The notes under the pieces were generated by a model that was not told where the DNA came from, did not search any database, and was given only the letters and a program-made list of their open reading frames with translations. Shown here piece by piece: positions 1 through 58,120 of a DNA stretch of 58,120 nt; positions within the stretch are counted from its first letter, which is position 1, and each line of letters opens with the position of its first letter. The translations under genes and the position numbers were made by a program. The DNA is from an uncultured Flavobacteriales bacterium (lineage in GTDB: Bacteria; Bacteroidota; Bacteroidia; Flavobacteriales_D; CAJJDF01), in assembly GCA_938009745.1 (NCBI GenBank), contig CALLII010000058.1, forward strand, positions 1 to 58,120, given 5' to 3'.

Positions 1-657
1 ATTTCTATTGTAGTGAATATAGGAATGTGGTTCGAGAGATTTGTAATTATCGTAACATCATTACACAGAGGTCATTTACCATCTACTTGGAATATGTTCT
101 ACCCAACATGGGTTGATATTGGTGTTTTCTTAGGAACAATCGGAATATTCTCAGTACTATATTTACTATATGCAAGATATTTCCCAGTACTAGCTATTAG
201 TGAAGTAAAAACTATCTTGAAATCATCTGGACAAAACTATAAAGAAGGATTTGGAGCTGGTGAAGGTTATTATAACGAAGATGGATCTCACGGTCACCAT
301 GGTCATGACGATCACGGACATGTAAGTGAGGCCGTTCAAGAAGAGCCAACAACTAACAGAATAGTTGAAAAGAAAGCAGAAGAATTATCAGAAGAAGATT
401 TTAGTAAAAATCAATCTACTTTATTAGAACGAGTTGGTAGTGCTGATGCGTCTGAAGCAGATGATTTGAAATTAATTAGTGGAGTAGGACCAGTTTTAGA
501 AAAAACTTTAAACTCTATCGGGATTTATACTTTTGGACAAGTAAGTAAAATGACTAGTGAAGAATATAATTTATTAGATTCTTTAACTAAATCATTCCCA
601 GGAAGAGCAGAAAGAGACAATTGGGCATCTCAGGCTAAAGATTTAATGAATAAATAA
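1..657 (+). CDS. actC: Alternative complex III membrane subunit ActC (NrfD/PsrC-like), 5'-truncated by the window edge, with a His-rich linker and a C-terminal helix-hairpin-helix-like module
   Basis: Frame 1 is open from nt 1. The terminal TM helices (FERFVIIVTSLHRGHLPSTW, VDIGVFLGTIGIFSVLYLLY) resemble the end of NrfD-type subunits. The gene is followed directly by actD/E/F-like genes. The tail contains GSHGHHGHDDHGH and DDLKLISGVGPVLEKTLNSIGIYTFGQV. Confidence 0.75.
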   Translation: MSIVVNIGMWFERFVIIVTSLHRGHLPSTWNMFYPTWVDIGVFLGTIGIFSVLYLLYARYFPVLAISEVKTILKSSGQNYKEGFGAGEGYYNEDGSHGHHGHDDHGHVSEAVQEEPTTNRIVEKKAEELSEEDFSKNQSTLLERVGSADASEADDLKLISGVGPVLEKTLNSIGIYTFGQVSKMTSEEYNLLDSLTKSFPGRAERDNWASQAKDLMNK

Positions 658-667
658 ATAATAGAAC

Positions 668-1204
668 ATGGCAGATAAAATAATATATGCAATGTATGAT
701 GATGATGATAAGCTGATGGACGGAGCAAAAATGCTTGTGTCTAAAGGAATTCACGTCAATGAAGTATTTTCACCTATGCCAATTCACGGTATTGATGATG
801 TAATAGGAGTTAGACATACAAGACTAGGTATTGCAGCTTTCCTTTATGGATTAACTGGATTGATGCTTGCTACTTTAGCAATGAAGTATTTCATGATTGA
901 TGATTGGAATATGAATATTGGTGGTAAACCAAGTTTCTCTTATCTAGAAAACTTGCCAGCTTTTATTCCAATTACTTTTGAGTTTACAGTATTATGCGCA
1001 GCTCACGGAATGTCTATTACTTATTTATTAAGAAATAAAACATTACCAGGAATGCCAGCTACAAATCCTGATCCAAGAACTACAGACGATAGATTTGTAA
1101 TGGAAGTAAGAGCATCTGAAAACACTAAGTATAGTGCTGAAGAAATTCAAAAAATGATTCAATCTACTGATATAGTAGAGTTGGATGAAAAGACAGTAAA
1201 ATAA
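668..1204 (+). CDS. actD: Alternative complex III subunit ActD (DUF3341-type membrane protein)
   Basis: 178-aa ORF starting 10 nt after the actC stop. It has two central hydrophobic helices (GIAAFLYGLTGLMLATLAM, FIPITFEFTVLCAAHGMSI). Size and position are as in Bacteroidota ACIII operons. Confidence 0.8.
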   Translation: MADKIIYAMYDDDDKLMDGAKMLVSKGIHVNEVFSPMPIHGIDDVIGVRHTRLGIAAFLYGLTGLMLATLAMKYFMIDDWNMNIGGKPSFSYLENLPAFIPITFEFTVLCAAHGMSITYLLRNKTLPGMPATNPDPRTTDDRFVMEVRASENTKYSAEEIQKMIQSTDIVELDEKTVK

Positions 1205-1230
1205 ATTATCTCATTAGATAAAACTATAAT

Positions 1231-2310
1231 ATGAATAGTAAAACCTTACATAAATTAACAGCAGGACTAGCTATCGCAGTTGTTTTTTCTTCTTGTGTAA
1301 AAGATGAAAATTCACCAGGGTACGAATACATGCCAGACATGTACCGTTCACCAGCTATTGAAACTTATGTAGATTATGGAGAAGTAAGAACTTGGCAATA
1401 TGACACCTCTCTTACAAATCGTCAATCTGCATTGTTACCACCTATGGGAACTATAGCATTTTCAGAAAATGCTGAAGATGTACAATTTAATTTACCATAT
1501 AAAAGACTGCCTTCTAATGCAATGATTGCATCTCATAGCCTTGCTAGTTTAGAATATAATGACGGAGATTATGAAGCATCTGTTGCTGACGTTAATCCAC
1601 TTCCTTTAACTCAATGTAATGTTGAAAAAGGGAAAGAATTATACAATAGATTTTGTACTCACTGTCATGGTGAAAAAGGTGCTGGAGATGGAAAAGTTTC
1701 AATGAACGAAAATATAAATCCACCAGCTACAGCATTTAAAAGGGCAGATGGACAGATGTTTTACTCTATTACATATGGAAAAGGGGTAATGGGAGCTCAT
1801 GCATCTCAATTGAACCAAAAAGAAAGATGGCAAGTAATTAACTACATCAAATCAATGGATGAAGCTAATGTTGTTATTGCTCAATCTTGTGATGAAGAAG
1901 CTAAGTCTTCATCTTCTATAATGGAAGCTGAACCAGTTGATTTATCTACTTCTCTTTCTTCACTTGAATCAGGAGCAAGTTTGGTATTAGATAATTTAGT
2001 GTTTGCTACAGGAAGCTCAAATTTGGATATGGCAAAAAGTCAATCTTCTTTAGATGATATTTTAACCTTTTTGAAAGGAAGTAATAAATCTTTAGAATTT
2101 GATGGTCATACAGATAATACTGGAAACGAAGAGGCCAACAAAGCTTTGTCTTTGGCAAGAGCAAATGCAGTAAAGTCTTACTTAGTAGGACATGGAATTA
2201 GTGCATCAAGAATAGAGACTCAAGGATTTGGATCTTCTCAACCAAAAGTATCTAACGATACTGAAGAGGGAAGAGCTCAAAACAGAAGAACAGAAGTTAA
2301 AATAAAATAA
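1231..2310 (+). CDS. actE: ActE-like monoheme cytochrome c lipoprotein fused to a C-terminal OmpA-like peptidoglycan-binding domain
   Basis: Lipobox VVFSSC. Single CXXCH motif (CTHCH, nt 1654-1668) with a downstream GVMGAH Met ligand region. Ser-rich linker, then FDGHTDNTGNEEANKALSLARANAVKSYL...GRAQNRRTEVKI, a typical OmpA_C signature. Confidence 0.8.
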   Translation: MNSKTLHKLTAGLAIAVVFSSCVKDENSPGYEYMPDMYRSPAIETYVDYGEVRTWQYDTSLTNRQSALLPPMGTIAFSENAEDVQFNLPYKRLPSNAMIASHSLASLEYNDGDYEASVADVNPLPLTQCNVEKGKELYNRFCTHCHGEKGAGDGKVSMNENINPPATAFKRADGQMFYSITYGKGVMGAHASQLNQKERWQVINYIKSMDEANVVIAQSCDEEAKSSSSIMEAEPVDLSTSLSSLESGASLVLDNLVFATGSSNLDMAKSQSSLDDILTFLKGSNKSLEFDGHTDNTGNEEANKALSLARANAVKSYLVGHGISASRIETQGFGSSQPKVSNDTEEGRAQNRRTEVKIK

Positions 2311-2330
2311 AATTGTAGAAAATTAAGACT

Positions 2331-3956
2331 ATGAATTTTCAATTTACAAGTAAAATAAAAAGAAATCTATTTATCCTGATGGCCGTAGGGTTTATCTTGT
2401 TTGTAGTAGGTTTTATGGGTGAGAAAAATCACCTTTATTCAGAAGTAGTAACTGCTGAAGACGGAACAGAATCTGTTCTGTTGGAGTATTACAAGGAATT
2501 ACCTTTCACTAAGGAAGAGTTTATTTCTAAAGTAAATGCTTCAGCAGCTGAGGAAGGTATTTCTGTTACTTTCAAAGACATGGTATCTCATGATGCACAT
2601 GAAGGAAATGCAGAAGAAGCAAGCCATGAAGAACATGAATTTGCTATGCTACTAACTCCTCATTCTCTTGAAACTGCCGAAACTCATGCACATGTTGAAG
2701 GTCATGAACATGATGGTAACGATCATGCAACTGAAGACCATGGCGATTCTCATGGAGAAGAAGCTCATGCAGAAGGTGGACATGATGCTCATTCAACTGC
2801 TGCCCATTCACCAATGGAAACGTTAGAGCATATTATTCATCACGAAGGTGCTTTTGCTGATAAAGGTCATGCAAGAACTTGGTCTAACTTATTAGTAAAT
2901 GCATTCTTTTTCTTTGGAATAGGACTTGGAGCTTTGTTTTTTATCGCATTACAATATGCTACTGAATCTGGTTGGGGAGTTGTTTACAAAAGAATTTTAG
3001 AAGGAATTATCGGATGGCTTCCAGTTGGAGCTATCATTTTAGCTCTTATCTTTTTTGCAGGATCAATGCATTGGAATCATATTTGGCATTGGATGGATCC
3101 AGACGTAATGGACCCAGAAAGTGCACATTTTGATGCAATCATAGCTAACAAGCAACCTTTCTTATCTCAATGGTTCTTTTGGATGATGAACGTAATTTAT
3201 TTTGGAGTATTCTTATTATTCGCTCGTGGATTCAGAAAAAGATCATTACAAGAAGATATTGAAGGAGGAACTAAAATACACATGAAGAATTTTGCAAAAG
3301 GAGCACTTTTCTTAGTATTGTTTGGTTACTTATCATCAGTAATGTCATGGCACTGGATTATGTCTATTGATACACACTGGTTTAGTACATTATTTGGATG
3401 GTTTGTATTCTCAGGAATTTGGGTTTCTGCTACAATCTTTATCCTATTATTAGTATTCTGGATGAAAGGTCAAGGTTACCTTGAGTTTATCAATGAATCA
3501 CACATACACGATATGGGTAAATGGATGTTTGCAATTAGTTTCTTGTGGACTTACTTATTCTTCTCTCAGTTTATGTTGATTTGGTATGCTAACATTCCTG
3601 AAGAAGTTACTTATTACTTGGATAGATTTGGTAACTACAAATGGATATTATGGACAACAGTTGCAGTTAACTTTGTTATTCCAATTGTACTACTGATGTC
3701 TAGAGAAGCAAAAAGAAGCAGACCAACAATCATGATTATTGGAGCTATCTTATTTGTTTTCCACTGGGTAGATGTATTTATCATGATTATGCCAGGTTCA
3801 GTATTCGATCATTGGGCAATAGGTGTATTAGAAATAGGAATGTTCGTGTTCTTTTTAGGATTATTCATCTTTACAGTACTAAGGACTTTATCAAAAGCAC
3901 CTTTATTAGTAAAAAATCATCCTTATTTAGATGAAAACTTGCATCACCATACATAG
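2331..3956 (+). CDS. actF: Alternative complex III subunit ActF (NrfD-like quinol-interacting membrane subunit) with an acidic, His-rich insertion after TM1
   Basis: 541-aa polytopic membrane protein in the last position of the act cluster, immediately upstream of the cox genes. Residues about 87-175 are a His/Glu/Asp-rich tract. Confidence 0.75.
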   Translation: MNFQFTSKIKRNLFILMAVGFILFVVGFMGEKNHLYSEVVTAEDGTESVLLEYYKELPFTKEEFISKVNASAAEEGISVTFKDMVSHDAHEGNAEEASHEEHEFAMLLTPHSLETAETHAHVEGHEHDGNDHATEDHGDSHGEEAHAEGGHDAHSTAAHSPMETLEHIIHHEGAFADKGHARTWSNLLVNAFFFFGIGLGALFFIALQYATESGWGVVYKRILEGIIGWLPVGAIILALIFFAGSMHWNHIWHWMDPDVMDPESAHFDAIIANKQPFLSQWFFWMMNVIYFGVFLLFARGFRKRSLQEDIEGGTKIHMKNFAKGALFLVLFGYLSSVMSWHWIMSIDTHWFSTLFGWFVFSGIWVSATIFILLLVFWMKGQGYLEFINESHIHDMGKWMFAISFLWTYLFFSQFMLIWYANIPEEVTYYLDRFGNYKWILWTTVAVNFVIPIVLLMSREAKRSRPTIMIIGAILFVFHWVDVFIMIMPGSVFDHWAIGVLEIGMFVFFLGLFIFTVLRTLSKAPLLVKNHPYLDENLHHHT

Positions 3957-4011
3957 TAGATTATTTTTGTAGAGAAATAAATTAATAGAGGATAGATTAA
4001 ATTAAAGAGAA

Positions 4012-5319
4012 ATGAAGTTTATTATAATTATAGTAATTGTTTTGGTAATCATAGCTGCTGCTCAGCTTATGAAAGTATACGAGCTGTCGTCTAGATTGAG
4101 AAATAAAGATGAAGCAGATGTAACACCTGCGGAAACAAAATTTAATGCTGGAATGTTATTGTTATTCTATATAGCATTAATGATTTCTAGTACTTGGTTG
4201 TTTTTCCACTACGGAGCAAGACCAGGTTTAGGAGCTTCAGCTTCTGAATATGGAGTTGACATTGACTTTTTATATGATGTCAATTGGCTAATAATATTGA
4301 TAGTATTTTATATTACTCAATCCTTATTATTTTTATTCGCTTTTAAGTACCAACAGAAAAAAGGAAGAAAAGCTGTTTTCTTTGCTCACTCTACAAAGTT
4401 AGAGTTACTATGGACTATTATTCCAGCAGTAGTATTAGCAGGTATTATTATTGGAGGACTTTCAGTTTGGAATAAAATAACCACTCCAAAAGAAAATGCA
4501 ACAGTAATTGAAATTTATGCCCAACAGTTTGGATGGACAGTAAGATATGCTGGAGAAGATAATACTCTAGGAAATTCAGATTTTAAGGTAATACATGAAA
4601 CTACAAATCCTCTAGGAGTTGTTACTACTAAATTGATTAATGCTAAAGAAAAAGCATGGACTAGAGAAATTGATTCATTAACAGTATACTTAGATGAAAA
4701 CGGAGATTTAACTCCAGATGCTACTGTAGATGAAATTGAAGATAAAATTGAAAGATTAGGAAGACAGATTAGAAGACTTGATCCATTAAGAAAGTCTCAA
4801 ACTGCAGAAACTAATGCAGCTGCAACTGATGACGTAATCGTAAAAGAACTTCACCTAGTTAAAGGTGTTGATTATGAATTCAAATTTAGATCAAGAGATG
4901 TAATTCACTCAGCATTATTTCCTCACTTTAGAGCGCAAATGAATTGTGTGCCGGGTATGACAACTAGGTTTTCTTTTAAACCAATTATTACTACAGCAGA
5001 AATGAGAGCAATGCCAGATGTTGCAAAACAATACAAAGAAATAAGTGAGAACAGAGTGGCAGAAGGTAGAGAGCCAGTAGAATTCGATTACTTATTATTA
5101 TGTAACAAAATTTGTGGTTCTTCTCACTATAACATGCAAATTAAAATTGTTGTCGAAACTCAAGAAGAGTTTGATGTATGGTATGCAAAACAAAGTGAAA
5201 GTAAAACTTTTGAAATGTTAGCAGGTCTAGGAACAACAGTTGCTAATGAAGAGAGTATTGATACTAATGTTGCAGCTATTGATACAGTAAATGTAATTAC
5301 TGAGCCAGTAGCACAGTAA
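4012..5319 (+). CDS. coxB: Cytochrome c oxidase subunit II (CuA subunit, no fused cytochrome c domain)
   Basis: N-terminal TM helices plus a cupredoxin domain. CuA ligands are present: DVIHSALFPHF and CNKICGSSHYNM (C-x3-C-x3-H-x2-M). No CXXCH motif. Confidence 0.9.
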   Translation: MKFIIIIVIVLVIIAAAQLMKVYELSSRLRNKDEADVTPAETKFNAGMLLLFYIALMISSTWLFFHYGARPGLGASASEYGVDIDFLYDVNWLIILIVFYITQSLLFLFAFKYQQKKGRKAVFFAHSTKLELLWTIIPAVVLAGIIIGGLSVWNKITTPKENATVIEIYAQQFGWTVRYAGEDNTLGNSDFKVIHETTNPLGVVTTKLINAKEKAWTREIDSLTVYLDENGDLTPDATVDEIEDKIERLGRQIRRLDPLRKSQTAETNAAATDDVIVKELHLVKGVDYEFKFRSRDVIHSALFPHFRAQMNCVPGMTTRFSFKPIITTAEMRAMPDVAKQYKEISENRVAEGREPVEFDYLLLCNKICGSSHYNMQIKIVVETQEEFDVWYAKQSESKTFEMLAGLGTTVANEESIDTNVAAIDTVNVITEPVAQ

Positions 5320-5371
5320 TAGTAAGGTTAATCAATTTTAGAATTTTAGATAAAACAATATAAAGAGAGAA

Positions 5372-7147
5372 ATGGGAGCACACACACACGAAGAAGGACA
5401 CCACCACCACGAAAGTTTTATTACTAAATACATTTTTAGTCAAGATCATAAGATGATTTCTAAGCAGTTTTTGTTAACTGCAATGTTCATGGGGATTATT
5501 GCTGTTATATTATCTGTACTTTTTAGATTACAAATAGCTTGGCCAAACGAACAGTTTGAAGCAATGAAATTCTTTTTGGGAGATAGTTATTTAACTTCTG
5601 AAGGATTATTAAAGCCAGATAGATACTTAGCTATTGTTACTATTCACGGTACTATTATGGTATTCTTTGTATTAACAGGAGGACTGAGTGGAACATTTAG
5701 TAATTTACTTATTCCATTACAAGTTGGAGCAAGAGATATGGCTTCAGGATTTTTGAACATGTTATCTTTTTGGTTATTCTTATTATCTAGTATAATAATG
5801 ACTTACTCATTAATGGTAGAAAGTGGACCTGCCTCTTCTGGTTGGACGGTTTATCCACCACTAAGTATCTTAGAACAAGCAATACCAGGTTCGGGATTAG
5901 GAATGACTTTATGGTTATTAAGTATGACTTTGTTTATTGCCTCTTCTTTATTAGGAGCACTTAACTACATTGTTACAATCATTAACTTAAGAACTATTGG
6001 AATGAAAATGACAAGATTGCCACTTACTATTTGGGCATTCTTTGTAACGGCTATTTTAGGTGTACTTTCTTTTCCAGTATTAGTATCAGCTGTATTGTTG
6101 TTATTAATGGATAAAACATTTGGAACAAGTTTCTACTTATCTGATATCTTTATTGGAGGAGAAGCATTAGATGCATCTGGAGGTTCACCAATATTATACC
6201 AACACTTATTTTGGTTCTTAGGTCACCCAGAAGTATACATTGTACTACTGCCAGCATTAGGTATTACCTCTGAAATTGTATCAACTAACTCACGTAAGCC
6301 AATTTTTGGTTATCGTGCAATGATTGGTTCTATTTTAGCAATTGGTTTCCTTTCGTTTATCGTTTGGGGTCACCATATGTTTATTACAGGAATGAACCCA
6401 TTCATTGGAGGAATCTTTGTATTCACAACATTATTGATTGCAATACCATCTGCAGTAAAGGCCTTTAACTACATTACTACATTGTGGAAAGGAAATATCC
6501 GTTACACACCAGCAATGTTATTCTCTATTGGATTAGTATCTACATTTATCACTGGAGGATTAACAGGAATTATTCTTGCTGATGCAACACTTGATATTCC
6601 AGTTCACGATACTTACTTTGTTGTAGCTCACTTCCACATTGTGATGGGACTATCAGCTATTTTCGGGATGTTTGCAGGAGTTTATCATTGGTTCCCTAAA
6701 ATGTATGGTAAGATGATGAACAAGAAGCTAGGGTACGCTCACTTTTGGTTAACGTTAATTGGAGGATACGGAGTATTTTTCCCAATGCACTTTGTTGGAT
6801 TAGCAGGAGCACCAAGAAGATATTACGCAAACACAGAATTTGCATTTTTGGATCACGTTCAAGATTTAAATGAGGTGATTACTATTTTCGCAATTATTGG
6901 AGGATTGGCACAAATCTTATTCTTCTACAATTTCTTTTATAGTATTTACAATGGAAGAAAAACAACTCAAAACCCTTGGAAATCGAATACATTGGAGTGG
7001 ACAACTCCAGTAGAGATGGGACATGGAAACTGGCCTGGTGCTTTACCAGTAGTTCACAGATGGCCTTACGATTACAGTAATCCAGAACATGAAGAGGATT
7101 TTGTACCGCAAACAACTCCACTTAAAGAAGGAGAACATTCTCACTAG
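5372..7147 (+). CDS. coxA: Cytochrome c oxidase subunit I (heme-copper oxidase catalytic subunit)
   Basis: 591 aa and 12 or more TM helices. Hallmark motifs are LFWFLGHPEVYI, VWGHHMF and HDTYFVVAHFH. The N-terminus MGAHTHEEGHHHHE and the C-terminus EGEHSH are His-rich. Confidence 0.95.
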   Translation: MGAHTHEEGHHHHESFITKYIFSQDHKMISKQFLLTAMFMGIIAVILSVLFRLQIAWPNEQFEAMKFFLGDSYLTSEGLLKPDRYLAIVTIHGTIMVFFVLTGGLSGTFSNLLIPLQVGARDMASGFLNMLSFWLFLLSSIIMTYSLMVESGPASSGWTVYPPLSILEQAIPGSGLGMTLWLLSMTLFIASSLLGALNYIVTIINLRTIGMKMTRLPLTIWAFFVTAILGVLSFPVLVSAVLLLLMDKTFGTSFYLSDIFIGGEALDASGGSPILYQHLFWFLGHPEVYIVLLPALGITSEIVSTNSRKPIFGYRAMIGSILAIGFLSFIVWGHHMFITGMNPFIGGIFVFTTLLIAIPSAVKAFNYITTLWKGNIRYTPAMLFSIGLVSTFITGGLTGIILADATLDIPVHDTYFVVAHFHIVMGLSAIFGMFAGVYHWFPKMYGKMMNKKLGYAHFWLTLIGGYGVFFPMHFVGLAGAPRRYYANTEFAFLDHVQDLNEVITIFAIIGGLAQILFFYNFFYSIYNGRKTTQNPWKSNTLEWTTPVEMGHGNWPGALPVVHRWPYDYSNPEHEEDFVPQTTPLKEGEHSH

Positions 7148-7170
7148 ATACTAAACAGTTAGTTTAAAAA

Positions 7171-7197
7171 GCCATTCCTAAAGGAGTGGCTTTTTTT
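7171..7197 (+). terminator. Rho-independent terminator after coxA
   Basis: Hairpin gccattcc-taaa-ggagtggc (one G-U pair) followed by a T-run. Confidence 0.7.
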
Positions 7198-7211
7198 GTT
7201 TTTTAGAGTAG

Positions 7212-7237
7212 GGGGTATTTCATTTTAGATTGTCATA
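7212..7237 (+). promoter_or_regulatory. Candidate ECF-sigma-type promoter or shared regulatory motif, copy 1 (GGGGTATTTC-N8-TTGTCATA)
   Basis: Ends 21 nt upstream of the ATG at 7259. The same two blocks recur at 10328-10354. Confidence 0.4.
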
Positions 7238-7258
7238 TAGATATAAAACAAAACTATC

Positions 7259-9619
7259 ATGAAAAAAAGGACGCTATTTAATCTAGGACTATTTATTCTA
7301 TTACAAGTTAATTTAATAGGACAAAACCTAACCCAAGTTGTAAAAGGACAAATAATTGACAAAGACACAAGAGTAACAATAATTGGAGCTAATGTAATTA
7401 TTGTTAATTCGAATCCTTTATTGGGAGCAAGTACAAATTTGGATGGGTATTTTACAATAAGCGAAGTGCCAGTAGGTAGAGTTTCTGTAAAAATTACTGC
7501 TGTAGGATACGAAACTCAAGTAATACCCAATTTAGTAATTGAATCAGGGAAAGAGACAAACCTAAATATTCAATTAATCGAATCATACCAGAAACTTGAT
7601 GAAGTAGAAATAACTAGCGATAATGAAAATGGGGGTGCTAACAATGAAATGGCAATAGTAAGTTCAAAGCTATTAACTACTGAGGCAACTGGAAGATATG
7701 CTGGTTCATTAAATGATCCTGCCCGAATGGTAACTGCTTTTGCTGGAGTTGTTGGTAATCCATCTGGGGATAATGATATTGTCGTTAGAGGAAACTCGCC
7801 TAGAGGAATTCTATGGAGATTAGAAGGAGTAGAAATACCAAATCCAAATCACTTTGGTACAGAAGGTTCATCTGGAGGTCCAGTAAATACATTAAATGGA
7901 GCAATGCTTGCTAATTCAGATTTTTTCTCGGGAGCATTCGCACCAGAATATGGGAATGCTATTTCGGGAGTTTTTGATTCAAAATTTAGAACTGGGAATC
8001 ATGAAAAAAGAGAGTATTCTTTTTCGGTTGGTGTTCTTGGTTTAGATGCTACTATGGAAGGGCCATTTTCTAAAAATTATAATGGATCGTATTTAGTCAA
8101 TTTCAGATATTCATCTCTTGATTTATTAGACCAAACTGGAGTTATAGATTTTGATGGAGTTCCAAAATACTATGATGGATCATTTAAATTTAATTTGCCT
8201 ACTAAGTCTATGGGAAACTTTGTCGCTTTTGGATTATTCGGAAGAAGCTCAATAAAACAAGAATCGGAGACAAGTGATGAAAATGGAGAAAATACAATTA
8301 TTAATGAAAAAGTTGATTTTGGTGCAGGAATGTCTGTTTTTGGATTAAAACATTTCTATAGCTTGAGTAAAAAGACATATATCAAGTCATACGTTAGTTT
8401 ATCTAATGCTTTTAATGCAGTAGATGTAGATGAATTAGATACTATTTCTAATTCTTTTTATAAGGTGTATAATGATAACATAAACGAGAACCATTTAAGA
8501 GTTTCAACCTCATACAATACTAAGTTTAGTGCTAAAAACACTTTAAATGTAGGAGTTATTTATACTCAATCCTACTTTGATATGAAAGCTGTTTTTACTG
8601 ATGTAGATGGCTTATCAGAAACATTTATAGATGATAAAGGGAATGGAGGAATTGTACAAGCATTTGGTTCTTGGAAATACAGGCTAAAGGAAAATGTAAC
8701 ATTTGTTGGAGGAATGCATTACACTCAATTACTATTTAATAATAAGAATTCTATTGAACCAAGAATGGGGTTAAGATGGAATCTTAACGAGAGACAATAT
8801 TTAACATTTGGAACTGGACTTCACAGTAAAGTAGAAAACTCTTCGGTTTATTTTGCTAATACAAGTGATGACGATTCTAAAATTGAGAATGCAAATAAGA
8901 ATTTAGAGCTTACAAAATCAAGTCATTTTGTAATTGGATATGGACATCAATTGAATGAAAATATATCTTTAAAATCTGAAGTGTATTTTCAGTATTTATA
9001 TGATGTGCCGGTTAATGCGGATATTACTAACAGATTTTCTTTAATTAACTCGACTGGTGGATATCCAAATTCAAAAATGATATCTAAAGGAACAGGAAAG
9101 AATTATGGTGTTGAGTTAACTTTAGAAAGATCTTTTACCAAAGGATATTACTACATGGTTACTGGTTCGCTTTACGAATCAAAGTTTACACCACTTGATG
9201 GGATTGAATATAACTCGAGATTTAATGCAAATTATGCGGGGAATATTTTATTCGGAAGAGAATTTAAACTTAAATCAAAAAAGAAAAATAAAACACTTGC
9301 ATTGAACCTTAAAGCAACACTAATCGGAGGAAATAGATATACTCCAATTGATTTGGCTGGTTCAATAGCTGCAGATGATGAAGTGTATTTTTTATATAGA
9401 TATAACGAAAGTAAGTTTGATGATATATTCGTTATGAATTTTGCTTTGATTTATAGAGTTAATAAAAAGAAAACGACTCATGAATTTAAGATTGATATTC
9501 AGAATGTGACCAATAATAATGCTGCTGTAGATTATTACTATGATGAGGAAAGTCAAACAATAGAATCGAATACTCAGTTATCAATTTTACCAAACATTGT
9601 ATACGTTATTAAGTTTTAG
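7259..9619 (+). CDS. TonB-dependent receptor with an N-terminal carboxypeptidase-regulatory-like domain (no STN extension)
   Basis: Signal peptide, then a CarbopepD_reg-like segment (VKGQIIDKDTRVTIIGANVII...GYFTISEVPVGRVSVKITAVGYE). Plug-like region DPARMVTAFAGVV...DIVVRGNSPRGILWRLEGVEIPNPNHF. Long beta-rich C-terminus ending YVIKF. Confidence 0.85.
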   Translation: MKKRTLFNLGLFILLQVNLIGQNLTQVVKGQIIDKDTRVTIIGANVIIVNSNPLLGASTNLDGYFTISEVPVGRVSVKITAVGYETQVIPNLVIESGKETNLNIQLIESYQKLDEVEITSDNENGGANNEMAIVSSKLLTTEATGRYAGSLNDPARMVTAFAGVVGNPSGDNDIVVRGNSPRGILWRLEGVEIPNPNHFGTEGSSGGPVNTLNGAMLANSDFFSGAFAPEYGNAISGVFDSKFRTGNHEKREYSFSVGVLGLDATMEGPFSKNYNGSYLVNFRYSSLDLLDQTGVIDFDGVPKYYDGSFKFNLPTKSMGNFVAFGLFGRSSIKQESETSDENGENTIINEKVDFGAGMSVFGLKHFYSLSKKTYIKSYVSLSNAFNAVDVDELDTISNSFYKVYNDNINENHLRVSTSYNTKFSAKNTLNVGVIYTQSYFDMKAVFTDVDGLSETFIDDKGNGGIVQAFGSWKYRLKENVTFVGGMHYTQLLFNNKNSIEPRMGLRWNLNERQYLTFGTGLHSKVENSSVYFANTSDDDSKIENANKNLELTKSSHFVIGYGHQLNENISLKSEVYFQYLYDVPVNADITNRFSLINSTGGYPNSKMISKGTGKNYGVELTLERSFTKGYYYMVTGSLYESKFTPLDGIEYNSRFNANYAGNILFGREFKLKSKKKNKTLALNLKATLIGGNRYTPIDLAGSIAADDEVYFLYRYNESKFDDIFVMNFALIYRVNKKKTTHEFKIDIQNVTNNNAAVDYYYDEESQTIESNTQLSILPNIVYVIKF

Positions 9620-9649
9620 ATAAAACGGAATTGTATTTTTCTAAATTTA

Positions 9650-9683
9650 AACCACACCAATTTTAATTGATGTGGTTTTTTTT
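9650..9683 (+). terminator. Rho-independent terminator after the TonB-dependent receptor gene
   Basis: accaca...tgtggt stem followed by T8. Confidence 0.7.
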
Positions 9684-9741
9684 CTTTCCAAAATGAATTT
9701 TAGGAGACCTCTATTATATTTAGTATTTTAGACTTCTCAAA

Positions 9742-10323
9742 ATGTACAACCAAACAGACATATTAGAAGGACTAAAGAATAAAGACGAAAAGGCTTTTGA
9801 AGTACTTTTTAAGACTCATTATGAAGCTTTGGTCAGGTTTGTATACAAATACATGAACAATAGCGAAGAGGCTGAGGAAATTGTTCAGGATACATTTTAC
9901 ACCTTGTGGGAGAAATCAGAGAAAATTTCCATTCAATCGAGTATAAAATCATACTTATACCAAGCCGCAAGAAACAAATCGCTAAACACAATTAAGCATA
10001 AAAACGTACAACTAAAATATGCGAATACAGTTCTGTATAATTCTACCGAAGCAATAGAGGATGATGAATCTATTGAATTGGATGAACTTCAGGATAAAAT
10101 AAATCAATCATTAGATTTATTACCACCAAAGTGTCGAAAGGTTTTTGAGCTAAGTAGATTCGAAGAAAAGAAATATAAAGAAATTGCTGAAGAGCTCGAT
10201 ATTTCTATAAAAACAGTAGAAAACCATATGGGAAAAGCCTTAGGTATTCTTAGAACTTCTTTGAAAGAATACTTGCCAATTTATTTAGCTCTTTTGTTAG
10301 CTGAAATAATATCTGAAGGATAG
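9742..10323 (+). CDS. ECF-type RNA polymerase sigma-70 factor (Bacteroidota FecI-like family)
   Basis: 193 aa. Region 2 (EEAEEIVQDTFYTLWEK) and region 4 HTH (YKEIAEELDISIKTVENHMGKAL). Followed by a FecR gene. Confidence 0.9.
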   Translation: MYNQTDILEGLKNKDEKAFEVLFKTHYEALVRFVYKYMNNSEEAEEIVQDTFYTLWEKSEKISIQSSIKSYLYQAARNKSLNTIKHKNVQLKYANTVLYNSTEAIEDDESIELDELQDKINQSLDLLPPKCRKVFELSRFEEKKYKEIAEELDISIKTVENHMGKALGILRTSLKEYLPIYLALLLAEIISEG

Positions 10324-10327
10324 ACTA

Positions 10328-10354
10328 GGGGTATTTCGTAATTAGGTTGTCATA
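10328..10354 (+). promoter_or_regulatory. Candidate ECF-sigma-type promoter or shared regulatory motif, copy 2 (GGGGTATTTC-N9-TTGTCATA)
   Basis: Lies in the 45-nt sigma-fecR gap, ending 14 nt upstream of the ATG at 10369. Both blocks are identical to those at 7212-7237. Confidence 0.4.
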
Positions 10355-10368
10355 GAAATAGAGAAACT

Positions 10369-11376
10369 ATGGATAATCAATCAGAACATAATTTAAGTGA
10401 CTTGCTTTTGGCAAAATACATTAGCGGAGAAGCTAGTGCAGATGAGCTATTGCAAGTCGACAACTGGAGAAAAATTTCTGAGGAAAATGAAAATTATTTC
10501 CAAGAATTAAATCTTGTTTGGTTCGATACAGGTATTATTAATACTGAATCTAACGAGCCAAAGAATATTAATGTTGATGGTGCATGGAATAAAATGCAAA
10601 AAAGAGTTCAGTCATCAACTAAAGTTATTCCTAAACAATCACCAAGTATAAATTGGAAATATGCGTTAAGAATTGCTGCTGTTGTATTAGTAGTAATTGG
10701 TGGAACTTGGTTATTCAGACAAGACAATAATTCAGTAATTGAAAAGCAATTATTAGCATCTAATGAAATTGTTAATTATAGTTTGAGTGATTCATCTAAG
10801 ATTGTATTGAATAAAAACTCGCAATTAACCTATCCAGAAAAATTTAATGAAAACGAACGAAGGGTAAAGCTTAAAGGAGAAGCTCATTTTAAAATTGAGC
10901 CTAACAAAGAGAAGCCGTTTGTAATTGAGGTAAATAAAGCTATTGTAAAAGTTTTGGGGACTTCTTTTGTTGTAAAAGAAGAAGGAGATTCTGCAATTAG
11001 AGTAGGAGTAGAGAGTGGTAAAGTTCAGTTTGGTTATGAGGATGAGCAAGTTATTTTGACAAAAGGAATGTCAGCAGTGCTGGACTTAAGAACAGGAGAA
11101 ATAACTCAAGATGAAGAAGCTAAAGTGAATTTGGGTTCTTGGAAAAGTAAAAAATTATCATTCAGAAGTACACAACTTTCCGAAGTTGTGGAATCGCTAA
11201 ATGAACTATACCCACAAGAAATAGTGATACAGAACAAAGCAATAAATGATTGCTTGTTGTCTGCCACATTTGATAATGAAGACTTAGAAGTTGTATTGAT
11301 GATTATCGAATCAACTTTTGGTTTTGAAATAGAACGAACAAATAACGTAATTATAATAAAAGGGGATGGCTGCTAA
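10369..11376 (+). CDS. FecR-family transmembrane anti-sigma factor / signal transducer
   Basis: N-terminal anti-sigma segment, a single TM helix (ALRIAAVVLVVIGGTWLF), a FecR-like periplasmic domain and a C-terminal DUF4974-like segment (LSFRSTQLSEVVESLNELY...). Overlaps the next gene by 11 nt. Confidence 0.9.
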   Translation: MDNQSEHNLSDLLLAKYISGEASADELLQVDNWRKISEENENYFQELNLVWFDTGIINTESNEPKNINVDGAWNKMQKRVQSSTKVIPKQSPSINWKYALRIAAVVLVVIGGTWLFRQDNNSVIEKQLLASNEIVNYSLSDSSKIVLNKNSQLTYPEKFNENERRVKLKGEAHFKIEPNKEKPFVIEVNKAIVKVLGTSFVVKEEGDSAIRVGVESGKVQFGYEDEQVILTKGMSAVLDLRTGEITQDEEAKVNLGSWKSKKLSFRSTQLSEVVESLNELYPQEIVIQNKAINDCLLSATFDNEDLEVVLMIIESTFGFEIERTNNVIIIKGDGC

Positions 11377-13375
11377 ATACTACTTGGTTTTACTATTTTT
11401 TTTGGTGCTAACTACTGGATTTTCTCAAAATCCTTTAGATAAAAGGCTTAGCATTAAAGTAGAGAACGAAACCACAGGAGTAGTTTTAGAAAAAATTCAA
11501 ATTTTAGGAGGGTTTTATTTTTCCTATAATTCTAAGTTGATTGATGTAAACAAGCTGGTTACTTATACTGCTTATAACGAGCAAGTAATTGATTTGTTAA
11601 ACGGAATTTTTGGTAAAAAATACGAGTACAAACACAGAGGGAGTTACATTATAATTCAAGAAGCCAAACCAGTTTTGGTAAAGAAGAAGGAAGTAGTTTT
11701 TAAAGGAAAAGTATCTAGTTCTGTGGATAGCTCTCAGCTCCAAAACGTAACGATTTACGAAATAGACGAATTAAAATCTACTTCTACGGATGAAAATGGA
11801 GATTTTGATTTAGTAATATCTACCGAAAAAGTAGAATCAAAAGTATTGATTGTAAAAGAGAATTATTACGATACAATCATTAGTTCAGCCGACCTTGCTG
11901 ATACTAATCTTAAAATATTCTTACGCCCTTTAATCGATAGTATTAAATCAAAATTTACCTACAAATTAGACTCAACCTTTTGGACAAAGACATTCGACAC
12001 CAAAAAGGTGAAAGATGTAATGGATAATGTGAGTCTAACAGAGTTTAAAGATTTTCAATTGTCACTGTTGCCTTACATAGGAACAAATGGTAAGTTTAGT
12101 GGAAAAATAACCAATAAATTTTCTTTGAATCTTTTGGGAGGATATGCCTATGGATTAAATGGATTGGAGATTGGAGGAATATTTAATATTCTGAAAGATA
12201 CAATGAGAGGAGCTCAGATAGCTGGTGTTGGAAATGTGGTTGGAGGAAAAACAACTGGAGCTCAATTTGCAGGAGTTTTTAATGTAAATTATGGAGATGT
12301 TATTGGTGCTCAGTTTGGAGGAGTTTTCAATACAACAGCCCAAACATTAAAAGGTGTTCAAGCAGCTGGTGTATTTAATACTGCAAATAATATTGAGGAT
12401 GGAACACAGATTGGAGGAGTTTTTAATCGAACAAAGGACATTAAAAATGGAGTCCAAATAGGTGGAGTATTTAATAAAAGTCAAAGCATAGAGAACGGAA
12501 CCCAAATAGGAGGAGTGTTTAATAAAGCAAAAGATATTAAAAACGGAGTTCAAATAGGCGGAGTATTTAATAAAAGTCAGAGCATAGATAACGGAACCCA
12601 AATAGGAGGAGTGTTTAATAAAGCAAAGAATATATACAATGGCTTACAAGTAAGTGGGGTTTTTAATACATCTAAAAATTTGACTTACGGATTGCAAATT
12701 AGTGGGATTTATAACATCTCCAAAGACATTAAAATAGGAGGGCAAATAGGAGGGTTATTTAACTTCAGTAAAAATATTGAGGATGGATTTCAAGTTTCGA
12801 GTTTGCTAAACTGTGCAAAGAGTGTTACTGGATTTCAGATTGGTTTAATTAATTTATCCGATTCTATTTCTAGAGGAATTCCTATTGGTTTTTTAAGTTT
12901 TGTAAAATCTGGATTTCATAAAACGGAACTTTCTTACCAAGATTATTTATCTGCCGGTATTTCTTTTAGAACGGGAGTTCATGCGTTTTATAATATTTTT
13001 GCTTTTAATTATTACTACCAAGATAACAATCCATTGGCAAGTTTTGGATATGGTATTGGAACACAGTTTAATATTAATGAACGATTTTTTACTAACCTAG
13101 AATTAAGCTCTCATTCCTTATTTGTTGCAAATGATTTGCAATCGGCCTTCAATGAATTGAATGTATTAACCAAGCTTAATCTAAACCTTGGGTTTAATGT
13201 TGGCAAACACTTATCCTTAGTGGCTGGTCCCGAATTAAATATATTAATTTCAGACAATTCGAGTTCTATTTCTAAGCTAGATAATTTCTCTAAACGTAAT
13301 TCAATTTACCGTGTAAGTAATAATCAAACAGAACTAAATATGACTCTTGGATATAGAGTTGCATTGAGGTTTTAG
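11366..13375 (+). CDS. Secreted STN-like + CarbopepD_reg-like protein with about 15 tandem 16-aa GxQxGGVFN repeats and a C-terminal beta-barrel-like region (function unknown; no TonB plug recognised)
   Basis: Signal peptide. STN-like LSIKVENETTGVVLEKIQ..FYFSYNSKLID..YEYKHRGSYIIIQ. VFKGKVSS..NVTIYEIDELKSTSTDENGDFDLVI. Repeat array at aa 266-503. Ends LGYRVALRF. Translationally coupled to fecR. Confidence 0.7.
   Translation: MAAKYYLVLLFFLVLTTGFSQNPLDKRLSIKVENETTGVVLEKIQILGGFYFSYNSKLIDVNKLVTYTAYNEQVIDLLNGIFGKKYEYKHRGSYIIIQEAKPVLVKKKEVVFKGKVSSSVDSSQLQNVTIYEIDELKSTSTDENGDFDLVISTEKVESKVLIVKENYYDTIISSADLADTNLKIFLRPLIDSIKSKFTYKLDSTFWTKTFDTKKVKDVMDNVSLTEFKDFQLSLLPYIGTNGKFSGKITNKFSLNLLGGYAYGLNGLEIGGIFNILKDTMRGAQIAGVGNVVGGKTTGAQFAGVFNVNYGDVIGAQFGGVFNTTAQTLKGVQAAGVFNTANNIEDGTQIGGVFNRTKDIKNGVQIGGVFNKSQSIENGTQIGGVFNKAKDIKNGVQIGGVFNKSQSIDNGTQIGGVFNKAKNIYNGLQVSGVFNTSKNLTYGLQISGIYNISKDIKIGGQIGGLFNFSKNIEDGFQVSSLLNCAKSVTGFQIGLINLSDSISRGIPIGFLSFVKSGFHKTELSYQDYLSAGISFRTGVHAFYNIFAFNYYYQDNNPLASFGYGIGTQFNINERFFTNLELSSHSLFVANDLQSAFNELNVLTKLNLNLGFNVGKHLSLVAGPELNILISDNSSSISKLDNFSKRNSIYRVSNNQTELNMTLGYRVALRF
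12161..12874 (+). repeat. In-frame tandem 48-bp (16-aa) coding repeats, about 15 units, including a near-identical 96-bp duplication (12449-12544 versus 12545-12640)
   Basis: Units run GLEIGGIFNILKDTMR / GAQIAGVGN... / GVQIGGVFNKSQSIEN / GTQIGGVFNKAKDIKN and so on. The two 96-bp double units differ at only a few positions over their first ~80 nt. Confidence 0.9.
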
Positions 13376-13377
13376 AT

Positions 13378-15480
13378 TTAAGAAATCCTCCCCCAATTAG
13401 GTTTGAGCTTAATCAAATAAGCTAACCTTTGTCTTACCAAATAATTTTCTTGGAGGGATAAATCAGGATCTTGTTTTAAGAGCTCTGTAGCCATATTTCT
13501 GGCTGCAACCACAATGTTGTTATCTTTTATCAAATCACCCAGCTTAAGGTCTAAAATACCACTCTGTTGAGTTCCTAGTATATCTCCTGGCCCTCTAAGT
13601 TTCAAATCTTCTTCGGCAATTTCAAAACCATCATTTGTTCTTACCATGGTTTCAATTCTGGTTTTGGCTGTGGGCGAAAGTTTATAGTCTGTCATCAACA
13701 CACAATAGGATTTATCCGAGCCTCTTCCAACTCTTCCTCTAAGCTGATGTAATTGAGATAATCCAAATTTATTGGCGCTTTCAATTACCATAACGGTAGC
13801 ATTAGGAACATTTACACCCACCTCAATTACAGTAGTTGCTACCATAATATTAGTGAACCCTTTTGCAAATTGCTGCATTTCGTATTCCTTGTCTTTGGCT
13901 TTCATTTTACCATGTACAATACTTAGTTTGTAATTTGGCAAAGGAAACCTGCGAGCCATGCTTTCGTAGCCATCCATCAAATCTTTAAAATCCAGATGTT
14001 CCGATTCTTCAATTAATGGATACACCACATACACTTGCCTTCCTTCGGCAATTTGCTTTTCCATAAACTTAAACACATACAAACGGTCTTTGTCAAATTT
14101 GTGGGTGGTAGAAATTTCCTTTCTTCCTGGTGGTAGTTCATCAATAACCGAAATATCCAAATCTCCATAAACTGTCATTGCCAAAGTTCTAGGAATAGGA
14201 GTAGCCGTCATCACCAAAATATGTGGAGGAATATTGTTTTTTTTCCAAAGCTTACTTCTTTGTTTAACTCCAAACCTGTGTTGCTCGTCAATAATGGCAA
14301 GTCCCAAGTTTTTGAATTGAACAATATCTTCGAGCAAAGCGTGAGTTCCAATAAGTAAATCCAATTCGCCAGAGAGTAATTGCTCGTGAATTACTGTTCG
14401 TTCCGATTTTTTGGAAGAGCCAGTTAGCAAAGCAACAGTAACTTCAGTTCCTTCCAAATATCCAGAAATAGTAGCGTAGTGCTGAATGGCTAAAATTTCG
14501 GTTGGAGCCATCAATAAAGATTGAAATCCATTGTCTTTGGCAATAAGCATTGCAAGTAAACCAACAAGAGTTTTTCCCGAACCAACATCACCTTGCAGCA
14601 ATCGGTTCATGTGTTTTCCTGAGCCTACATCCGCTCGTATTTCTTTTACTACACGCTTTTGCGCATTGGTAAGTTCAAATGGGAGTTTGGTAGTAAAAAA
14701 CTGATTAAAGCTAGCGCCTACTTTTTCGAACACAAAACCTTTCAGCTTTTGTTCTTGAATTATCTTTTGTTTTAATAATCTCAGTTGAAGAAAAAAGAAT
14801 TCTTCAAACTTTAATCTAAAAATGGCTTTCTTCAATAAATCAGCACTTTGTGGGTGATGAATTTCTCGGTAAGCTCTTTCTCTTGGCATTAGTTTCAATT
14901 CCTGAATAAGAGATTGAGGAAGAGTTTCGGGAATTTGATTTCTTATTCCAGAAACTAGAGTTTTGGTCAGTTTTTCAATTCCTTTGGAATTAAGCCCAGT
15001 GGCATTTGCCAAATCTGTAGAACTATAAACTGGTTGCAAATTAGCAACAATATCTGCAGCAGTTGGTTTTTCCTCCAAATCGGGATGCACCAAATTAAAC
15101 GAACCATTAAACTCAGAAGGCTTACCAAACACAATAAACTCCTTGCCAATAATTAATTTTGGCTTTATCCATTTAGCTCCTTTAAACCAAATAAGTTCCA
15201 TTACACCAGTATCGTCTTGTAGGTAGGCAATAAGTCGTTTTCCTCCTTTTGTTCCTGCTTCTTTTACATTGCTTATTTTTCCTTTAAGCTGCACATAACT
15301 TTCATCCGATTTTACTTCACTTATTTTGTGAACTTTGGAGCGATCTATATATCTAAAAGGAAAGTGAGTAAGTAAATGGTCGTAAGTAAAAATTCGTAAT
15401 TCTTTCTTTAAAATTTCCGCACGCTTAGGACCAACACCCTTAAGGTATTCGATAGATGTGGAAAGAAAAGAATTAGTCAT
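13378..15480 (-). CDS. recG: ATP-dependent DNA helicase RecG
   Basis: 700 aa. Wedge/OB N-terminus. Walker A GDVGSGKT, DEQHRFG (DEAH-type) and QLRGRVGRG motifs. Confidence 0.95.
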   Translation of the reverse strand: MTNSFLSTSIEYLKGVGPKRAEILKKELRIFTYDHLLTHFPFRYIDRSKVHKISEVKSDESYVQLKGKISNVKEAGTKGGKRLIAYLQDDTGVMELIWFKGAKWIKPKLIIGKEFIVFGKPSEFNGSFNLVHPDLEEKPTAADIVANLQPVYSSTDLANATGLNSKGIEKLTKTLVSGIRNQIPETLPQSLIQELKLMPRERAYREIHHPQSADLLKKAIFRLKFEEFFFLQLRLLKQKIIQEQKLKGFVFEKVGASFNQFFTTKLPFELTNAQKRVVKEIRADVGSGKHMNRLLQGDVGSGKTLVGLLAMLIAKDNGFQSLLMAPTEILAIQHYATISGYLEGTEVTVALLTGSSKKSERTVIHEQLLSGELDLLIGTHALLEDIVQFKNLGLAIIDEQHRFGVKQRSKLWKKNNIPPHILVMTATPIPRTLAMTVYGDLDISVIDELPPGRKEISTTHKFDKDRLYVFKFMEKQIAEGRQVYVVYPLIEESEHLDFKDLMDGYESMARRFPLPNYKLSIVHGKMKAKDKEYEMQQFAKGFTNIMVATTVIEVGVNVPNATVMVIESANKFGLSQLHQLRGRVGRGSDKSYCVLMTDYKLSPTAKTRIETMVRTNDGFEIAEEDLKLRGPGDILGTQQSGILDLKLGDLIKDNNIVVAARNMATELLKQDPDLSLQENYLVRQRLAYLIKLKPNWGRIS

Positions 15481-15523
15481 AGCCAGAAAATTTCTATGGG
15501 TAAATTTACTTAAAATAAGGCAT

Positions 15524-15553
15524 AAAAAAACCTCTTACCGTGAGATAAGAGGT
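15524..15553 (-). terminator. Rho-independent terminator downstream of the skp/ompH gene
   Basis: cctcttaccgtgagataagagg hairpin with an A-run on the plus strand, which is a T-run on the minus strand. Confidence 0.7.
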
Positions 15554-15575
15554 TTGAATATTTTATGAGGAATTG

Positions 15576-16148
15576 TTATCTGTTTTGCATAATTGGTGTA
15601 GTTGGTGTTGGAGTTGTTCCTGTTCCAACTGTAGTAGGTGCACTAGCTTTTTTGATTTGAGCTATAACTAAATCAGTTACATCAATACCACCATCAAAAT
15701 AAACAAGAGCTCCTTGTTGAGTAATGTCAAAGATGTAAGCAAATCCATTTTCTTTTGCAACTATATCAATAGCATCTTTTATTTGTTTCAATAAAGGAGC
15801 CATAAGGTCTTGTTGTTTTTGTTGAATTCTTTGTTGAGTTTCAGCTCCAAATTCTTGTAGCTTTTGCTCATCACTTTGTAATTCTCTTTCTCTTGATGCT
15901 TTAATTGCTGGTAGCAAGGCATCTTTTTCAGAAAGATACTTTTGATAATCATTTTGAATGATAGTTTGTAAATCCAAATATTGCTTTTCTTTTTCCTTTT
16001 GGTACCTTTCCATTTCATCACTTGATGCTTGAAAACCTGGCACTTGAGCAAGAATTTTTTGTGCGTCTATATGTCCTATTTTTTGTGCGTTTGCTGTTCC
16101 TGTTAAACTTAAAACTGCTACTGCTAATATTGCTATTAATTTTTTCAT
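15576..16148 (-). CDS. OmpH/Skp-family periplasmic chaperone
   Basis: Signal peptide, a coiled-coil Q/E/K-rich body and a C-terminal T/P-rich tail. Located downstream of bamA. Confidence 0.85.
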   Translation of the reverse strand: MKKLIAILAVAVLSLTGTANAQKIGHIDAQKILAQVPGFQASSDEMERYQKEKEKQYLDLQTIIQNDYQKYLSEKDALLPAIKASRERELQSDEQKLQEFGAETQQRIQQKQQDLMAPLLKQIKDAIDIVAKENGFAYIFDITQQGALVYFDGGIDVTDLVIAQIKKASAPTTVGTGTTPTPTTPIMQNR

Positions 16149-16192
16149 TGTGTAATTGTTGTCTTGTTATTTATTAAATTTAATTGTTGTGA

Positions 16193-16702
16193 TTAATATC
16201 CTAAGTTTTTAAGTATTCGTTTACTCTTATCGTTTTTAGGATCTGCGTATAAAATGTTACTTGAGTTAGCTTTATCAAAAATAAAGTCGTAGTTACCTAC
16301 AGATGCTAACTCTTTAATAGCAGCATATACTTTGTTTTGAATTGGCTCTACTAATTCTTTTCTTTTTTGAAAAATTTCGCCTTCAACTCCAAATTTTTCT
16401 TGTTGAAACTTAACCAGTTCATCTTCTAAAGCAAAAATTTCATCTTGCTTTTTCTTTTTCATTTCAGCTGGTAATAATAATTCTTCAGCTTGGTATTGCT
16501 GATATTTTTTATTGATCATAGCTTTTTTAGCTTCAAGCTCTTTCTGGTATTTTTCCGAGAGATCATCAATTGTTTTTTGTGCTGCGATATATTCAGGAAT
16601 ATTCTTCAGTATGTAATCTGTATCTACGTAAGCGAATTTTTGCGCAAATGATGCTAAAGCAAAAATTGTGGCTAATAATGTTAATGTTATTTTCTTTTTC
16701 AT
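16193..16702 (-). CDS. OmpH/Skp-family periplasmic chaperone (second paralogue)
   Basis: 169 aa. Signal peptide, FAYVDTDYILKNIPEY start and coiled-coil body. Tandem with the previous gene, as is usual in Bacteroidota. Confidence 0.85.
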   Translation of the reverse strand: MKKKITLTLLATIFALASFAQKFAYVDTDYILKNIPEYIAAQKTIDDLSEKYQKELEAKKAMINKKYQQYQAEELLLPAEMKKKKQDEIFALEDELVKFQQEKFGVEGEIFQKRKELVEPIQNKVYAAIKELASVGNYDFIFDKANSSNILYADPKNDKSKRILKNLGY

Positions 16703-16768
16703 GACTGCAAATTTAGGTTATAATATTTAATTAACGAAACTTGAAATTAGATGTTTCATGGTTTCGAT

Positions 16769-19351
16769 TTACAATTCTCCAATATTCATGCCAATCGTAA
16801 AATGAAACTGTCCTATTGGCGAAAAATTACCTGGTGCATGAAGCGCAGGACTATATCCGTCATCACCCGGAGATAAAGGATCTAAGCCCCAACCGTAATC
16901 TAATCCTATTAGCCCAAACATTGGTAAAAATAATCTAACACCTACTCCCACAGATTTTTTTACTTCAAAAGGATTGTAGTCCTCAAAACTTCCCCAAGAG
17001 TTACCTGCTTCACCAAATGCAAGTGCAAATACTGTAGCACTTGGGTTAAGTGAAATAGGATATCTTAATTCTACTTTGTATTTAGTAATAAGTGCATCTC
17101 CACCTGCACTGTTTATCGAATTGTCTTCGTAACCTCTAAGTGCAATGTACTCACGACCTGCTAGCCTAAATCCTGTTAATCCACTACCTCCATAAAAGAA
17201 TCTTTCAAAAGGAGAAATTCCTTTTTCTTTAGAAAAGCTATTAAGGAAACCAAATCCTACACTAGAGTGGAAAACAAATTTCTTTGCTGGTCCTAACGGA
17301 GTATACCATTTTGCTGAGAATTTAATTTTGTTGTACTCTACCCATTTAAATTTTTGTTGACTTGTTAAATCAGAATAATCGTCTCTTCCGTCAAACAAAG
17401 AATAAGGTGCAGTAGTTTTGAATGATATAGTAATTTCTGAACCACTTCTTGGATAAATTGGTTGATCAACCGAGTTTCTGGAAAGCGTAATTCCTAAACT
17501 AAGGTTATTTGCAAATCCATTATTAAACCCATCTAAAAGAGTGTAGTTTCTTAACGTATAATATTCGTACCCTAAGTTTGCGAATAATGTAAAAAAGTCA
17601 TCTGGGACTTTAAGTCTGGTTCCTAATCCTATTGAACCACCAACCACATCAAATATACTGTTCAATGGATCGTTTCTTCCTAAGTTTTGAGTTTTTTGTA
17701 AGGAGTAATAAGCATTCAAACTAAGAGATGTTGGTTTTTTTCCTCCAAACCAAGGCTCAGTAAATGAGAAGCTTAACGATTGAAAGAAGATATTGGCTGA
17801 ACCTCTTAAACTTAATCTTTGTCCATCTCCAGTAGGCAGTGGTGACCAAGAATCTTTATCAAAAATATTTCTTACAGAAAAATTTGTAAACGACAGTCCT
17901 AAGGAACCAACAAATTGTCTTCCTCCCCAACCACCAGATAATTCAACCTGGTCAGATGGTTTTTCAGCAACAGTATATTCAATATCTACAGTTCCATCAA
18001 CAGGATTAGGAATAGGATTAATTCCCATTCTTTCTGGATCAAAATACCCTAGGTTACTTAACTCTCTTTGCGAACGAATAATATCAGCTCTACTAAAAAT
18101 CATTCCCGGCTTTGTTCTAAGCTCTCTTCTAATTACATGATCGTTAGTCTTGGTGTTTCCATTGATAATGATTTTTCCAATACGAGCTATTTTACCTTCA
18201 TAAATGATGATATCAATATCAATAGAGTCGTTTTCTACTGTTTTTTCAATAGGAGTAATTTGGAAAAACAAGTGACCTTGATCCATGTATAAAGAACTAA
18301 TGTCCAACTCAGTTTGACTCATAAAAAGCTTAGACTCTAATATTGATTTGTTGTATTCGTCTCCTTTATCAATTCCTAAGATGGTGTCTAATCTCCCTGA
18401 ACTATATTTCGAGTTACCTACCCAGTTTATGTTTCTGAAATAATATTTATTTCCTTCAGAAATCGTCATTTTAATGTTGATAGAAGAAGGGTCATTAGTG
18501 TATATAGTATCAAATACAATTTTGGCATCTCTCATTGCCTTTGAATTATAAACTGCTATAATTCCGCTTTTTTCCGCTTCATAGCTTTCTTCAATAAACT
18601 TAGATCGCTTCCAAAACCTCCACCAAGTTCTTTCTTTGGTTTCTTTTAAGGTTCTTTTAATCTTCTTGTCAGACATTACTTGAGCTTCTTTTTTAATGAG
18701 GCTTAAAGGAAACTTTGTTTTTTCAATAGCTTCATTCCCTTCAATAATAATCTTGTTAATCTTAACTTTTTCTCCTTTATCAATGTTAATAACCAAAATT
18801 TCGGCATTGTTTACCGAAGTATCTGGTATACTAGTAATATTAACTTTAGTGTTTAGGTATCCTTTTTCTACAAAATAATCTTTGCAAGTAAATCTGGCTT
18901 TGTCTAGTAAGCTTTCGGTAATAAGTTTACCGCTATATAAATCTAAATTTTCCTTTAATGATTTAGCTTGCGAGTTAGATATTCCCTTTAGCTGATATCT
19001 GGACATTCTGCTCCTTTCTGTAAGAGTAATTCTTAGGAAAACAGTGCTTCCGATAAATCTATCAGCATAAATATTTATATCAGAAAAGTTATTTACTTCC
19101 CATAATTTTTTGATAGCTCCAGAGATATCTGAACCAGGAATAGTGATTTCACTTCCTCTTCTTAATCCTGAAAAAGATATAATTCTTTCTACATCTGTAA
19201 TAATAGCACCTTCTACTACAATTCCTCCAATTTCATATTTTTTTGGAGCTTGGTAGTCTACATTATTTTTACCAAAACTTAGGTTTCCCTGTCCAATTGC
19301 CGTAAATGACAAAAGGGTTATGAGTAAAAATGTATTTATAATAAATTTCAT
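16769..19351 (-). CDS. bamA: Outer membrane protein assembly factor BamA
   Basis: 860 aa. Signal peptide, repeated POTRA-like modules and a C-terminal Omp85 barrel ending FTIGMNIGEL. Neighbourhood is uppS-bamA-skp-skp. Confidence 0.9.
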   Translation of the reverse strand: MKFIINTFLLITLLSFTAIGQGNLSFGKNNVDYQAPKKYEIGGIVVEGAIITDVERIISFSGLRRGSEITIPGSDISGAIKKLWEVNNFSDINIYADRFIGSTVFLRITLTERSRMSRYQLKGISNSQAKSLKENLDLYSGKLITESLLDKARFTCKDYFVEKGYLNTKVNITSIPDTSVNNAEILVINIDKGEKVKINKIIIEGNEAIEKTKFPLSLIKKEAQVMSDKKIKRTLKETKERTWWRFWKRSKFIEESYEAEKSGIIAVYNSKAMRDAKIVFDTIYTNDPSSINIKMTISEGNKYYFRNINWVGNSKYSSGRLDTILGIDKGDEYNKSILESKLFMSQTELDISSLYMDQGHLFFQITPIEKTVENDSIDIDIIIYEGKIARIGKIIINGNTKTNDHVIRRELRTKPGMIFSRADIIRSQRELSNLGYFDPERMGINPIPNPVDGTVDIEYTVAEKPSDQVELSGGWGGRQFVGSLGLSFTNFSVRNIFDKDSWSPLPTGDGQRLSLRGSANIFFQSLSFSFTEPWFGGKKPTSLSLNAYYSLQKTQNLGRNDPLNSIFDVVGGSIGLGTRLKVPDDFFTLFANLGYEYYTLRNYTLLDGFNNGFANNLSLGITLSRNSVDQPIYPRSGSEITISFKTTAPYSLFDGRDDYSDLTSQQKFKWVEYNKIKFSAKWYTPLGPAKKFVFHSSVGFGFLNSFSKEKGISPFERFFYGGSGLTGFRLAGREYIALRGYEDNSINSAGGDALITKYKVELRYPISLNPSATVFALAFGEAGNSWGSFEDYNPFEVKKSVGVGVRLFLPMFGLIGLDYGWGLDPLSPGDDGYSPALHAPGNFSPIGQFHFTIGMNIGEL

Positions 19352-19360
19352 ATAAGTATT

Positions 19361-20110
19361 TTATGTAATCGATTGTTTAAGTTGTTGACTTGTTTTACCA
19401 AATCTTCTCTCTCTGTTCTGAAACGAATCTATCGCTAACTGAAAGTCCTTTTCTTTAAAGTCAGGCCATAATGTATCAGTAAAATAAAACTCCGAATAAG
19501 CAATTTGCCAAAGCAAAAAATTGCTGATTCTGAATTCGCCACTGGTACGAATAATTAATTCAGGATCAGGTATCCCCGCAGTAGATAAGTTGTCACTAAA
19601 AAGAGTTTCATCAATTTCGTTTTCGCTTATTTTTCCTTCTTTCACTGCTAAAGCAATTTTTTTAGTTGCTTCAAGTATTTCTTGTCTAGAGCTGTAGCTA
19701 AGTGCAAGTGTTAGCACAATTCCAGTATTATTTTTTGTGTATTCGGATGCTGAGTTAAGTGCTTCTCTGGCAAACTCTGGCAACAAGGAAGTATTTCCAA
19801 TAAAGTTTATTTTTACTTTATTTTCGTGTAATTCCTGAATTTCATTAGCTATCGTTTTAGCAAACAAATTCATTAAACCGTCTACTTCTTCTTTGGGTCT
19901 GTTCCAGTTTTCGGTAGAGAAGGTATAGAGAGTTAGGTACTTTACATTATTTTTTTGAGCAGCTGTAAGTACTTCTCTTACTGAGCCAACACCACTGTTG
20001 TGACCATGAATTCTATCTTTCCCGTGATTAGACGCCCATCTCCCATTCCCATCCATAATGATGGCAACATGAGTTGGTGTTTTTCCGGTTTTAGAATCTG
20101 GTTGTGACAT
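19361..20110 (-). CDS. uppS: Isoprenyl transferase / undecaprenyl-diphosphate synthase
   Basis: HVAIIMDGNGRWA, TLYTFSTENWNRP and RTSGEFRISNFLLWQIAYSE motifs. Confidence 0.95.
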   Translation of the reverse strand: MSQPDSKTGKTPTHVAIIMDGNGRWASNHGKDRIHGHNSGVGSVREVLTAAQKNNVKYLTLYTFSTENWNRPKEEVDGLMNLFAKTIANEIQELHENKVKINFIGNTSLLPEFAREALNSASEYTKNNTGIVLTLALSYSSRQEILEATKKIALAVKEGKISENEIDETLFSDNLSTAGIPDPELIIRTSGEFRISNFLLWQIAYSEFYFTDTLWPDFKEKDFQLAIDSFQNRERRFGKTSQQLKQSIT

Positions 20111-20194
20111 TGCTATTTAAATATACGCGAAAATGCTAAGAATTATTGGAGTATGAAAGTTATAAAAGGGAATATTATACCTATTTAACACAAT

Positions 20195-20632
20195 TTACCA
20201 TTTCTTTTTTCGGAAAGGGAATTTAAGATCTTGGTCATAAGTGCTAGAAAGTGTGTCGCATTCTGGACATTCAGTATCAAAATTATCTACCAAATAAACT
20301 GGCATGTCGTAATCTTTTGGGATTGCAAAAATTAAGGTTTTTCCTTCATTTTGCAATATATATTCCTGAGGGTCAGATGTTTTTTTACTGTTCTTAAAAT
20401 CTATATCAGCATTTTCGATAAACTCAGTAAGAGATTTAACAGAGTAGCCATTGCATTGGATTTTGCAATCAATTAATTCACTTGATGTAAACCTTCTGGT
20501 TGTAATGGTGTCTTTTACTCTTCGCTCTGGTAAAAATCCTCCACAGCCTCTATCTCCAAAAAGAAAAAGAACCATAAGTGACCCAATTCCTATTCCAAGG
20601 GCAAAAAATCGTAATCGTCTCCAAATATTCAT
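20195..20632 (-). CDS. Hypothetical membrane-anchored Cys-containing protein
   Basis: 145-aa ORF with an N-terminal TM helix (FFALGIGIGSLMVLFLF) and paired cysteines (DCKIQC, ECPEC). No family recognised. Confidence 0.5.
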   Translation of the reverse strand: MNIWRRLRFFALGIGIGSLMVLFLFGDRGCGGFLPERRVKDTITTRRFTSSELIDCKIQCNGYSVKSLTEFIENADIDFKNSKKTSDPQEYILQNEGKTLIFAIPKDYDMPVYLVDNFDTECPECDTLSSTYDQDLKFPFRKKKW

Positions 20633-20701
20633 ACTATTAATTTTGATGCAAATTTACGGCTATTATTGCATATTATTGAGCTATCAGTTAAGAAATATCA
20701 A

Positions 20702-21421
20702 TTAGTCTATAATTTCTATATTTTCTTTACTTATAAGGTCTTTGCCTTTGTATTTAAGGAAAAGCTGAGCAATAGTAACTACATCATTTTGGCAGTAGTT
20801 TTTAATTTTCGGTAAATCATTTTCTTCGTAGTAAGTTTTAGCCACCATAGATCCGTCTAAATCTTGCTTTGGTGAAGGAATTCCAAAAACATGTGCTAAT
20901 AAATCTAAAGAAGTAAAGTGCTTGTAGTCACCAAATTTCCATAGCTCCATAGTGTCTAAATGAGGAATTTCCCAAGGTTTTTTTCCTGCTAAGTCTAGTT
21001 GGCTTGGAAGCTTTAATCCATTAATTAGTGTTCTTCGACCAATGAACGGAAAATCAAATTCTTTTCCATTGTGAGCACAAAGCATGTAATTTTCTTTCAA
21101 GGTTTTGTTTAGTAGAGAGTTAAAAGCTTTTAAAATCGTTTTCTCCTCATCTCCAAAAAATGATTTCACTCTTAGTTTAAGGTTCTTTTTCTCTTCAGTA
21201 AAATAACCAACCGAAATGCAAATTATCTTTCCAAACTCAGCATATATACCTGCTTTGTTATAGGCTTCTTCAGCCGAAATATCTTGATATCTTTGAACAT
21301 ATTTCGATTTTTTATCCCACAATTCTATTTCTTTTCGGGGCAGGTTTTTAAAATCATACTCCAAAGGAACTGTTTCAATATCAAGAAATATTATTTTGTT
21401 GAGGTCTATTTTTTGAAGCAT
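20702..21421 (-). CDS. RNase H-fold 3'-5' exonuclease (PolB-exonuclease-like / DnaQ-like)
   Basis: Exo motifs FLDIETVP (ExoI), CAHNGKEFDFPF (ExoII) and YCQNDV (ExoIII-like). 239 aa. Confidence 0.7.
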   Translation of the reverse strand: MLQKIDLNKIIFLDIETVPLEYDFKNLPRKEIELWDKKSKYVQRYQDISAEEAYNKAGIYAEFGKIICISVGYFTEEKKNLKLRVKSFFGDEEKTILKAFNSLLNKTLKENYMLCAHNGKEFDFPFIGRRTLINGLKLPSQLDLAGKKPWEIPHLDTMELWKFGDYKHFTSLDLLAHVFGIPSPKQDLDGSMVAKTYYEENDLPKIKNYCQNDVVTIAQLFLKYKGKDLISKENIEIID

Positions 21422-21464
21422 ATTAAGATTATTTTCTAACCTAAGTTAACTAACTATTCGTAAA

Positions 21465-21498
21465 TAAAAAAAGCTGCTTAGTAATCTAAGCAGCTTTT
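21465..21498 (-). terminator. Rho-independent terminator downstream of the M16 peptidase pair
   Basis: agctgcttag-taatc-taagcagct perfect hairpin flanked by an A-run on plus, which is a T-run on minus. Confidence 0.75.
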
Positions 21499-21518
21499 CG
21501 TATAATTTGGTTTACTTT

Positions 21519-23597
21519 TTATAAACTAAAAGTCCCAGCAGGAATCGCTTTATTCATCTCTACTTTTTCAAGTGTAACATTCATTGGCATTCCACCATCA
21601 GTTCCACCAAGTGTATGAGGAATAAGAATTCCGTTTACAGCTTTGTAGTCTTTAAATTCTTGAACCGATTCAGTTTCGCCTTGTGGTGTTTTACTTTTAG
21701 ACATTTCTTTTACTTTTAGTCCAGATTTCATGTCATAAAAAGAAGTTACTTTTTTACCGTTAGGGTAAGTTGCAATTATTTCATATGTGCTTTTTCCACC
21801 TACTACTTTAGCTCCAACAAGTTCAGTTTTTATTCCATTTTCTTTGTAAAATAACTCAGGAATAAAGTAACTATTTATCTTAGTTTCCAATGTTTCGTTA
21901 GCACTTACAGGAACTTCTTTTCCTTGTACTTTAAGCTTGGCTGTAGTTCCATCAAACACCTTTTTTTGCATTTCTCCCATTCCCTCTACTACTACTGATG
22001 AACTAGTTTTGTTAGGAGCTTCAAAAATATTTACCAATTTAATGTTCATTCCTTGCATACTCATAGAGTATTCGCCAGTCATGCTTTTTACCGATTTCAA
22101 TTTATCTTTACCACCTAACGCTTTGTAATAAGACTCAAAAACAGATTCAACTGTAGTTCCTTTTGGCACTTCAACAGCTTGAACTGGAGGGCCAACTTCT
22201 TTTCCTTCTCTGTCAATGTAATGTAGCTCACCAAATCTCTTAAGTTTTTCTCCTATTTGGTTAGCTTCACCTACAACCACAATATTAATATTACCTGGTT
22301 TAAGGTAGCTAGTTGCTACTCTTTTTATGTCTTCCATGGTTACCAACTCAATTCTTTTCAAGTAGTTTTTGTAGTAATCTTTATCTAACCCATATTTAGC
22401 AATATTTGCAGCAAATCGAGCTACAGTTCTAGAGCTTTCTAGTGATTGAGCAAAAGTACCAGCTAAGTAATTTTTGGCATTTTGTAATTCTTCAGCACCA
22501 ACATTTTCAGTTCTTATTCTGTTTATTTCTAACAAAAATTGATCAATTGCACTATCAGTAACTTCGTTTCTTACTTTGGCAGAAGATGAAAAGTTTCCAA
22601 TTAATTTGTTGGCTCTTATTCCTCCGTATGCTCCGTAAGTATATTCTTTATCTTCTCTTAAGTTTTGGAATAATCTTCCTGCAAATCCACTTCCAAATAT
22701 TTGGTTAAATACCTGTGCAGCTTCATAATCAGCATCACCAATTTTAATCTTAGCTAGGTTGTTTATGTCAATATTAGACTGAACAGCACCTTCTTTGTGC
22801 ACCAAGTAAACTTGCGGCTTAGTTGGTTCAACTGGAGCTTCATAGTTATGACTAGGAACAGTTCCCTTTGCCCATGATCCAAAGTATTTTTTTACAAGAG
22901 CTTCAGCTTCACTTTTAGTAATATCTCCAACTATAGTTAAAAGAGCATTGTTAGGTTTAAAATAAGAGTTGTAGTAGTTTTTACAATCTTCTAATTTTAT
23001 ATTTCCTAAAGTAGCTTCAGTTAAAAACTCTCCGTAAGGATGTCCTTTCCCATAAAGCATAGCCGATTTTACGTCACCCATAATAGCATCAGCATTTGTC
23101 GAGCTAGATTTTAATGAAGTAATACTCTCTTTAACTGATTTGGCCAATTCATCTTCAGGAAAAACTGGGTTAAGAACCACATCAGATAAAATATCCATTA
23201 GTTTTTCATTGTATTTAGATAAACCAGAAGTATAAGCTCCTCCACTATAAACTCCCATGTTTGCTCCAATAAAATCAACTTCTTTGTTCAAAGTTTCTTT
23301 GTTTCTGTTTTTTGTTCCAGCTTCAAGTAAATCTCCTACCATAGAAGTGTATCCAGCTTTATCTCCCTCATATATTGGGTCGATATCGAAACTTAGGTTA
23401 TATGATATAGTTGGCAATTTTGAGCTTTCTATAACGTAAACGGTTAGTCCATTTTCTAATTTAAATTCTTCGTACTCACCAAAAGTATTTTCTTTTGCTG
23501 GTGCTGCACTTGGTCTAATACTTCTGTCAAGTGGAGCAGAGGTATTACAAGCTCCCAAAAGAAGAGTAGCAAGTGATATAAATAATATATTTTTCAT
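21519..23597 (-). CDS. M16-family (pitrilysin/insulinase-like) peptidase, probably the non-catalytic partner, with a C-terminal extension
   Basis: 692 aa with a lipoprotein-like signal (LLGAC). It has M16 C-terminal-type domains but no HxxEH motif. Directly downstream of the catalytic M16 gene. Confidence 0.8.
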   Translation of the reverse strand: MKNILFISLATLLLGACNTSAPLDRSIRPSAAPAKENTFGEYEEFKLENGLTVYVIESSKLPTISYNLSFDIDPIYEGDKAGYTSMVGDLLEAGTKNRNKETLNKEVDFIGANMGVYSGGAYTSGLSKYNEKLMDILSDVVLNPVFPEDELAKSVKESITSLKSSSTNADAIMGDVKSAMLYGKGHPYGEFLTEATLGNIKLEDCKNYYNSYFKPNNALLTIVGDITKSEAEALVKKYFGSWAKGTVPSHNYEAPVEPTKPQVYLVHKEGAVQSNIDINNLAKIKIGDADYEAAQVFNQIFGSGFAGRLFQNLREDKEYTYGAYGGIRANKLIGNFSSSAKVRNEVTDSAIDQFLLEINRIRTENVGAEELQNAKNYLAGTFAQSLESSRTVARFAANIAKYGLDKDYYKNYLKRIELVTMEDIKRVATSYLKPGNINIVVVGEANQIGEKLKRFGELHYIDREGKEVGPPVQAVEVPKGTTVESVFESYYKALGGKDKLKSVKSMTGEYSMSMQGMNIKLVNIFEAPNKTSSSVVVEGMGEMQKKVFDGTTAKLKVQGKEVPVSANETLETKINSYFIPELFYKENGIKTELVGAKVVGGKSTYEIIATYPNGKKVTSFYDMKSGLKVKEMSKSKTPQGETESVQEFKDYKAVNGILIPHTLGGTDGGMPMNVTLEKVEMNKAIPAGTFSL

Positions 23598-23627
23598 AAT
23601 AATAAGTTTATTGTTTTTGAGAGTTTT

Positions 23628-24941
23628 TTACTTCTTTTTAGGTAAATAATAAAGGGTAACACTATTTGACTCGTTCAAATATTTTTTAGCAACTCTCATA
23701 ATATCTTCTCTTGTTACAGCTCTGTAGTTTTCTAGTTCTGTGTTAATTAAGTTGGCGTCTCCAAACATCATTGAGTAAGAAGCTAAACTTTCAGCAATTC
23801 CTGCCATTCTTGAATTACTGCTTACAAAGTTGTTTTCAGTAATGTTTTTAATTTTCTGAAATTCTTCTTCAGTAATTAACTCAGTTTGTAATTTTTTAAT
23901 CTCTTTGGCAACACCAGCTTTAATGTCGTCAACCGTATACCCTTGATTTGGTAATCCAAGAGTGGTAAAGAATCCAGCACTTTCGAATCCCATGGAGAAT
24001 CCTTGTACTTGCAAAGCAATTTGTTCATTTTCTTTAAGTGCTATATTCAGTCTAGAACTTTTTCCGTTAGATAAAACAGTAGAAAGCATTTCTAAAGCAT
24101 AAGCATCTTTGGTTCCTTGTGGTGGTACTTTGTAAGCTTGAAAAATTGCAGGTAATTGAATGTTATCATAAACTGTATCAACAACAGCTTTAGTCAATAA
24201 ATCACCAGAAACAGTTGGTCTTGTAATTTCCTTTGTTCCTTTGGGAATGGTAGAAAAATACTTTTTGATATACTTTTTAGCGTCTTTTTTATTGATGTCA
24301 CCAGTAATAACTAGAGTAGCATTGTTTGGTACATAATATTGATCGTAAAAAGCTTGAAAGTCCTCAATTGAAGCAGCATTTAAATCATCAAATGATCCAA
24401 TTGGTGTCCAACCGTAGTTAGTTCCAAAAAACATTCTTTCCGAAATCTCTGCATACCAACTTGAGTAAGGTCTGTTGTCCGAAGTTCTTTTTTCTTCTTT
24501 CACAACTTCTCTTTGGTTATCAACTCCGGCTTGAGTAATTTTTGCGTTAAGCATTCTTTCGCTTTCCATCCACAATCCTAGCTCTAGTTGGTTAGATGGC
24601 AATACACAGTGGTAATAAGTTTGGTCATTAGAGGTGTAAGCATTAATTGTTCCACCTACTGATTGAACGATTTTAGCATACTCATCTTGTGCAATGTTTT
24701 CAGATTCTTCGAACATTAAGTGCTCAAAAAAGTGAGCGTAACCTGTTTTTCCTTCTACTTCATTTTTACTTCCTACATGGTACAATACACTAACTGCAAC
24801 AATCGGAGTAGAGTTATCTTGATGAAGAATTACATGAAGACCATTGTCTAGATCAAATTCACTGAATTCAATTTTGTTCTTTTGAGCAGAACTTAAGCTG
24901 ACTATTCCTAGGGCAGCAATTATTAAAAGTATCTTTTTCAT
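23628..24941 (-). CDS. M16-family zinc metallopeptidase (catalytic subunit)
   Basis: HFFEHLMFE inverted zinc-binding motif and a signal peptide. The start is chosen at MKKILLII rather than the upstream ATG at 24962. Confidence 0.9.
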   Translation of the reverse strand: MKKILLIIAALGIVSLSSAQKNKIEFSEFDLDNGLHVILHQDNSTPIVAVSVLYHVGSKNEVEGKTGYAHFFEHLMFEESENIAQDEYAKIVQSVGGTINAYTSNDQTYYHCVLPSNQLELGLWMESERMLNAKITQAGVDNQREVVKEEKRTSDNRPYSSWYAEISERMFFGTNYGWTPIGSFDDLNAASIEDFQAFYDQYYVPNNATLVITGDINKKDAKKYIKKYFSTIPKGTKEITRPTVSGDLLTKAVVDTVYDNIQLPAIFQAYKVPPQGTKDAYALEMLSTVLSNGKSSRLNIALKENEQIALQVQGFSMGFESAGFFTTLGLPNQGYTVDDIKAGVAKEIKKLQTELITEEEFQKIKNITENNFVSSNSRMAGIAESLASYSMMFGDANLINTELENYRAVTREDIMRVAKKYLNESNSVTLYYLPKKK

Positions 24942-25069
24942 TTTTATATAGATTTTAAACAAAAATAGAAATTATGTTCAACTAATAAAATCATTAAGGG
25001 ATAAGAGGTGTTAATTTTAGTTAAACGGAAAATCGTTTTCAATCCTAAGATAAATCTTATATTTAGCCC

Positions 25070-25837
25070 ATGGTAGATGCGAAGAAATATTTAGGGCAAC
25101 ATTTTTTACGAAACGAAGAGGTTTGTAAAGCAATTGCTCATGGTATGAAGGATTACACAATTCACGATAAATTGGTAGAAGTGGGCCCAGGAACGGGAGC
25201 AATCACCAAATATATTATGAAGTTAGATTCTAATATGTCTGTAATTGAAGTAGATGGAGAATCCATTACTTTTTTACGAAACGAATATCCAGAACTGGAA
25301 ATAATCGATTTCAATTTTTTGAAATTAGATTTAACAAAAGTAAATGATGGAAAACCTTTTGGTTTATTCGGAAACTTCCCTTATTTCTTATCGAGTCAAA
25401 TACTAACTAAGATTTTCGAAAACAAAGAAGTTATTTCTGAGTGTGTAGGAATGTTTCAGAAAGAAGTGTCAGAAAAAGTGATTGCAACTCCTGGGAACAA
25501 AAACTACGGAATTACTGCAGTTTTGCTTCAAGCTTTTTACGAAGTAGAGTACTTATTTACTGTAGACGCAAAAGAATTTGATCCACCACCAAGTGTGCAA
25601 TCTGGTGTTGTTAGGATTATTAAAAAAGAAGATCAATTACCTGATTTAAACTTGAGCTTGTTTAAGCAGGTGGTTAAACTGGGATTTAATCAAAGAAGAA
25701 AAACATTAAGAAATTCACTAAAATCAATCCTTCCTGATGAGGTAAGGCAAGAAGAAATTTTCAATAAAAGACCCGAGCAATTAGCTGTATCAGAGTTTGT
25801 TGAGATTTGCGAAATGATTGAAAAATACAAGAAATAG
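25070..25837 (+). CDS. rsmA: 16S rRNA (adenine1518/1519-N6)-dimethyltransferase RsmA/KsgA
   Basis: LGQHFL start, VEVGPGTGAIT SAM motif, GNFPYF, and the RRKTLRNSL C-terminal domain. Confidence 0.95.
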   Translation: MVDAKKYLGQHFLRNEEVCKAIAHGMKDYTIHDKLVEVGPGTGAITKYIMKLDSNMSVIEVDGESITFLRNEYPELEIIDFNFLKLDLTKVNDGKPFGLFGNFPYFLSSQILTKIFENKEVISECVGMFQKEVSEKVIATPGNKNYGITAVLLQAFYEVEYLFTVDAKEFDPPPSVQSGVVRIIKKEDQLPDLNLSLFKQVVKLGFNQRRKTLRNSLKSILPDEVRQEEIFNKRPEQLAVSEFVEICEMIEKYKK

Positions 25838-25838
25838 A

Positions 25839-28631
25839 ATGGAACAAGAAGAAAAGAAGATATTTTTATTAGACGCTTACGCATTAATTTTTAGAGCTTA
25901 TTACGCGTTTATTAAAAATCCTAGAATAAATTCTAAAGGATTTAATACTTCGGCAGTGTTAGGGTTCACCAATTCTATGTTGGATATTATTAATAACCAA
26001 AAACCAACTCACTTAGCAGTAGTTTTTGATTATCCTGCAGCAACTTTTAGAACCAAAGAATATCCAGCCTATAAAGCAAACAGACAAGAAACTCCAGAAG
26101 ATATTAAGCTTTCGGTTCCTGTAATTATGGAAGTGATAAAAGCTTTTAATATCCCAATCTTGATGAAAGAAGGATTTGAAGCTGATGATGTAATAGGAAC
26201 ATTATCTGTAATGGCAGAAAAAGCTGGGTTTATAACTTATATGATGACTCCAGATAAGGATTTTGCTCAGTTGGTGACTGATAAAGTATTTATGCACAAA
26301 CCGCCAAGAGGAGGGAAGCCTGCTGAAATTTGGGGAGTGGATGAAGTAAAAGAAGCTTTTGGTGTGGAAGATCCAAAGCAAGTAATTGATATTTTGGGAT
26401 TGATGGGAGATTCTGCGGATAATATTCCTGGGATTCCTGGAGTAGGTCCAGTGGCAGCTAAAAAGCTGATAGGATTGTATGGTTCGGTTGAAAATATTAT
26501 TGCAAATGCCGATAAACTGAAAGGAAAGCAAAAAGAAAATGTAATTGAATTTGCAGAGCAAGGAATAATGTCCAAAATGTTGGCAACCATCATATTGGAT
26601 GTCCCTGTAGAGTTTAATGAGGATGATTTGAAAATGTGCGAGCCTAATAAGGATAAGGTAATTGAACTATTCAGTGAATTAGAATTCAGAACCCTTACTA
26701 AAAGAATATTTGGAGTAGATGTAGTGCAGACACAAACTGGAGACCAATTGGATATGTTTTCGGTAAATGTTCCTAAAACTGAGGCGGAACAGATTCCTGT
26801 TGCACCCTCAGAATTAAAAACTCTGGCAGACACAGAAACGAATTATTCTTTAATAGATACGAAAGAGAAAAGAGAGGAGTTAATTGATAAACTGATGAAA
26901 GAAAAATCAGTTTGTTTTGATACCGAAACAACTTCTTTGGATTCGCTTAACGCAAAATTAGTTGGAATCGCTTTTTCATACAAACAAGGAGAAGCATTTT
27001 ACGTTTCTATTCCTCAAGAAGAAAAAGAAGCGCAAGAAATAGCCAATGAGTTCAAACCATTTTTTGAGAATGAAAGCATAGAGAAAATAGCACATAATTT
27101 AAAATATGATTTGGCTGTAATCAAGAATTACGGAATAGAAATAAAAGGAGACACTTTTGATACCATGATTGCTCATTATCTGATTCAACCGGATATGAGG
27201 CACAACATGGATTTATTGGCAGAAACTTATTTGGCTTATAAGCCAGTTTCTATAGAGACTTTGATTGGTAAAAAAGGAAAGAACCAGAAAAGCATGGCAG
27301 ATTTGGAACCGGCCGAAGTTTCCGATTATGCCTGCGAAGATGCTGATGTTACTTTTCAATTAAAACAATTATTTGCACCTAAATTAGCTGAAACGGATAC
27401 AGAGAAACTGTACAAAGAAATTGAAGCTCCATTGGTTCCTGTATTGGAAAAAATGGAAAGAGAAGGGATTAATTTAGATGTTCCAGCTTTGGCAGAGTTC
27501 TCCAAAGAACTGGAAACTGATTTAGTGAAGTTAGAGACTGATATTAAAGAAATGGCTGGAGTTGAAGAATTTAATCTGGATTCGCCAAAACAGCTTGGAG
27601 AAGTGTTGTTCGAGAAAATGGAGATTGATGTAAAAGCTAAAAAAACCAAAACAGGTCAATACTCTACAAGTGAGGACACATTGAGCAAAATGGTTGGAAA
27701 GCACGAGATATTTGAATTGATTTTGGAATACCGTTCACTGAAGAAATTGAAGTCTACTTATGTAGATGCATTGCCCTTGTTAATTGATGAGAAGACCAAA
27801 AGAATTCACACCAGTTACATGCAAACTGTTGCAGCAACTGGGAGGTTGAGTTCTGTGAATCCTAATCTTCAAAACATTCCTATCCGAACAGAGAAAGGAA
27901 GAATGATACGAAAAGCATTTATTCCAAGAGATGAAAATTATACTTTGTTAGCGGCCGATTACTCTCAAATAGAATTGAGAATTATTGCAGCTTTAAGCGA
28001 AGATCAAGGAATGATAGAAGCATTTAATTCTGGTCACGATATTCATACAGCAACAGCAGCTAAGGTTTTTGATGTTGCAATGGAAGAGGTAGATAGAGAA
28101 ATGAGAAGTAAAGCCAAAATGGTGAATTTTGGAATTATCTACGGAATTTCTGCATTTGGATTGGGACAAAGATTGTCTATTCCAAGAAAAGAAGCCAAAG
28201 AGATTATAGAAAGTTATTTTGCAAAATATCCAAAAATTAAATCCTACATGGATGAAGTGGTGGTAACCGCAAAAGAAAAAGGATACGTAGAAACATTACT
28301 AGGAAGAAGAAGAAACTTGAAAGACATAAATTCTGCCAATGCGATTGTAAGAAGTCACGCAGAGCGAAATGCAATTAATGCACCTATACAAGGAACTGCT
28401 GCTGATATTGTAAAGATTGCCATGATAAATGTGCAAAACGAAATGGAAGTGAAAGGATTAAAATCAAAAATGCTGCTTCAGGTTCATGATGAATTGGTGT
28501 TTGATGTAGAGAAAAGTGAAGTTGAGGTAATGAAGGAATTAGTAAAAAAGAACATGGAAGGAGCAGTGAAAATTGCAGTACCTTTGGATGTAGAAATGAG
28601 TACAGGAGATAATTGGTTACAAGCTCACTAG
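25839..28631 (+). CDS. polA: DNA polymerase I
   Basis: 5'-nuclease N-terminus (LLDAYALIFRAYYA, GIPGVGPVAAKKL), a 3'-5' exo-like middle region, and family-A pol motifs (DYSQIELRI, RSKAKMVNFGIIYG, QVHDELVF). The ATG at 25839 starts 1 nt after the rsmA stop, so it is preferred over 25818. Confidence 0.95.
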   Translation: MEQEEKKIFLLDAYALIFRAYYAFIKNPRINSKGFNTSAVLGFTNSMLDIINNQKPTHLAVVFDYPAATFRTKEYPAYKANRQETPEDIKLSVPVIMEVIKAFNIPILMKEGFEADDVIGTLSVMAEKAGFITYMMTPDKDFAQLVTDKVFMHKPPRGGKPAEIWGVDEVKEAFGVEDPKQVIDILGLMGDSADNIPGIPGVGPVAAKKLIGLYGSVENIIANADKLKGKQKENVIEFAEQGIMSKMLATIILDVPVEFNEDDLKMCEPNKDKVIELFSELEFRTLTKRIFGVDVVQTQTGDQLDMFSVNVPKTEAEQIPVAPSELKTLADTETNYSLIDTKEKREELIDKLMKEKSVCFDTETTSLDSLNAKLVGIAFSYKQGEAFYVSIPQEEKEAQEIANEFKPFFENESIEKIAHNLKYDLAVIKNYGIEIKGDTFDTMIAHYLIQPDMRHNMDLLAETYLAYKPVSIETLIGKKGKNQKSMADLEPAEVSDYACEDADVTFQLKQLFAPKLAETDTEKLYKEIEAPLVPVLEKMEREGINLDVPALAEFSKELETDLVKLETDIKEMAGVEEFNLDSPKQLGEVLFEKMEIDVKAKKTKTGQYSTSEDTLSKMVGKHEIFELILEYRSLKKLKSTYVDALPLLIDEKTKRIHTSYMQTVAATGRLSSVNPNLQNIPIRTEKGRMIRKAFIPRDENYTLLAADYSQIELRIIAALSEDQGMIEAFNSGHDIHTATAAKVFDVAMEEVDREMRSKAKMVNFGIIYGISAFGLGQRLSIPRKEAKEIIESYFAKYPKIKSYMDEVVVTAKEKGYVETLLGRRRNLKDINSANAIVRSHAERNAINAPIQGTAADIVKIAMINVQNEMEVKGLKSKMLLQVHDELVFDVEKSEVEVMKELVKKNMEGAVKIAVPLDVEMSTGDNWLQAH

Positions 28632-28639
28632 AAAACTGA

Positions 28640-28665
28640 ACCCTGAGGGTTTTATTTTGTTTTTT
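28640..28665 (+). terminator. Probable rho-independent terminator after polA
   Basis: Short aaccc-tga-gggtt hairpin followed by a T-rich run. Confidence 0.55.
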
Positions 28666-28710
28666 ACGAAATAAAATGTCTCGAAGGGTGACTTAATAAA
28701 ACAATAAAGT

Positions 28711-29001
28711 ATGCTATCAAATAACGATATAATGAAAAAGCTAAGAGTAGCTCATAAAATGAGAGATGAGGATATTCTTAAGGTGCTGGAATTAGTTGAC
28801 TTCAAAATGACTAAGCCAGAGTTGAATGCAATTTTTCAAAAAGAAGACCATAAAAACTACCAAGAATGTGGCGATCAATTATTGCGTAATTTCTTGAATG
28901 GATTAATTATTCACATGAGAGGACCAATGCCAAAAAAAGAAGACAAGCCTGCTCCAAAGAAAGCTTTTACAAAGTCGCATCCAGGAAAAAGAAGAGATTA
29001 G
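28711..29001 (+). CDS. DUF1456 (YehS-like) family protein
   Basis: 96 aa. NDIMKKLRVAHKMRDEDILKVLELVDFKMTKPELNAIF resembles the DUF1456 repeat. Basic C-terminal tail. Confidence 0.65.
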   Translation: MLSNNDIMKKLRVAHKMRDEDILKVLELVDFKMTKPELNAIFQKEDHKNYQECGDQLLRNFLNGLIIHMRGPMPKKEDKPAPKKAFTKSHPGKRRD

Positions 29002-29315
29002 TTAATCCACAAACAATCAAGCCAATCGGTTAACATATGAAATAATAAACCGATTGCTACTATCCTTGTTTTACTCCAGAATAGCCCTAGAATATAAATC
29101 CCAATTGCCAAGTAGGAGTGAAGTGGATGGAAGTTTATACTACATCTATTAGGATCAAATATTTTTTCTGCTAATAAATGGTCTAGGTCTACTAACATTG
29201 TGGTAAGAAATATTAAATAAACCACTTTCCATTTTTTTCGAAAAAAGACAAAAGAAATTAAAGCAGGGAAAATAAAATGTAATCCATAATGAATTGTAAA
29301 TTGGAGGAATTCCAT
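28998..29315 (-). CDS. Small integral membrane protein (DUF6122-like)
   Basis: 105 aa with 3-4 TM helices and conserved-looking His/Asp residues (HYGLHFIFP, LVDLDHLL, LFHMLTDWLD). It shares one nucleotide (29315) with the upstream zinc-ribbon gene. Confidence 0.55.
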   Translation of the reverse strand: MEFLQFTIHYGLHFIFPALISFVFFRKKWKVVYLIFLTTMLVDLDHLLAEKIFDPNRCSINFHPLHSYLAIGIYILGLFWSKTRIVAIGLLFHMLTDWLDCLWIN

Positions 29316-29542
29316 TATTCAGCTTTCCAAATAGTGTTACAAGAAGTACATTTTATTTGTGGTGCTTTATTCAATAAAACTCTATAAGTAAGAACACCTT
29401 CTTTGCAAACATAGCATGTCATTGTTGGACTCATTCGCTTTCTTTTTTGGTAAGCTTTTACTCTGCAATTGGTAGAGCAAAATTTCTTAGCCTTTTGATT
29501 TTTTATTGTGATTTCTTTTTTACAAAATTGACAAGCAGCCAT
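29315..29542 (-). CDS. Small double zinc-ribbon protein (FCS/TRASH-like CxxC...FCSxxC plus a second CxxC...CxxC)
   Basis: MAACQFCKK..KKFCSTNCRVKAYQKRK..CYVCKEG..CTSCNTIW. The start is chosen at the internal ATG because the upstream 17 codons look non-coding. Confidence 0.5.
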   Translation of the reverse strand: MAACQFCKKEITIKNQKAKKFCSTNCRVKAYQKRKRMSPTMTCYVCKEGVLTYRVLLNKAPQIKCTSCNTIWKAE

Positions 29543-29761
29543 TGTTTTATTTTTAGTGAATCCAATAATAACGAAAAGATTATTTTTTACCAATCAAAAA
29601 AAGTAAAATGACTATTTTGATATAAATATGAAAAAATAACGGTTTAATTTTTACAACACTTTTTTTTATCCAAAGTAGTAATACTCATTTTTTTAGCACT
29701 GCTTTCTTGGTTTACTCAAAAAAAATATTAATTTTGATAACACATTTGTAAAAAAAATAAA

Positions 29762-29986
29762 ATGAAAAAAACAGCAATAATTATAGGTTTTGGTTTAATG
29801 CTACTAGCTAGTTGTGCAAAAGATTATACTTGCCAGTGCACATTTACCGATTCTAGCCCTACTACTCCATTGGATGATGTTGTAAGCGAAACAGTCATTA
29901 CAGGAAAGAAAAATGACGCTAGAACTACTTGCGAAAGAGGGTCAGAAGTTGATGGTTATTATGCAACAACATGCGTGATTAAGTAA
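29762..29986 (+). CDS. Small Cys-rich lipoprotein
   Basis: 74 aa with lipobox LLASC, then four further Cys (CQC...C...C). Confidence 0.6.
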   Translation: MKKTAIIIGFGLMLLASCAKDYTCQCTFTDSSPTTPLDDVVSETVITGKKNDARTTCERGSEVDGYYATTCVIK

Positions 29987-30063
29987 TTAATTATCATTTA
30001 ATTCGATAAATAAATATATATATAGTATTTTAGTACATTATTAATACAGAAAAACTCAATAAT

Positions 30064-30831
30064 ATGAAAAAAATAGTTTGGTCAATGATCATAATGGGAG
30101 CTTTGGTTTCTTGTAAGAAAACATCTCCAGTAGAAGATACAGATGGTACTTTGGTAGTAGCAGAAAAAAACATGAGTGTTGTTGCAAAAAGAACAGCAAC
30201 TTGGTGTGGACCATGTGGAGATTGGGGTTTCCCAGCATTTGAAGTGTTGGAAGACGAATTTAAAGGTGAAGCAGTATTTATGGCATGGAAAGATGCATTC
30301 GTAACTACTTCAGGAAGTGATTTGTTTGATGCAGTAGGTCCTCAGTTTAGTTTAGGAGGAGGTGTACCAACTTTCTTTAATAACTTTCAAGCAAGTAACG
30401 GAGATTCATTAATCGAACAACACAATGATGGTTTTGTAACTGCTAACTCTAACTACGATTTACAAGTAAACGGGCAAAATGTAACTTTAAAAACTACAAC
30501 TAAGTTTTTTACTGATGTTGAAGGAGTATATTATTTAGCTCCGTACATGATTGTAGATGGAATCGTAGGATACCAAAATGGTCATGCTGATGGAAACAAT
30601 ACTGTTCACCATAAGTATGTTGCAGGAATTGCAAAGCCTTTATCTGTTTCTGATGATGAAAACTTTGGATATCAAATTACAAGTAATGGTGCAAGAATGG
30701 GTCAAACTGTAAACTTGGACTTTACTATGAAAAGAGATGTAACTTGGGATGCTAAGGATATCTCATTTGGAGTTGTTATTTTCAAGCAGCAGTCTTGGGG
30801 ATTACAGTTCGTGAATGCATTTACAAAGTAA
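30064..30831 (+). CDS. Omp28-related lipoprotein with a thioredoxin-type WCGPC motif
   Basis: Lipobox LVSC, then RTATWCGPCGDWGFP about 25 residues after the lipid Cys. 255 aa. Same architecture as the gene at 41727-42500. Confidence 0.6.
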   Translation: MKKIVWSMIIMGALVSCKKTSPVEDTDGTLVVAEKNMSVVAKRTATWCGPCGDWGFPAFEVLEDEFKGEAVFMAWKDAFVTTSGSDLFDAVGPQFSLGGGVPTFFNNFQASNGDSLIEQHNDGFVTANSNYDLQVNGQNVTLKTTTKFFTDVEGVYYLAPYMIVDGIVGYQNGHADGNNTVHHKYVAGIAKPLSVSDDENFGYQITSNGARMGQTVNLDFTMKRDVTWDAKDISFGVVIFKQQSWGLQFVNAFTK

Positions 30832-30853
30832 AAACTTCATTATTCTAAATAGA

Positions 30854-31603
30854 ATGAAAAAAATATTTTTAATACTAACGCTCATGTCTCTGACTATGAG
30901 CGTTTTTTCTCAAGTTAAGTTTGGAGTAAGAGCAGGTGTAGGTTACTACATGGTTCCTCAGTCTAATACAGGCGAAAGAATCAAAACGATACCTGTGAAG
31001 CCTACAGACCAAAGTACAATGGAGCTTTTATACTCTAAGAATAATGGGATTGGATACAATTTCGGTTTGTTTTTAGAGATTCCAGTTGCAGATAACTTTT
31101 CAATTCAAATTGAACCTTCTTATGCATTCAGAAATTACAATGAGGTCCTTACAGATTTCGAAGTAGATACATTGCTAAGTGTTCAGTATGAAAATTATAT
31201 TTTTAATAAACTTTCTTATTTTGAACTTCCTGTATTGTTTAAATACAACATGAGACCAAACACTGGAAGATATGGAAGGAAAAGTTATTTTAGTGTATTT
31301 GGAGGAGCTCAATTAGGTTTGTTTTTGAATAAATCTGAAGAGAATAGACTTACATCTATTGTTAATATTTACGACCAAACTACTGTTAATACTGATGGAA
31401 CTGTAAGAGCAAATGGTTTGTCATTGGAGTATAATCCAATTGATATTGCTGCAGTAGCAGGTATTATGTATGATTTTGAAAAAGGATTAAGATTTGGAGT
31501 AAGATATGTAGGTAGCTTAATGCCTGTTAATTCAAATATTAATTTTAATATTTATCATCATTCTGTTCAAATGACTGTAGGATTTAACTTTATTCCTCAG
31601 TAA
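30854..31603 (+). CDS. Outer-membrane beta-barrel (porin-family / OMP_b-brl_2-like) protein
   Basis: Signal peptide MKKIFLILTLMSLTMSVFSQ, then VKFGVRAGVGY alternating-strand patterns throughout. The start is chosen at MKKIF (30854) rather than 30815. Confidence 0.7.
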   Translation: MKKIFLILTLMSLTMSVFSQVKFGVRAGVGYYMVPQSNTGERIKTIPVKPTDQSTMELLYSKNNGIGYNFGLFLEIPVADNFSIQIEPSYAFRNYNEVLTDFEVDTLLSVQYENYIFNKLSYFELPVLFKYNMRPNTGRYGRKSYFSVFGGAQLGLFLNKSEENRLTSIVNIYDQTTVNTDGTVRANGLSLEYNPIDIAAVAGIMYDFEKGLRFGVRYVGSLMPVNSNINFNIYHHSVQMTVGFNFIPQ

Positions 31604-31627
31604 AATTTAGTTCACAATTTTTTTAAA

Positions 31628-31656
31628 AGGCATCAACTTAGTTGATGCCTTTTTTG
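31628..31656 (+). terminator. Rho-independent terminator
   Basis: aggcatcaac-tta-gttgatgcct perfect hairpin followed by T5. Confidence 0.8.
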
Positions 31657-31657
31657 T

Positions 31658-31764
31658 TTATTAACAAAGCAATAACTAATTGTTAATAATAATCACTACC
31701 TTTGTACCGAAATAAGGATTTCTTAAACCAAGTATTGTCGAATCACTGTGTTTTTTTAAGAAAT
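31658..31764 (+). promoter_or_regulatory. Structured leader or operator region upstream of the DEAD-box helicase gene (two perfect 10-bp inverted repeats)
   Basis: ttattaacaa(31658-31667)/ttgttaataa(31680-31689) and atttcttaaa(31718-31727)/tttaagaaat(31755-31764). aatcact occurs twice. Confidence 0.3.
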
Positions 31765-31798
31765 TTTTATTCGTAAATATTAATTAAAAAAATCAGAA

Positions 31799-33592
31799 AT
31801 GACATTTAAAGAACTTGGCCTCAAACAAGAGGTACTTGATGCTGTCGCATCTTTAGGTTTTACAGAACCTTCACCTATTCAAGAAGAAGCAATTCCTCAA
31901 TTATTATCCCAAGAAAAAGACTTAGTAGGTCTTGCCCAAACTGGTACTGGTAAAACTGCAGCCTTTGGTTTACCAATGGTAAATCAAGTTGATTTCGAAT
32001 TGAAAAAAACTCAAGGTTTGGTAATATGTCCAACAAGAGAGTTGTGCATTCAAATTAGTAAAGATTTTCAAGCGTTTTCAAGAAATTTCAGAAATGCTAA
32101 TATTGTTCCAATATATGGGGGAGCAAGTATTGATACTCAAATTAGGCAAATGAATAGAGGGGCTCAAATTGTTGTTGCCACTCCAGGAAGACTAATGGAC
32201 ATGATTAAAAGAAAAAGAGTTGATCTTTCTCAAGTTAGTTATGTTGCACTTGATGAAGCAGATGAAATGCTTAACATGGGTTTTAAAGAAGATATTGATA
32301 GTATCTTAAGTAATACTCCAGATACTAAGCAAACTTGGCTGTTTTCGGCCACAATGCCTAGAGAAGTTGTAAGGATAGCCAAAACTTACATGACGGATCC
32401 TATTGAGATAACAGTAGGAACAAAAAATGCTACTGCTAAGAATATTGAACACCAATATTTTAGAGTGAATGATAGAGATAGATTTGATGGACTGAAAAGA
32501 ATTATTGATTTTGAACCAGATATGTATGGAGTTATCTTCTGTAGAACTAGAAGAGAAACTGCTGAAGTTGCAGAGAAATTGATGAAAAACAATTACAGTG
32601 CTGAACCACTTCACGGAGAATTATCACAAGCTCAAAGAGATAGAGTAATGAGATCTTTCCGTAAAAAAGACATTCAATTATTAGTTGCAACAGATGTTGC
32701 AGCAAGAGGAATAGATGTTGATGATATTACTCACGTAATAAACTATAATTTACCAGATGAGATTGAAAGTTATACTCACAGATCTGGAAGAACTGCAAGA
32801 GCTGGAAAGAAAGGTGTTTCAATGTTATTATTAAATAATAGGGAGGCTAATAAATTAAGGCAAATTGAAAGAATAATTAATACCGAAATTAAACAAGCTA
32901 AATTTCCAACTGGAGAAGATATTTGCAAAAAACAATTATTACAATTAGTTGATAAAGTTGTTGCTGTAGAAGTTAAAGAAGATCAGATTAATCAATATTT
33001 GTCTGCTATTGAAGAGAAATTTGCTGATTTATCAAAAGAGGAAATAATCAAGAAATTTGTTTCTGCTGAATTCAATAAATTTTTATCCTACTACGAAAGA
33101 ACTCGTGATATTAACGATACTTCTACTTCAAGTAGAGGAGGTGATAGAGATAGAGGTAGAGGGAACGATAGAAGAAGAGGCGATAGAGATGGTGGAAGAG
33201 ATAGAAGTAGAGGTGACAGAAGAGAAAGAAGCCCAAGAGGTGAAAGAAGCGATAGGGGTGAAAGAAGAGAAAGATCTCCAAGGAGTGATAGAAGCGAAAG
33301 ATCTGATAGAAGTGATAGAGGTGGAGATGGATTTAACAGAAATGTAGATGGAGAATCGACTACTTTATTTCTTAATGTAGGAATGAAAGATTTTTCTGAT
33401 AAAGGACATTTAATTAGAATCTTATGCCAAGAAGGAGGTGTGGCTGGAAAAAACTTAGGTCGTATTCGTATGATGGATAGCTTTAGTTTTGTTGATGTAG
33501 CTCCAAAAATTGCTGGAAAATTATTGAAAGGAATTAATGGTGTTGAGATTGAGGGAGGAAGAAAAATGAGAGCAGAGGTTTCTAATCAGTAG
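31799..33592 (+). CDS. deaD: DEAD-box ATP-dependent RNA helicase (DeaD/CsdA-like) with an Arg/Asp-rich spacer and a DbpA-type C-terminal RNA-binding domain
   Basis: Q-motif GFTEPSPIQ, AQTGTGKT, DEAD (LDEADEML), SAT and HRSGRTARAG. C-terminal TLFLNVGMKD...FSFVDV. Confidence 0.95.
   Translation: MTFKELGLKQEVLDAVASLGFTEPSPIQEEAIPQLLSQEKDLVGLAQTGTGKTAAFGLPMVNQVDFELKKTQGLVICPTRELCIQISKDFQAFSRNFRNANIVPIYGGASIDTQIRQMNRGAQIVVATPGRLMDMIKRKRVDLSQVSYVALDEADEMLNMGFKEDIDSILSNTPDTKQTWLFSATMPREVVRIAKTYMTDPIEITVGTKNATAKNIEHQYFRVNDRDRFDGLKRIIDFEPDMYGVIFCRTRRETAEVAEKLMKNNYSAEPLHGELSQAQRDRVMRSFRKKDIQLLVATDVAARGIDVDDITHVINYNLPDEIESYTHRSGRTARAGKKGVSMLLLNNREANKLRQIERIINTEIKQAKFPTGEDICKKQLLQLVDKVVAVEVKEDQINQYLSAIEEKFADLSKEEIIKKFVSAEFNKFLSYYERTRDINDTSTSSRGGDRDRGRGNDRRRGDRDGGRDRSRGDRRERSPRGERSDRGERRERSPRSDRSERSDRSDRGGDGFNRNVDGESTTLFLNVGMKDFSDKGHLIRILCQEGGVAGKNLGRIRMMDSFSFVDVAPKIAGKLLKGINGVEIEGGRKMRAEVSNQ
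33131..33330 (+). repeat. Low-complexity coding repeat (RGD/RSD/RER-rich tract) inside the helicase gene
   Basis: SRGGDRDRGRGNDRRRGDRDGGRDRSRGDRRERSPRGERSDRGERRERSPRSDRSERSDRSDRGGDG, encoded by reiterated gatagag/gaaaga units. Confidence 0.85.
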
Positions 33593-33609
33593 AAAATAAT
33601 AAAGTAACT

Positions 33610-33645
33610 AGGATAGTCAAATCACGTTTGGCTATCCTTTTTTTA
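33610..33645 (+). terminator. Rho-independent terminator after the helicase gene
   Basis: aggatagtc...ggctatcct stem followed by T7. Confidence 0.75.
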
Positions 33646-33687
33646 TGCGAGTTTAATTCGTATTTTTGATATTCAATTTTAATCGAA

Positions 33688-34266
33688 ATGTTTTTAGAAT
33701 CCCTTACCAATAGTAACGAAAAAAGAGGCTGGATAGAGGTTGTCTGTGGCTCTATGTTTTCGGGTAAGACGGAAGAATTGATTCGTAGGTTAAAAAGAGC
33801 AGAGTTTGCTCAACAATCAGTTGAAATTTTTAAACCTGCAATCGATACTCGTTATGATGATGATGATGTAGTAAGTCACAATGAAACTACTATTCGTTCT
33901 ACGCCAGTTACTTCTTCAAGAAATATTTTGTTATTGGGAGATGGAGTAGAAGTGATAGGAATTGATGAAGCTCAATTTTTTGATGAAGGATTAGTAGAAG
34001 TTTGTAATCAATTGGCTGATAATGGAGCAAGGGTAATTATTGCTGGTTTGGATATGGATTTTTCTGGAAAACCATTTGGTGTGATGCCAAAATTGATGGC
34101 AACAGCAGAGTACGTTACTAAAGTTCATGCAATTTGTGTAAAATGTGGAAGTTTAGCTCAATTTTCTCACAGAAAAACTGCTGATGAACAGCAAGTTATG
34201 CTCGGGGAAACAGAATCTTATGAACCATTATGTCGAGTATGTTTTAATAAATCAACCAAAATATAA
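33688..34266 (+). CDS. tdk: Thymidine kinase
   Basis: [12 protein letters not shown]-loop, IDEAQFF, and C-terminal zinc Cys pairs (CVKCG...CRVC). Confidence 0.95.
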
Positions 34267-36560
34267 TGAATTACTCCTCTAAACAGTTAGTTGAATTTAT
34301 TGGAGGAGAATGTGAGTTGTATAACGAACAAATTATTACTCACGTTTCTACAGATAGCCGATCGCTACAAAATACTGGAAATACAGTTTTTTTTGCCTTA
34401 GTTACTGAAAAAAGAAATGGACACAATTTTATACAAGACCTAATTGATAGAGGGGTTAAAACTTTTGTAGTTTCTCAGGGAATAGAATTTAATGGCGAGG
34501 GAATTACAATAATTAAAGTATCCAATACTTTGGAAGCGCTACAAAGTTTAGCCGCCAACCATAGAAAGCAATTTGATATTCCTGTAATAGGAATTACAGG
34601 TAGTTATGGAAAAACTATTGTGAAAGAATGGTTATATCAACTATTAAGCACAGATTATAACATTTGCCGAAGTCCAAAAAGTTTTAATTCTCAATTAGGA
34701 GTTTCATTATCTATACTATTATTAGATTCAACTTCCACTTTAGGAATTTTTGAAGCGGGAATTTCAGAGTCTGGTGAGATGGAAAAATTAGAGGAAATAA
34801 TACATCCCACAATTGGAGTTTTAACTAAAATGGGTGAAGCTCATCAGTCTGGTTTTAATAGTTTTGAGCAAAAGTTAGCGGAGAAAAAACAGTTGTTTTT
34901 AAATAGTGATATTGTTATAGAATTATCAGAAGATAAACAGGATTACGATTTTCCTTTTTCTGATAAAGTATCTATTGAAAACTGTTCATTATGCATTAAA
35001 GTTTTAGAGTATTTAGGGTATGAAAAAGCATTAATACAAGAAAGAATAAACTCTCTATCTTCAATAACACTTAGGCTAGAGATGATAAATGGAATTCATA
35101 ATTCTACTATTCTTAATGATGGATATAATATAAGTTATTCCTCACTTGCTCTTTCGGTTCAATACTTAAATCAATTAGCAGCTACATTTCCAAAAACACT
35201 CATTATTTCTCAAATTCCTGAGTCTAATTTGGGTGATGAACGAATAATTCAGTTAATAAATTCAAGCGAATTTACTCGTGTTTTAGTAGTAGGTGAAGAA
35301 GAATTAATAGGACTAGAAAATAAGGTGCAGGTAGACCATTTTAAATCAACAGAAGAATTAATTAGTCAATTATCTCAGTACGATTTCAGAAATCATTTTG
35401 TGCTCATAAAAGGAGCTAGAAAATTTAGATTTGAACAAATTGCTAAAGTTCTTGAAGAAAAAAATCATAGAACACAATTAGAAATAGACTTAAATCAACT
35501 GTCAAGAAATTTAGATATCTATAGGAATAAAATAAAGTCAAATACCAAGTTAATGGTAATGGTAAAAGCATTTTCATATGGCACAGGCGCTATTGAAATT
35601 CCTCGTTTATTAGAGGTAGAAGGTGTTGATTATTTGGGAGTTGCCTATACAGATGAAGGAATTGTATTGCGAAACTCTGGAATTAAGATTCCTATAATGG
35701 TAATGAATCCTGAGCCTGGTACTTTTGCCGATTTAATAAAATATGAGTTAGAACCAGAAGTATATTCTTTAGAAGAGCTAGATGAACTTGTAAAAGATTT
35801 AATTGTACTGGACAGAAAAGAATACCCGATTCATATCAAATTAGAAACTGGAATGAACCGATTAGGATTCATAGAAGAGGAAATTCCTAAGTTAATTCAA
35901 TACCTTAAATCACAACCAGAAGTTTATGTAAAGTCTATTTTTTCTCATTTATCATCCGCAGATGATAAATTACAGAAAGAATTTACTTTAGATCAATTAA
36001 CTAAATTCGAAAACTATTCTTCTCAAATATTATCAGCTTTTAGTTATCCCATTGAAAGGCACGTTTTGAATACTGCAGGAATTGATAATTATAATGATTA
36101 TCAGTACAATATGGTTAGGTTAGGAATAGGGTTATACGGAATTAATGCAGGTGAAAATAATATAGATGTTAAGCCAATAAGTAAATTGAAGTCAGTAATT
36201 ATCCAGACCAAAAAACTTAAAAATGGTGACTCAATAGGATATGGAAGGAAAACAATTGCTAACGAAAACATGACTATTGCTATGTTGCCAATTGGCTACT
36301 CAGATGGGTTAAGAAGAAACCTAGGTAACGGAAAATTTAATTTGTACCTAAATGGAAAACCTTGTCCTATTGTGGGGAATATTTGCATGGACATATGCAT
36401 GATAGATGTTACAGGGCTTAACGCCAAAGTAGGAGATGAAGTAGAGTTATTTGGGAACTACAATAGTATTGAGGATGTTGCCAAAGCAATGAATACAATC
36501 CCTTATGAAGTACTAACTTCAATTTCTCAAAGGGTTAAGCGAGTATATTATAAAGATTAG
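34266..36560 (+). CDS. Bifunctional MurF-like UDP-MurNAc-tripeptide--D-Ala-D-Ala ligase / alanine racemase fusion
   Basis: The N-terminal Mur ligase half has GITGSYGKT. The C-terminal half has alanine racemase motifs (VKAFSYGTG with the PLP Lys, and a YGxxxxxxxPIGYSDG-like region). The start overlaps the tdk stop (TAATG). Confidence 0.85.
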   Translation: MNYSSKQLVEFIGGECELYNEQIITHVSTDSRSLQNTGNTVFFALVTEKRNGHNFIQDLIDRGVKTFVVSQGIEFNGEGITIIKVSNTLEALQSLAANHRKQFDIPVIGITGSYGKTIVKEWLYQLLSTDYNICRSPKSFNSQLGVSLSILLLDSTSTLGIFEAGISESGEMEKLEEIIHPTIGVLTKMGEAHQSGFNSFEQKLAEKKQLFLNSDIVIELSEDKQDYDFPFSDKVSIENCSLCIKVLEYLGYEKALIQERINSLSSITLRLEMINGIHNSTILNDGYNISYSSLALSVQYLNQLAATFPKTLIISQIPESNLGDERIIQLINSSEFTRVLVVGEEELIGLENKVQVDHFKSTEELISQLSQYDFRNHFVLIKGARKFRFEQIAKVLEEKNHRTQLEIDLNQLSRNLDIYRNKIKSNTKLMVMVKAFSYGTGAIEIPRLLEVEGVDYLGVAYTDEGIVLRNSGIKIPIMVMNPEPGTFADLIKYELEPEVYSLEELDELVKDLIVLDRKEYPIHIKLETGMNRLGFIEEEIPKLIQYLKSQPEVYVKSIFSHLSSADDKLQKEFTLDQLTKFENYSSQILSAFSYPIERHVLNTAGIDNYNDYQYNMVRLGIGLYGINAGENNIDVKPISKLKSVIIQTKKLKNGDSIGYGRKTIANENMTIAMLPIGYSDGLRRNLGNGKFNLYLNGKPCPIVGNICMDICMIDVTGLNAKVGDEVELFGNYNSIEDVAKAMNTIPYEVLTSISQRVKRVYYKD

Positions 36561-36623
36561 CCTTAACATAATTTAACCCATAAATGATAATTTCAACTTG
36601 GTTTTTGTCTAACTTTGAATAAT

Positions 36624-37280
36624 ATGAAAGGATTACTCATTATATTAATTTCTATGCTTGTTATAAGCAGTAATTCTCTGTTCTCGCAACAAGGTACAAC
36701 TCTTATTGGTGATACAGCTAAGGAAATTTATGTTCAAATTTCAGGAGTAATAGTTAAAGGAAAAACTATGGCGCCTGTTGCTTATGCAACAGTTATGGAT
36801 AAGTCAACTTATCGTGGGACAAGTAGTGATTTTTATGGTTTCTTTTCCTTTGTAGGAATGCCTGGAGATACATTAATTTTTTCATGTCTTGGTTATAAAA
36901 ATACATCTTATATAATTCCTGATACATTAACAAAAGGAAGGTATTCACTCATTCAAGCAATGGCCGAGGATACCATAATGCTTGCTCAGGCTAATATCTA
37001 CCCATGGCCAACAAGAGAAGAGTTTAGAGATGCTTTTTTAAATACAGATATTCCTAATGACGATTTAACTCGAGCTCAAAATAATTTAGACCAAGAAGTA
37101 TTAGCTTATAAACAAGAGGCTTATCCAGCAGGAGGTTCGTTAAATTATAAGTGGCAAATGAATGATATTAAGCGTCAATTGTATTACCAAGGGCAAGCGC
37201 CACCTAATAATTTATTAAATCCTATAGCTTGGAGTCAATTTATTAGGGCTTGGAAGAACGGAGATTTCAAAAATAATTAA
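36624..37280 (+). CDS. Secreted carboxypeptidase-regulatory-like domain protein
   Basis: Signal peptide, then VQISGVIVKGKTMAPVAYATVMDKSTYRGTSSDFYGFFSFVGMPGDTLIFSCLGYK. The ATG at 36624 is preferred over the TTG at 36615. Confidence 0.65.
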   Translation: MKGLLIILISMLVISSNSLFSQQGTTLIGDTAKEIYVQISGVIVKGKTMAPVAYATVMDKSTYRGTSSDFYGFFSFVGMPGDTLIFSCLGYKNTSYIIPDTLTKGRYSLIQAMAEDTIMLAQANIYPWPTREEFRDAFLNTDIPNDDLTRAQNNLDQEVLAYKQEAYPAGGSLNYKWQMNDIKRQLYYQGQAPPNNLLNPIAWSQFIRAWKNGDFKNN

Positions 37281-37359
37281 TTAAAAATCAGTTTGTTGTA
37301 ATCTATTTTCATTTTAATTGAAAATTAATCTGAAACTCAAATAATTTTGTTTTAATTTA

Positions 37360-37387
37360 GTTTAATATTTTCTGATAAATATTAAAC
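37360..37387. promoter_or_regulatory. Perfect 11-bp inverted repeat (gtttaatattt-N6-aaatattaaac) ending 5 nt before the MerR-family gene start: candidate operator
   Basis: Read directly from the sequence. The arms are exact reverse complements. Confidence 0.35.
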
Positions 37388-37392
37388 AAAAC

Positions 37393-38286
37393 ATGTCAAT
37401 CAAAAACTCATTTTCGATAAAAGATCTTGAAAACCTTAGTGGTGTTAAGGCTCATACCATACGTATTTGGGAGAAAAGATATAATCTTCTTGAGCCAGAA
37501 AGGTCTGATTCCAATATTAGGACTTATAACCTACAAAATCTCAGAAAAATCTTAAATATTGCCGTATTAAACAATAGCGGAGTTAAGATTTCCAAAATAG
37601 CAGATATTAGTGAAGAGGAGCTTAATCATAAAGTAAAAGATATTACTATTGAGAATAAAGAGAATTCTGTAGCTGTGAACAACTTTAAGATTGCAATGCT
37701 CAATTTTGATCAATCTCTGTTTGAAGAAACTTATAATAAGCTACTTGCCTGTAATTCTTTTAGAGATGTTTTTCTTAAAGAGTTTTTAATATTACTTACG
37801 GATATTGGTAATCTTTGGACCACTAATACTATAAGTCCTGCCCACGAAAGGTTTATTTCCACTTTAATTAAACAGAAAATATTAATTAATATAGAAAGAG
37901 TACAGAATGTTAATCCAAGAGATGATATGACTTACATTCTATACTTACCAATGAATGAGATTCACGATATTGGTATTTTATACGTTCATTTCGAATTAAT
38001 GCTTAAAGGATATAAATCTGTTTTTTTAGGTCCTAGTGTTCCATTAGAAAATTTATATGAATTGCAGCATGTTTTCGAAAATATCACTTACATTAGTTAT
38101 TTTACTGTTGAGCCGGTAGCTGATAAAGTTTATGATTATCTGAAAGAAATGAATAATAACATTCTTTCCAAAAGAAATGAACCAATGCACATACTTGGTA
38201 ATAATACCAAAGATATGGATACTAGTAAAATACCTGCAAATGTGAGAATTCACAATTCAATTATTGAACTTATTGATGTTTTATAA
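37393..38286 (+). CDS. MerR-family transcriptional regulator with a C-terminal B12-binding-like domain (CarH/LitR-like candidate light regulator)
   Basis: N-terminal MerR HTH (FSIKDLENLSGVKAHTIRIWEKRYNLLEPERSDSNIRTY). EIHDIG (nt 37957-37974) fits the E/DxHxxG cobalamin-binding motif. Immediately upstream of crtI-crtB. Confidence 0.8.
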   Translation: MSIKNSFSIKDLENLSGVKAHTIRIWEKRYNLLEPERSDSNIRTYNLQNLRKILNIAVLNNSGVKISKIADISEEELNHKVKDITIENKENSVAVNNFKIAMLNFDQSLFEETYNKLLACNSFRDVFLKEFLILLTDIGNLWTTNTISPAHERFISTLIKQKILINIERVQNVNPRDDMTYILYLPMNEIHDIGILYVHFELMLKGYKSVFLGPSVPLENLYELQHVFENITYISYFTVEPVADKVYDYLKEMNNNILSKRNEPMHILGNNTKDMDTSKIPANVRIHNSIIELIDVL

Positions 38287-38310
38287 ATAACAGAACAAAA
38301 AATAATTTAT

Positions 38311-38335
38311 AAAGATTAAACGAAGCTTAATCTTT
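38311..38335 (+). promoter_or_regulatory. 9-bp perfect inverted repeat between the regulator gene and crtI (weak terminator/attenuator or operator)
   Basis: aaagattaa-acgaagc-ttaatcttt followed by a T-rich stretch. Confidence 0.3.
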
Positions 38336-38354
38336 ATTTATATTTGTTACACAA

Positions 38355-39827
38355 ATGAAAAAAAAGGTTGTTATAATAGGTTCAGGTTTTTCCTCACTAT
38401 CTGCTGCAAGTTATCTTGCTAAAGCTGGTTGTGATGTATCTGTATATGAGAAAAACAGTACTTTAGGCGGTAGAGCTAGGATTAAAAAGAAAGAGGGCTT
38501 TACGTTTGATATGGGCCCAAGTTGGTATTGGATGCCAGATGTATTTGATGATTACTTTGACGATTTTGGAAAAAAAGTATCTGATTATTATGACTTAAAA
38601 AGACTGAGCCCAAGCTACAGAGTTTTTTGGAGTGATACTCCTGACGATATTCCTTCAGATATGAATGAGCTAAAGGCTTATTTTGAAAAATATGAAGTAG
38701 GTTCAGGAGAAAAATTAGAAAAATTTCTTGCAGAGGCAAAGATAAAATATGATGTTGGAATGGGAGAGTTTGTTACTAAACCATCCCTGTCTATAACGGA
38801 ATTTATGACACTTGATAGTGCAAGAAAAGGATTATCTTTAGATTTGTTTAAACCAATAAGTAAACACATAAGAAGTTATTTTTCACATCCTAAACTTATT
38901 GAACTTCTCGAGTTTCCAGTTTTGTTTTTAGGAGCAAAACCTCAAAATACACCCTCATTGTATAGTTTAATGAACTATGCTGATATGGCTTTAGGTACCT
39001 GGTACCCAATGGGAGGGATGAATAAGATTGTTGAGGGAATGGTTGATGTGGCAAATGGATTGGGGGTTAAATTCCATACTGATTCAAATGTTGAAGAAAT
39101 TGTGGTGAAAAATAAAAAAGCCATAGGGTTAAAAGTTAATGGTAAAGTAATTGAAGCTGATAAGATTATTAGCGGAGCAGATTATCACCATACTGAACAG
39201 GTACTTCTTTCAGAAAATGAAAGAAGCTATTCTAAAAAATACTGGGATAAAAGAACAATGGCTCCTTCGAGTTTGCTATATTATGTTGGAGTTAATAAAA
39301 AAGTAGAAGGAATTAAGCATCATAATTTATTTTTTGATGAGAGTTTTGAAAACCATGCTACTGAAATTTATGATACACACAAGTGGCCCGAAAAGCCTTT
39401 GTTTTATGTTTGTAATCCAAGTAAAACTGACGATAGTGTAGCTCCTGAGGGTAAAGAGAATTTATTTTTTCTTATACCTGTATCAACTGAGTTGAAGGAT
39501 GACAGTGAAGAAGTGAGACAAAAATATTTTGATTTAATATGTGATAGATTAACTGCTCACATAGGAGAAGATATCCGCCCAAATATCGAAGTGTATGAAT
39601 CTTTTGCTCATTCTGATTTTGTGAATGAATATAATTCATTTAAAGGAAATGCATACGGTTTAGCAAACACTTTGAAGCAAACAGCTTTTTTGAAACCAAA
39701 GATGAAAAGTAAAAAAGTAGACAACCTATATTATACTGGACAATTAACAGTGCCTGGTCCTGGAGTTCCACCTTCATTAGTTTCGGGTAAGGTTGTGAGT
39801 GAATTAATAATGAAACAATTTAATTAA
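38355..39827 (+). CDS. crtI: Phytoene desaturase
   Basis: FAD dinucleotide fold VVIIGSGFSSLSAASYLAKAG, 490 aa, C-terminal LYYTGQLTVPGPGVPPSL motif. Confidence 0.9.
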   Translation: MKKKVVIIGSGFSSLSAASYLAKAGCDVSVYEKNSTLGGRARIKKKEGFTFDMGPSWYWMPDVFDDYFDDFGKKVSDYYDLKRLSPSYRVFWSDTPDDIPSDMNELKAYFEKYEVGSGEKLEKFLAEAKIKYDVGMGEFVTKPSLSITEFMTLDSARKGLSLDLFKPISKHIRSYFSHPKLIELLEFPVLFLGAKPQNTPSLYSLMNYADMALGTWYPMGGMNKIVEGMVDVANGLGVKFHTDSNVEEIVVKNKKAIGLKVNGKVIEADKIISGADYHHTEQVLLSENERSYSKKYWDKRTMAPSSLLYYVGVNKKVEGIKHHNLFFDESFENHATEIYDTHKWPEKPLFYVCNPSKTDDSVAPEGKENLFFLIPVSTELKDDSEEVRQKYFDLICDRLTAHIGEDIRPNIEVYESFAHSDFVNEYNSFKGNAYGLANTLKQTAFLKPKMKSKKVDNLYYTGQLTVPGPGVPPSLVSGKVVSELIMKQFN

Positions 39828-39863
39828 ATCCAATATTTATTGGACAATGTATATTTGAATAAT

Positions 39864-40709
39864 ATGAGTACGAAAAGCCTTTTTGATAAAGTATCGTTTG
39901 AGTCAAGTAAGATTGTAACTAATAATTACAGTACTTCCTTTTCTTTGGCGGTAAAAATGCTGTCTTCTAGGATTCAAGATGATATACATGCTATTTACGG
40001 TTTTGTTCGTTTTGCTGATGAAATAGTTGATACTTTTCATGATTACGATAAAAAAACTTTAATTGATGAATTTGAACGAGATCTTAATCTTTCTATAGAA
40101 AGAGGAATTAGTTTAAATCCAATTTTAAATTCTTTTCAAGATGTATTGAAAAGATACAACATAGAATATGAATTAGTTCATGCTTTTTTGAAAAGCATGA
40201 AGTTTGATTTAAATAAATCTATTTACTCTACAACCGAAGACTACGAAGAATATATTTATGGGTCAGCAGATGTTGTTGGATTAATGTGTTTGAGAGTTTT
40301 CGTAGAAGGTGACAATAAGCTTTATGATGAACTAAAAGAACCAGCTATGCGCTTGGGAAGTGCTTTCCAAAAAGTAAATTTCCTTCGTGATCTAAAAGCC
40401 GATTCAGAAGAGCTAAACAGAGTATATTTTCCTCACCTAGAAGGTTTAGGTTTAAGCGAAGAGAATAAAGCTGAGATTATTGCTGAAATTCAAGGAGATT
40501 TTGATGCAGCCTTAGTTGGTATAAAAATGTTGCCAGATTCAGCAAAATTTGGTGTTTATACAGCATTTAAGTATTACAGCAAGCTACTTAATAAGTTGGT
40601 TAAATCTGATGTAGAAGATATAAAAGCGAATAGGATTAGAGTTAGTAATCCAATGAAGTTTGCACTTTTAACCAAATCATATTTCGACTATAAAACAAGA
40701 AAGATATGA
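39864..40709 (+). CDS. crtB: Phytoene synthase
   Basis: SFSLAVKML, YGFVRFADEIVD (first Asp-rich region), YIYGSADVVGLM (second). The ATG at 39864 is preferred over the TTG at 39840. Confidence 0.9.
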   Translation: MSTKSLFDKVSFESSKIVTNNYSTSFSLAVKMLSSRIQDDIHAIYGFVRFADEIVDTFHDYDKKTLIDEFERDLNLSIERGISLNPILNSFQDVLKRYNIEYELVHAFLKSMKFDLNKSIYSTTEDYEEYIYGSADVVGLMCLRVFVEGDNKLYDELKEPAMRLGSAFQKVNFLRDLKADSEELNRVYFPHLEGLGLSEENKAEIIAEIQGDFDAALVGIKMLPDSAKFGVYTAFKYYSKLLNKLVKSDVEDIKANRIRVSNPMKFALLTKSYFDYKTRKI

Positions 40710-41218
40710 AGATGAGATTGCTTATTTTTTTATGTTTATTCTTTTCAGTAGCATCATTTGCTGGTGAGGGAATTTCGTATTTCAGAAAGTCTTTTAAAGG
40801 GATTGAGGATAAAGCAACAGCAGAAAAATTCCTAGCAACAGAAATAGAAGAAGATAATCTTCAGAATGCTGTTTCAATAAGAGCATATAAAGGAGTTTGT
40901 AAAATGATGATGGCTCAATATGTCAGTAATCCTTTTTCTAAATATTCTTGGTTCAATGAAGGTAAAGACTTACTCGAAAAGTCTATTAAATTGAATAAAA
41001 ATGTAGAGAATATTCACTTGAGAATATTGGTTCAAATTAATGCTCCTTCTTTTTTAGATTACAGTTCTGACATTGCTTCTGATAAAGCATATCTATTAAA
41101 GAATATTGATTCAGCTAAAATTCCTGATGAGACAAAAAAAGATATTTTAAAGGCCTTAATCACATCTGGCAAACTTACTGAATTTAATAAATTAGCAAAA
41201 AAGTATAACGCAATTTGA
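40706..41218 (+). CDS. Hypothetical secreted helical protein embedded in the carotenoid operon
   Basis: 170 aa with signal peptide MKMRLLIFLCLFFSVASFAGE. The start overlaps the crtB stop (ATGA) and the stop overlaps the idi start. No family recognised. Confidence 0.6.
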   Translation: MKMRLLIFLCLFFSVASFAGEGISYFRKSFKGIEDKATAEKFLATEIEEDNLQNAVSIRAYKGVCKMMMAQYVSNPFSKYSWFNEGKDLLEKSIKLNKNVENIHLRILVQINAPSFLDYSSDIASDKAYLLKNIDSAKIPDETKKDILKALITSGKLTEFNKLAKKYNAI

Positions 41219-41730
41219 ATCCAAATTTAGTAATATTAGTTAACGAGAATGATGAAGTTCTTGGTGAGATGGAGAAAATGGAGGCTCATAGAAAAGGAGT
41301 TTTGCACAGAGCCATTTCGGTATTAGTTTTTAATTCTAAAGGTGAGTGGCTGTTGCAGCAAAGAGCAGGAATAAAATACCATTCGGGATTATTGTGGAGT
41401 AATACCACATGCACACATCCAATGAGCGGAGAGGAAACTATTGATGCTGCCCATAGAAGATTAATGGAGGAAATGGGAATGAAATCTCCACTTAAAAAAG
41501 CATTTAGTTTTCAATACAAAGCCGAACTAGATGGAGACATGATTGAGCATGAGCTGGATCACGTTTTTATAGGAGAATCAGATAATGTTCCTGAAATAAA
41601 TAAAGAAGAAGTAGAGAACTATAAATACATTTCTACAGAGCAACTACAATCCCATATGGATAGTTCACCAGATGAGTTTACTGAGTGGTTCAAAATTTTA
41701 TTTGATAGAGTTAAAAAGGAAATGAATTAA
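41215..41730 (+). CDS. idi: Isopentenyl-diphosphate delta-isomerase, type 1 (Nudix fold)
   Basis: VILVNENDEVLGEMEKMEAHRKGVLHRAISVLVFN, WSNTTCTHP and the Nudix-like EETIDAAHRRLMEEMGM. The start is a probable TTG, since there is no upstream in-frame ATG. Confidence 0.85.
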   Translation: MNPNLVILVNENDEVLGEMEKMEAHRKGVLHRAISVLVFNSKGEWLLQQRAGIKYHSGLLWSNTTCTHPMSGEETIDAAHRRLMEEMGMKSPLKKAFSFQYKAELDGDMIEHELDHVFIGESDNVPEINKEEVENYKYISTEQLQSHMDSSPDEFTEWFKILFDRVKKEMN

Positions 41731-42500
41731 TTCCAACCTACTGAACTACCCGCATTTACTTCGTTTACATTTACAACCTCATAGTTTTTAGTTGTTTCAT
41801 CAAAATAATGAAGAAAAGCTACAATTGAAGTTTTAGAAATATTGTATCCAGCAAGATTAACTGAAATAAAGATTGCTTTGGTAGTATCGTCTTTCTTCAA
41901 ATTTAAACTTGTTCCTTTATAATTAGTAAGTACTCTTTTTAGAGTCCTGTAATACGCATCATTTTCTATAATAAACACACTAAGCTTAAGGTCATTGTTT
42001 GCTTTAAACGAACCAATTGAGATATCTAAATCCATAGAATTTCCGTTTAATTTAGACTCCATTTTTAATCCGTAATCAGTTGATTTTAATAATTCAGAAT
42101 CTACATTCTTTGCCCAATGATCTTTTTTATAAATTAAATCTCCAGTTTCAGTTCCAGAATTAACCGCAGGAACTCTGTTGACGCTTCCCATAGGAAATGA
42201 GGTAAAATTGAATACTGTTGCTATAGTATCAAAATAATCAATTTGAGTAATATGATTCGTACTCACAATTAATGGAATAAACGTATTGTTTGGATACGCT
42301 AGCCTCATTGAATCAACTACAAAGTTGAGAGGGATACAATACTGACAATGTTTGCTGTAATCCTCTAGCAATACTCTTTTAGTAAAAGAAGTTGGTAAAG
42401 TTTCTGTCTCAGGAATATTTTCTTCTGGCGTAGTTTCTTTTTTACAAGAAGAAGAAAAAATAATCAATAACGATAGAAAAAGAATGCTAAATTGTTTCAT
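41727..42500 (-). CDS. Omp28-related lipoprotein (second paralogue, CxxC = HCQYC)
   Basis: Lipobox FSSSC, then RVLLEDYSKHCQYCIP at the same relative position as WCGPC in 30064-30831. 257 aa. Its stop overlaps the idi stop convergently. Confidence 0.55.
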   Translation of the reverse strand: MKQFSILFLSLLIIFSSSCKKETTPEENIPETETLPTSFTKRVLLEDYSKHCQYCIPLNFVVDSMRLAYPNNTFIPLIVSTNHITQIDYFDTIATVFNFTSFPMGSVNRVPAVNSGTETGDLIYKKDHWAKNVDSELLKSTDYGLKMESKLNGNSMDLDISIGSFKANNDLKLSVFIIENDAYYRTLKRVLTNYKGTSLNLKKDDTTKAIFISVNLAGYNISKTSIVAFLHYFDETTKNYEVVNVNEVNAGSSVGWN

Positions 42501-42543
42501 ACTGTTTGTTTTACTTCATCAATGTACTAATAATAAAAGTAAG

Positions 42544-43461
42544 CTATTTTAGTAGGCTAGTTAGTGCTTCTTTTAGTTTAGGGAATTTAAATTTGTAGCC
42601 ACTTGCTTCAATTTTTTTGGATGAAATATGACTTCCCTTAAGCGCTATAACTGCTTGCTCACCCATTAATAGTTTAAGAGCAAATGCTGGAACAGCTGGA
42701 AACCAAAATGGTTTTTTTAATACATCAGCAACTGTTTTGCTAAACTCTTTGTTGTTATCTTTTGCTGGAGCAACTCCATTAAATATTCCCGAGATAGATT
42801 CGTTTTCAATTAAATGAATATAGATTCCGCAAATATCTTCTAAATGAATCCAAGGCATGGCTTGCTTTCCAGAGCCTAATGCTGAGCCAATACCAAGTTT
42901 TATTGGAGTTAATAATTTTGCCAAAGCTCCATCATTTTTATCCAATACAACTCCAGTTCGTACTTTAATCACTCTGCAATTAAGTTCGGTAAATTGATTG
43001 GCAACCTCTTCCCATTTTACACAAACTTCTGCAAGAAAATCTGAGCCAGCAGAATCCGACTCTTCAAATACATTGTCTGAGTTTACCATCCCATAATATC
43101 CAATGGCAGATGAAGTGATGAATGCTTTTAAATTTGGATTATGCTTTTTAATTGAGTTAAATAATAAATTTCCTGATTCAACTCTGCTATCAATAATTTC
43201 TTTTCTTCTTTTACTCGTCCACCTTCCTTCGCCTACATTGGCTCCAGCTAAATGAATGATTATATCAGCTTGCTTTATTGCTTCTTCTTCAATTTTTTGA
43301 TTAGCAATATCCCAAGTGTAATGCTTTACTTTATCCGTTTGTTTTTTGGAGCGACTAAGTACAGAGACAGTGTGTCCCTTTTCTATCAAAAGACTAGATA
43401 ATCTCTTTCCTATTAATCCTGTTCCTCCAGTTATTAGAATGTTCATATTGTTAATTTTCAA
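42544..43461 (-). CDS. TIGR01777-family (YfcH-like) NAD-dependent epimerase/dehydratase with a DUF1731 C-terminus
   Basis: ILITGGTGLIGKRL Rossmann motif, 305 aa, C-terminal GYKFKFPKLKEAL. Overlaps the photolyase gene by 11 nt. Confidence 0.85.
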   Translation of the reverse strand: MKINNMNILITGGTGLIGKRLSSLLIEKGHTVSVLSRSKKQTDKVKHYTWDIANQKIEEEAIKQADIIIHLAGANVGEGRWTSKRRKEIIDSRVESGNLLFNSIKKHNPNLKAFITSSAIGYYGMVNSDNVFEESDSAGSDFLAEVCVKWEEVANQFTELNCRVIKVRTGVVLDKNDGALAKLLTPIKLGIGSALGSGKQAMPWIHLEDICGIYIHLIENESISGIFNGVAPAKDNNKEFSKTVADVLKKPFWFPAVPAFALKLLMGEQAVIALKGSHISSKKIEASGYKFKFPKLKEALTSLLK

Positions 43462-44734
43462 TCCCTTCTTTGTAAGTTGCTATTGCTCTTTCTCTTGCCA
43501 TTTTGTGTTCTACCATTGGTTTTGGGAAAATAAGTTCCTGATATTCTGGAGCCCATTTTTGTATGTAAACCATCTTTTTATCAAACTTAGTAAGTTGACT
43601 TTCTGGGTTAAAAACCCTAAAATATGGACTTGCATCACATCCAGTACCTGCAGACCATTGCCAGTTACCATTGTTGGAAGCCAATTCATAATCCAATAGT
43701 TTTTGGGCAAAATATGCTTCTCCCCATTTCCAATCTATAAGTAAGTGTTTGCATAGGAAACTTGCAGTTACCATTCTCACTCGGTTGTGCATGTAACCAG
43801 TTTTGTTTAGTTGTCGCATTCCTGCATCTACCATTGGATATCCAGTTTTTCCTTTACACCATTTTTCGAATTCTTCTTTGTTGTTTCTCCATTTAATTCC
43901 ATCATATTTAGCTCTAAAATTATTGCTAACCACATGTGGAAAGTGGAACAGGATCTGCATAAAAAACTCTCTCCAAATCAACTCACTCAAGAATACGGCA
44001 TCTTTTTTTTCTAGTTTTCTGATTATGCTTCTTACGCTTACTGTTCCAAATCTCAGGTGAGGGCCTAGGTAACTAGTTCCATCTGTTGCAGGGAAATTTC
44101 GAGTTTCTTCGTAATCGTCTAATTGCGATAAATCTATTGGGCGAACTTTAATCGTACTTTCTTCAAAACCCATATCGCTTAAAGAAGGGAAATCAAATTC
44201 TCCCTGTAGACAATTATCAAGATTAAGTTTGTGATCTTGAATCATTGTAGCTTCATCAAAATGTGAAAGCCACTTGTTTTTAAAAGGAGTGTAAACCGTG
44301 TACGGCAATCCATCATCTTTGGTAACTTCTCCTTTTTCGAATATTACTTGGTCTTTGTATGTATGGAAATCAATTCCTTTTTTTGCCAAGTGGTCAGTCA
44401 TGTCTTTGTCTCTATCCAAAGCATATGGCTCGTAATCTCTGTTGGTGTAAATTGCTCCTACTTCATACTCGCTAATAAGCTTATCAATACATTCTTTTGG
44501 TTCCCCATAATAGCCTTTTATTCCTGATTTATTTCCTTTTAATTTAACGTTCATCTCCGAAAGAGTATCGTGAATAAAACTTACACGAGCATCATCTTCA
44601 GGAAGTTCGTCCAGTATTTTTTTATCAAAAATAAATATTGGGAGTACAGGTAAATCACTTTTTAGTGCTTCAGAAAAACCGACATTGTCAGTTAATCTTA
44701 AGTCTCTTCGTATCCAGAATACATTGATTTTCAT
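43451..44734 (-). CDS. Cryptochrome/photolyase family protein (class I CPD photolyase or Cry-DASH-like)
   Basis: VFWIRRDLRLTDN N-terminus. FAD-binding TGYPMVDAGMRQLNKTGYMHNRVRMVTASFL...NNGNWQWSAGTGCDASPYFRVFNP. Confidence 0.9.
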   Translation of the reverse strand: MKINVFWIRRDLRLTDNVGFSEALKSDLPVLPIFIFDKKILDELPEDDARVSFIHDTLSEMNVKLKGNKSGIKGYYGEPKECIDKLISEYEVGAIYTNRDYEPYALDRDKDMTDHLAKKGIDFHTYKDQVIFEKGEVTKDDGLPYTVYTPFKNKWLSHFDEATMIQDHKLNLDNCLQGEFDFPSLSDMGFEESTIKVRPIDLSQLDDYEETRNFPATDGTSYLGPHLRFGTVSVRSIIRKLEKKDAVFLSELIWREFFMQILFHFPHVVSNNFRAKYDGIKWRNNKEEFEKWCKGKTGYPMVDAGMRQLNKTGYMHNRVRMVTASFLCKHLLIDWKWGEAYFAQKLLDYELASNNGNWQWSAGTGCDASPYFRVFNPESQLTKFDKKMVYIQKWAPEYQELIFPKPMVEHKMARERAIATYKEGIEN

Positions 44735-44813
44735 ATATAAAATAGTAGTTTTTTATAGTTACTAAGTTACTTGTATTGTATCAAGTATTCAACTATTATT
44801 AATCTATTTAAAC

Positions 44814-44848
44814 AAAAAAAGTCTGAACCTAAAGCTCAGACTTTTTTA
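44814..44848 (-). terminator. Rho-independent (bidirectional-type) terminator downstream of the crp-family gene
   Basis: gtctgaacctaaagctcagac hairpin flanked by A7 and T6. Confidence 0.7.
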
Positions 44849-44936
44849 TTTGTTTAACCCTATATTGTAAACAATGTACTTTCTCAAAGTCAAATGTAAA
44901 TGGAATATTTCAACCAAACGTTAATAAATGATAACA

Positions 44937-45527
44937 TTATCGTTTACCTGATGCTTGCGAAATAGATTTGCTAAGTGCTTGAGGTGTAATTCCTAAATAG
45001 GAGGCAATCATTTTTTGTGGAACTCTCTGAACTATTCCTGGATACGTTTTAATAAAATCATTATAACGCTCAATTGCAGTTTTACTCATCAAGGAAATTA
45101 TCCTTTTTTGAAGTACTGCATTTCTTCTATGGAGCTTATTTACTTCCTTTAAATGACTATTATTTTTGTCGTCAGATATTAACTGAAATATCTCAGATGA
45201 TATTACTTCAACCTCAGAGTTTTCTATGGCTTGTACAAATAAATCTGAGCCACCAGGAATACTAATTGAGTTAATGTCAGAAATAATCCAGCTTTCTGGA
45301 GCGAACATAAAAATATGTTCTTTTCCATTTTCATCAATAGTATAGCTCTTTAGCAAACCACTTTTTACATAATAGGCTTTAAGATTAGTGTCTCCTTTTC
45401 TTTGTATTATCTCTTTTTTCTTAACTTTTCTTGTTATTATTTTATTCTCAATTGCTTTATAAACATCACTTGTTAAGTCATGTCCGTTACTTATAAAATC
45501 GATAAAAGAGTTTTCTGTAGGGGTCAT
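44937..45527 (-). CDS. Crp/Fnr-family transcriptional regulator
   Basis: cNMP-binding-like beta-roll (QRKGDTNLKAYYVKSGLLKSY) and a C-terminal HTH (QKMIASYLGITPQALSKSI). Confidence 0.85.
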   Translation of the reverse strand: MTPTENSFIDFISNGHDLTSDVYKAIENKIITRKVKKKEIIQRKGDTNLKAYYVKSGLLKSYTIDENGKEHIFMFAPESWIISDINSISIPGGSDLFVQAIENSEVEVISSEIFQLISDDKNNSHLKEVNKLHRRNAVLQKRIISLMSKTAIERYNDFIKTYPGIVQRVPQKMIASYLGITPQALSKSISQASGKR

Positions 45528-45536
45528 TTTTGTTAA

Positions 45537-46697
45537 TTAATAACTCATTTCCACAATATGTTCCACATCATGAGGAGTAAGCTTTCCGTGTTCTCCAATT
45601 GCTGTCCAGCCTCTTTCTGTGAATCGTTTTGCTATTTTTTGTGCAGTACCTTCAAAGTTATCTGTGTAGCTAGATAGAGTAGTGGAGATACCTAAAGATA
45701 AATAGAATTCTTCAATTGCTTCGATACAAGCCTCTGCTTTTTCTTTTTCGTCTCCTTCAGTAATTCCAAATACACGCTCGGCACATTGTGCTAATTTAGC
45801 TTGTTTGCTTTTTAAATTGTATGTGTAATGATTCTTAGTTAAAATGGCTAAAGTTCGCGCATGATCTATTCCATAAAATGCAGTTAATTCATGTCCCATC
45901 ATGTGAATAGCCCAATCTGTAGGGACTCCTTTTTGGATTAGCCCATTTAGCGCCATGGTGCAATTCCACATAAAGTTAGCTGCCGATTTATAATCAGAAG
46001 TATCTTCCATAATCCTTGGAGCAGTCTCGATAATAGAACTTAGTACACTTTCCGATAATCTGTCTTGCAACAAGGCGTCAACAGGGTAAGTCATGTATTG
46101 TTCGAGCACGTGAGTAAATGAATCGGCCAATCCATTGGCAATTTGTCTTTCTGGGATAGAAGTAACAACAGATGGATCTAAAATAGAGAATTGAGGGAAT
46201 AAACCAGGCCCTCCCATTCCAACTTTTTCTTCTGTTTTATCATTGGTAACCACGGCTCCAGAATTCATTTCGCTTCCTGTTGCTGGTAATGTTAGTACAG
46301 TCCCAAAGGGCATTCCTACCTCAGTTCTAATTCTCTTTGCCAAAATATCCCAAGGTTCCTCTCCTTCGTACAAAGCTGCTGATGATAAAAACTTAGTCCC
46401 ATCAATTACAGAACCACCACCAACTGCAAGTAGGTAAGTAATTTTTTCTTTTTTAATTATCTCTAATGCTTTAAGTAAAACATGATATTCAGGATTTGGT
46501 GGAATTCCTCCAAATTCTTGCCATTTATGTCCTTCAAGTGCTGAAGCTACTTGCTCATAAACACCATTTTTCTTTATGCTTCCTCCACCAAATAGTAGGA
46601 GCACACTAGCATCTTTTGGGATTTCGTTTTTTAGTTTGGCTATTTCGCCTTTTCCAAATATTATTTTGGTCGGATTGTATAGTTCGAAGTTGTTCAT
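45537..46697 (-). CDS. Iron-containing (group III) alcohol dehydrogenase, YqhD/butanol dehydrogenase-like
   Basis: LLFGGGS, AVGGGSVIDGTK, and metal-ligand His residues (HVLEQ, HMMGHELT). Confidence 0.9.
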   Translation of the reverse strand: MNNFELYNPTKIIFGKGEIAKLKNEIPKDASVLLLFGGGSIKKNGVYEQVASALEGHKWQEFGGIPPNPEYHVLLKALEIIKKEKITYLLAVGGGSVIDGTKFLSSAALYEGEEPWDILAKRIRTEVGMPFGTVLTLPATGSEMNSGAVVTNDKTEEKVGMGGPGLFPQFSILDPSVVTSIPERQIANGLADSFTHVLEQYMTYPVDALLQDRLSESVLSSIIETAPRIMEDTSDYKSAANFMWNCTMALNGLIQKGVPTDWAIHMMGHELTAFYGIDHARTLAILTKNHYTYNLKSKQAKLAQCAERVFGITEGDEKEKAEACIEAIEEFYLSLGISTTLSSYTDNFEGTAQKIAKRFTERGWTAIGEHGKLTPHDVEHIVEMSY

Positions 46698-46700
46698 TTT

Positions 46701-47735
46701 TTATTTAAATATCTTAATGCCTAATTTAGTTTCAAGGTGTAATTCCAAAATTTGCCCCATAGTATTAAAGTTGAGGAATTGAGGGTTGTTATAATATTTT
46801 GCAAACTCTTTTTTAAGAGTATCTACGTTCTCTTTGGTCGAAATTTTATCTTTCTTCATTCTTCTTAAAAGTGATCTAGTTCTATGCTTATAGGCTAAAT
46901 ATCTTTTTTTCATTGCAACTCTTTCCTGCTTCATGTATTGTTGAGCCATTTGATCTGTAAGGAGCTCTTGTGCCACTTCTACTAAGTGTAAATTGTCTTT
47001 ATAATATTGTGGTAAATACATGTTTTTTCGACCTTCGTAACTCTGTTGGTCAAAGTCCATTGCTCGTAATCTATATTGTACGTTATCAAAATCCTGAGTG
47101 ATTTCTACAACAAAATTGTATGCTCTCATGTCACCTAATAACCTAACAAAACATCTTTCGTTAAATTTTACAAATTCTTTAGCGAATCGAAGTCTATTTT
47201 CAATCTTTACTTTTTTGTTTCTTTTAATGAATTCATCACAAGGAATTCCCACTACATGATCCTCAATTAATGTAGATTTATTTACGAAAAAAGTCACTTT
47301 ATCAGGCGAGAATATCTCTTCTAATTCCAAACCGTAAATTCTAGAAGCATCAGCTTTTTTGACATAAAAATAGTCGTAGTTGTCGTTAATTTCGTTCACA
47401 ATTTTAACCCTAAAAGGTTTAGAATTTCCAAAAGAACAATAATCAATACTTCCAACTTTTACAAAATCCAAAATATCTCCATCTGCTACTAATGTCTGAT
47501 ATATATTTACTAATTCTTCCTGAAAGTATTTTTGTTCAGCAATAGGATAAAGTGCAGAAAACCAGTTTGTGTCTTTGCCGTTTTTATCTGTTATTGGAAT
47601 AAGCTGCTGATAACGAAGTAAATCATCATAAGAAAGTGAAATATCGGCAACTCGAGAGTATTGCTCCAGGTGATCACGAAGAGGAGCTTTTATTTTATAA
47701 ATCGGTTTTTTATACTCAATGTGATTGAATGCCAT
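46701..47735 (-). CDS. Conserved hypothetical protein with RIO/Kdo-kinase-like catalytic-loop motifs
   Basis: 344 aa. YFYVKK (beta3-Lys-like), LLGDMRAYNFVV (compare HGDLxxxNilv) and AMDFDQ (compare IDFxQ) at nt 47046-47135. Basic helical C-terminal tail. The kinase-like reading is an inference. Confidence 0.5.
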   Translation of the reverse strand: MAFNHIEYKKPIYKIKAPLRDHLEQYSRVADISLSYDDLLRYQQLIPITDKNGKDTNWFSALYPIAEQKYFQEELVNIYQTLVADGDILDFVKVGSIDYCSFGNSKPFRVKIVNEINDNYDYFYVKKADASRIYGLELEEIFSPDKVTFFVNKSTLIEDHVVGIPCDEFIKRNKKVKIENRLRFAKEFVKFNERCFVRLLGDMRAYNFVVEITQDFDNVQYRLRAMDFDQQSYEGRKNMYLPQYYKDNLHLVEVAQELLTDQMAQQYMKQERVAMKKRYLAYKHRTRSLLRRMKKDKISTKENVDTLKKEFAKYYNNPQFLNFNTMGQILELHLETKLGIKIFK

Positions 47736-47779
47736 TATTAATGAGGATTGTTTAGTTATCCTTTAAATTACCTAAAATT

Positions 47780-48166
47780 CTAGATAATTGGTAAATTACT
47801 TAAGATTCTTTGCTTAGTGATTTGAACTATTCTTCTATTTACTTCAGATTTGTTTAAGAAATAAAAATCTAATTCTTCTTTGGTGAAAAATCCAATGATT
47901 GAACCAATAAAAGTATTTTTTAAATTTTGATTTTTCTTTAATGAAGTTTCAATGAAAATTTCCTTTTTCTCGTTTGAGATAGATCCCCAATCTTTTGCGT
48001 ATCCTCTTGCGAAATTAGAATAAAATTTAATCAGAAAATTATTCTGAAACTTAATGATAGGTCTAATTGTAATGTTTTGAAACTCTTCAATGTCCGAAAT
48101 TCCTTCGGTAATTTTAGCAGCAGGTATTTCTGGTCTTAGTTTTATTAAATTGCGTCCTCGTTCCAT
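47780..48166 (-). CDS. Hypothetical protein (128 aa)
   Basis: ORF overlapping the methyltransferase stop by 22 nt, on the same strand as its neighbours. No family recognised. Confidence 0.5.
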   Translation of the reverse strand: MERGRNLIKLRPEIPAAKITEGISDIEEFQNITIRPIIKFQNNFLIKFYSNFARGYAKDWGSISNEKKEIFIETSLKKNQNLKNTFIGSIIGFFTKEELDFYFLNKSEVNRRIVQITKQRILSNLPII

Positions 48167-49257
48167 CTTTTGTCTTTATCTGGGTATGCATTAAAACAAG
48201 AGTAAACAATAAATTTATCATTGTCAAATACTACCTTAACCATTTTAAAAATCTTCTCTAAATGAGGTTTGTAGTTTAGGTGAGTATTTGCCACAACCTG
48301 AAACTTACCTTCTGGTTTTAGTTTCTTTTCTGCTGCTCTAAATAATCTTAATGGCAAACTAATATCAATTTCATACTCCACATGAAATGGAGGATTACTT
48401 ACAATATAATCAATTGAATTCGAAGGGATATCTTCCAGATTATTGTTGTGATAAAAATGAACTTTTTCTCCTTTCAAATTTAACTTTGCACTTTCGATAG
48501 CTAATTGCGAATCATCTACTAAATGATATTCTGCATCAGGAAATTGTTTGTGTACTTCTTTGGCTAAAATTCCGTTTCCACAAGCTAAGTCTAAAACTGA
48601 ATTTACTTCCTTTTCAGGTTCTAAATTTTTTATTAAAAACTGTGTAGCGTAATCAATATGATTTGAAGAAAAAACGCCAAAATATTGCTTTATTTCTTCA
48701 TTTTCGAACGGAATAGTATTCAAAAACGTCTTTTTATCTACATTTTTCGGTTTTGATAAAATTAGTAATCTTGCCTTTTTCTTAGATAATGACTGTTCTA
48801 CCACTTCAAAATATTCGCCAGCTATTTCTAGCATTTGTTTAGTGAAGTTTCTAGTCATAAATCCACAAGCAAGAGTTCCTGTTTTGTACATGTTTTGTGC
48901 GTTATGGTTCAAAAACATTTCGAATAAACCTAAAGATTTAGGAATTTTCATCAATCCAAGTTTTGCTTTTTTATCTGCTTTCTTCAACAGTGAAGTAGGG
49001 TGGAGGCAAGTTGCATCTATTTTGTTTGTCTCAAAATTCTCCAGAGAAGATTTTTCTTGGCTCTTTAAATCAGAAGCAAAATAAATAGTTCGAGGTGCTG
49101 AATGAGCTGCTAAGTATCCGAAAGAATCATTGTATATGATTACTGATTCAGGGTCTTTTTCGTTTAAAAAAGAGACTAATAATTCGTCTGCAGCACTCCA
49201 AGCTCTTAGTGAGTTGTTGGTAGATTCTGGTACTCGGTTGATTGTTAATTCAGACAT
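48145..49257 (-). CDS. Class I SAM-dependent methyltransferase, RlmG/RsmC-like rRNA (guanine-N2) methyltransferase
   Basis: Two-domain, 370 aa. VLDLACGNGIL SAM motif and the NPPFH catalytic motif. Confidence 0.8.
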   Translation of the reverse strand: MSELTINRVPESTNNSLRAWSAADELLVSFLNEKDPESVIIYNDSFGYLAAHSAPRTIYFASDLKSQEKSSLENFETNKIDATCLHPTSLLKKADKKAKLGLMKIPKSLGLFEMFLNHNAQNMYKTGTLACGFMTRNFTKQMLEIAGEYFEVVEQSLSKKKARLLILSKPKNVDKKTFLNTIPFENEEIKQYFGVFSSNHIDYATQFLIKNLEPEKEVNSVLDLACGNGILAKEVHKQFPDAEYHLVDDSQLAIESAKLNLKGEKVHFYHNNNLEDIPSNSIDYIVSNPPFHVEYEIDISLPLRLFRAAEKKLKPEGKFQVVANTHLNYKPHLEKIFKMVKVVFDNDKFIVYSCFNAYPDKDKRWNEDAI

Positions 49258-50471
49258 TATTTCATTTTTAGGGTATGTCCCATTTTGTCTCTTTTAGTCT
49301 CTAAGTAACTTTTGTTGTGAGCGTTTGCCTCAATTTCTAAAGCTACATTTTCTACGATTTCTAATCCGTAACCAATAAGTCCAGTTCTTTTTTGAGGATT
49401 GTTGGACATTAACTTCATTTTTGAAACACCTAGTTTTCTTAAAATTTGAGCTCCAATTCCATAATCTCTTTGATCTCCTTTAAAACCTAGTTTTAAATTC
49501 GCTTCTAAAGTATCGTATCCCTCTTCTTGAAGTTTGTATGCTTTCAGTTTATTAAGCAATCCAATTCCTCTTCCTTCTTGGTTCATGTAAAGAATAACTC
49601 CCTTTCCAGCTTCTTCTACCATTTTCATTGCAGTTTGTAATTGTGGTCCACAATCGCATCTGCACGATCCAAAAATGTCTCCAGTCATACAGCTTGAGTG
49701 AACTCTTACTAGTACTGGCTCGTCTTCTTTCCATTCTCCTTTTATTAAGGCTAAATGTTCTTTTCCATCTGTGTTCTGAGAGAAATGAACTAGTTCAAAA
49801 TCTCCATATTCAGTTGGTAGTTTTATTTGAATTTGCTTTTCAACTAAACTCTCATTTTGCAATCTATAAGAAATCAAATCTTCAATAGAAATGATTTTCA
49901 TGTCGTGCTTTTTAGCAATTACCATCAACTCTGGCAATCTAGCCATTGTTCCGTCTTCGTTAAGAATTTCTACTATGATTCCAGCTTCTTCAAAACCAGC
50001 CATTCTTGAAATGTCTACAGCAGCTTCCGTATGTCCTGCTCTTCTCAAAACGCCACCATTTCTTGCTCTTAAAGGAAAAATGTGTCCAGGTTTTCCTAAT
50101 TGATTAGGTTTTGTTTCAGGGTCTATTAATGCTTTAATAGTTTTGTCTCTATCGCTAGCAGAAATTCCTGTTGTACATCCGTTTCCTACTAAATCAACTG
50201 AAATAGTAAATGGTGTTTCGTAATGCGAATTGTTGTTTTGAACCATCAACTCAAGGTTCAATTCTGCACATCTATCTTCTGATAAAGGAGCACAAATTAA
50301 TCCTCGACCATGAGTGGCCATAAAGTTTATTATTTCAGGAGTTGAGTTTCTGGCAGCCGTTAAAAAATCGCCTTCATTTTCTCTATCCTCATCATCCACC
50401 ACAATGATTACCTTTCCAGCTCTTATATCTTCTAGCGCCTCTTCTATGGTATTTAATTTGATATCTTCCAT
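49257..50471 (-). CDS. ribBA: Bifunctional 3,4-dihydroxy-2-butanone-4-phosphate synthase / GTP cyclohydrolase II
   Basis: [17 protein letters not shown] (RibB half), and [17 protein letters not shown], QEGRGIGL (RibA half). The start is chosen at MEDIKLN (50471). Confidence 0.95.
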
Positions 50472-50670
50472 GTTCTTTTCCAAAATTTGTTTGGTATTGA
50501 TACAACAAAAGTACATTTTTTTTGATTGAATGTTTAGATTCTGTTAATGTTTATAGCCGATTTCGTACTTTAGTTTAAATGCTAATAGAGTTAAATTTTT
50601 ATGCAATTACAATTGTCAATTATTCATTAAAAATTATCTTTGAAGTAAACCATGTATTAAATAACCCATT

Positions 50671-51417
50671 ATGAAATTATTAGAAAACAAATTAGTCTTG
50701 ATTACTGGAGCTTCCAAAGGAATTGGAAAAGGAATTGCAATTAAATGTGCTGAGCAAGGTGCAAACATTGCTTTTACTTATTTATCTTCTCCTGATAAAG
50801 CCAAAGAGGTTGAGAATGAGTTGAATGCAATGGGTATTAAAGCTAAAGGATATCAGTCAGATGCTTCTGATTTTGAGGCAGCACAAAAACTTGCAGAAGA
50901 TGTTATAGCAGAATTTGGTCAGATTGATGCACTGGTAAACAATGCAGGAATTACCAAGGATGGTTTGCTAATGAGAATGACAGAGCAAGATTGGGATGAT
51001 GTATTGAGAATAAACCTAAAGTCTATTTTTAATATGACTAAAGCGGTACAGAAAACAATGTTGAAACAAAGAAAAGGATCGATAATAAATCTAACCTCAG
51101 TTGTAGGAGTAAACGGAAATGCAGGGCAATCTAATTATGCTGCATCTAAAGCTGGAATGATAGGTTTTACAAAGTCCATAGCTAAAGAACTAGGATCAAG
51201 AAACATTAGAAGTAATGCCATTGCACCAGGATTTATTGCTACCGAAATGACCGATAAATTGGACCAAGAAGTAGTTGCCGGTTGGGTTAAAAATATTCCA
51301 TTGAAAAGAGCTGGAACTCCTGATGATGTTGCAGATGTAGTGGTTTTCTTGGCAAGTGACATGAGTTCATATGTATCTGGACAAACAATTCATGTGTGTG
51401 GAGGAATGCTAACATAA
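50671..51417 (+). CDS. fabG: 3-oxoacyl-[ACP] reductase
   Basis: TGASKGIGKGIA, NNAGIT, YAASKAG catalytic triad region. 248 aa. Confidence 0.95.
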   Translation: MKLLENKLVLITGASKGIGKGIAIKCAEQGANIAFTYLSSPDKAKEVENELNAMGIKAKGYQSDASDFEAAQKLAEDVIAEFGQIDALVNNAGITKDGLLMRMTEQDWDDVLRINLKSIFNMTKAVQKTMLKQRKGSIINLTSVVGVNGNAGQSNYAASKAGMIGFTKSIAKELGSRNIRSNAIAPGFIATEMTDKLDQEVVAGWVKNIPLKRAGTPDDVADVVVFLASDMSSYVSGQTIHVCGGMLT

Positions 51418-51446
51418 TAGTAACCGATTAATCAAAAATAAATAAT

Positions 51447-53522
51447 TTGAAATTACTCCTAAATTCTCCCTTGTGGTATGTATTGCTATGTTTATTGATA
51501 GCAGGTTTAGGAGCGTTTTTACTTTACCGTAAAGACCGAAATTTAGCTGAGTTATCTACTTTGTGGAAAAGAGTTTTAGCCGGGTTAAGGTTTCTGAGTT
51601 TGTTTTTTCTTGCGTTTTTATTGTTGGAACCTCTTTTGGAGTATTCTAAAAAAAAGGTAGAGAAGCCAATTATTGTGCTTGCTCATGATAACTCAGAATC
51701 TATGGTGTTTGCCAATGACTCAGTTGTTGTAAAATCACAATTAGAAGAGAGTTTCAATGCATTAAAAGCTAGTTTGTCTACTGATTATGAAGTTGTTTCA
51801 TATTCTATAGGAGATATAGTAAATGAGAATCCAACTTTTGATTTTAAGGATAAACAAACAAACTTATCGGAGTTTTTTACTGAAATACAAAATAGGTATT
51901 ACAATAGAAATCTTGGCGGAATTGTATTAGCCAGTGATGGAATTTACAACAGTGGAGGTAATCCAGTTTTTGAAGCCAAAAAGCTTAAAAATGTTCCTGT
52001 ATTCTCTGTTCAAGTTGGAGATACCACTCCACAAAAAGATTTGTTAATAGAAGAAATTTCTCATAATAGATTAGTATACAAAGGGAATAAATTTCCTGTG
52101 GTTGTTACTGTAAAAGCAGAGCAATTAAATGGAGCTAAAACCAATGTAGTAATATCGAAAAATGGGAAAGTACTGGGTAAAAAACCAATCTCTTTAAATA
52201 ATGATTTGTATTTAACTCAATCGAGTTTTGAGTTAGAAAGTGAAGGAACAGGACTGCAGAAATATGATGTGAGAGTAGAAACGGTTAGTGGAGAATTTAC
52301 AACCACCAATAATTACAAAAGTTTTTATGTAGATGTACTGGAGAGCAAACAGAAGATTTTGATTTTGGCTAATTCCCCACATCCAGATATTAATGCGCTT
52401 AAGTTAGGATTTCAATCTAATGAAAACTATGAAGTAACAACAAGCCTTGTTCAAGATTTTAAGGGTAAAGTAGAAGAATTTAGTTTAGTTGTTTTATATA
52501 ATTTGCCTTCGCAAAATGAAGGACTTTCTTTACTTAAAGACAAAGAAGTTCCAATGCTTTTGGTTGTAGGTAACCAAACAAATGTGAACTCATTTAATAC
52601 GCTTAAAAAAGGTGTTACAATAAATAATTCTAAAGGATATACAGATGCTCAAGGGTATGTTAATACTGATTTTTCTCAATTTACCGTAAGTCCAGGGTTA
52701 GCTTCTTTTGTTAATTCGTTTCCGCCAGTTCAAGTACCTTTTACTCAAAAATATAGTGTAAGTAATTCCACTGAAACAGCTATTTACCAAAGAATAGGTC
52801 CAGTGAAAACTAAATATCCGCTTTTAGCTTTTAATAAAAACGGAACCTACAAAACAGGAATGCTATTAGGAGAAGGAATTTGGAGATGGAGGTTGCAAGA
52901 TTACTCGAGTAATGGATCTTCGGATTTATTTAATGAATTGATTGTACAATCGGCTCAATATTTAGTTTCTAAGGAAGATAAAAGCATGTTTAGAGTCTTT
53001 GGAAAAACGGCCTATTCCGAAAATGAAAAAGTACAATTTGAAGCCGAAGTGTATAACAAGAGTTACGAATTGGTAACTACTTCTGATGTTAAGATGAAGA
53101 TTTATAACGATCAGAAAGAAGAGTTTTCATATACTTTTTCTAAGGTTGGAGATAGCTATAAATTAAATTCAGGTTCATTAAAGCCAGGAAGTTATAGGTA
53201 TGTTGCAACATCAACAAACAAAGGAGAAAAACTTACAAGAACAGGAGAATTTTCGGTAGAAGAATTAAAAGTTGAGCAAAATAATACGGTAGCTAATCAC
53301 CAATTATTATTTAACTTAAGTGATGTAACTGGTGGAGAGGTTCTTTCTATTTCAGGTTTATCATCCCTAGATGAAAAGCTTAAGAAGCAAGAAAACTTAG
53401 TAGATGTTATCTACCAAGAAAAAGATGTAGATGACCTCATTAACATGAAAGTGATTTTCTTTATTCTACTTCTTCTGTTGGGAATAGAATGGTTTGTTAG
53501 AAAGCGAAACGGAGGATATTAA
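51447..53522 (+). CDS. Large membrane-anchored hypothetical protein with a possible vWA/MIDAS-like DxSxS motif
   Basis: TTG start, two N-terminal TM helices, IIVLAHDNSESM (DxSxS) directly after TM2, a long beta-rich ectodomain and a C-terminal TM helix (VIFFILLLLLGIEWF). Confidence 0.55.
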   Translation: MKLLLNSPLWYVLLCLLIAGLGAFLLYRKDRNLAELSTLWKRVLAGLRFLSLFFLAFLLLEPLLEYSKKKVEKPIIVLAHDNSESMVFANDSVVVKSQLEESFNALKASLSTDYEVVSYSIGDIVNENPTFDFKDKQTNLSEFFTEIQNRYYNRNLGGIVLASDGIYNSGGNPVFEAKKLKNVPVFSVQVGDTTPQKDLLIEEISHNRLVYKGNKFPVVVTVKAEQLNGAKTNVVISKNGKVLGKKPISLNNDLYLTQSSFELESEGTGLQKYDVRVETVSGEFTTTNNYKSFYVDVLESKQKILILANSPHPDINALKLGFQSNENYEVTTSLVQDFKGKVEEFSLVVLYNLPSQNEGLSLLKDKEVPMLLVVGNQTNVNSFNTLKKGVTINNSKGYTDAQGYVNTDFSQFTVSPGLASFVNSFPPVQVPFTQKYSVSNSTETAIYQRIGPVKTKYPLLAFNKNGTYKTGMLLGEGIWRWRLQDYSSNGSSDLFNELIVQSAQYLVSKEDKSMFRVFGKTAYSENEKVQFEAEVYNKSYELVTTSDVKMKIYNDQKEEFSYTFSKVGDSYKLNSGSLKPGSYRYVATSTNKGEKLTRTGEFSVEELKVEQNNTVANHQLLFNLSDVTGGEVLSISGLSSLDEKLKKQENLVDVIYQEKDVDDLINMKVIFFILLLLLGIEWFVRKRNGGY

Positions 53523-53537
53523 TTACTTTTCGTAACC

Positions 53538-53569
53538 AAAAAAAGCCCTCAATTTCTTGAGAGCTTTTA
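53538..53569. terminator. Bidirectional terminator between convergent genes
   Basis: agccctcaa-tttc-ttgagagct hairpin (one mismatch) flanked by an A-run and a T-run. Confidence 0.6.
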
Positions 53570-53589
53570 TCAATTAGAATTGTTTTCTT

Positions 53590-55026
53590 TTATTGACCTT
53601 GTCCTAAAGAATAAGACCTAACTCCATCAAACTTATATAAGTTTTCTGTTTTAATAACATCAATAGATTTTCCTTCGGCATTACTCAATAACTCAATAAT
53701 TTCTTGTTTAGTTATTACTTTGTCTTCTGTGTTTTTAAACCTACATCTCCAGTGATCCGTACAGAAAGTTTCTTTAAATCCATTAGGATATACTTTAATT
53801 CCTCTGTTGGTTACCATGTCCAATTTAATGGTGTCACTTTCAATGTGATGAAGCTGTCCTCCAATATCATTTGGATCCATTCCATCCCAGTGCACAAATA
53901 AATCTACACCTATCAGTTCCTTATTCTTTCTAGGTTTTCTAGTGTATTTTGGTAAGTCAAGATTGATGTTTGTTGGTGAATTTCTTACGGCCATTTTAGC
54001 TGGTAATTGTCCTAAGTTAGCAATTACTGCTTGTGCAAATTCTTTAGTTCCTACTTTTTTAGTACTTATTTCTTCGTCAAAAATATCTACTGTATGAATT
54101 CCTTCTTCAATTGTTTTTAACCAAGCATTTTGGATTTTGTCACCCACTTCATTTTGACCAATGTGGCTCAACATCAAAATAGCACCTTGTATTAATGCAG
54201 ATGGGTTTGCAATATTTTGCCCAGCAATAGTTGGTGCAGAACCGTGAATTGCTTCGAACATTGCATGCTCTTCACCAATGTTACAAGAACCTGCTAAACC
54301 AACAGAACCAGTAATTTGTGCAGCAATATCAGAAATAATATCTCCATATAAGTTTTGCATTACGATTACATCAAAATCTTCTGGAGTATCAGCAACTTTA
54401 GCTGCTCCTATATCAACAATCCAGTGATCATTTTCAATATCTGGGTATTGTGCTGCTATTTCGTTAAATACTTCATGAAACAATCCGTCAGTTTGTTTCA
54501 TGATATTATCCTTAGAGAAACAAGTTACCTTCTTTCTTCCATAGTTTTTAGCGTATTCAAACGCATATCTAATAATTTTTTCACAACCAGGACGGCTAAT
54601 CAATTTCAAACACTGAACAACTTCATCAGTTTGTTGATGTTCAATTCCAGCATATAAATCTTCTTCGTTTTCACGGATAATAACGATATCCATTACTGGG
54701 TGTTTTGTCTTTACAAATGGGTGAAGACTCATACATGGTCTTACGTTCGCATATAACCCTAAAGTTTTTCTTGTAGATACATTTAAACTTTTGTATCCAC
54801 CACCAGAAGGAGTTGTGATTGGAGCTTTCAAGAAAATTTTATTGTTTCTAATTTTCTCCCAAGATTCTGATGCAATTCCAGAGGTATTTCCTGATAAGTA
54901 CACTTTTTCTCCTACTTCAATTTCATCATATTCTAGCTGAGCACCTGCAGCTTTTAATATTTCCAAAGTGGCATCCATAATTTCTGGACCAATTCCATCT
55001 CCTCTTGATATGGTTATTTTTTTCAT
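53590..55026 (-). CDS. icd: Isocitrate dehydrogenase (about 480-aa type with a C-terminal extension)
   Basis: GDGIGPEI, SLNVSTRKTLGLYANVRP, IIRENEEDLYAG, NLYGDIISD, and GSAPTIAG..ANP. About 135 extra C-terminal residues. Confidence 0.9.
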   Translation of the reverse strand: MKKITISRGDGIGPEIMDATLEILKAAGAQLEYDEIEVGEKVYLSGNTSGIASESWEKIRNNKIFLKAPITTPSGGGYKSLNVSTRKTLGLYANVRPCMSLHPFVKTKHPVMDIVIIRENEEDLYAGIEHQQTDEVVQCLKLISRPGCEKIIRYAFEYAKNYGRKKVTCFSKDNIMKQTDGLFHEVFNEIAAQYPDIENDHWIVDIGAAKVADTPEDFDVIVMQNLYGDIISDIAAQITGSVGLAGSCNIGEEHAMFEAIHGSAPTIAGQNIANPSALIQGAILMLSHIGQNEVGDKIQNAWLKTIEEGIHTVDIFDEEISTKKVGTKEFAQAVIANLGQLPAKMAVRNSPTNINLDLPKYTRKPRKNKELIGVDLFVHWDGMDPNDIGGQLHHIESDTIKLDMVTNRGIKVYPNGFKETFCTDHWRCRFKNTEDKVITKQEIIELLSNAEGKSIDVIKTENLYKFDGVRSYSLGQGQ

Positions 55027-55041
55027 TGTTTGTTTTTTGGT

Positions 55042-55362
55042 TTATACTTTTCTAGTTCTTGATTTTATATACTCGTTAAATTGATCGTTCATTTGTGTTA
55101 ATGGCATTGAGAAAACAGGCACATCATTACTTAAGTTAGATTTGATGTAATTCACAATTTCAGAAAACATTAGGGATTTTGTTTGGGCTGTAATAACTGT
55201 GTGAGAAGTTTTAACAACTTCATTATTATTAGTTTTTATATAATAGCTATTATCCTCATCAATAGAAGCGCTAGCAACAAGCTCTTGTTCTAGTAATGAG
55301 TGAACAAGCTCCTGAGCTTTGTCCATTAATTCATTTTCTAGATATATGATTATGTTTACCAT
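55042..55362 (-). CDS. Hypothetical small protein (106 aa)
   Basis: ORF ending 15 nt upstream of the icd start, on the same strand. No family recognised with confidence. Confidence 0.45.
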   Translation of the reverse strand: MVNIIIYLENELMDKAQELVHSLLEQELVASASIDEDNSYYIKTNNNEVVKTSHTVITAQTKSLMFSEIVNYIKSNLSNDVPVFSMPLTQMNDQFNEYIKSRTRKV

Positions 55363-55461
55363 TTACTTTATTTTAGACAAAACTACATATTAGTATTCAT
55401 ATGTTTTTATTTATACTTTAAATGAAAATCATAAACATATATTATACATTAAGATTTTAGC

Positions 55462-55490
55462 AAAAAAAAGACCCTTATTTCTAAGAGTCT
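55462..55490 (-). terminator. Probable terminator downstream of the tRNA
   Basis: Minus-strand hairpin agac-tctta-gaaa-taagg-gtct (one mismatch) followed by T8. Confidence 0.5.
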
Positions 55491-55496
55491 ATTTAG

Positions 55497-55570
55497 TAGC
55501 GAGAACGAGATTTGAACTCGTGACCTCTGGGTTATGAATCCAGTGCTCTAACCAACTGAGCTACCTCGCC
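55497..55570 (-). tRNA. tRNA with CAT anticodon (elongator tRNA-Met; lysidine-modified tRNA-Ile2 not excluded)
   Basis: Reverse complement GGCGAGGTAGCTCAGTTGGTTAGAGCACTGGATTCATAACCCAGAGGTCACGAGTTCAAATCTCGTTCTCGCTA folds as a cloverleaf: 7-bp acceptor, GCTC/GAGC D stem, TTCATAA anticodon loop, ACGAG/CTCGT T stem with a TTCAAAT loop. CCA is not encoded. Confidence 0.85.
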
Positions 55571-55586
55571 ATTTTTTTTCAGAGTG

Positions 55587-55594
55587 CAAATATA
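55587..55594 (-). promoter_or_regulatory. Bacteroidota-type -7 promoter element (TAnnTTTG) upstream of the tRNA
   Basis: The minus strand reads TATATTTG, ending 17 nt before the mature tRNA 5' end. The upstream -33 element is only T-rich. Confidence 0.35.
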
Positions 55595-55660
55595 ATAGAA
55601 TAGTTAAATCTTTTAAAAATAATCACAATTAATCTTACTTTTGATTTCAATTAAAAACAA

Positions 55661-56254
55661 ATGAATTACTTAGCACACCAATTTCTATCAGGTACAAACA
55701 AAGAAATTCGTGTAGGTAATTTTTTGGGAGATTTTATGAAAGGAAAGAAAATAGAAGATTTTTCTGGAAATATCCTTTTAGGAATAGAGCTTCACAGGAT
55801 AATTGATGAATTCACTGATACTCATGAAGCTGTTCACAGAAGTAAGAAAATATTGCATGCCAAGCAAGGTAAGTATGCCTCGGTATTATTAGATGTGTAT
55901 TACGATTATTTTCTGGCCAAAAATTGGTCTACCTTTTCAGAGCAACCTTTAGTTGAATTTTCAAAAAGTGTGTATGATGATTTTTGGGAACTGAGAAATC
56001 ATTTTCCAGAAAAAGTAATTTCATTTTTGCCGAACATGAGAGAGAATGATTGGTTTACCAATTATGGGACTTATTGGGGAATTGATAAAGCTCTACAAAG
56101 TATAGCTCGCAGAGCAAAATACTCCAATACGATTAAGGATTCTCTTCTTCATCTTAAAGAATTAGAAGAAGAACTCGAAGCTGATTTCCTAATTTTCATG
56201 CCACAGCTTAAAAAAAGGTGTGATGATTTTTTAAAAGAAAAAGGATTGGACTAA
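55661..56254 (+). CDS. acpH: Acyl carrier protein phosphodiesterase
   Basis: MNYLAHQFLS...VGNFLGDFMKG N-terminus and HRIIDEFTD, typical of the AcpH (DUF479) family. Confidence 0.85.
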   Translation: MNYLAHQFLSGTNKEIRVGNFLGDFMKGKKIEDFSGNILLGIELHRIIDEFTDTHEAVHRSKKILHAKQGKYASVLLDVYYDYFLAKNWSTFSEQPLVEFSKSVYDDFWELRNHFPEKVISFLPNMRENDWFTNYGTYWGIDKALQSIARRAKYSNTIKDSLLHLKELEEELEADFLIFMPQLKKRCDDFLKEKGLD

Positions 56255-56310
56255 CACTTCCTTTTTAATTGATTTAAGTTTCTTTATTTTTATACAAACA
56301 AACCACAATT

Positions 56311-57087
56311 ATGGAGTTTATAACCAAAGAAGTAAATGAAGGAGTAGGAGTAATTACTCTTAACCGACCAGATGTTTACAACAGTTTTAATATCCCAATG
56401 GCAAAAGAAGTACAAGCTGCCTTGGATGAATTTGAAAAAAACGAAACAATAAGAGCGATTATTCTTACTGCAAATGGGAAAGGGTTTTGTGCTGGACAAG
56501 ATTTAAAAGAAGCTACCGAAGAAGGTGGGCCAAGTATTGGAGAAATTGTAGACGCTACTTACAATCCAATAATAATGAGATTGAGAAACATTGAAAAGCC
56601 AATTATTGGAGCAATAAATGGAGTTGCAGCAGGAGCAGGGGCAAACATTGCTTTGGCTTGCGACATTACTTTTGCGAGTGATAAAGCAAGTTTTATTCAA
56701 TCATTTAGTAGTATTGGATTAATTCCAGATAGTGGAGGAACGTTCTTTTTACCAAGATTAATTGGAATGCAAAGAGCAGCTGCTCACATGTTTTTGGCAG
56801 ATAAATTTACTGCTGAAAAAGCTAAGGAAGTAGGAATGATTTACGAAGTAGTTGAGCATGATAGCTTAATGGAATCGACAATGGAGTTTGCTAAGTTATT
56901 GGCAAAACGACCGACTAAAGGTTTTGGACTTACCAAAAGAGCTTTGAATTTAGCATTGAATAACGATTTAGAAAGCCAATTAACTGTTGAGAGAAATTTA
57001 CAAATTGAAGCAGCCAACACTTACGACAACAAAGAAGGGATTGCGGCATTTTTAGAAAAAAGAAAACCAGAGTTTAAAGGAAAATAA
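56311..57087 (+). CDS. Enoyl-CoA hydratase/isomerase (crotonase family, PaaG-like)
   Basis: ITLNRPDVYNSF, FCAGQDLKE, and the GVAAGAGANIALACD oxyanion-hole region. 258 aa. Confidence 0.9.
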   Translation: MEFITKEVNEGVGVITLNRPDVYNSFNIPMAKEVQAALDEFEKNETIRAIILTANGKGFCAGQDLKEATEEGGPSIGEIVDATYNPIIMRLRNIEKPIIGAINGVAAGAGANIALACDITFASDKASFIQSFSSIGLIPDSGGTFFLPRLIGMQRAAAHMFLADKFTAEKAKEVGMIYEVVEHDSLMESTMEFAKLLAKRPTKGFGLTKRALNLALNNDLESQLTVERNLQIEAANTYDNKEGIAAFLEKRKPEFKGK

Positions 57088-57088
57088 C

Positions 57089-58120
57089 ATGAATATAGGA
57101 ATTATAGGAGCAGGATCAATGGGATCGGGAATTGCGCAAGTAGCAGCCACTGCAGGAGAAGAAGTAATGGTTTTTGATACCAATGCAGCTTCACTGGATA
57201 AAGCGAGTGCTAGCCTTACCAAAATAATGAACCGATTGGTAGAGAAAGAAAGAGTAACTCGTGACGAAGCAGACGAAATTCTAGGAAGAATTACTTTTGT
57301 AGATAGCTTAGATTACTTGGAGAACTCCGAGTTAGTTATCGAAGCAATTATCGAAAACTTAGAGATTAAGCAATCGGTTTTTTCTCAATTAGAAGAGTTG
57401 GTTTCTGATACATGTATCATTGCATCTAATACTTCTTCCTTATCAATTGCCTCAATTTCATCAGCTTGTAAACATCCTGAGCGAGTAATTGGAATTCACT
57501 TTTTTAATCCAGCTCCACTAATGAAGTTGGTAGAGATTATACCAAGTATTACTACCGACCAAGAGATTACTGATAAAGCAAAAGCTACAATTGATAGCTG
57601 GAAAAAGGTAACTGCACTTGTAAAAGATACTCCAGGGTTTATTGTAAACCGTGTAGCACGTCCGTTTTATGGTGAAGCATTAAGGATTTACGAAGAAGGA
57701 ATTGCCGACTTTGCCACCATAGATTGGGCAATGAAAGAAATTGGTGGTTTCCGAATGGGACCTTTTGAATTGATGGATTATATTGGTAATGATGTGAACT
57801 ATACAGTTACCGAAACTGTATTTACAGCTTTCTATTTTGATCCTCGTTACAAACCATCATTTACTCAAAAACGTTTTTCTGAAGCAGGAAGACTTGGTAG
57901 AAAAACAGGAAGAGGTTTTTATAATTATGAAGAAGGAGCAACTAATCCTGAGCCAAATAAAGACCTAGATTTAAGTAAAAAAATATTCGAACGCATACAA
58001 GCTATGTTGATTAATGAAGCAGCAGATGCTGTTTTTTGGCAAGTTGCAAGTGCCCAAGATATTGATTTGGCCATGCGATTTGGTACCAATTACCCAAAAG
58101 GGCTCCTGGCATGGTGTGAT
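57089..58120 (+). CDS. 3-hydroxyacyl-CoA / 3-hydroxybutyryl-CoA dehydrogenase, 3'-truncated by the window edge
   Basis: The ATG lies 1 nt after the upstream stop. MNIGIIGAGSMGSGIAQVAA Rossmann motif, SNTSSLSI, HFFNPAPLMKLVEI. The frame is open to nt 58120, and the ORF is not in the supplied ORF track because it has no stop. Confidence 0.9.
   Translation, partial: MNIGIIGAGSMGSGIAQVAATAGEEVMVFDTNAASLDKASASLTKIMNRLVEKERVTRDEADEILGRITFVDSLDYLENSELVIEAIIENLEIKQSVFSQLEELVSDTCIIASNTSSLSIASISSACKHPERVIGIHFFNPAPLMKLVEIIPSITTDQEITDKAKATIDSWKKVTALVKDTPGFIVNRVARPFYGEALRIYEEGIADFATIDWAMKEIGGFRMGPFELMDYIGNDVNYTVTETVFTAFYFDPRYKPSFTQKRFSEAGRLGRKTGRGFYNYEEGATNPEPNKDLDLSKKIFERIQAMLINEAADAVFWQVASAQDIDLAMRFGTNYPKGLLAWCD

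Follow-up and report, generated by a model that had tools for sequence, protein, structure and literature searches.

An ECF sigma factor, a FecR-type anti-sigma factor and a 669-aa protein are encoded one after another in a 58,120-nt stretch of DNA from an uncultured Flavobacteriales bacterium (the whole stretch that was analysed, hereafter the window). They probably form a signalling core of the FecI/FecR kind in which the protein that FecR contacts at the outer membrane is something other than a TonB-dependent transporter; we put the probability at roughly 0.6. The 669-aa protein, for which we coin the label STNR (STN-NTE-repeat-barrel outer-membrane protein), is most likely that partner, in a signalling module independent of transport. 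The domain content of the module, its conserved gene order, and a promoter motif with its positions were established computationally.

The sigma factor, FecR and STNR

All four open reading frames of the locus were confirmed with the boundaries originally given; they and all features below lie on the forward strand. A terminator-like hairpin (7166..7195; a 13-pair stem, then a T run) at the end of the upstream cytochrome oxidase unit stands between the cox genes and the gene for a 786-aa TonB-dependent-transporter-like protein (7259..9619), which has a terminator-like hairpin with a U run on its own 3' side (9649..9686; -11.2 kcal/mol, z = -3.1). Then come the sigma gene (9742..10323), fecR (10369..11376) and the STNR gene (11366..13375), the last two overlapping by 11 nt; this order and overlap, as originally predicted, were borne out by the reading frames and by profile scores. 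The sigma product falls in the Bacteroidetes-type FecI-like group: it scored 178.9 bits against TIGR02985 (cut-off 126.4) and also matched Sigma70_r2 and r4_2, and FecI models matched it with scores under their cut-offs. FecR matched PF04773 (64.3 bits) and PF16344 (FecR_C, the former DUF4974; 51.9 bits), in agreement with the earlier reading of a TM helix, a FecR domain and a DUF4974-like C-terminus. It is made up, in order, of an N-terminal anti-sigma region, one TM helix (aa ~97-117), the FecR domain with a Gly-Thr motif (VLGTSF), which we take to be the self-cleavage site, and FecR_C; the helix and the motif were read from the sequence. The FecR_C of the window protein is predicted to have an STN fold. 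The C-terminal subdomain of FecR-type proteins has this fold and binds the STN domain of a transducer (PMC7186176), and FecR undergoes autoproteolysis (PMC12036975). The pair has, then, the sigma and FecR parts of a FecI/FecR-type system: a FecI-like ECF sigma factor, and a FecR with TM helix, FecR domain, Gly-Thr and a predicted STN-fold C-terminus.

STNR has a signal-peptide-like N-terminus and belongs to a large family: at least 1379 homologues were found by word search, and a profile of the repeat and barrel regions matched 9357 clusters (50% identity) at E<=0.001 and 3557 at E<=1e-30. A direct Pfam scan of the window copy with the STN model PF07660 gave no match at E<=1. The model was, however, matched by 45 of the 59 family members, and in five homologues that were checked, with four of the five matches exceeding the gathering score, the matched part corresponds to aa 50-99 of the window protein. 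In addition, the N-terminus is co-linear with the STN and NTE of a fused transducer (L157; BLASTP E 1e-7; hhalign probability 97.9%, E 5e-13), and AF2 predicted a confident fold of two beta-alpha-beta units. The homologues and the alignment with the fused transducer thus indicate that STNR carries an N-terminal STN signalling domain (aa 27-99; 11444..11662), as originally proposed; the AF2 model agrees, and the direct scan of the window copy does not. In the window protein itself, STN has diverged beyond what the Pfam model recognises, which counts against the signalling-core reading. Behind it lies the NTE, a CarboxypepD_reg-like beta-sandwich (aa 108-186; 11687..11923). Its best Foldseek match was the NTE domain of SusC (9hfj, TMt 0.84), the STNR family profile matched the 9hfj sequence (E 1e-7), and PF13715 was matched by 59 of 59 family members, upholding the carboxypeptidase-regulatory-like sandwich that had been read there.

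The next region contains the ~15 tandem 16-aa units that had been described (aa ~249-504; 12110..12877). They appear to be LA_2272-type repeats, with the unit pattern G-x-Q-x-[GAS]-G-x-x-N, modelled by AF2 as all-beta (pLDDT ~97), and a recent 96-nt duplication is visible in their DNA (12367-12668). The 16-aa G-x-Q-x-x-G-x-x-N repeat of the family resembles that of the LA_2272 / VC2662 proteins (NCBIfam NF047436, NF047437): STNR homologues passed the NF047436 cut-off of 25 with 25.8-72.8 bits and a short paralogue scored 51 bits, whereas the window copy, unlike its relatives, stayed below it (12.1 bits). LA_2272 / VC2662 proteins are short uncharacterised lipoproteins or hypotheticals of Leptospira and Vibrio, and for none of them has an association with sigma/FecR, STN, NTE or a C-terminal barrel been described.

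The remainder of STNR (12878..13372) is OMP-like, with ~8 amphipathic strands, an alternating hydrophobic pattern read from sequence and the predicted final Phe (...LGYRVALRF). Foldseek matches of this domain were weak and mostly to 8-16-strand barrels (TMq <= 0.2); those to small barrels (OmpA, NspA TMt 0.50, Opa60 0.64-0.71, OprF-N 0.55) weakly suggest an 8-strand-like fold. The plug and large barrel were missing, as had been stated. Plug PF07715 was absent from the window copy at E<=1 and from 59 of 59 family members at E<=0.01, the TonB_dep_Rec barrel (PF00593) had no Pfam match in the window STNR or any of 58 relatives, and the AF2 model of the window STNR has no plug-like domain. Between the N-terminal domains and the body, no family-wide TonB-box motif was found. 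We also rejected a classical (type Va) autotransporter with a 12-strand barrel and a surface-exposed passenger: there was no Pfam autotransporter match, and export of the N-terminus would take STN out of the periplasm.

Conservation, promoter motif and the neighbouring transporter

The sigma/FecR-STNR arrangement is conserved across Bacteroidota, far beyond chance. Among loci whose flanks were long enough, fecR was the gene directly upstream of STNR, in the same orientation, in 74 of 79, and a sigma gene lay upstream in 55 of 65; the loci span Pedobacter, Dyadobacter, Spirosoma, Chitinophagaceae, Saprospiraceae, Cyclobacteriaceae, Flavobacteriales and Bacteroidales. FecR and STNR are separate reading frames, each with its own stop and start, in the window and in 91 scored loci, with a median spacing of 3 nt and an overlap in 40 of the 91 pairs. 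Sigma and FecR are not nearby in a few family members (e.g. Chitinophaga L001 and L036), which counts against the core reading. The adjacency is thus not an idiosyncrasy of one genome, and since the linkage is conserved across Bacteroidota, the checks that might have overturned the original prediction did not do so. The original prediction named no characterised example, and a literature search found no published characterisation of the plug-less STNR arrangement.

The genes of the module are marked by a conserved ECF-type promoter motif, ATAGGGGTA-N-GTTGTCATA. Only two matches were found within the 58-kb window, both in the module: P1 (TAGGGGGTA-N-ATTGTCATA; 7210..7234), 25 nt 5' of the transporter ATG, and P2 (TAGGGGTA-N-GTTGTCATA; 10327..10351), in the sigma-fecR spacer, 18 nt 5' of the fecR ATG. 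Across loci there were 108 matches, compared with 24 in shuffles, and the unanchored flanking positions of the motif were also conserved. Most matches (82 of 108) fall no more than 200 nt before the start of a gene of the module (sigma 26, short paralogue 21, transporter 19, fecR 12, STNR 4). In other genomes, 19 homologous transporter genes have the motif in front of them, as P1 stands before the transporter here, and the position of P2, between sigma and fecR, recurs in 11 further loci, the closest relatives (L002, L003) among them. Elsewhere the motif stands before a short paralogue of the repeat-barrel kind, and a few loci have it before the start of a DUF2807 gene or of another downstream gene. 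Because P1 precedes the transporter gene as P2 precedes fecR, the transporter appears to be co-regulated with the module.

This transporter consists of an NTE (CarboxypepD_reg, 55 bits), a TonB-box-like LDEVEITS, a plug and a barrel, and its family has the consensus EVVVxA after the NTE. STN had no match in the window copy or in any of 10 relatives tested. The original description of the neighbour therefore held for the CarboxypepD_reg domain and the lack of STN; the Plug score of the window copy was below threshold (19.5 versus 23.9 bits), and it is the relatives that supply the plug (Plug matched in 10 of 10, PF00593 in 1 of 10).

Possible roles of STNR

The original prediction had the signalling domain and the transporter split over two proteins. 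Strictly taken, STNR and the 786-aa transporter would form one outer-membrane complex that relays substrate binding and TonB action on the transporter to FecR via STN in trans. The two genes are adjacent in the window and in the closest relatives (L002, L003), the transporter gene follows immediately, in the same orientation, in 20 of the 56 module loci whose 3' flank was long enough, the promoter motif is common to both genes, and the transporter has a TonB-box-like stretch (EVVV/LDEVEITS) with no family-wide counterpart in STNR. This transporter family also has members in which STN, NTE and plug are fused, directly behind sigma/FecR in L157 and L175, and these point in the same direction. 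However, about two thirds of the module loci (36 of 56) have no adjoining transporter, and 51 of 72 transporter-centred loci lack the module in the available flanks (up to 8 kb), with the motif in 5 of these 51. Moreover, a target gene is expected to be co-regulated anyway, and a physical complex is not required for that. With the transporter beside the module in only about one third of loci, and most of its relatives found on their own, support for a strict split transducer is only partial, and we consider it unlikely.

STNR might itself depend on TonB despite having no plug, if a cryptic TonB box after its NTE were pulled by TonB as in FecA and the repeat-barrel served only as a ligand-gated anchor. 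The D-S-[IV] or LDSFVV-like stretch of some subgroups (LDSFVV or IDSIVI at the SusC TonB-box position; LIDSIKS in the window) could be such a box, and STN and NTE follow each other just as they do in the fused transducers, where the TonB box comes after the NTE. Nevertheless, this is quite improbable, as the stretch is not family-wide (most members read ADSVGxK or nothing similar) and there is no plug to gate exposure of the box. We regard as least probable that STNR is no more than a structural protein of the outer membrane whose expression the sigma factor controls, its STN-NTE head being an evolutionary relic without signal input. The motif before fecR-STNR does make STNR itself an output, there are short paralogues that have neither STN nor NTE and are likewise outputs, and the window STN is diverged; yet STN remains recognisable in most of the family, its fold in the window protein is confidently predicted, and STNR is nearly always right behind fecR, often overlapping it, in the place that the transducer gene takes in fused loci.

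According to the reading we prefer, a FecI/FecR-kind core with STNR as the partner of FecR, STNR would keep only the periplasmic head of a transporter (STN and NTE), anchored in the outer membrane by the repeat domain and the small C-terminal barrel. The STN and NTE domains must be periplasmic and the C-terminal part resembles a small barrel with an even number of strands, and for these reasons the repeats are more likely periplasmic than surface-exposed. The original alternative of a transport-independent surface sensor thus keeps its independence of transport, which we favour, and its surface location is doubtful on topology. The sigma factor would be held at the inner membrane by FecR, whose STN-fold C-terminal domain would contact the STN of STNR in the periplasm; gene order and domain homology support this putative binding. 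The contact may shield FecR from proteolysis, as in Pseudomonas transducers; transducers are reported to protect the anti-sigma factor from proteolysis as long as no signal is present (PMC11637429). A changed state of STNR, triggered possibly by binding of a ligand or partner, by outer-membrane perturbation or by failed assembly, would open FecR to regulated proteolysis and free the sigma factor. The latter would then read ATAGGGGTA-N-GTTGTCATA promoters, with fecR-STNR as feedback and the STN-less transporter as output. A counterpoint is that canonical signalling requires TonB to pull on the TonB box (PMC12036975); STNR has neither a plug nor a conserved TonB box, and this canonical energy source does not account for its signalling. 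A Parabacteroides RNA-seq table in which genes annotated 'STN and carboxypeptidase regulatory-like' and 'carboxypeptidase-like regulatory', three locus tags apart, are both down ~4-fold (PMC12893687) offers a hint only.

Relation to known systems and significance

As in TonB-dependent transducer systems (E. coli FecA, Pseudomonas PupB/FoxA, STN-bearing SusC-like proteins of ECF-controlled PULs), an N-terminal STN is encoded right after the sigma and FecR genes, and a sigma-dependent promoter precedes a TonB-dependent transporter gene; STN is followed by a SusC-type NTE, as in the fused transducers (L157, L175). Unlike these transducers, STNR has no plug, no 22-strand barrel and no conserved TonB box, its body is made of LA_2272-type repeats and a small barrel, and the co-regulated transporter is without STN. 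The module also resembles Dma, which is likewise restricted to Bacteroidota, likewise makes an envelope-spanning connection between an ECF sigma/anti-sigma switch and a small barrel of the outer membrane that is no transporter, and likewise has a regulon of envelope proteins. Dma, however, is one polypeptide (anti-sigma, TM helix, disordered linker, OMP_b-brl_2 barrel), whereas FecR and STNR are separate; it works with an ECF21 sigma factor and has no FecR or STN domains. In the present system two proteins would meet by a predicted contact of STN with an STN fold, and STNR has no Pfam match to OMP_b-brl_2. In Leptospira, the FecI/FecR-like pair LIC_12757/LIC_12756 resembles the present one, no partner has been described for it, and the TonB-dependent receptors of that organism are without an N-terminal signalling extension (PMC12155086); given such receptors, a non-canonical outer-membrane partner would be expected for that pair.

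A tentative and rather doubtful extension of our preferred reading is that STNR-FecR is a Bacteroidota-wide, transport-independent and possibly TonB-independent periplasmic tether, in which a small barrel and periplasmic LA_2272-type repeats present STN to the anti-sigma factor. What the cell senses would in that case be the condition of its outer membrane (assembly, spacing, blebbing or a bound partner) and not the transport of nutrients, and the pair would amount to a counterpart of Dma in two pieces, assembled from parts of a TonB-dependent transducer.

In the literature, STN domains figure as the heads of TonB-dependent transporters or of secretins, the explanation given for FecR-type signalling is that TonB pulls on the transporter, and Bacteroidota genomes each encode roughly 20 ECF sigma factors. 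If our main reading is right, a large plug-less STN family that stands behind fecR with a promoter signature of its own would mean that the signalling chemistry has been reused without transport. It would also provide a defined test case for anti-sigma release without a plug-gated TonB box, and could account for many "orphan" sigma/FecR pairs in Bacteroidota. The promoter motif is a predicted regulon signature that can be checked directly.

Sigma/FecR module and the N-terminus of STNR

Four genes lie on the same strand between positions 7259 and 13375. They encode a 786-aa outer-membrane protein (7259-9619), an ECF sigma factor (9742-10323), a FecR-type anti-sigma factor (10369-11376) and a 669-aa protein, here named STNR (11366-13375), the start of which overlaps the end of fecR by 11 nt. 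The sigma factor scored 178.9 bits against NCBIfam TIGR02985, the Bacteroidetes-type ECF group (cut-off 126.4), while the anti-sigma factor contains FecR (64.3 bits) and FecR_C (formerly DUF4974; 51.9 bits) domains, one hydrophobic span and a VLGTSF motif. Gly-Thr is the self-cleavage site of FecR-type proteins. Their autoproteolysis step is described in PMC12036975. The ORFs, domains and 11-nt overlap confirmed the module as originally predicted. Cytochrome oxidase subunits II and I are encoded upstream of the 786-aa protein gene (4012-7147). RecG (13378-15480, minus strand) is convergent with STNR, with 2 nt between the stop codons, and just downstream lies an outer-membrane biogenesis cluster of a BamA-like Omp85/POTRA gene and two OmpH/Skp genes (15576-19351, minus strand).

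The original prediction placed an STN domain, and no plug, in the 669-aa protein. A direct Pfam scan of the window STNR found no match to STN, Plug or TonB_dep_Rec, its sole Pfam match being a sub-threshold CarbopepD_reg_2, and a PDB sequence search with this protein alone yielded no useful match. The family is large: a word-indexed search found at least 1379 proteins, and a profile of the repeats and barrel matched 9357 clusters (50% identity) with E<=0.001, 3557 of them at E<=1e-30. CarbopepD_reg_2 was present in all 59 aligned members and STN in 45; Plug and TonB-dependent barrel matches were found in none of the 59, so the protein is indeed plug-less. In the five homologues examined, of which four exceeded the gathering score, the STN match corresponds to residues 50-99 of the window STNR, the same stretch that had been singled out from the sequence. 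FecR_C matches on STNR relatives, considered as possible fusions, were rejected as cross-hits on the STN fold.

An AlphaFold2 model of the window STNR, built on the family alignment, was confident (mean pLDDT 91, pTM 0.72). It begins with a signal helix, followed by two beta-alpha-beta units (aa 27-99), then a beta-sandwich (aa 108-186) and short helices, and is all-beta from there to the C-terminal Phe. The sandwich matched a SusC-transporter NTE domain in structure (9hfj, TMt 0.84) and also by sequence profile (E 1e-7).

At the level of sequence, the test we regard as decisive for STN came from two metagenome loci, L157 and L175, in which members of the family of the 786-aa protein carry a fused STN followed by CarbopepD_reg. 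Both fused genes (L157:4772-7435, 887 aa; L175:7629-10349, 906 aa) lie directly behind sigma and FecR genes, and the Plug model matches the L157 protein, not that of L175. The N-terminus of the window STNR is co-linear with STN and NTE of the fused transducer (BLASTP E 1e-7), and hhalign aligned the STNR family profile with L157 at a probability of 97.9% (E 5e-13), window aa 27-172 corresponding to L157 aa 43-196; in L157, STN lies at aa 66-116 and CarbopepD_reg at aa 134-225. The STN assignment therefore stands, despite the negative direct scan. By Pfam coordinates STN comes before NTE in the fused proteins; for SusCs, Gray et al. 2021 (PMC7782687) give the order as NTE, then STN.

Repeats and C-terminal domain

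The approximately 15 tandem 16-aa units of the original prediction were borne out; they occupy aa ~249-504 of STNR with the pattern x-G-x-Q-I-G-G-V-F-N-x6. At the DNA level (12367-12668), 2.8 tandem copies of a 96-nt (32-aa, two-repeat) unit are 83-85% identical, pointing to recent expansion of the array in this lineage. In repeat number the window STNR lies towards the upper end of the family; strict repeat number among relatives is ~4 to 13. An 84-aa antisense ORF inside the repeat region (12347-12601, minus strand), itself repetitive, is most likely an artefact that mirrors the repeats, rather than a gene.

No matching repeat model was found in Pfam. The repeats of relatives pass the cut-off of NCBIfam NF047436 ("LA_2272 family surface repeat"), with up to 72.8 bits, and those of the window are sub-threshold. 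The stand-alone VC2662 model (187 profile positions) matched relatives' repeats partially, at 23.5-34 bits against a cut-off of 140.

The last ~155 residues form ~8 amphipathic strands with alternating short and long connections and a terminal Phe. Foldseek matches of the C-terminus were weak, all to outer-membrane barrels and mostly to 8-stranded ones (OmpA, NspA, Opa60, OprF-N, Ail, OmpX), and neither the full model nor aa 222-669 gave a global analogue or a solenoid match. Covariation between adjacent repeats was confined to in-register (i to i+16) couplings, possibly a result of concerted evolution; repeat pairs had no antiparallel signature and the family no two-repeat period. We considered whether the repeats and the C-terminus could form one large closed barrel, and rejected this because repeat number varies and the repeats resemble the stand-alone VC2662 model, albeit below its cut-off. 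Together with the in-register covariation and the lack of a two-repeat period, these observations favour an open-ended stack of repeats. STN and NTE can meet FecR only in the periplasm, and in bacterial barrels both termini face that compartment; thus, the repeats, too, are most likely periplasmic.

Conservation, promoter motif and the transporter

Linkage of STNR to sigma and FecR was surveyed with a 165-nt degenerate DNA pattern derived from the family (~51 bits by calculation), applied to one genome per species; in five known loci it gave a single match each. Loci were scored by searching six-frame ORFs with the window proteins. At least 120 STNR-family loci were found, those listed being nearly all from Bacteroidota (Pedobacter, Dyadobacter, Spirosoma, Larkinella, Chitinophagaceae, Niastella, Saprospiraceae, Cyclobacteriaceae, Flavobacteriales and Bacteroidales). 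Members on contigs assigned to Synechococcus, Limnohabitans or Oscillatoria bins (loci L034, L053 and L077; protein P0112) look mis-binned, as the distribution is otherwise Bacteroidota-only. Of the listed loci, 79 extended at least 1 kb upstream of STNR, and 74 of these had a same-strand FecR homologue immediately before it; a sigma homologue was present in 55 of the 65 that extended at least 1.9 kb. The median FecR-STNR spacing was 3 nt, with overlap in 40 of 91 listed pairs. The linkage is thus conserved and not idiosyncratic to this genome; a few members stand alone, e.g. in Chitinophaga.

Other same-strand genes recur. Homologues of the 786-aa protein were found in 33 of 120 listed loci (downstream in 20 of the 56 with enough flank), and a DUF2807/GIN protein in 28 of 120. 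The latter (~240 aa, PF10988 ~150 bits) is encoded downstream of STNR or the transporter (e.g. L079:6067-6786, L026:3666-4514); no copy adjoins the module in the window. A short STNR paralogue, with signal peptide, repeats and C-terminal domain only, is also recurrent. In nine loci, mostly Saprospiraceae-type (L030, L035, L038, L048, L064, L065, L104, L114 and L115), a ~195-aa protein with an OMP-like C-terminus and no Pfam match is encoded immediately 3' of STNR.

Aligned upstream regions revealed a conserved ECF-type promoter, ATAGGGGTAaa-N10-rgTTGTCaTA (short form ATAGGGGTA-N-GTTGTCATA). A loose pattern had 108 matches in 2.03 Mb, as against 24 in shuffles, and 82 of the 108 fell within the 200 nt preceding a module gene (sigma 26, short paralogue 21, transporter 19, fecR 12, STNR 4). 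Matches were also found just upstream of the DUF2807/GIN gene in L079 and L106. The 58-kb window contains exactly two, one (7210-7234) 25 nt upstream of the transporter ATG and one (10327-10351) between sigma and fecR, 18 nt upstream of the fecR ATG. Terminator-like hairpins flank the transporter gene on both sides. We therefore predict two sigma-dependent units, the transporter gene and fecR-STNR.

The 786-aa family is a divergent TonB-dependent transporter: relatives matched CarboxypepD_reg and Plug in 10 of 10 tested and the barrel model in 1 of 10, and the family has an EVVVxA consensus after the NTE (LDEVEITS in the window). According to the original prediction, signalling and transport might be split over this protein and STNR. 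In a transporter-centred metagenome scan of 80 loci, STNR or FecR was nearby in only about a quarter, and the promoter motif preceded 8 of 21 module-linked versus 5 of 51 unlinked transporter genes (in the 72 loci whose upstream region could be scored). The transporter family thus extends well beyond the module, and the possibility that it is dedicated to the module was rejected. The transporter is a frequent output and possible partner of the module, but not the obligatory half of a split protein. At L180:6163-12956, sigma and FecR genes precede a tandem pair of transporter-family genes (804 and 879 aa), neither with an STN match; the second has an N-terminal extension of ~115 aa without an assigned domain.

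Relation to known signalling systems

By its genes, the STNR system resembles FecI/FecR cell-surface signalling and would work in the same way. STNR lacks the two defining features of a TonB-dependent transducer, plug and barrel, and therefore should not be filed as one. The nearest functional analogue would be the Dma family of Bacteroidota, which couples an anti-sigma factor with a small outer-membrane barrel (PMC10927553); Dma differs in being one polypeptide, with an ECF21 sigma factor and without FecR and STN. The C-terminal subdomain of FecR-type proteins has an STN fold and binds the transducer STN domain (PMC7186176), and Pseudomonas transducers guard their anti-sigma factor against proteolysis as long as no signal has come (PMC11637429). 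Stabilization of FecR by STNR binding would be consistent with both findings.

Full-text literature searches found no paper characterizing the STNR family. The only traces found are an architecture-based NCBI name and a Parabacteroides differential-expression table (PMC12893687, section 27), in which the putative members match the window order of transporter, two genes and STNR. The original interpretation was partly supported: a conserved plug-less STN protein was borne out, a split transducer only in part. The STNR arrangement is a conserved, phylum-wide, uncharacterized variant of cell-surface signalling, with a predicted promoter and regulon.
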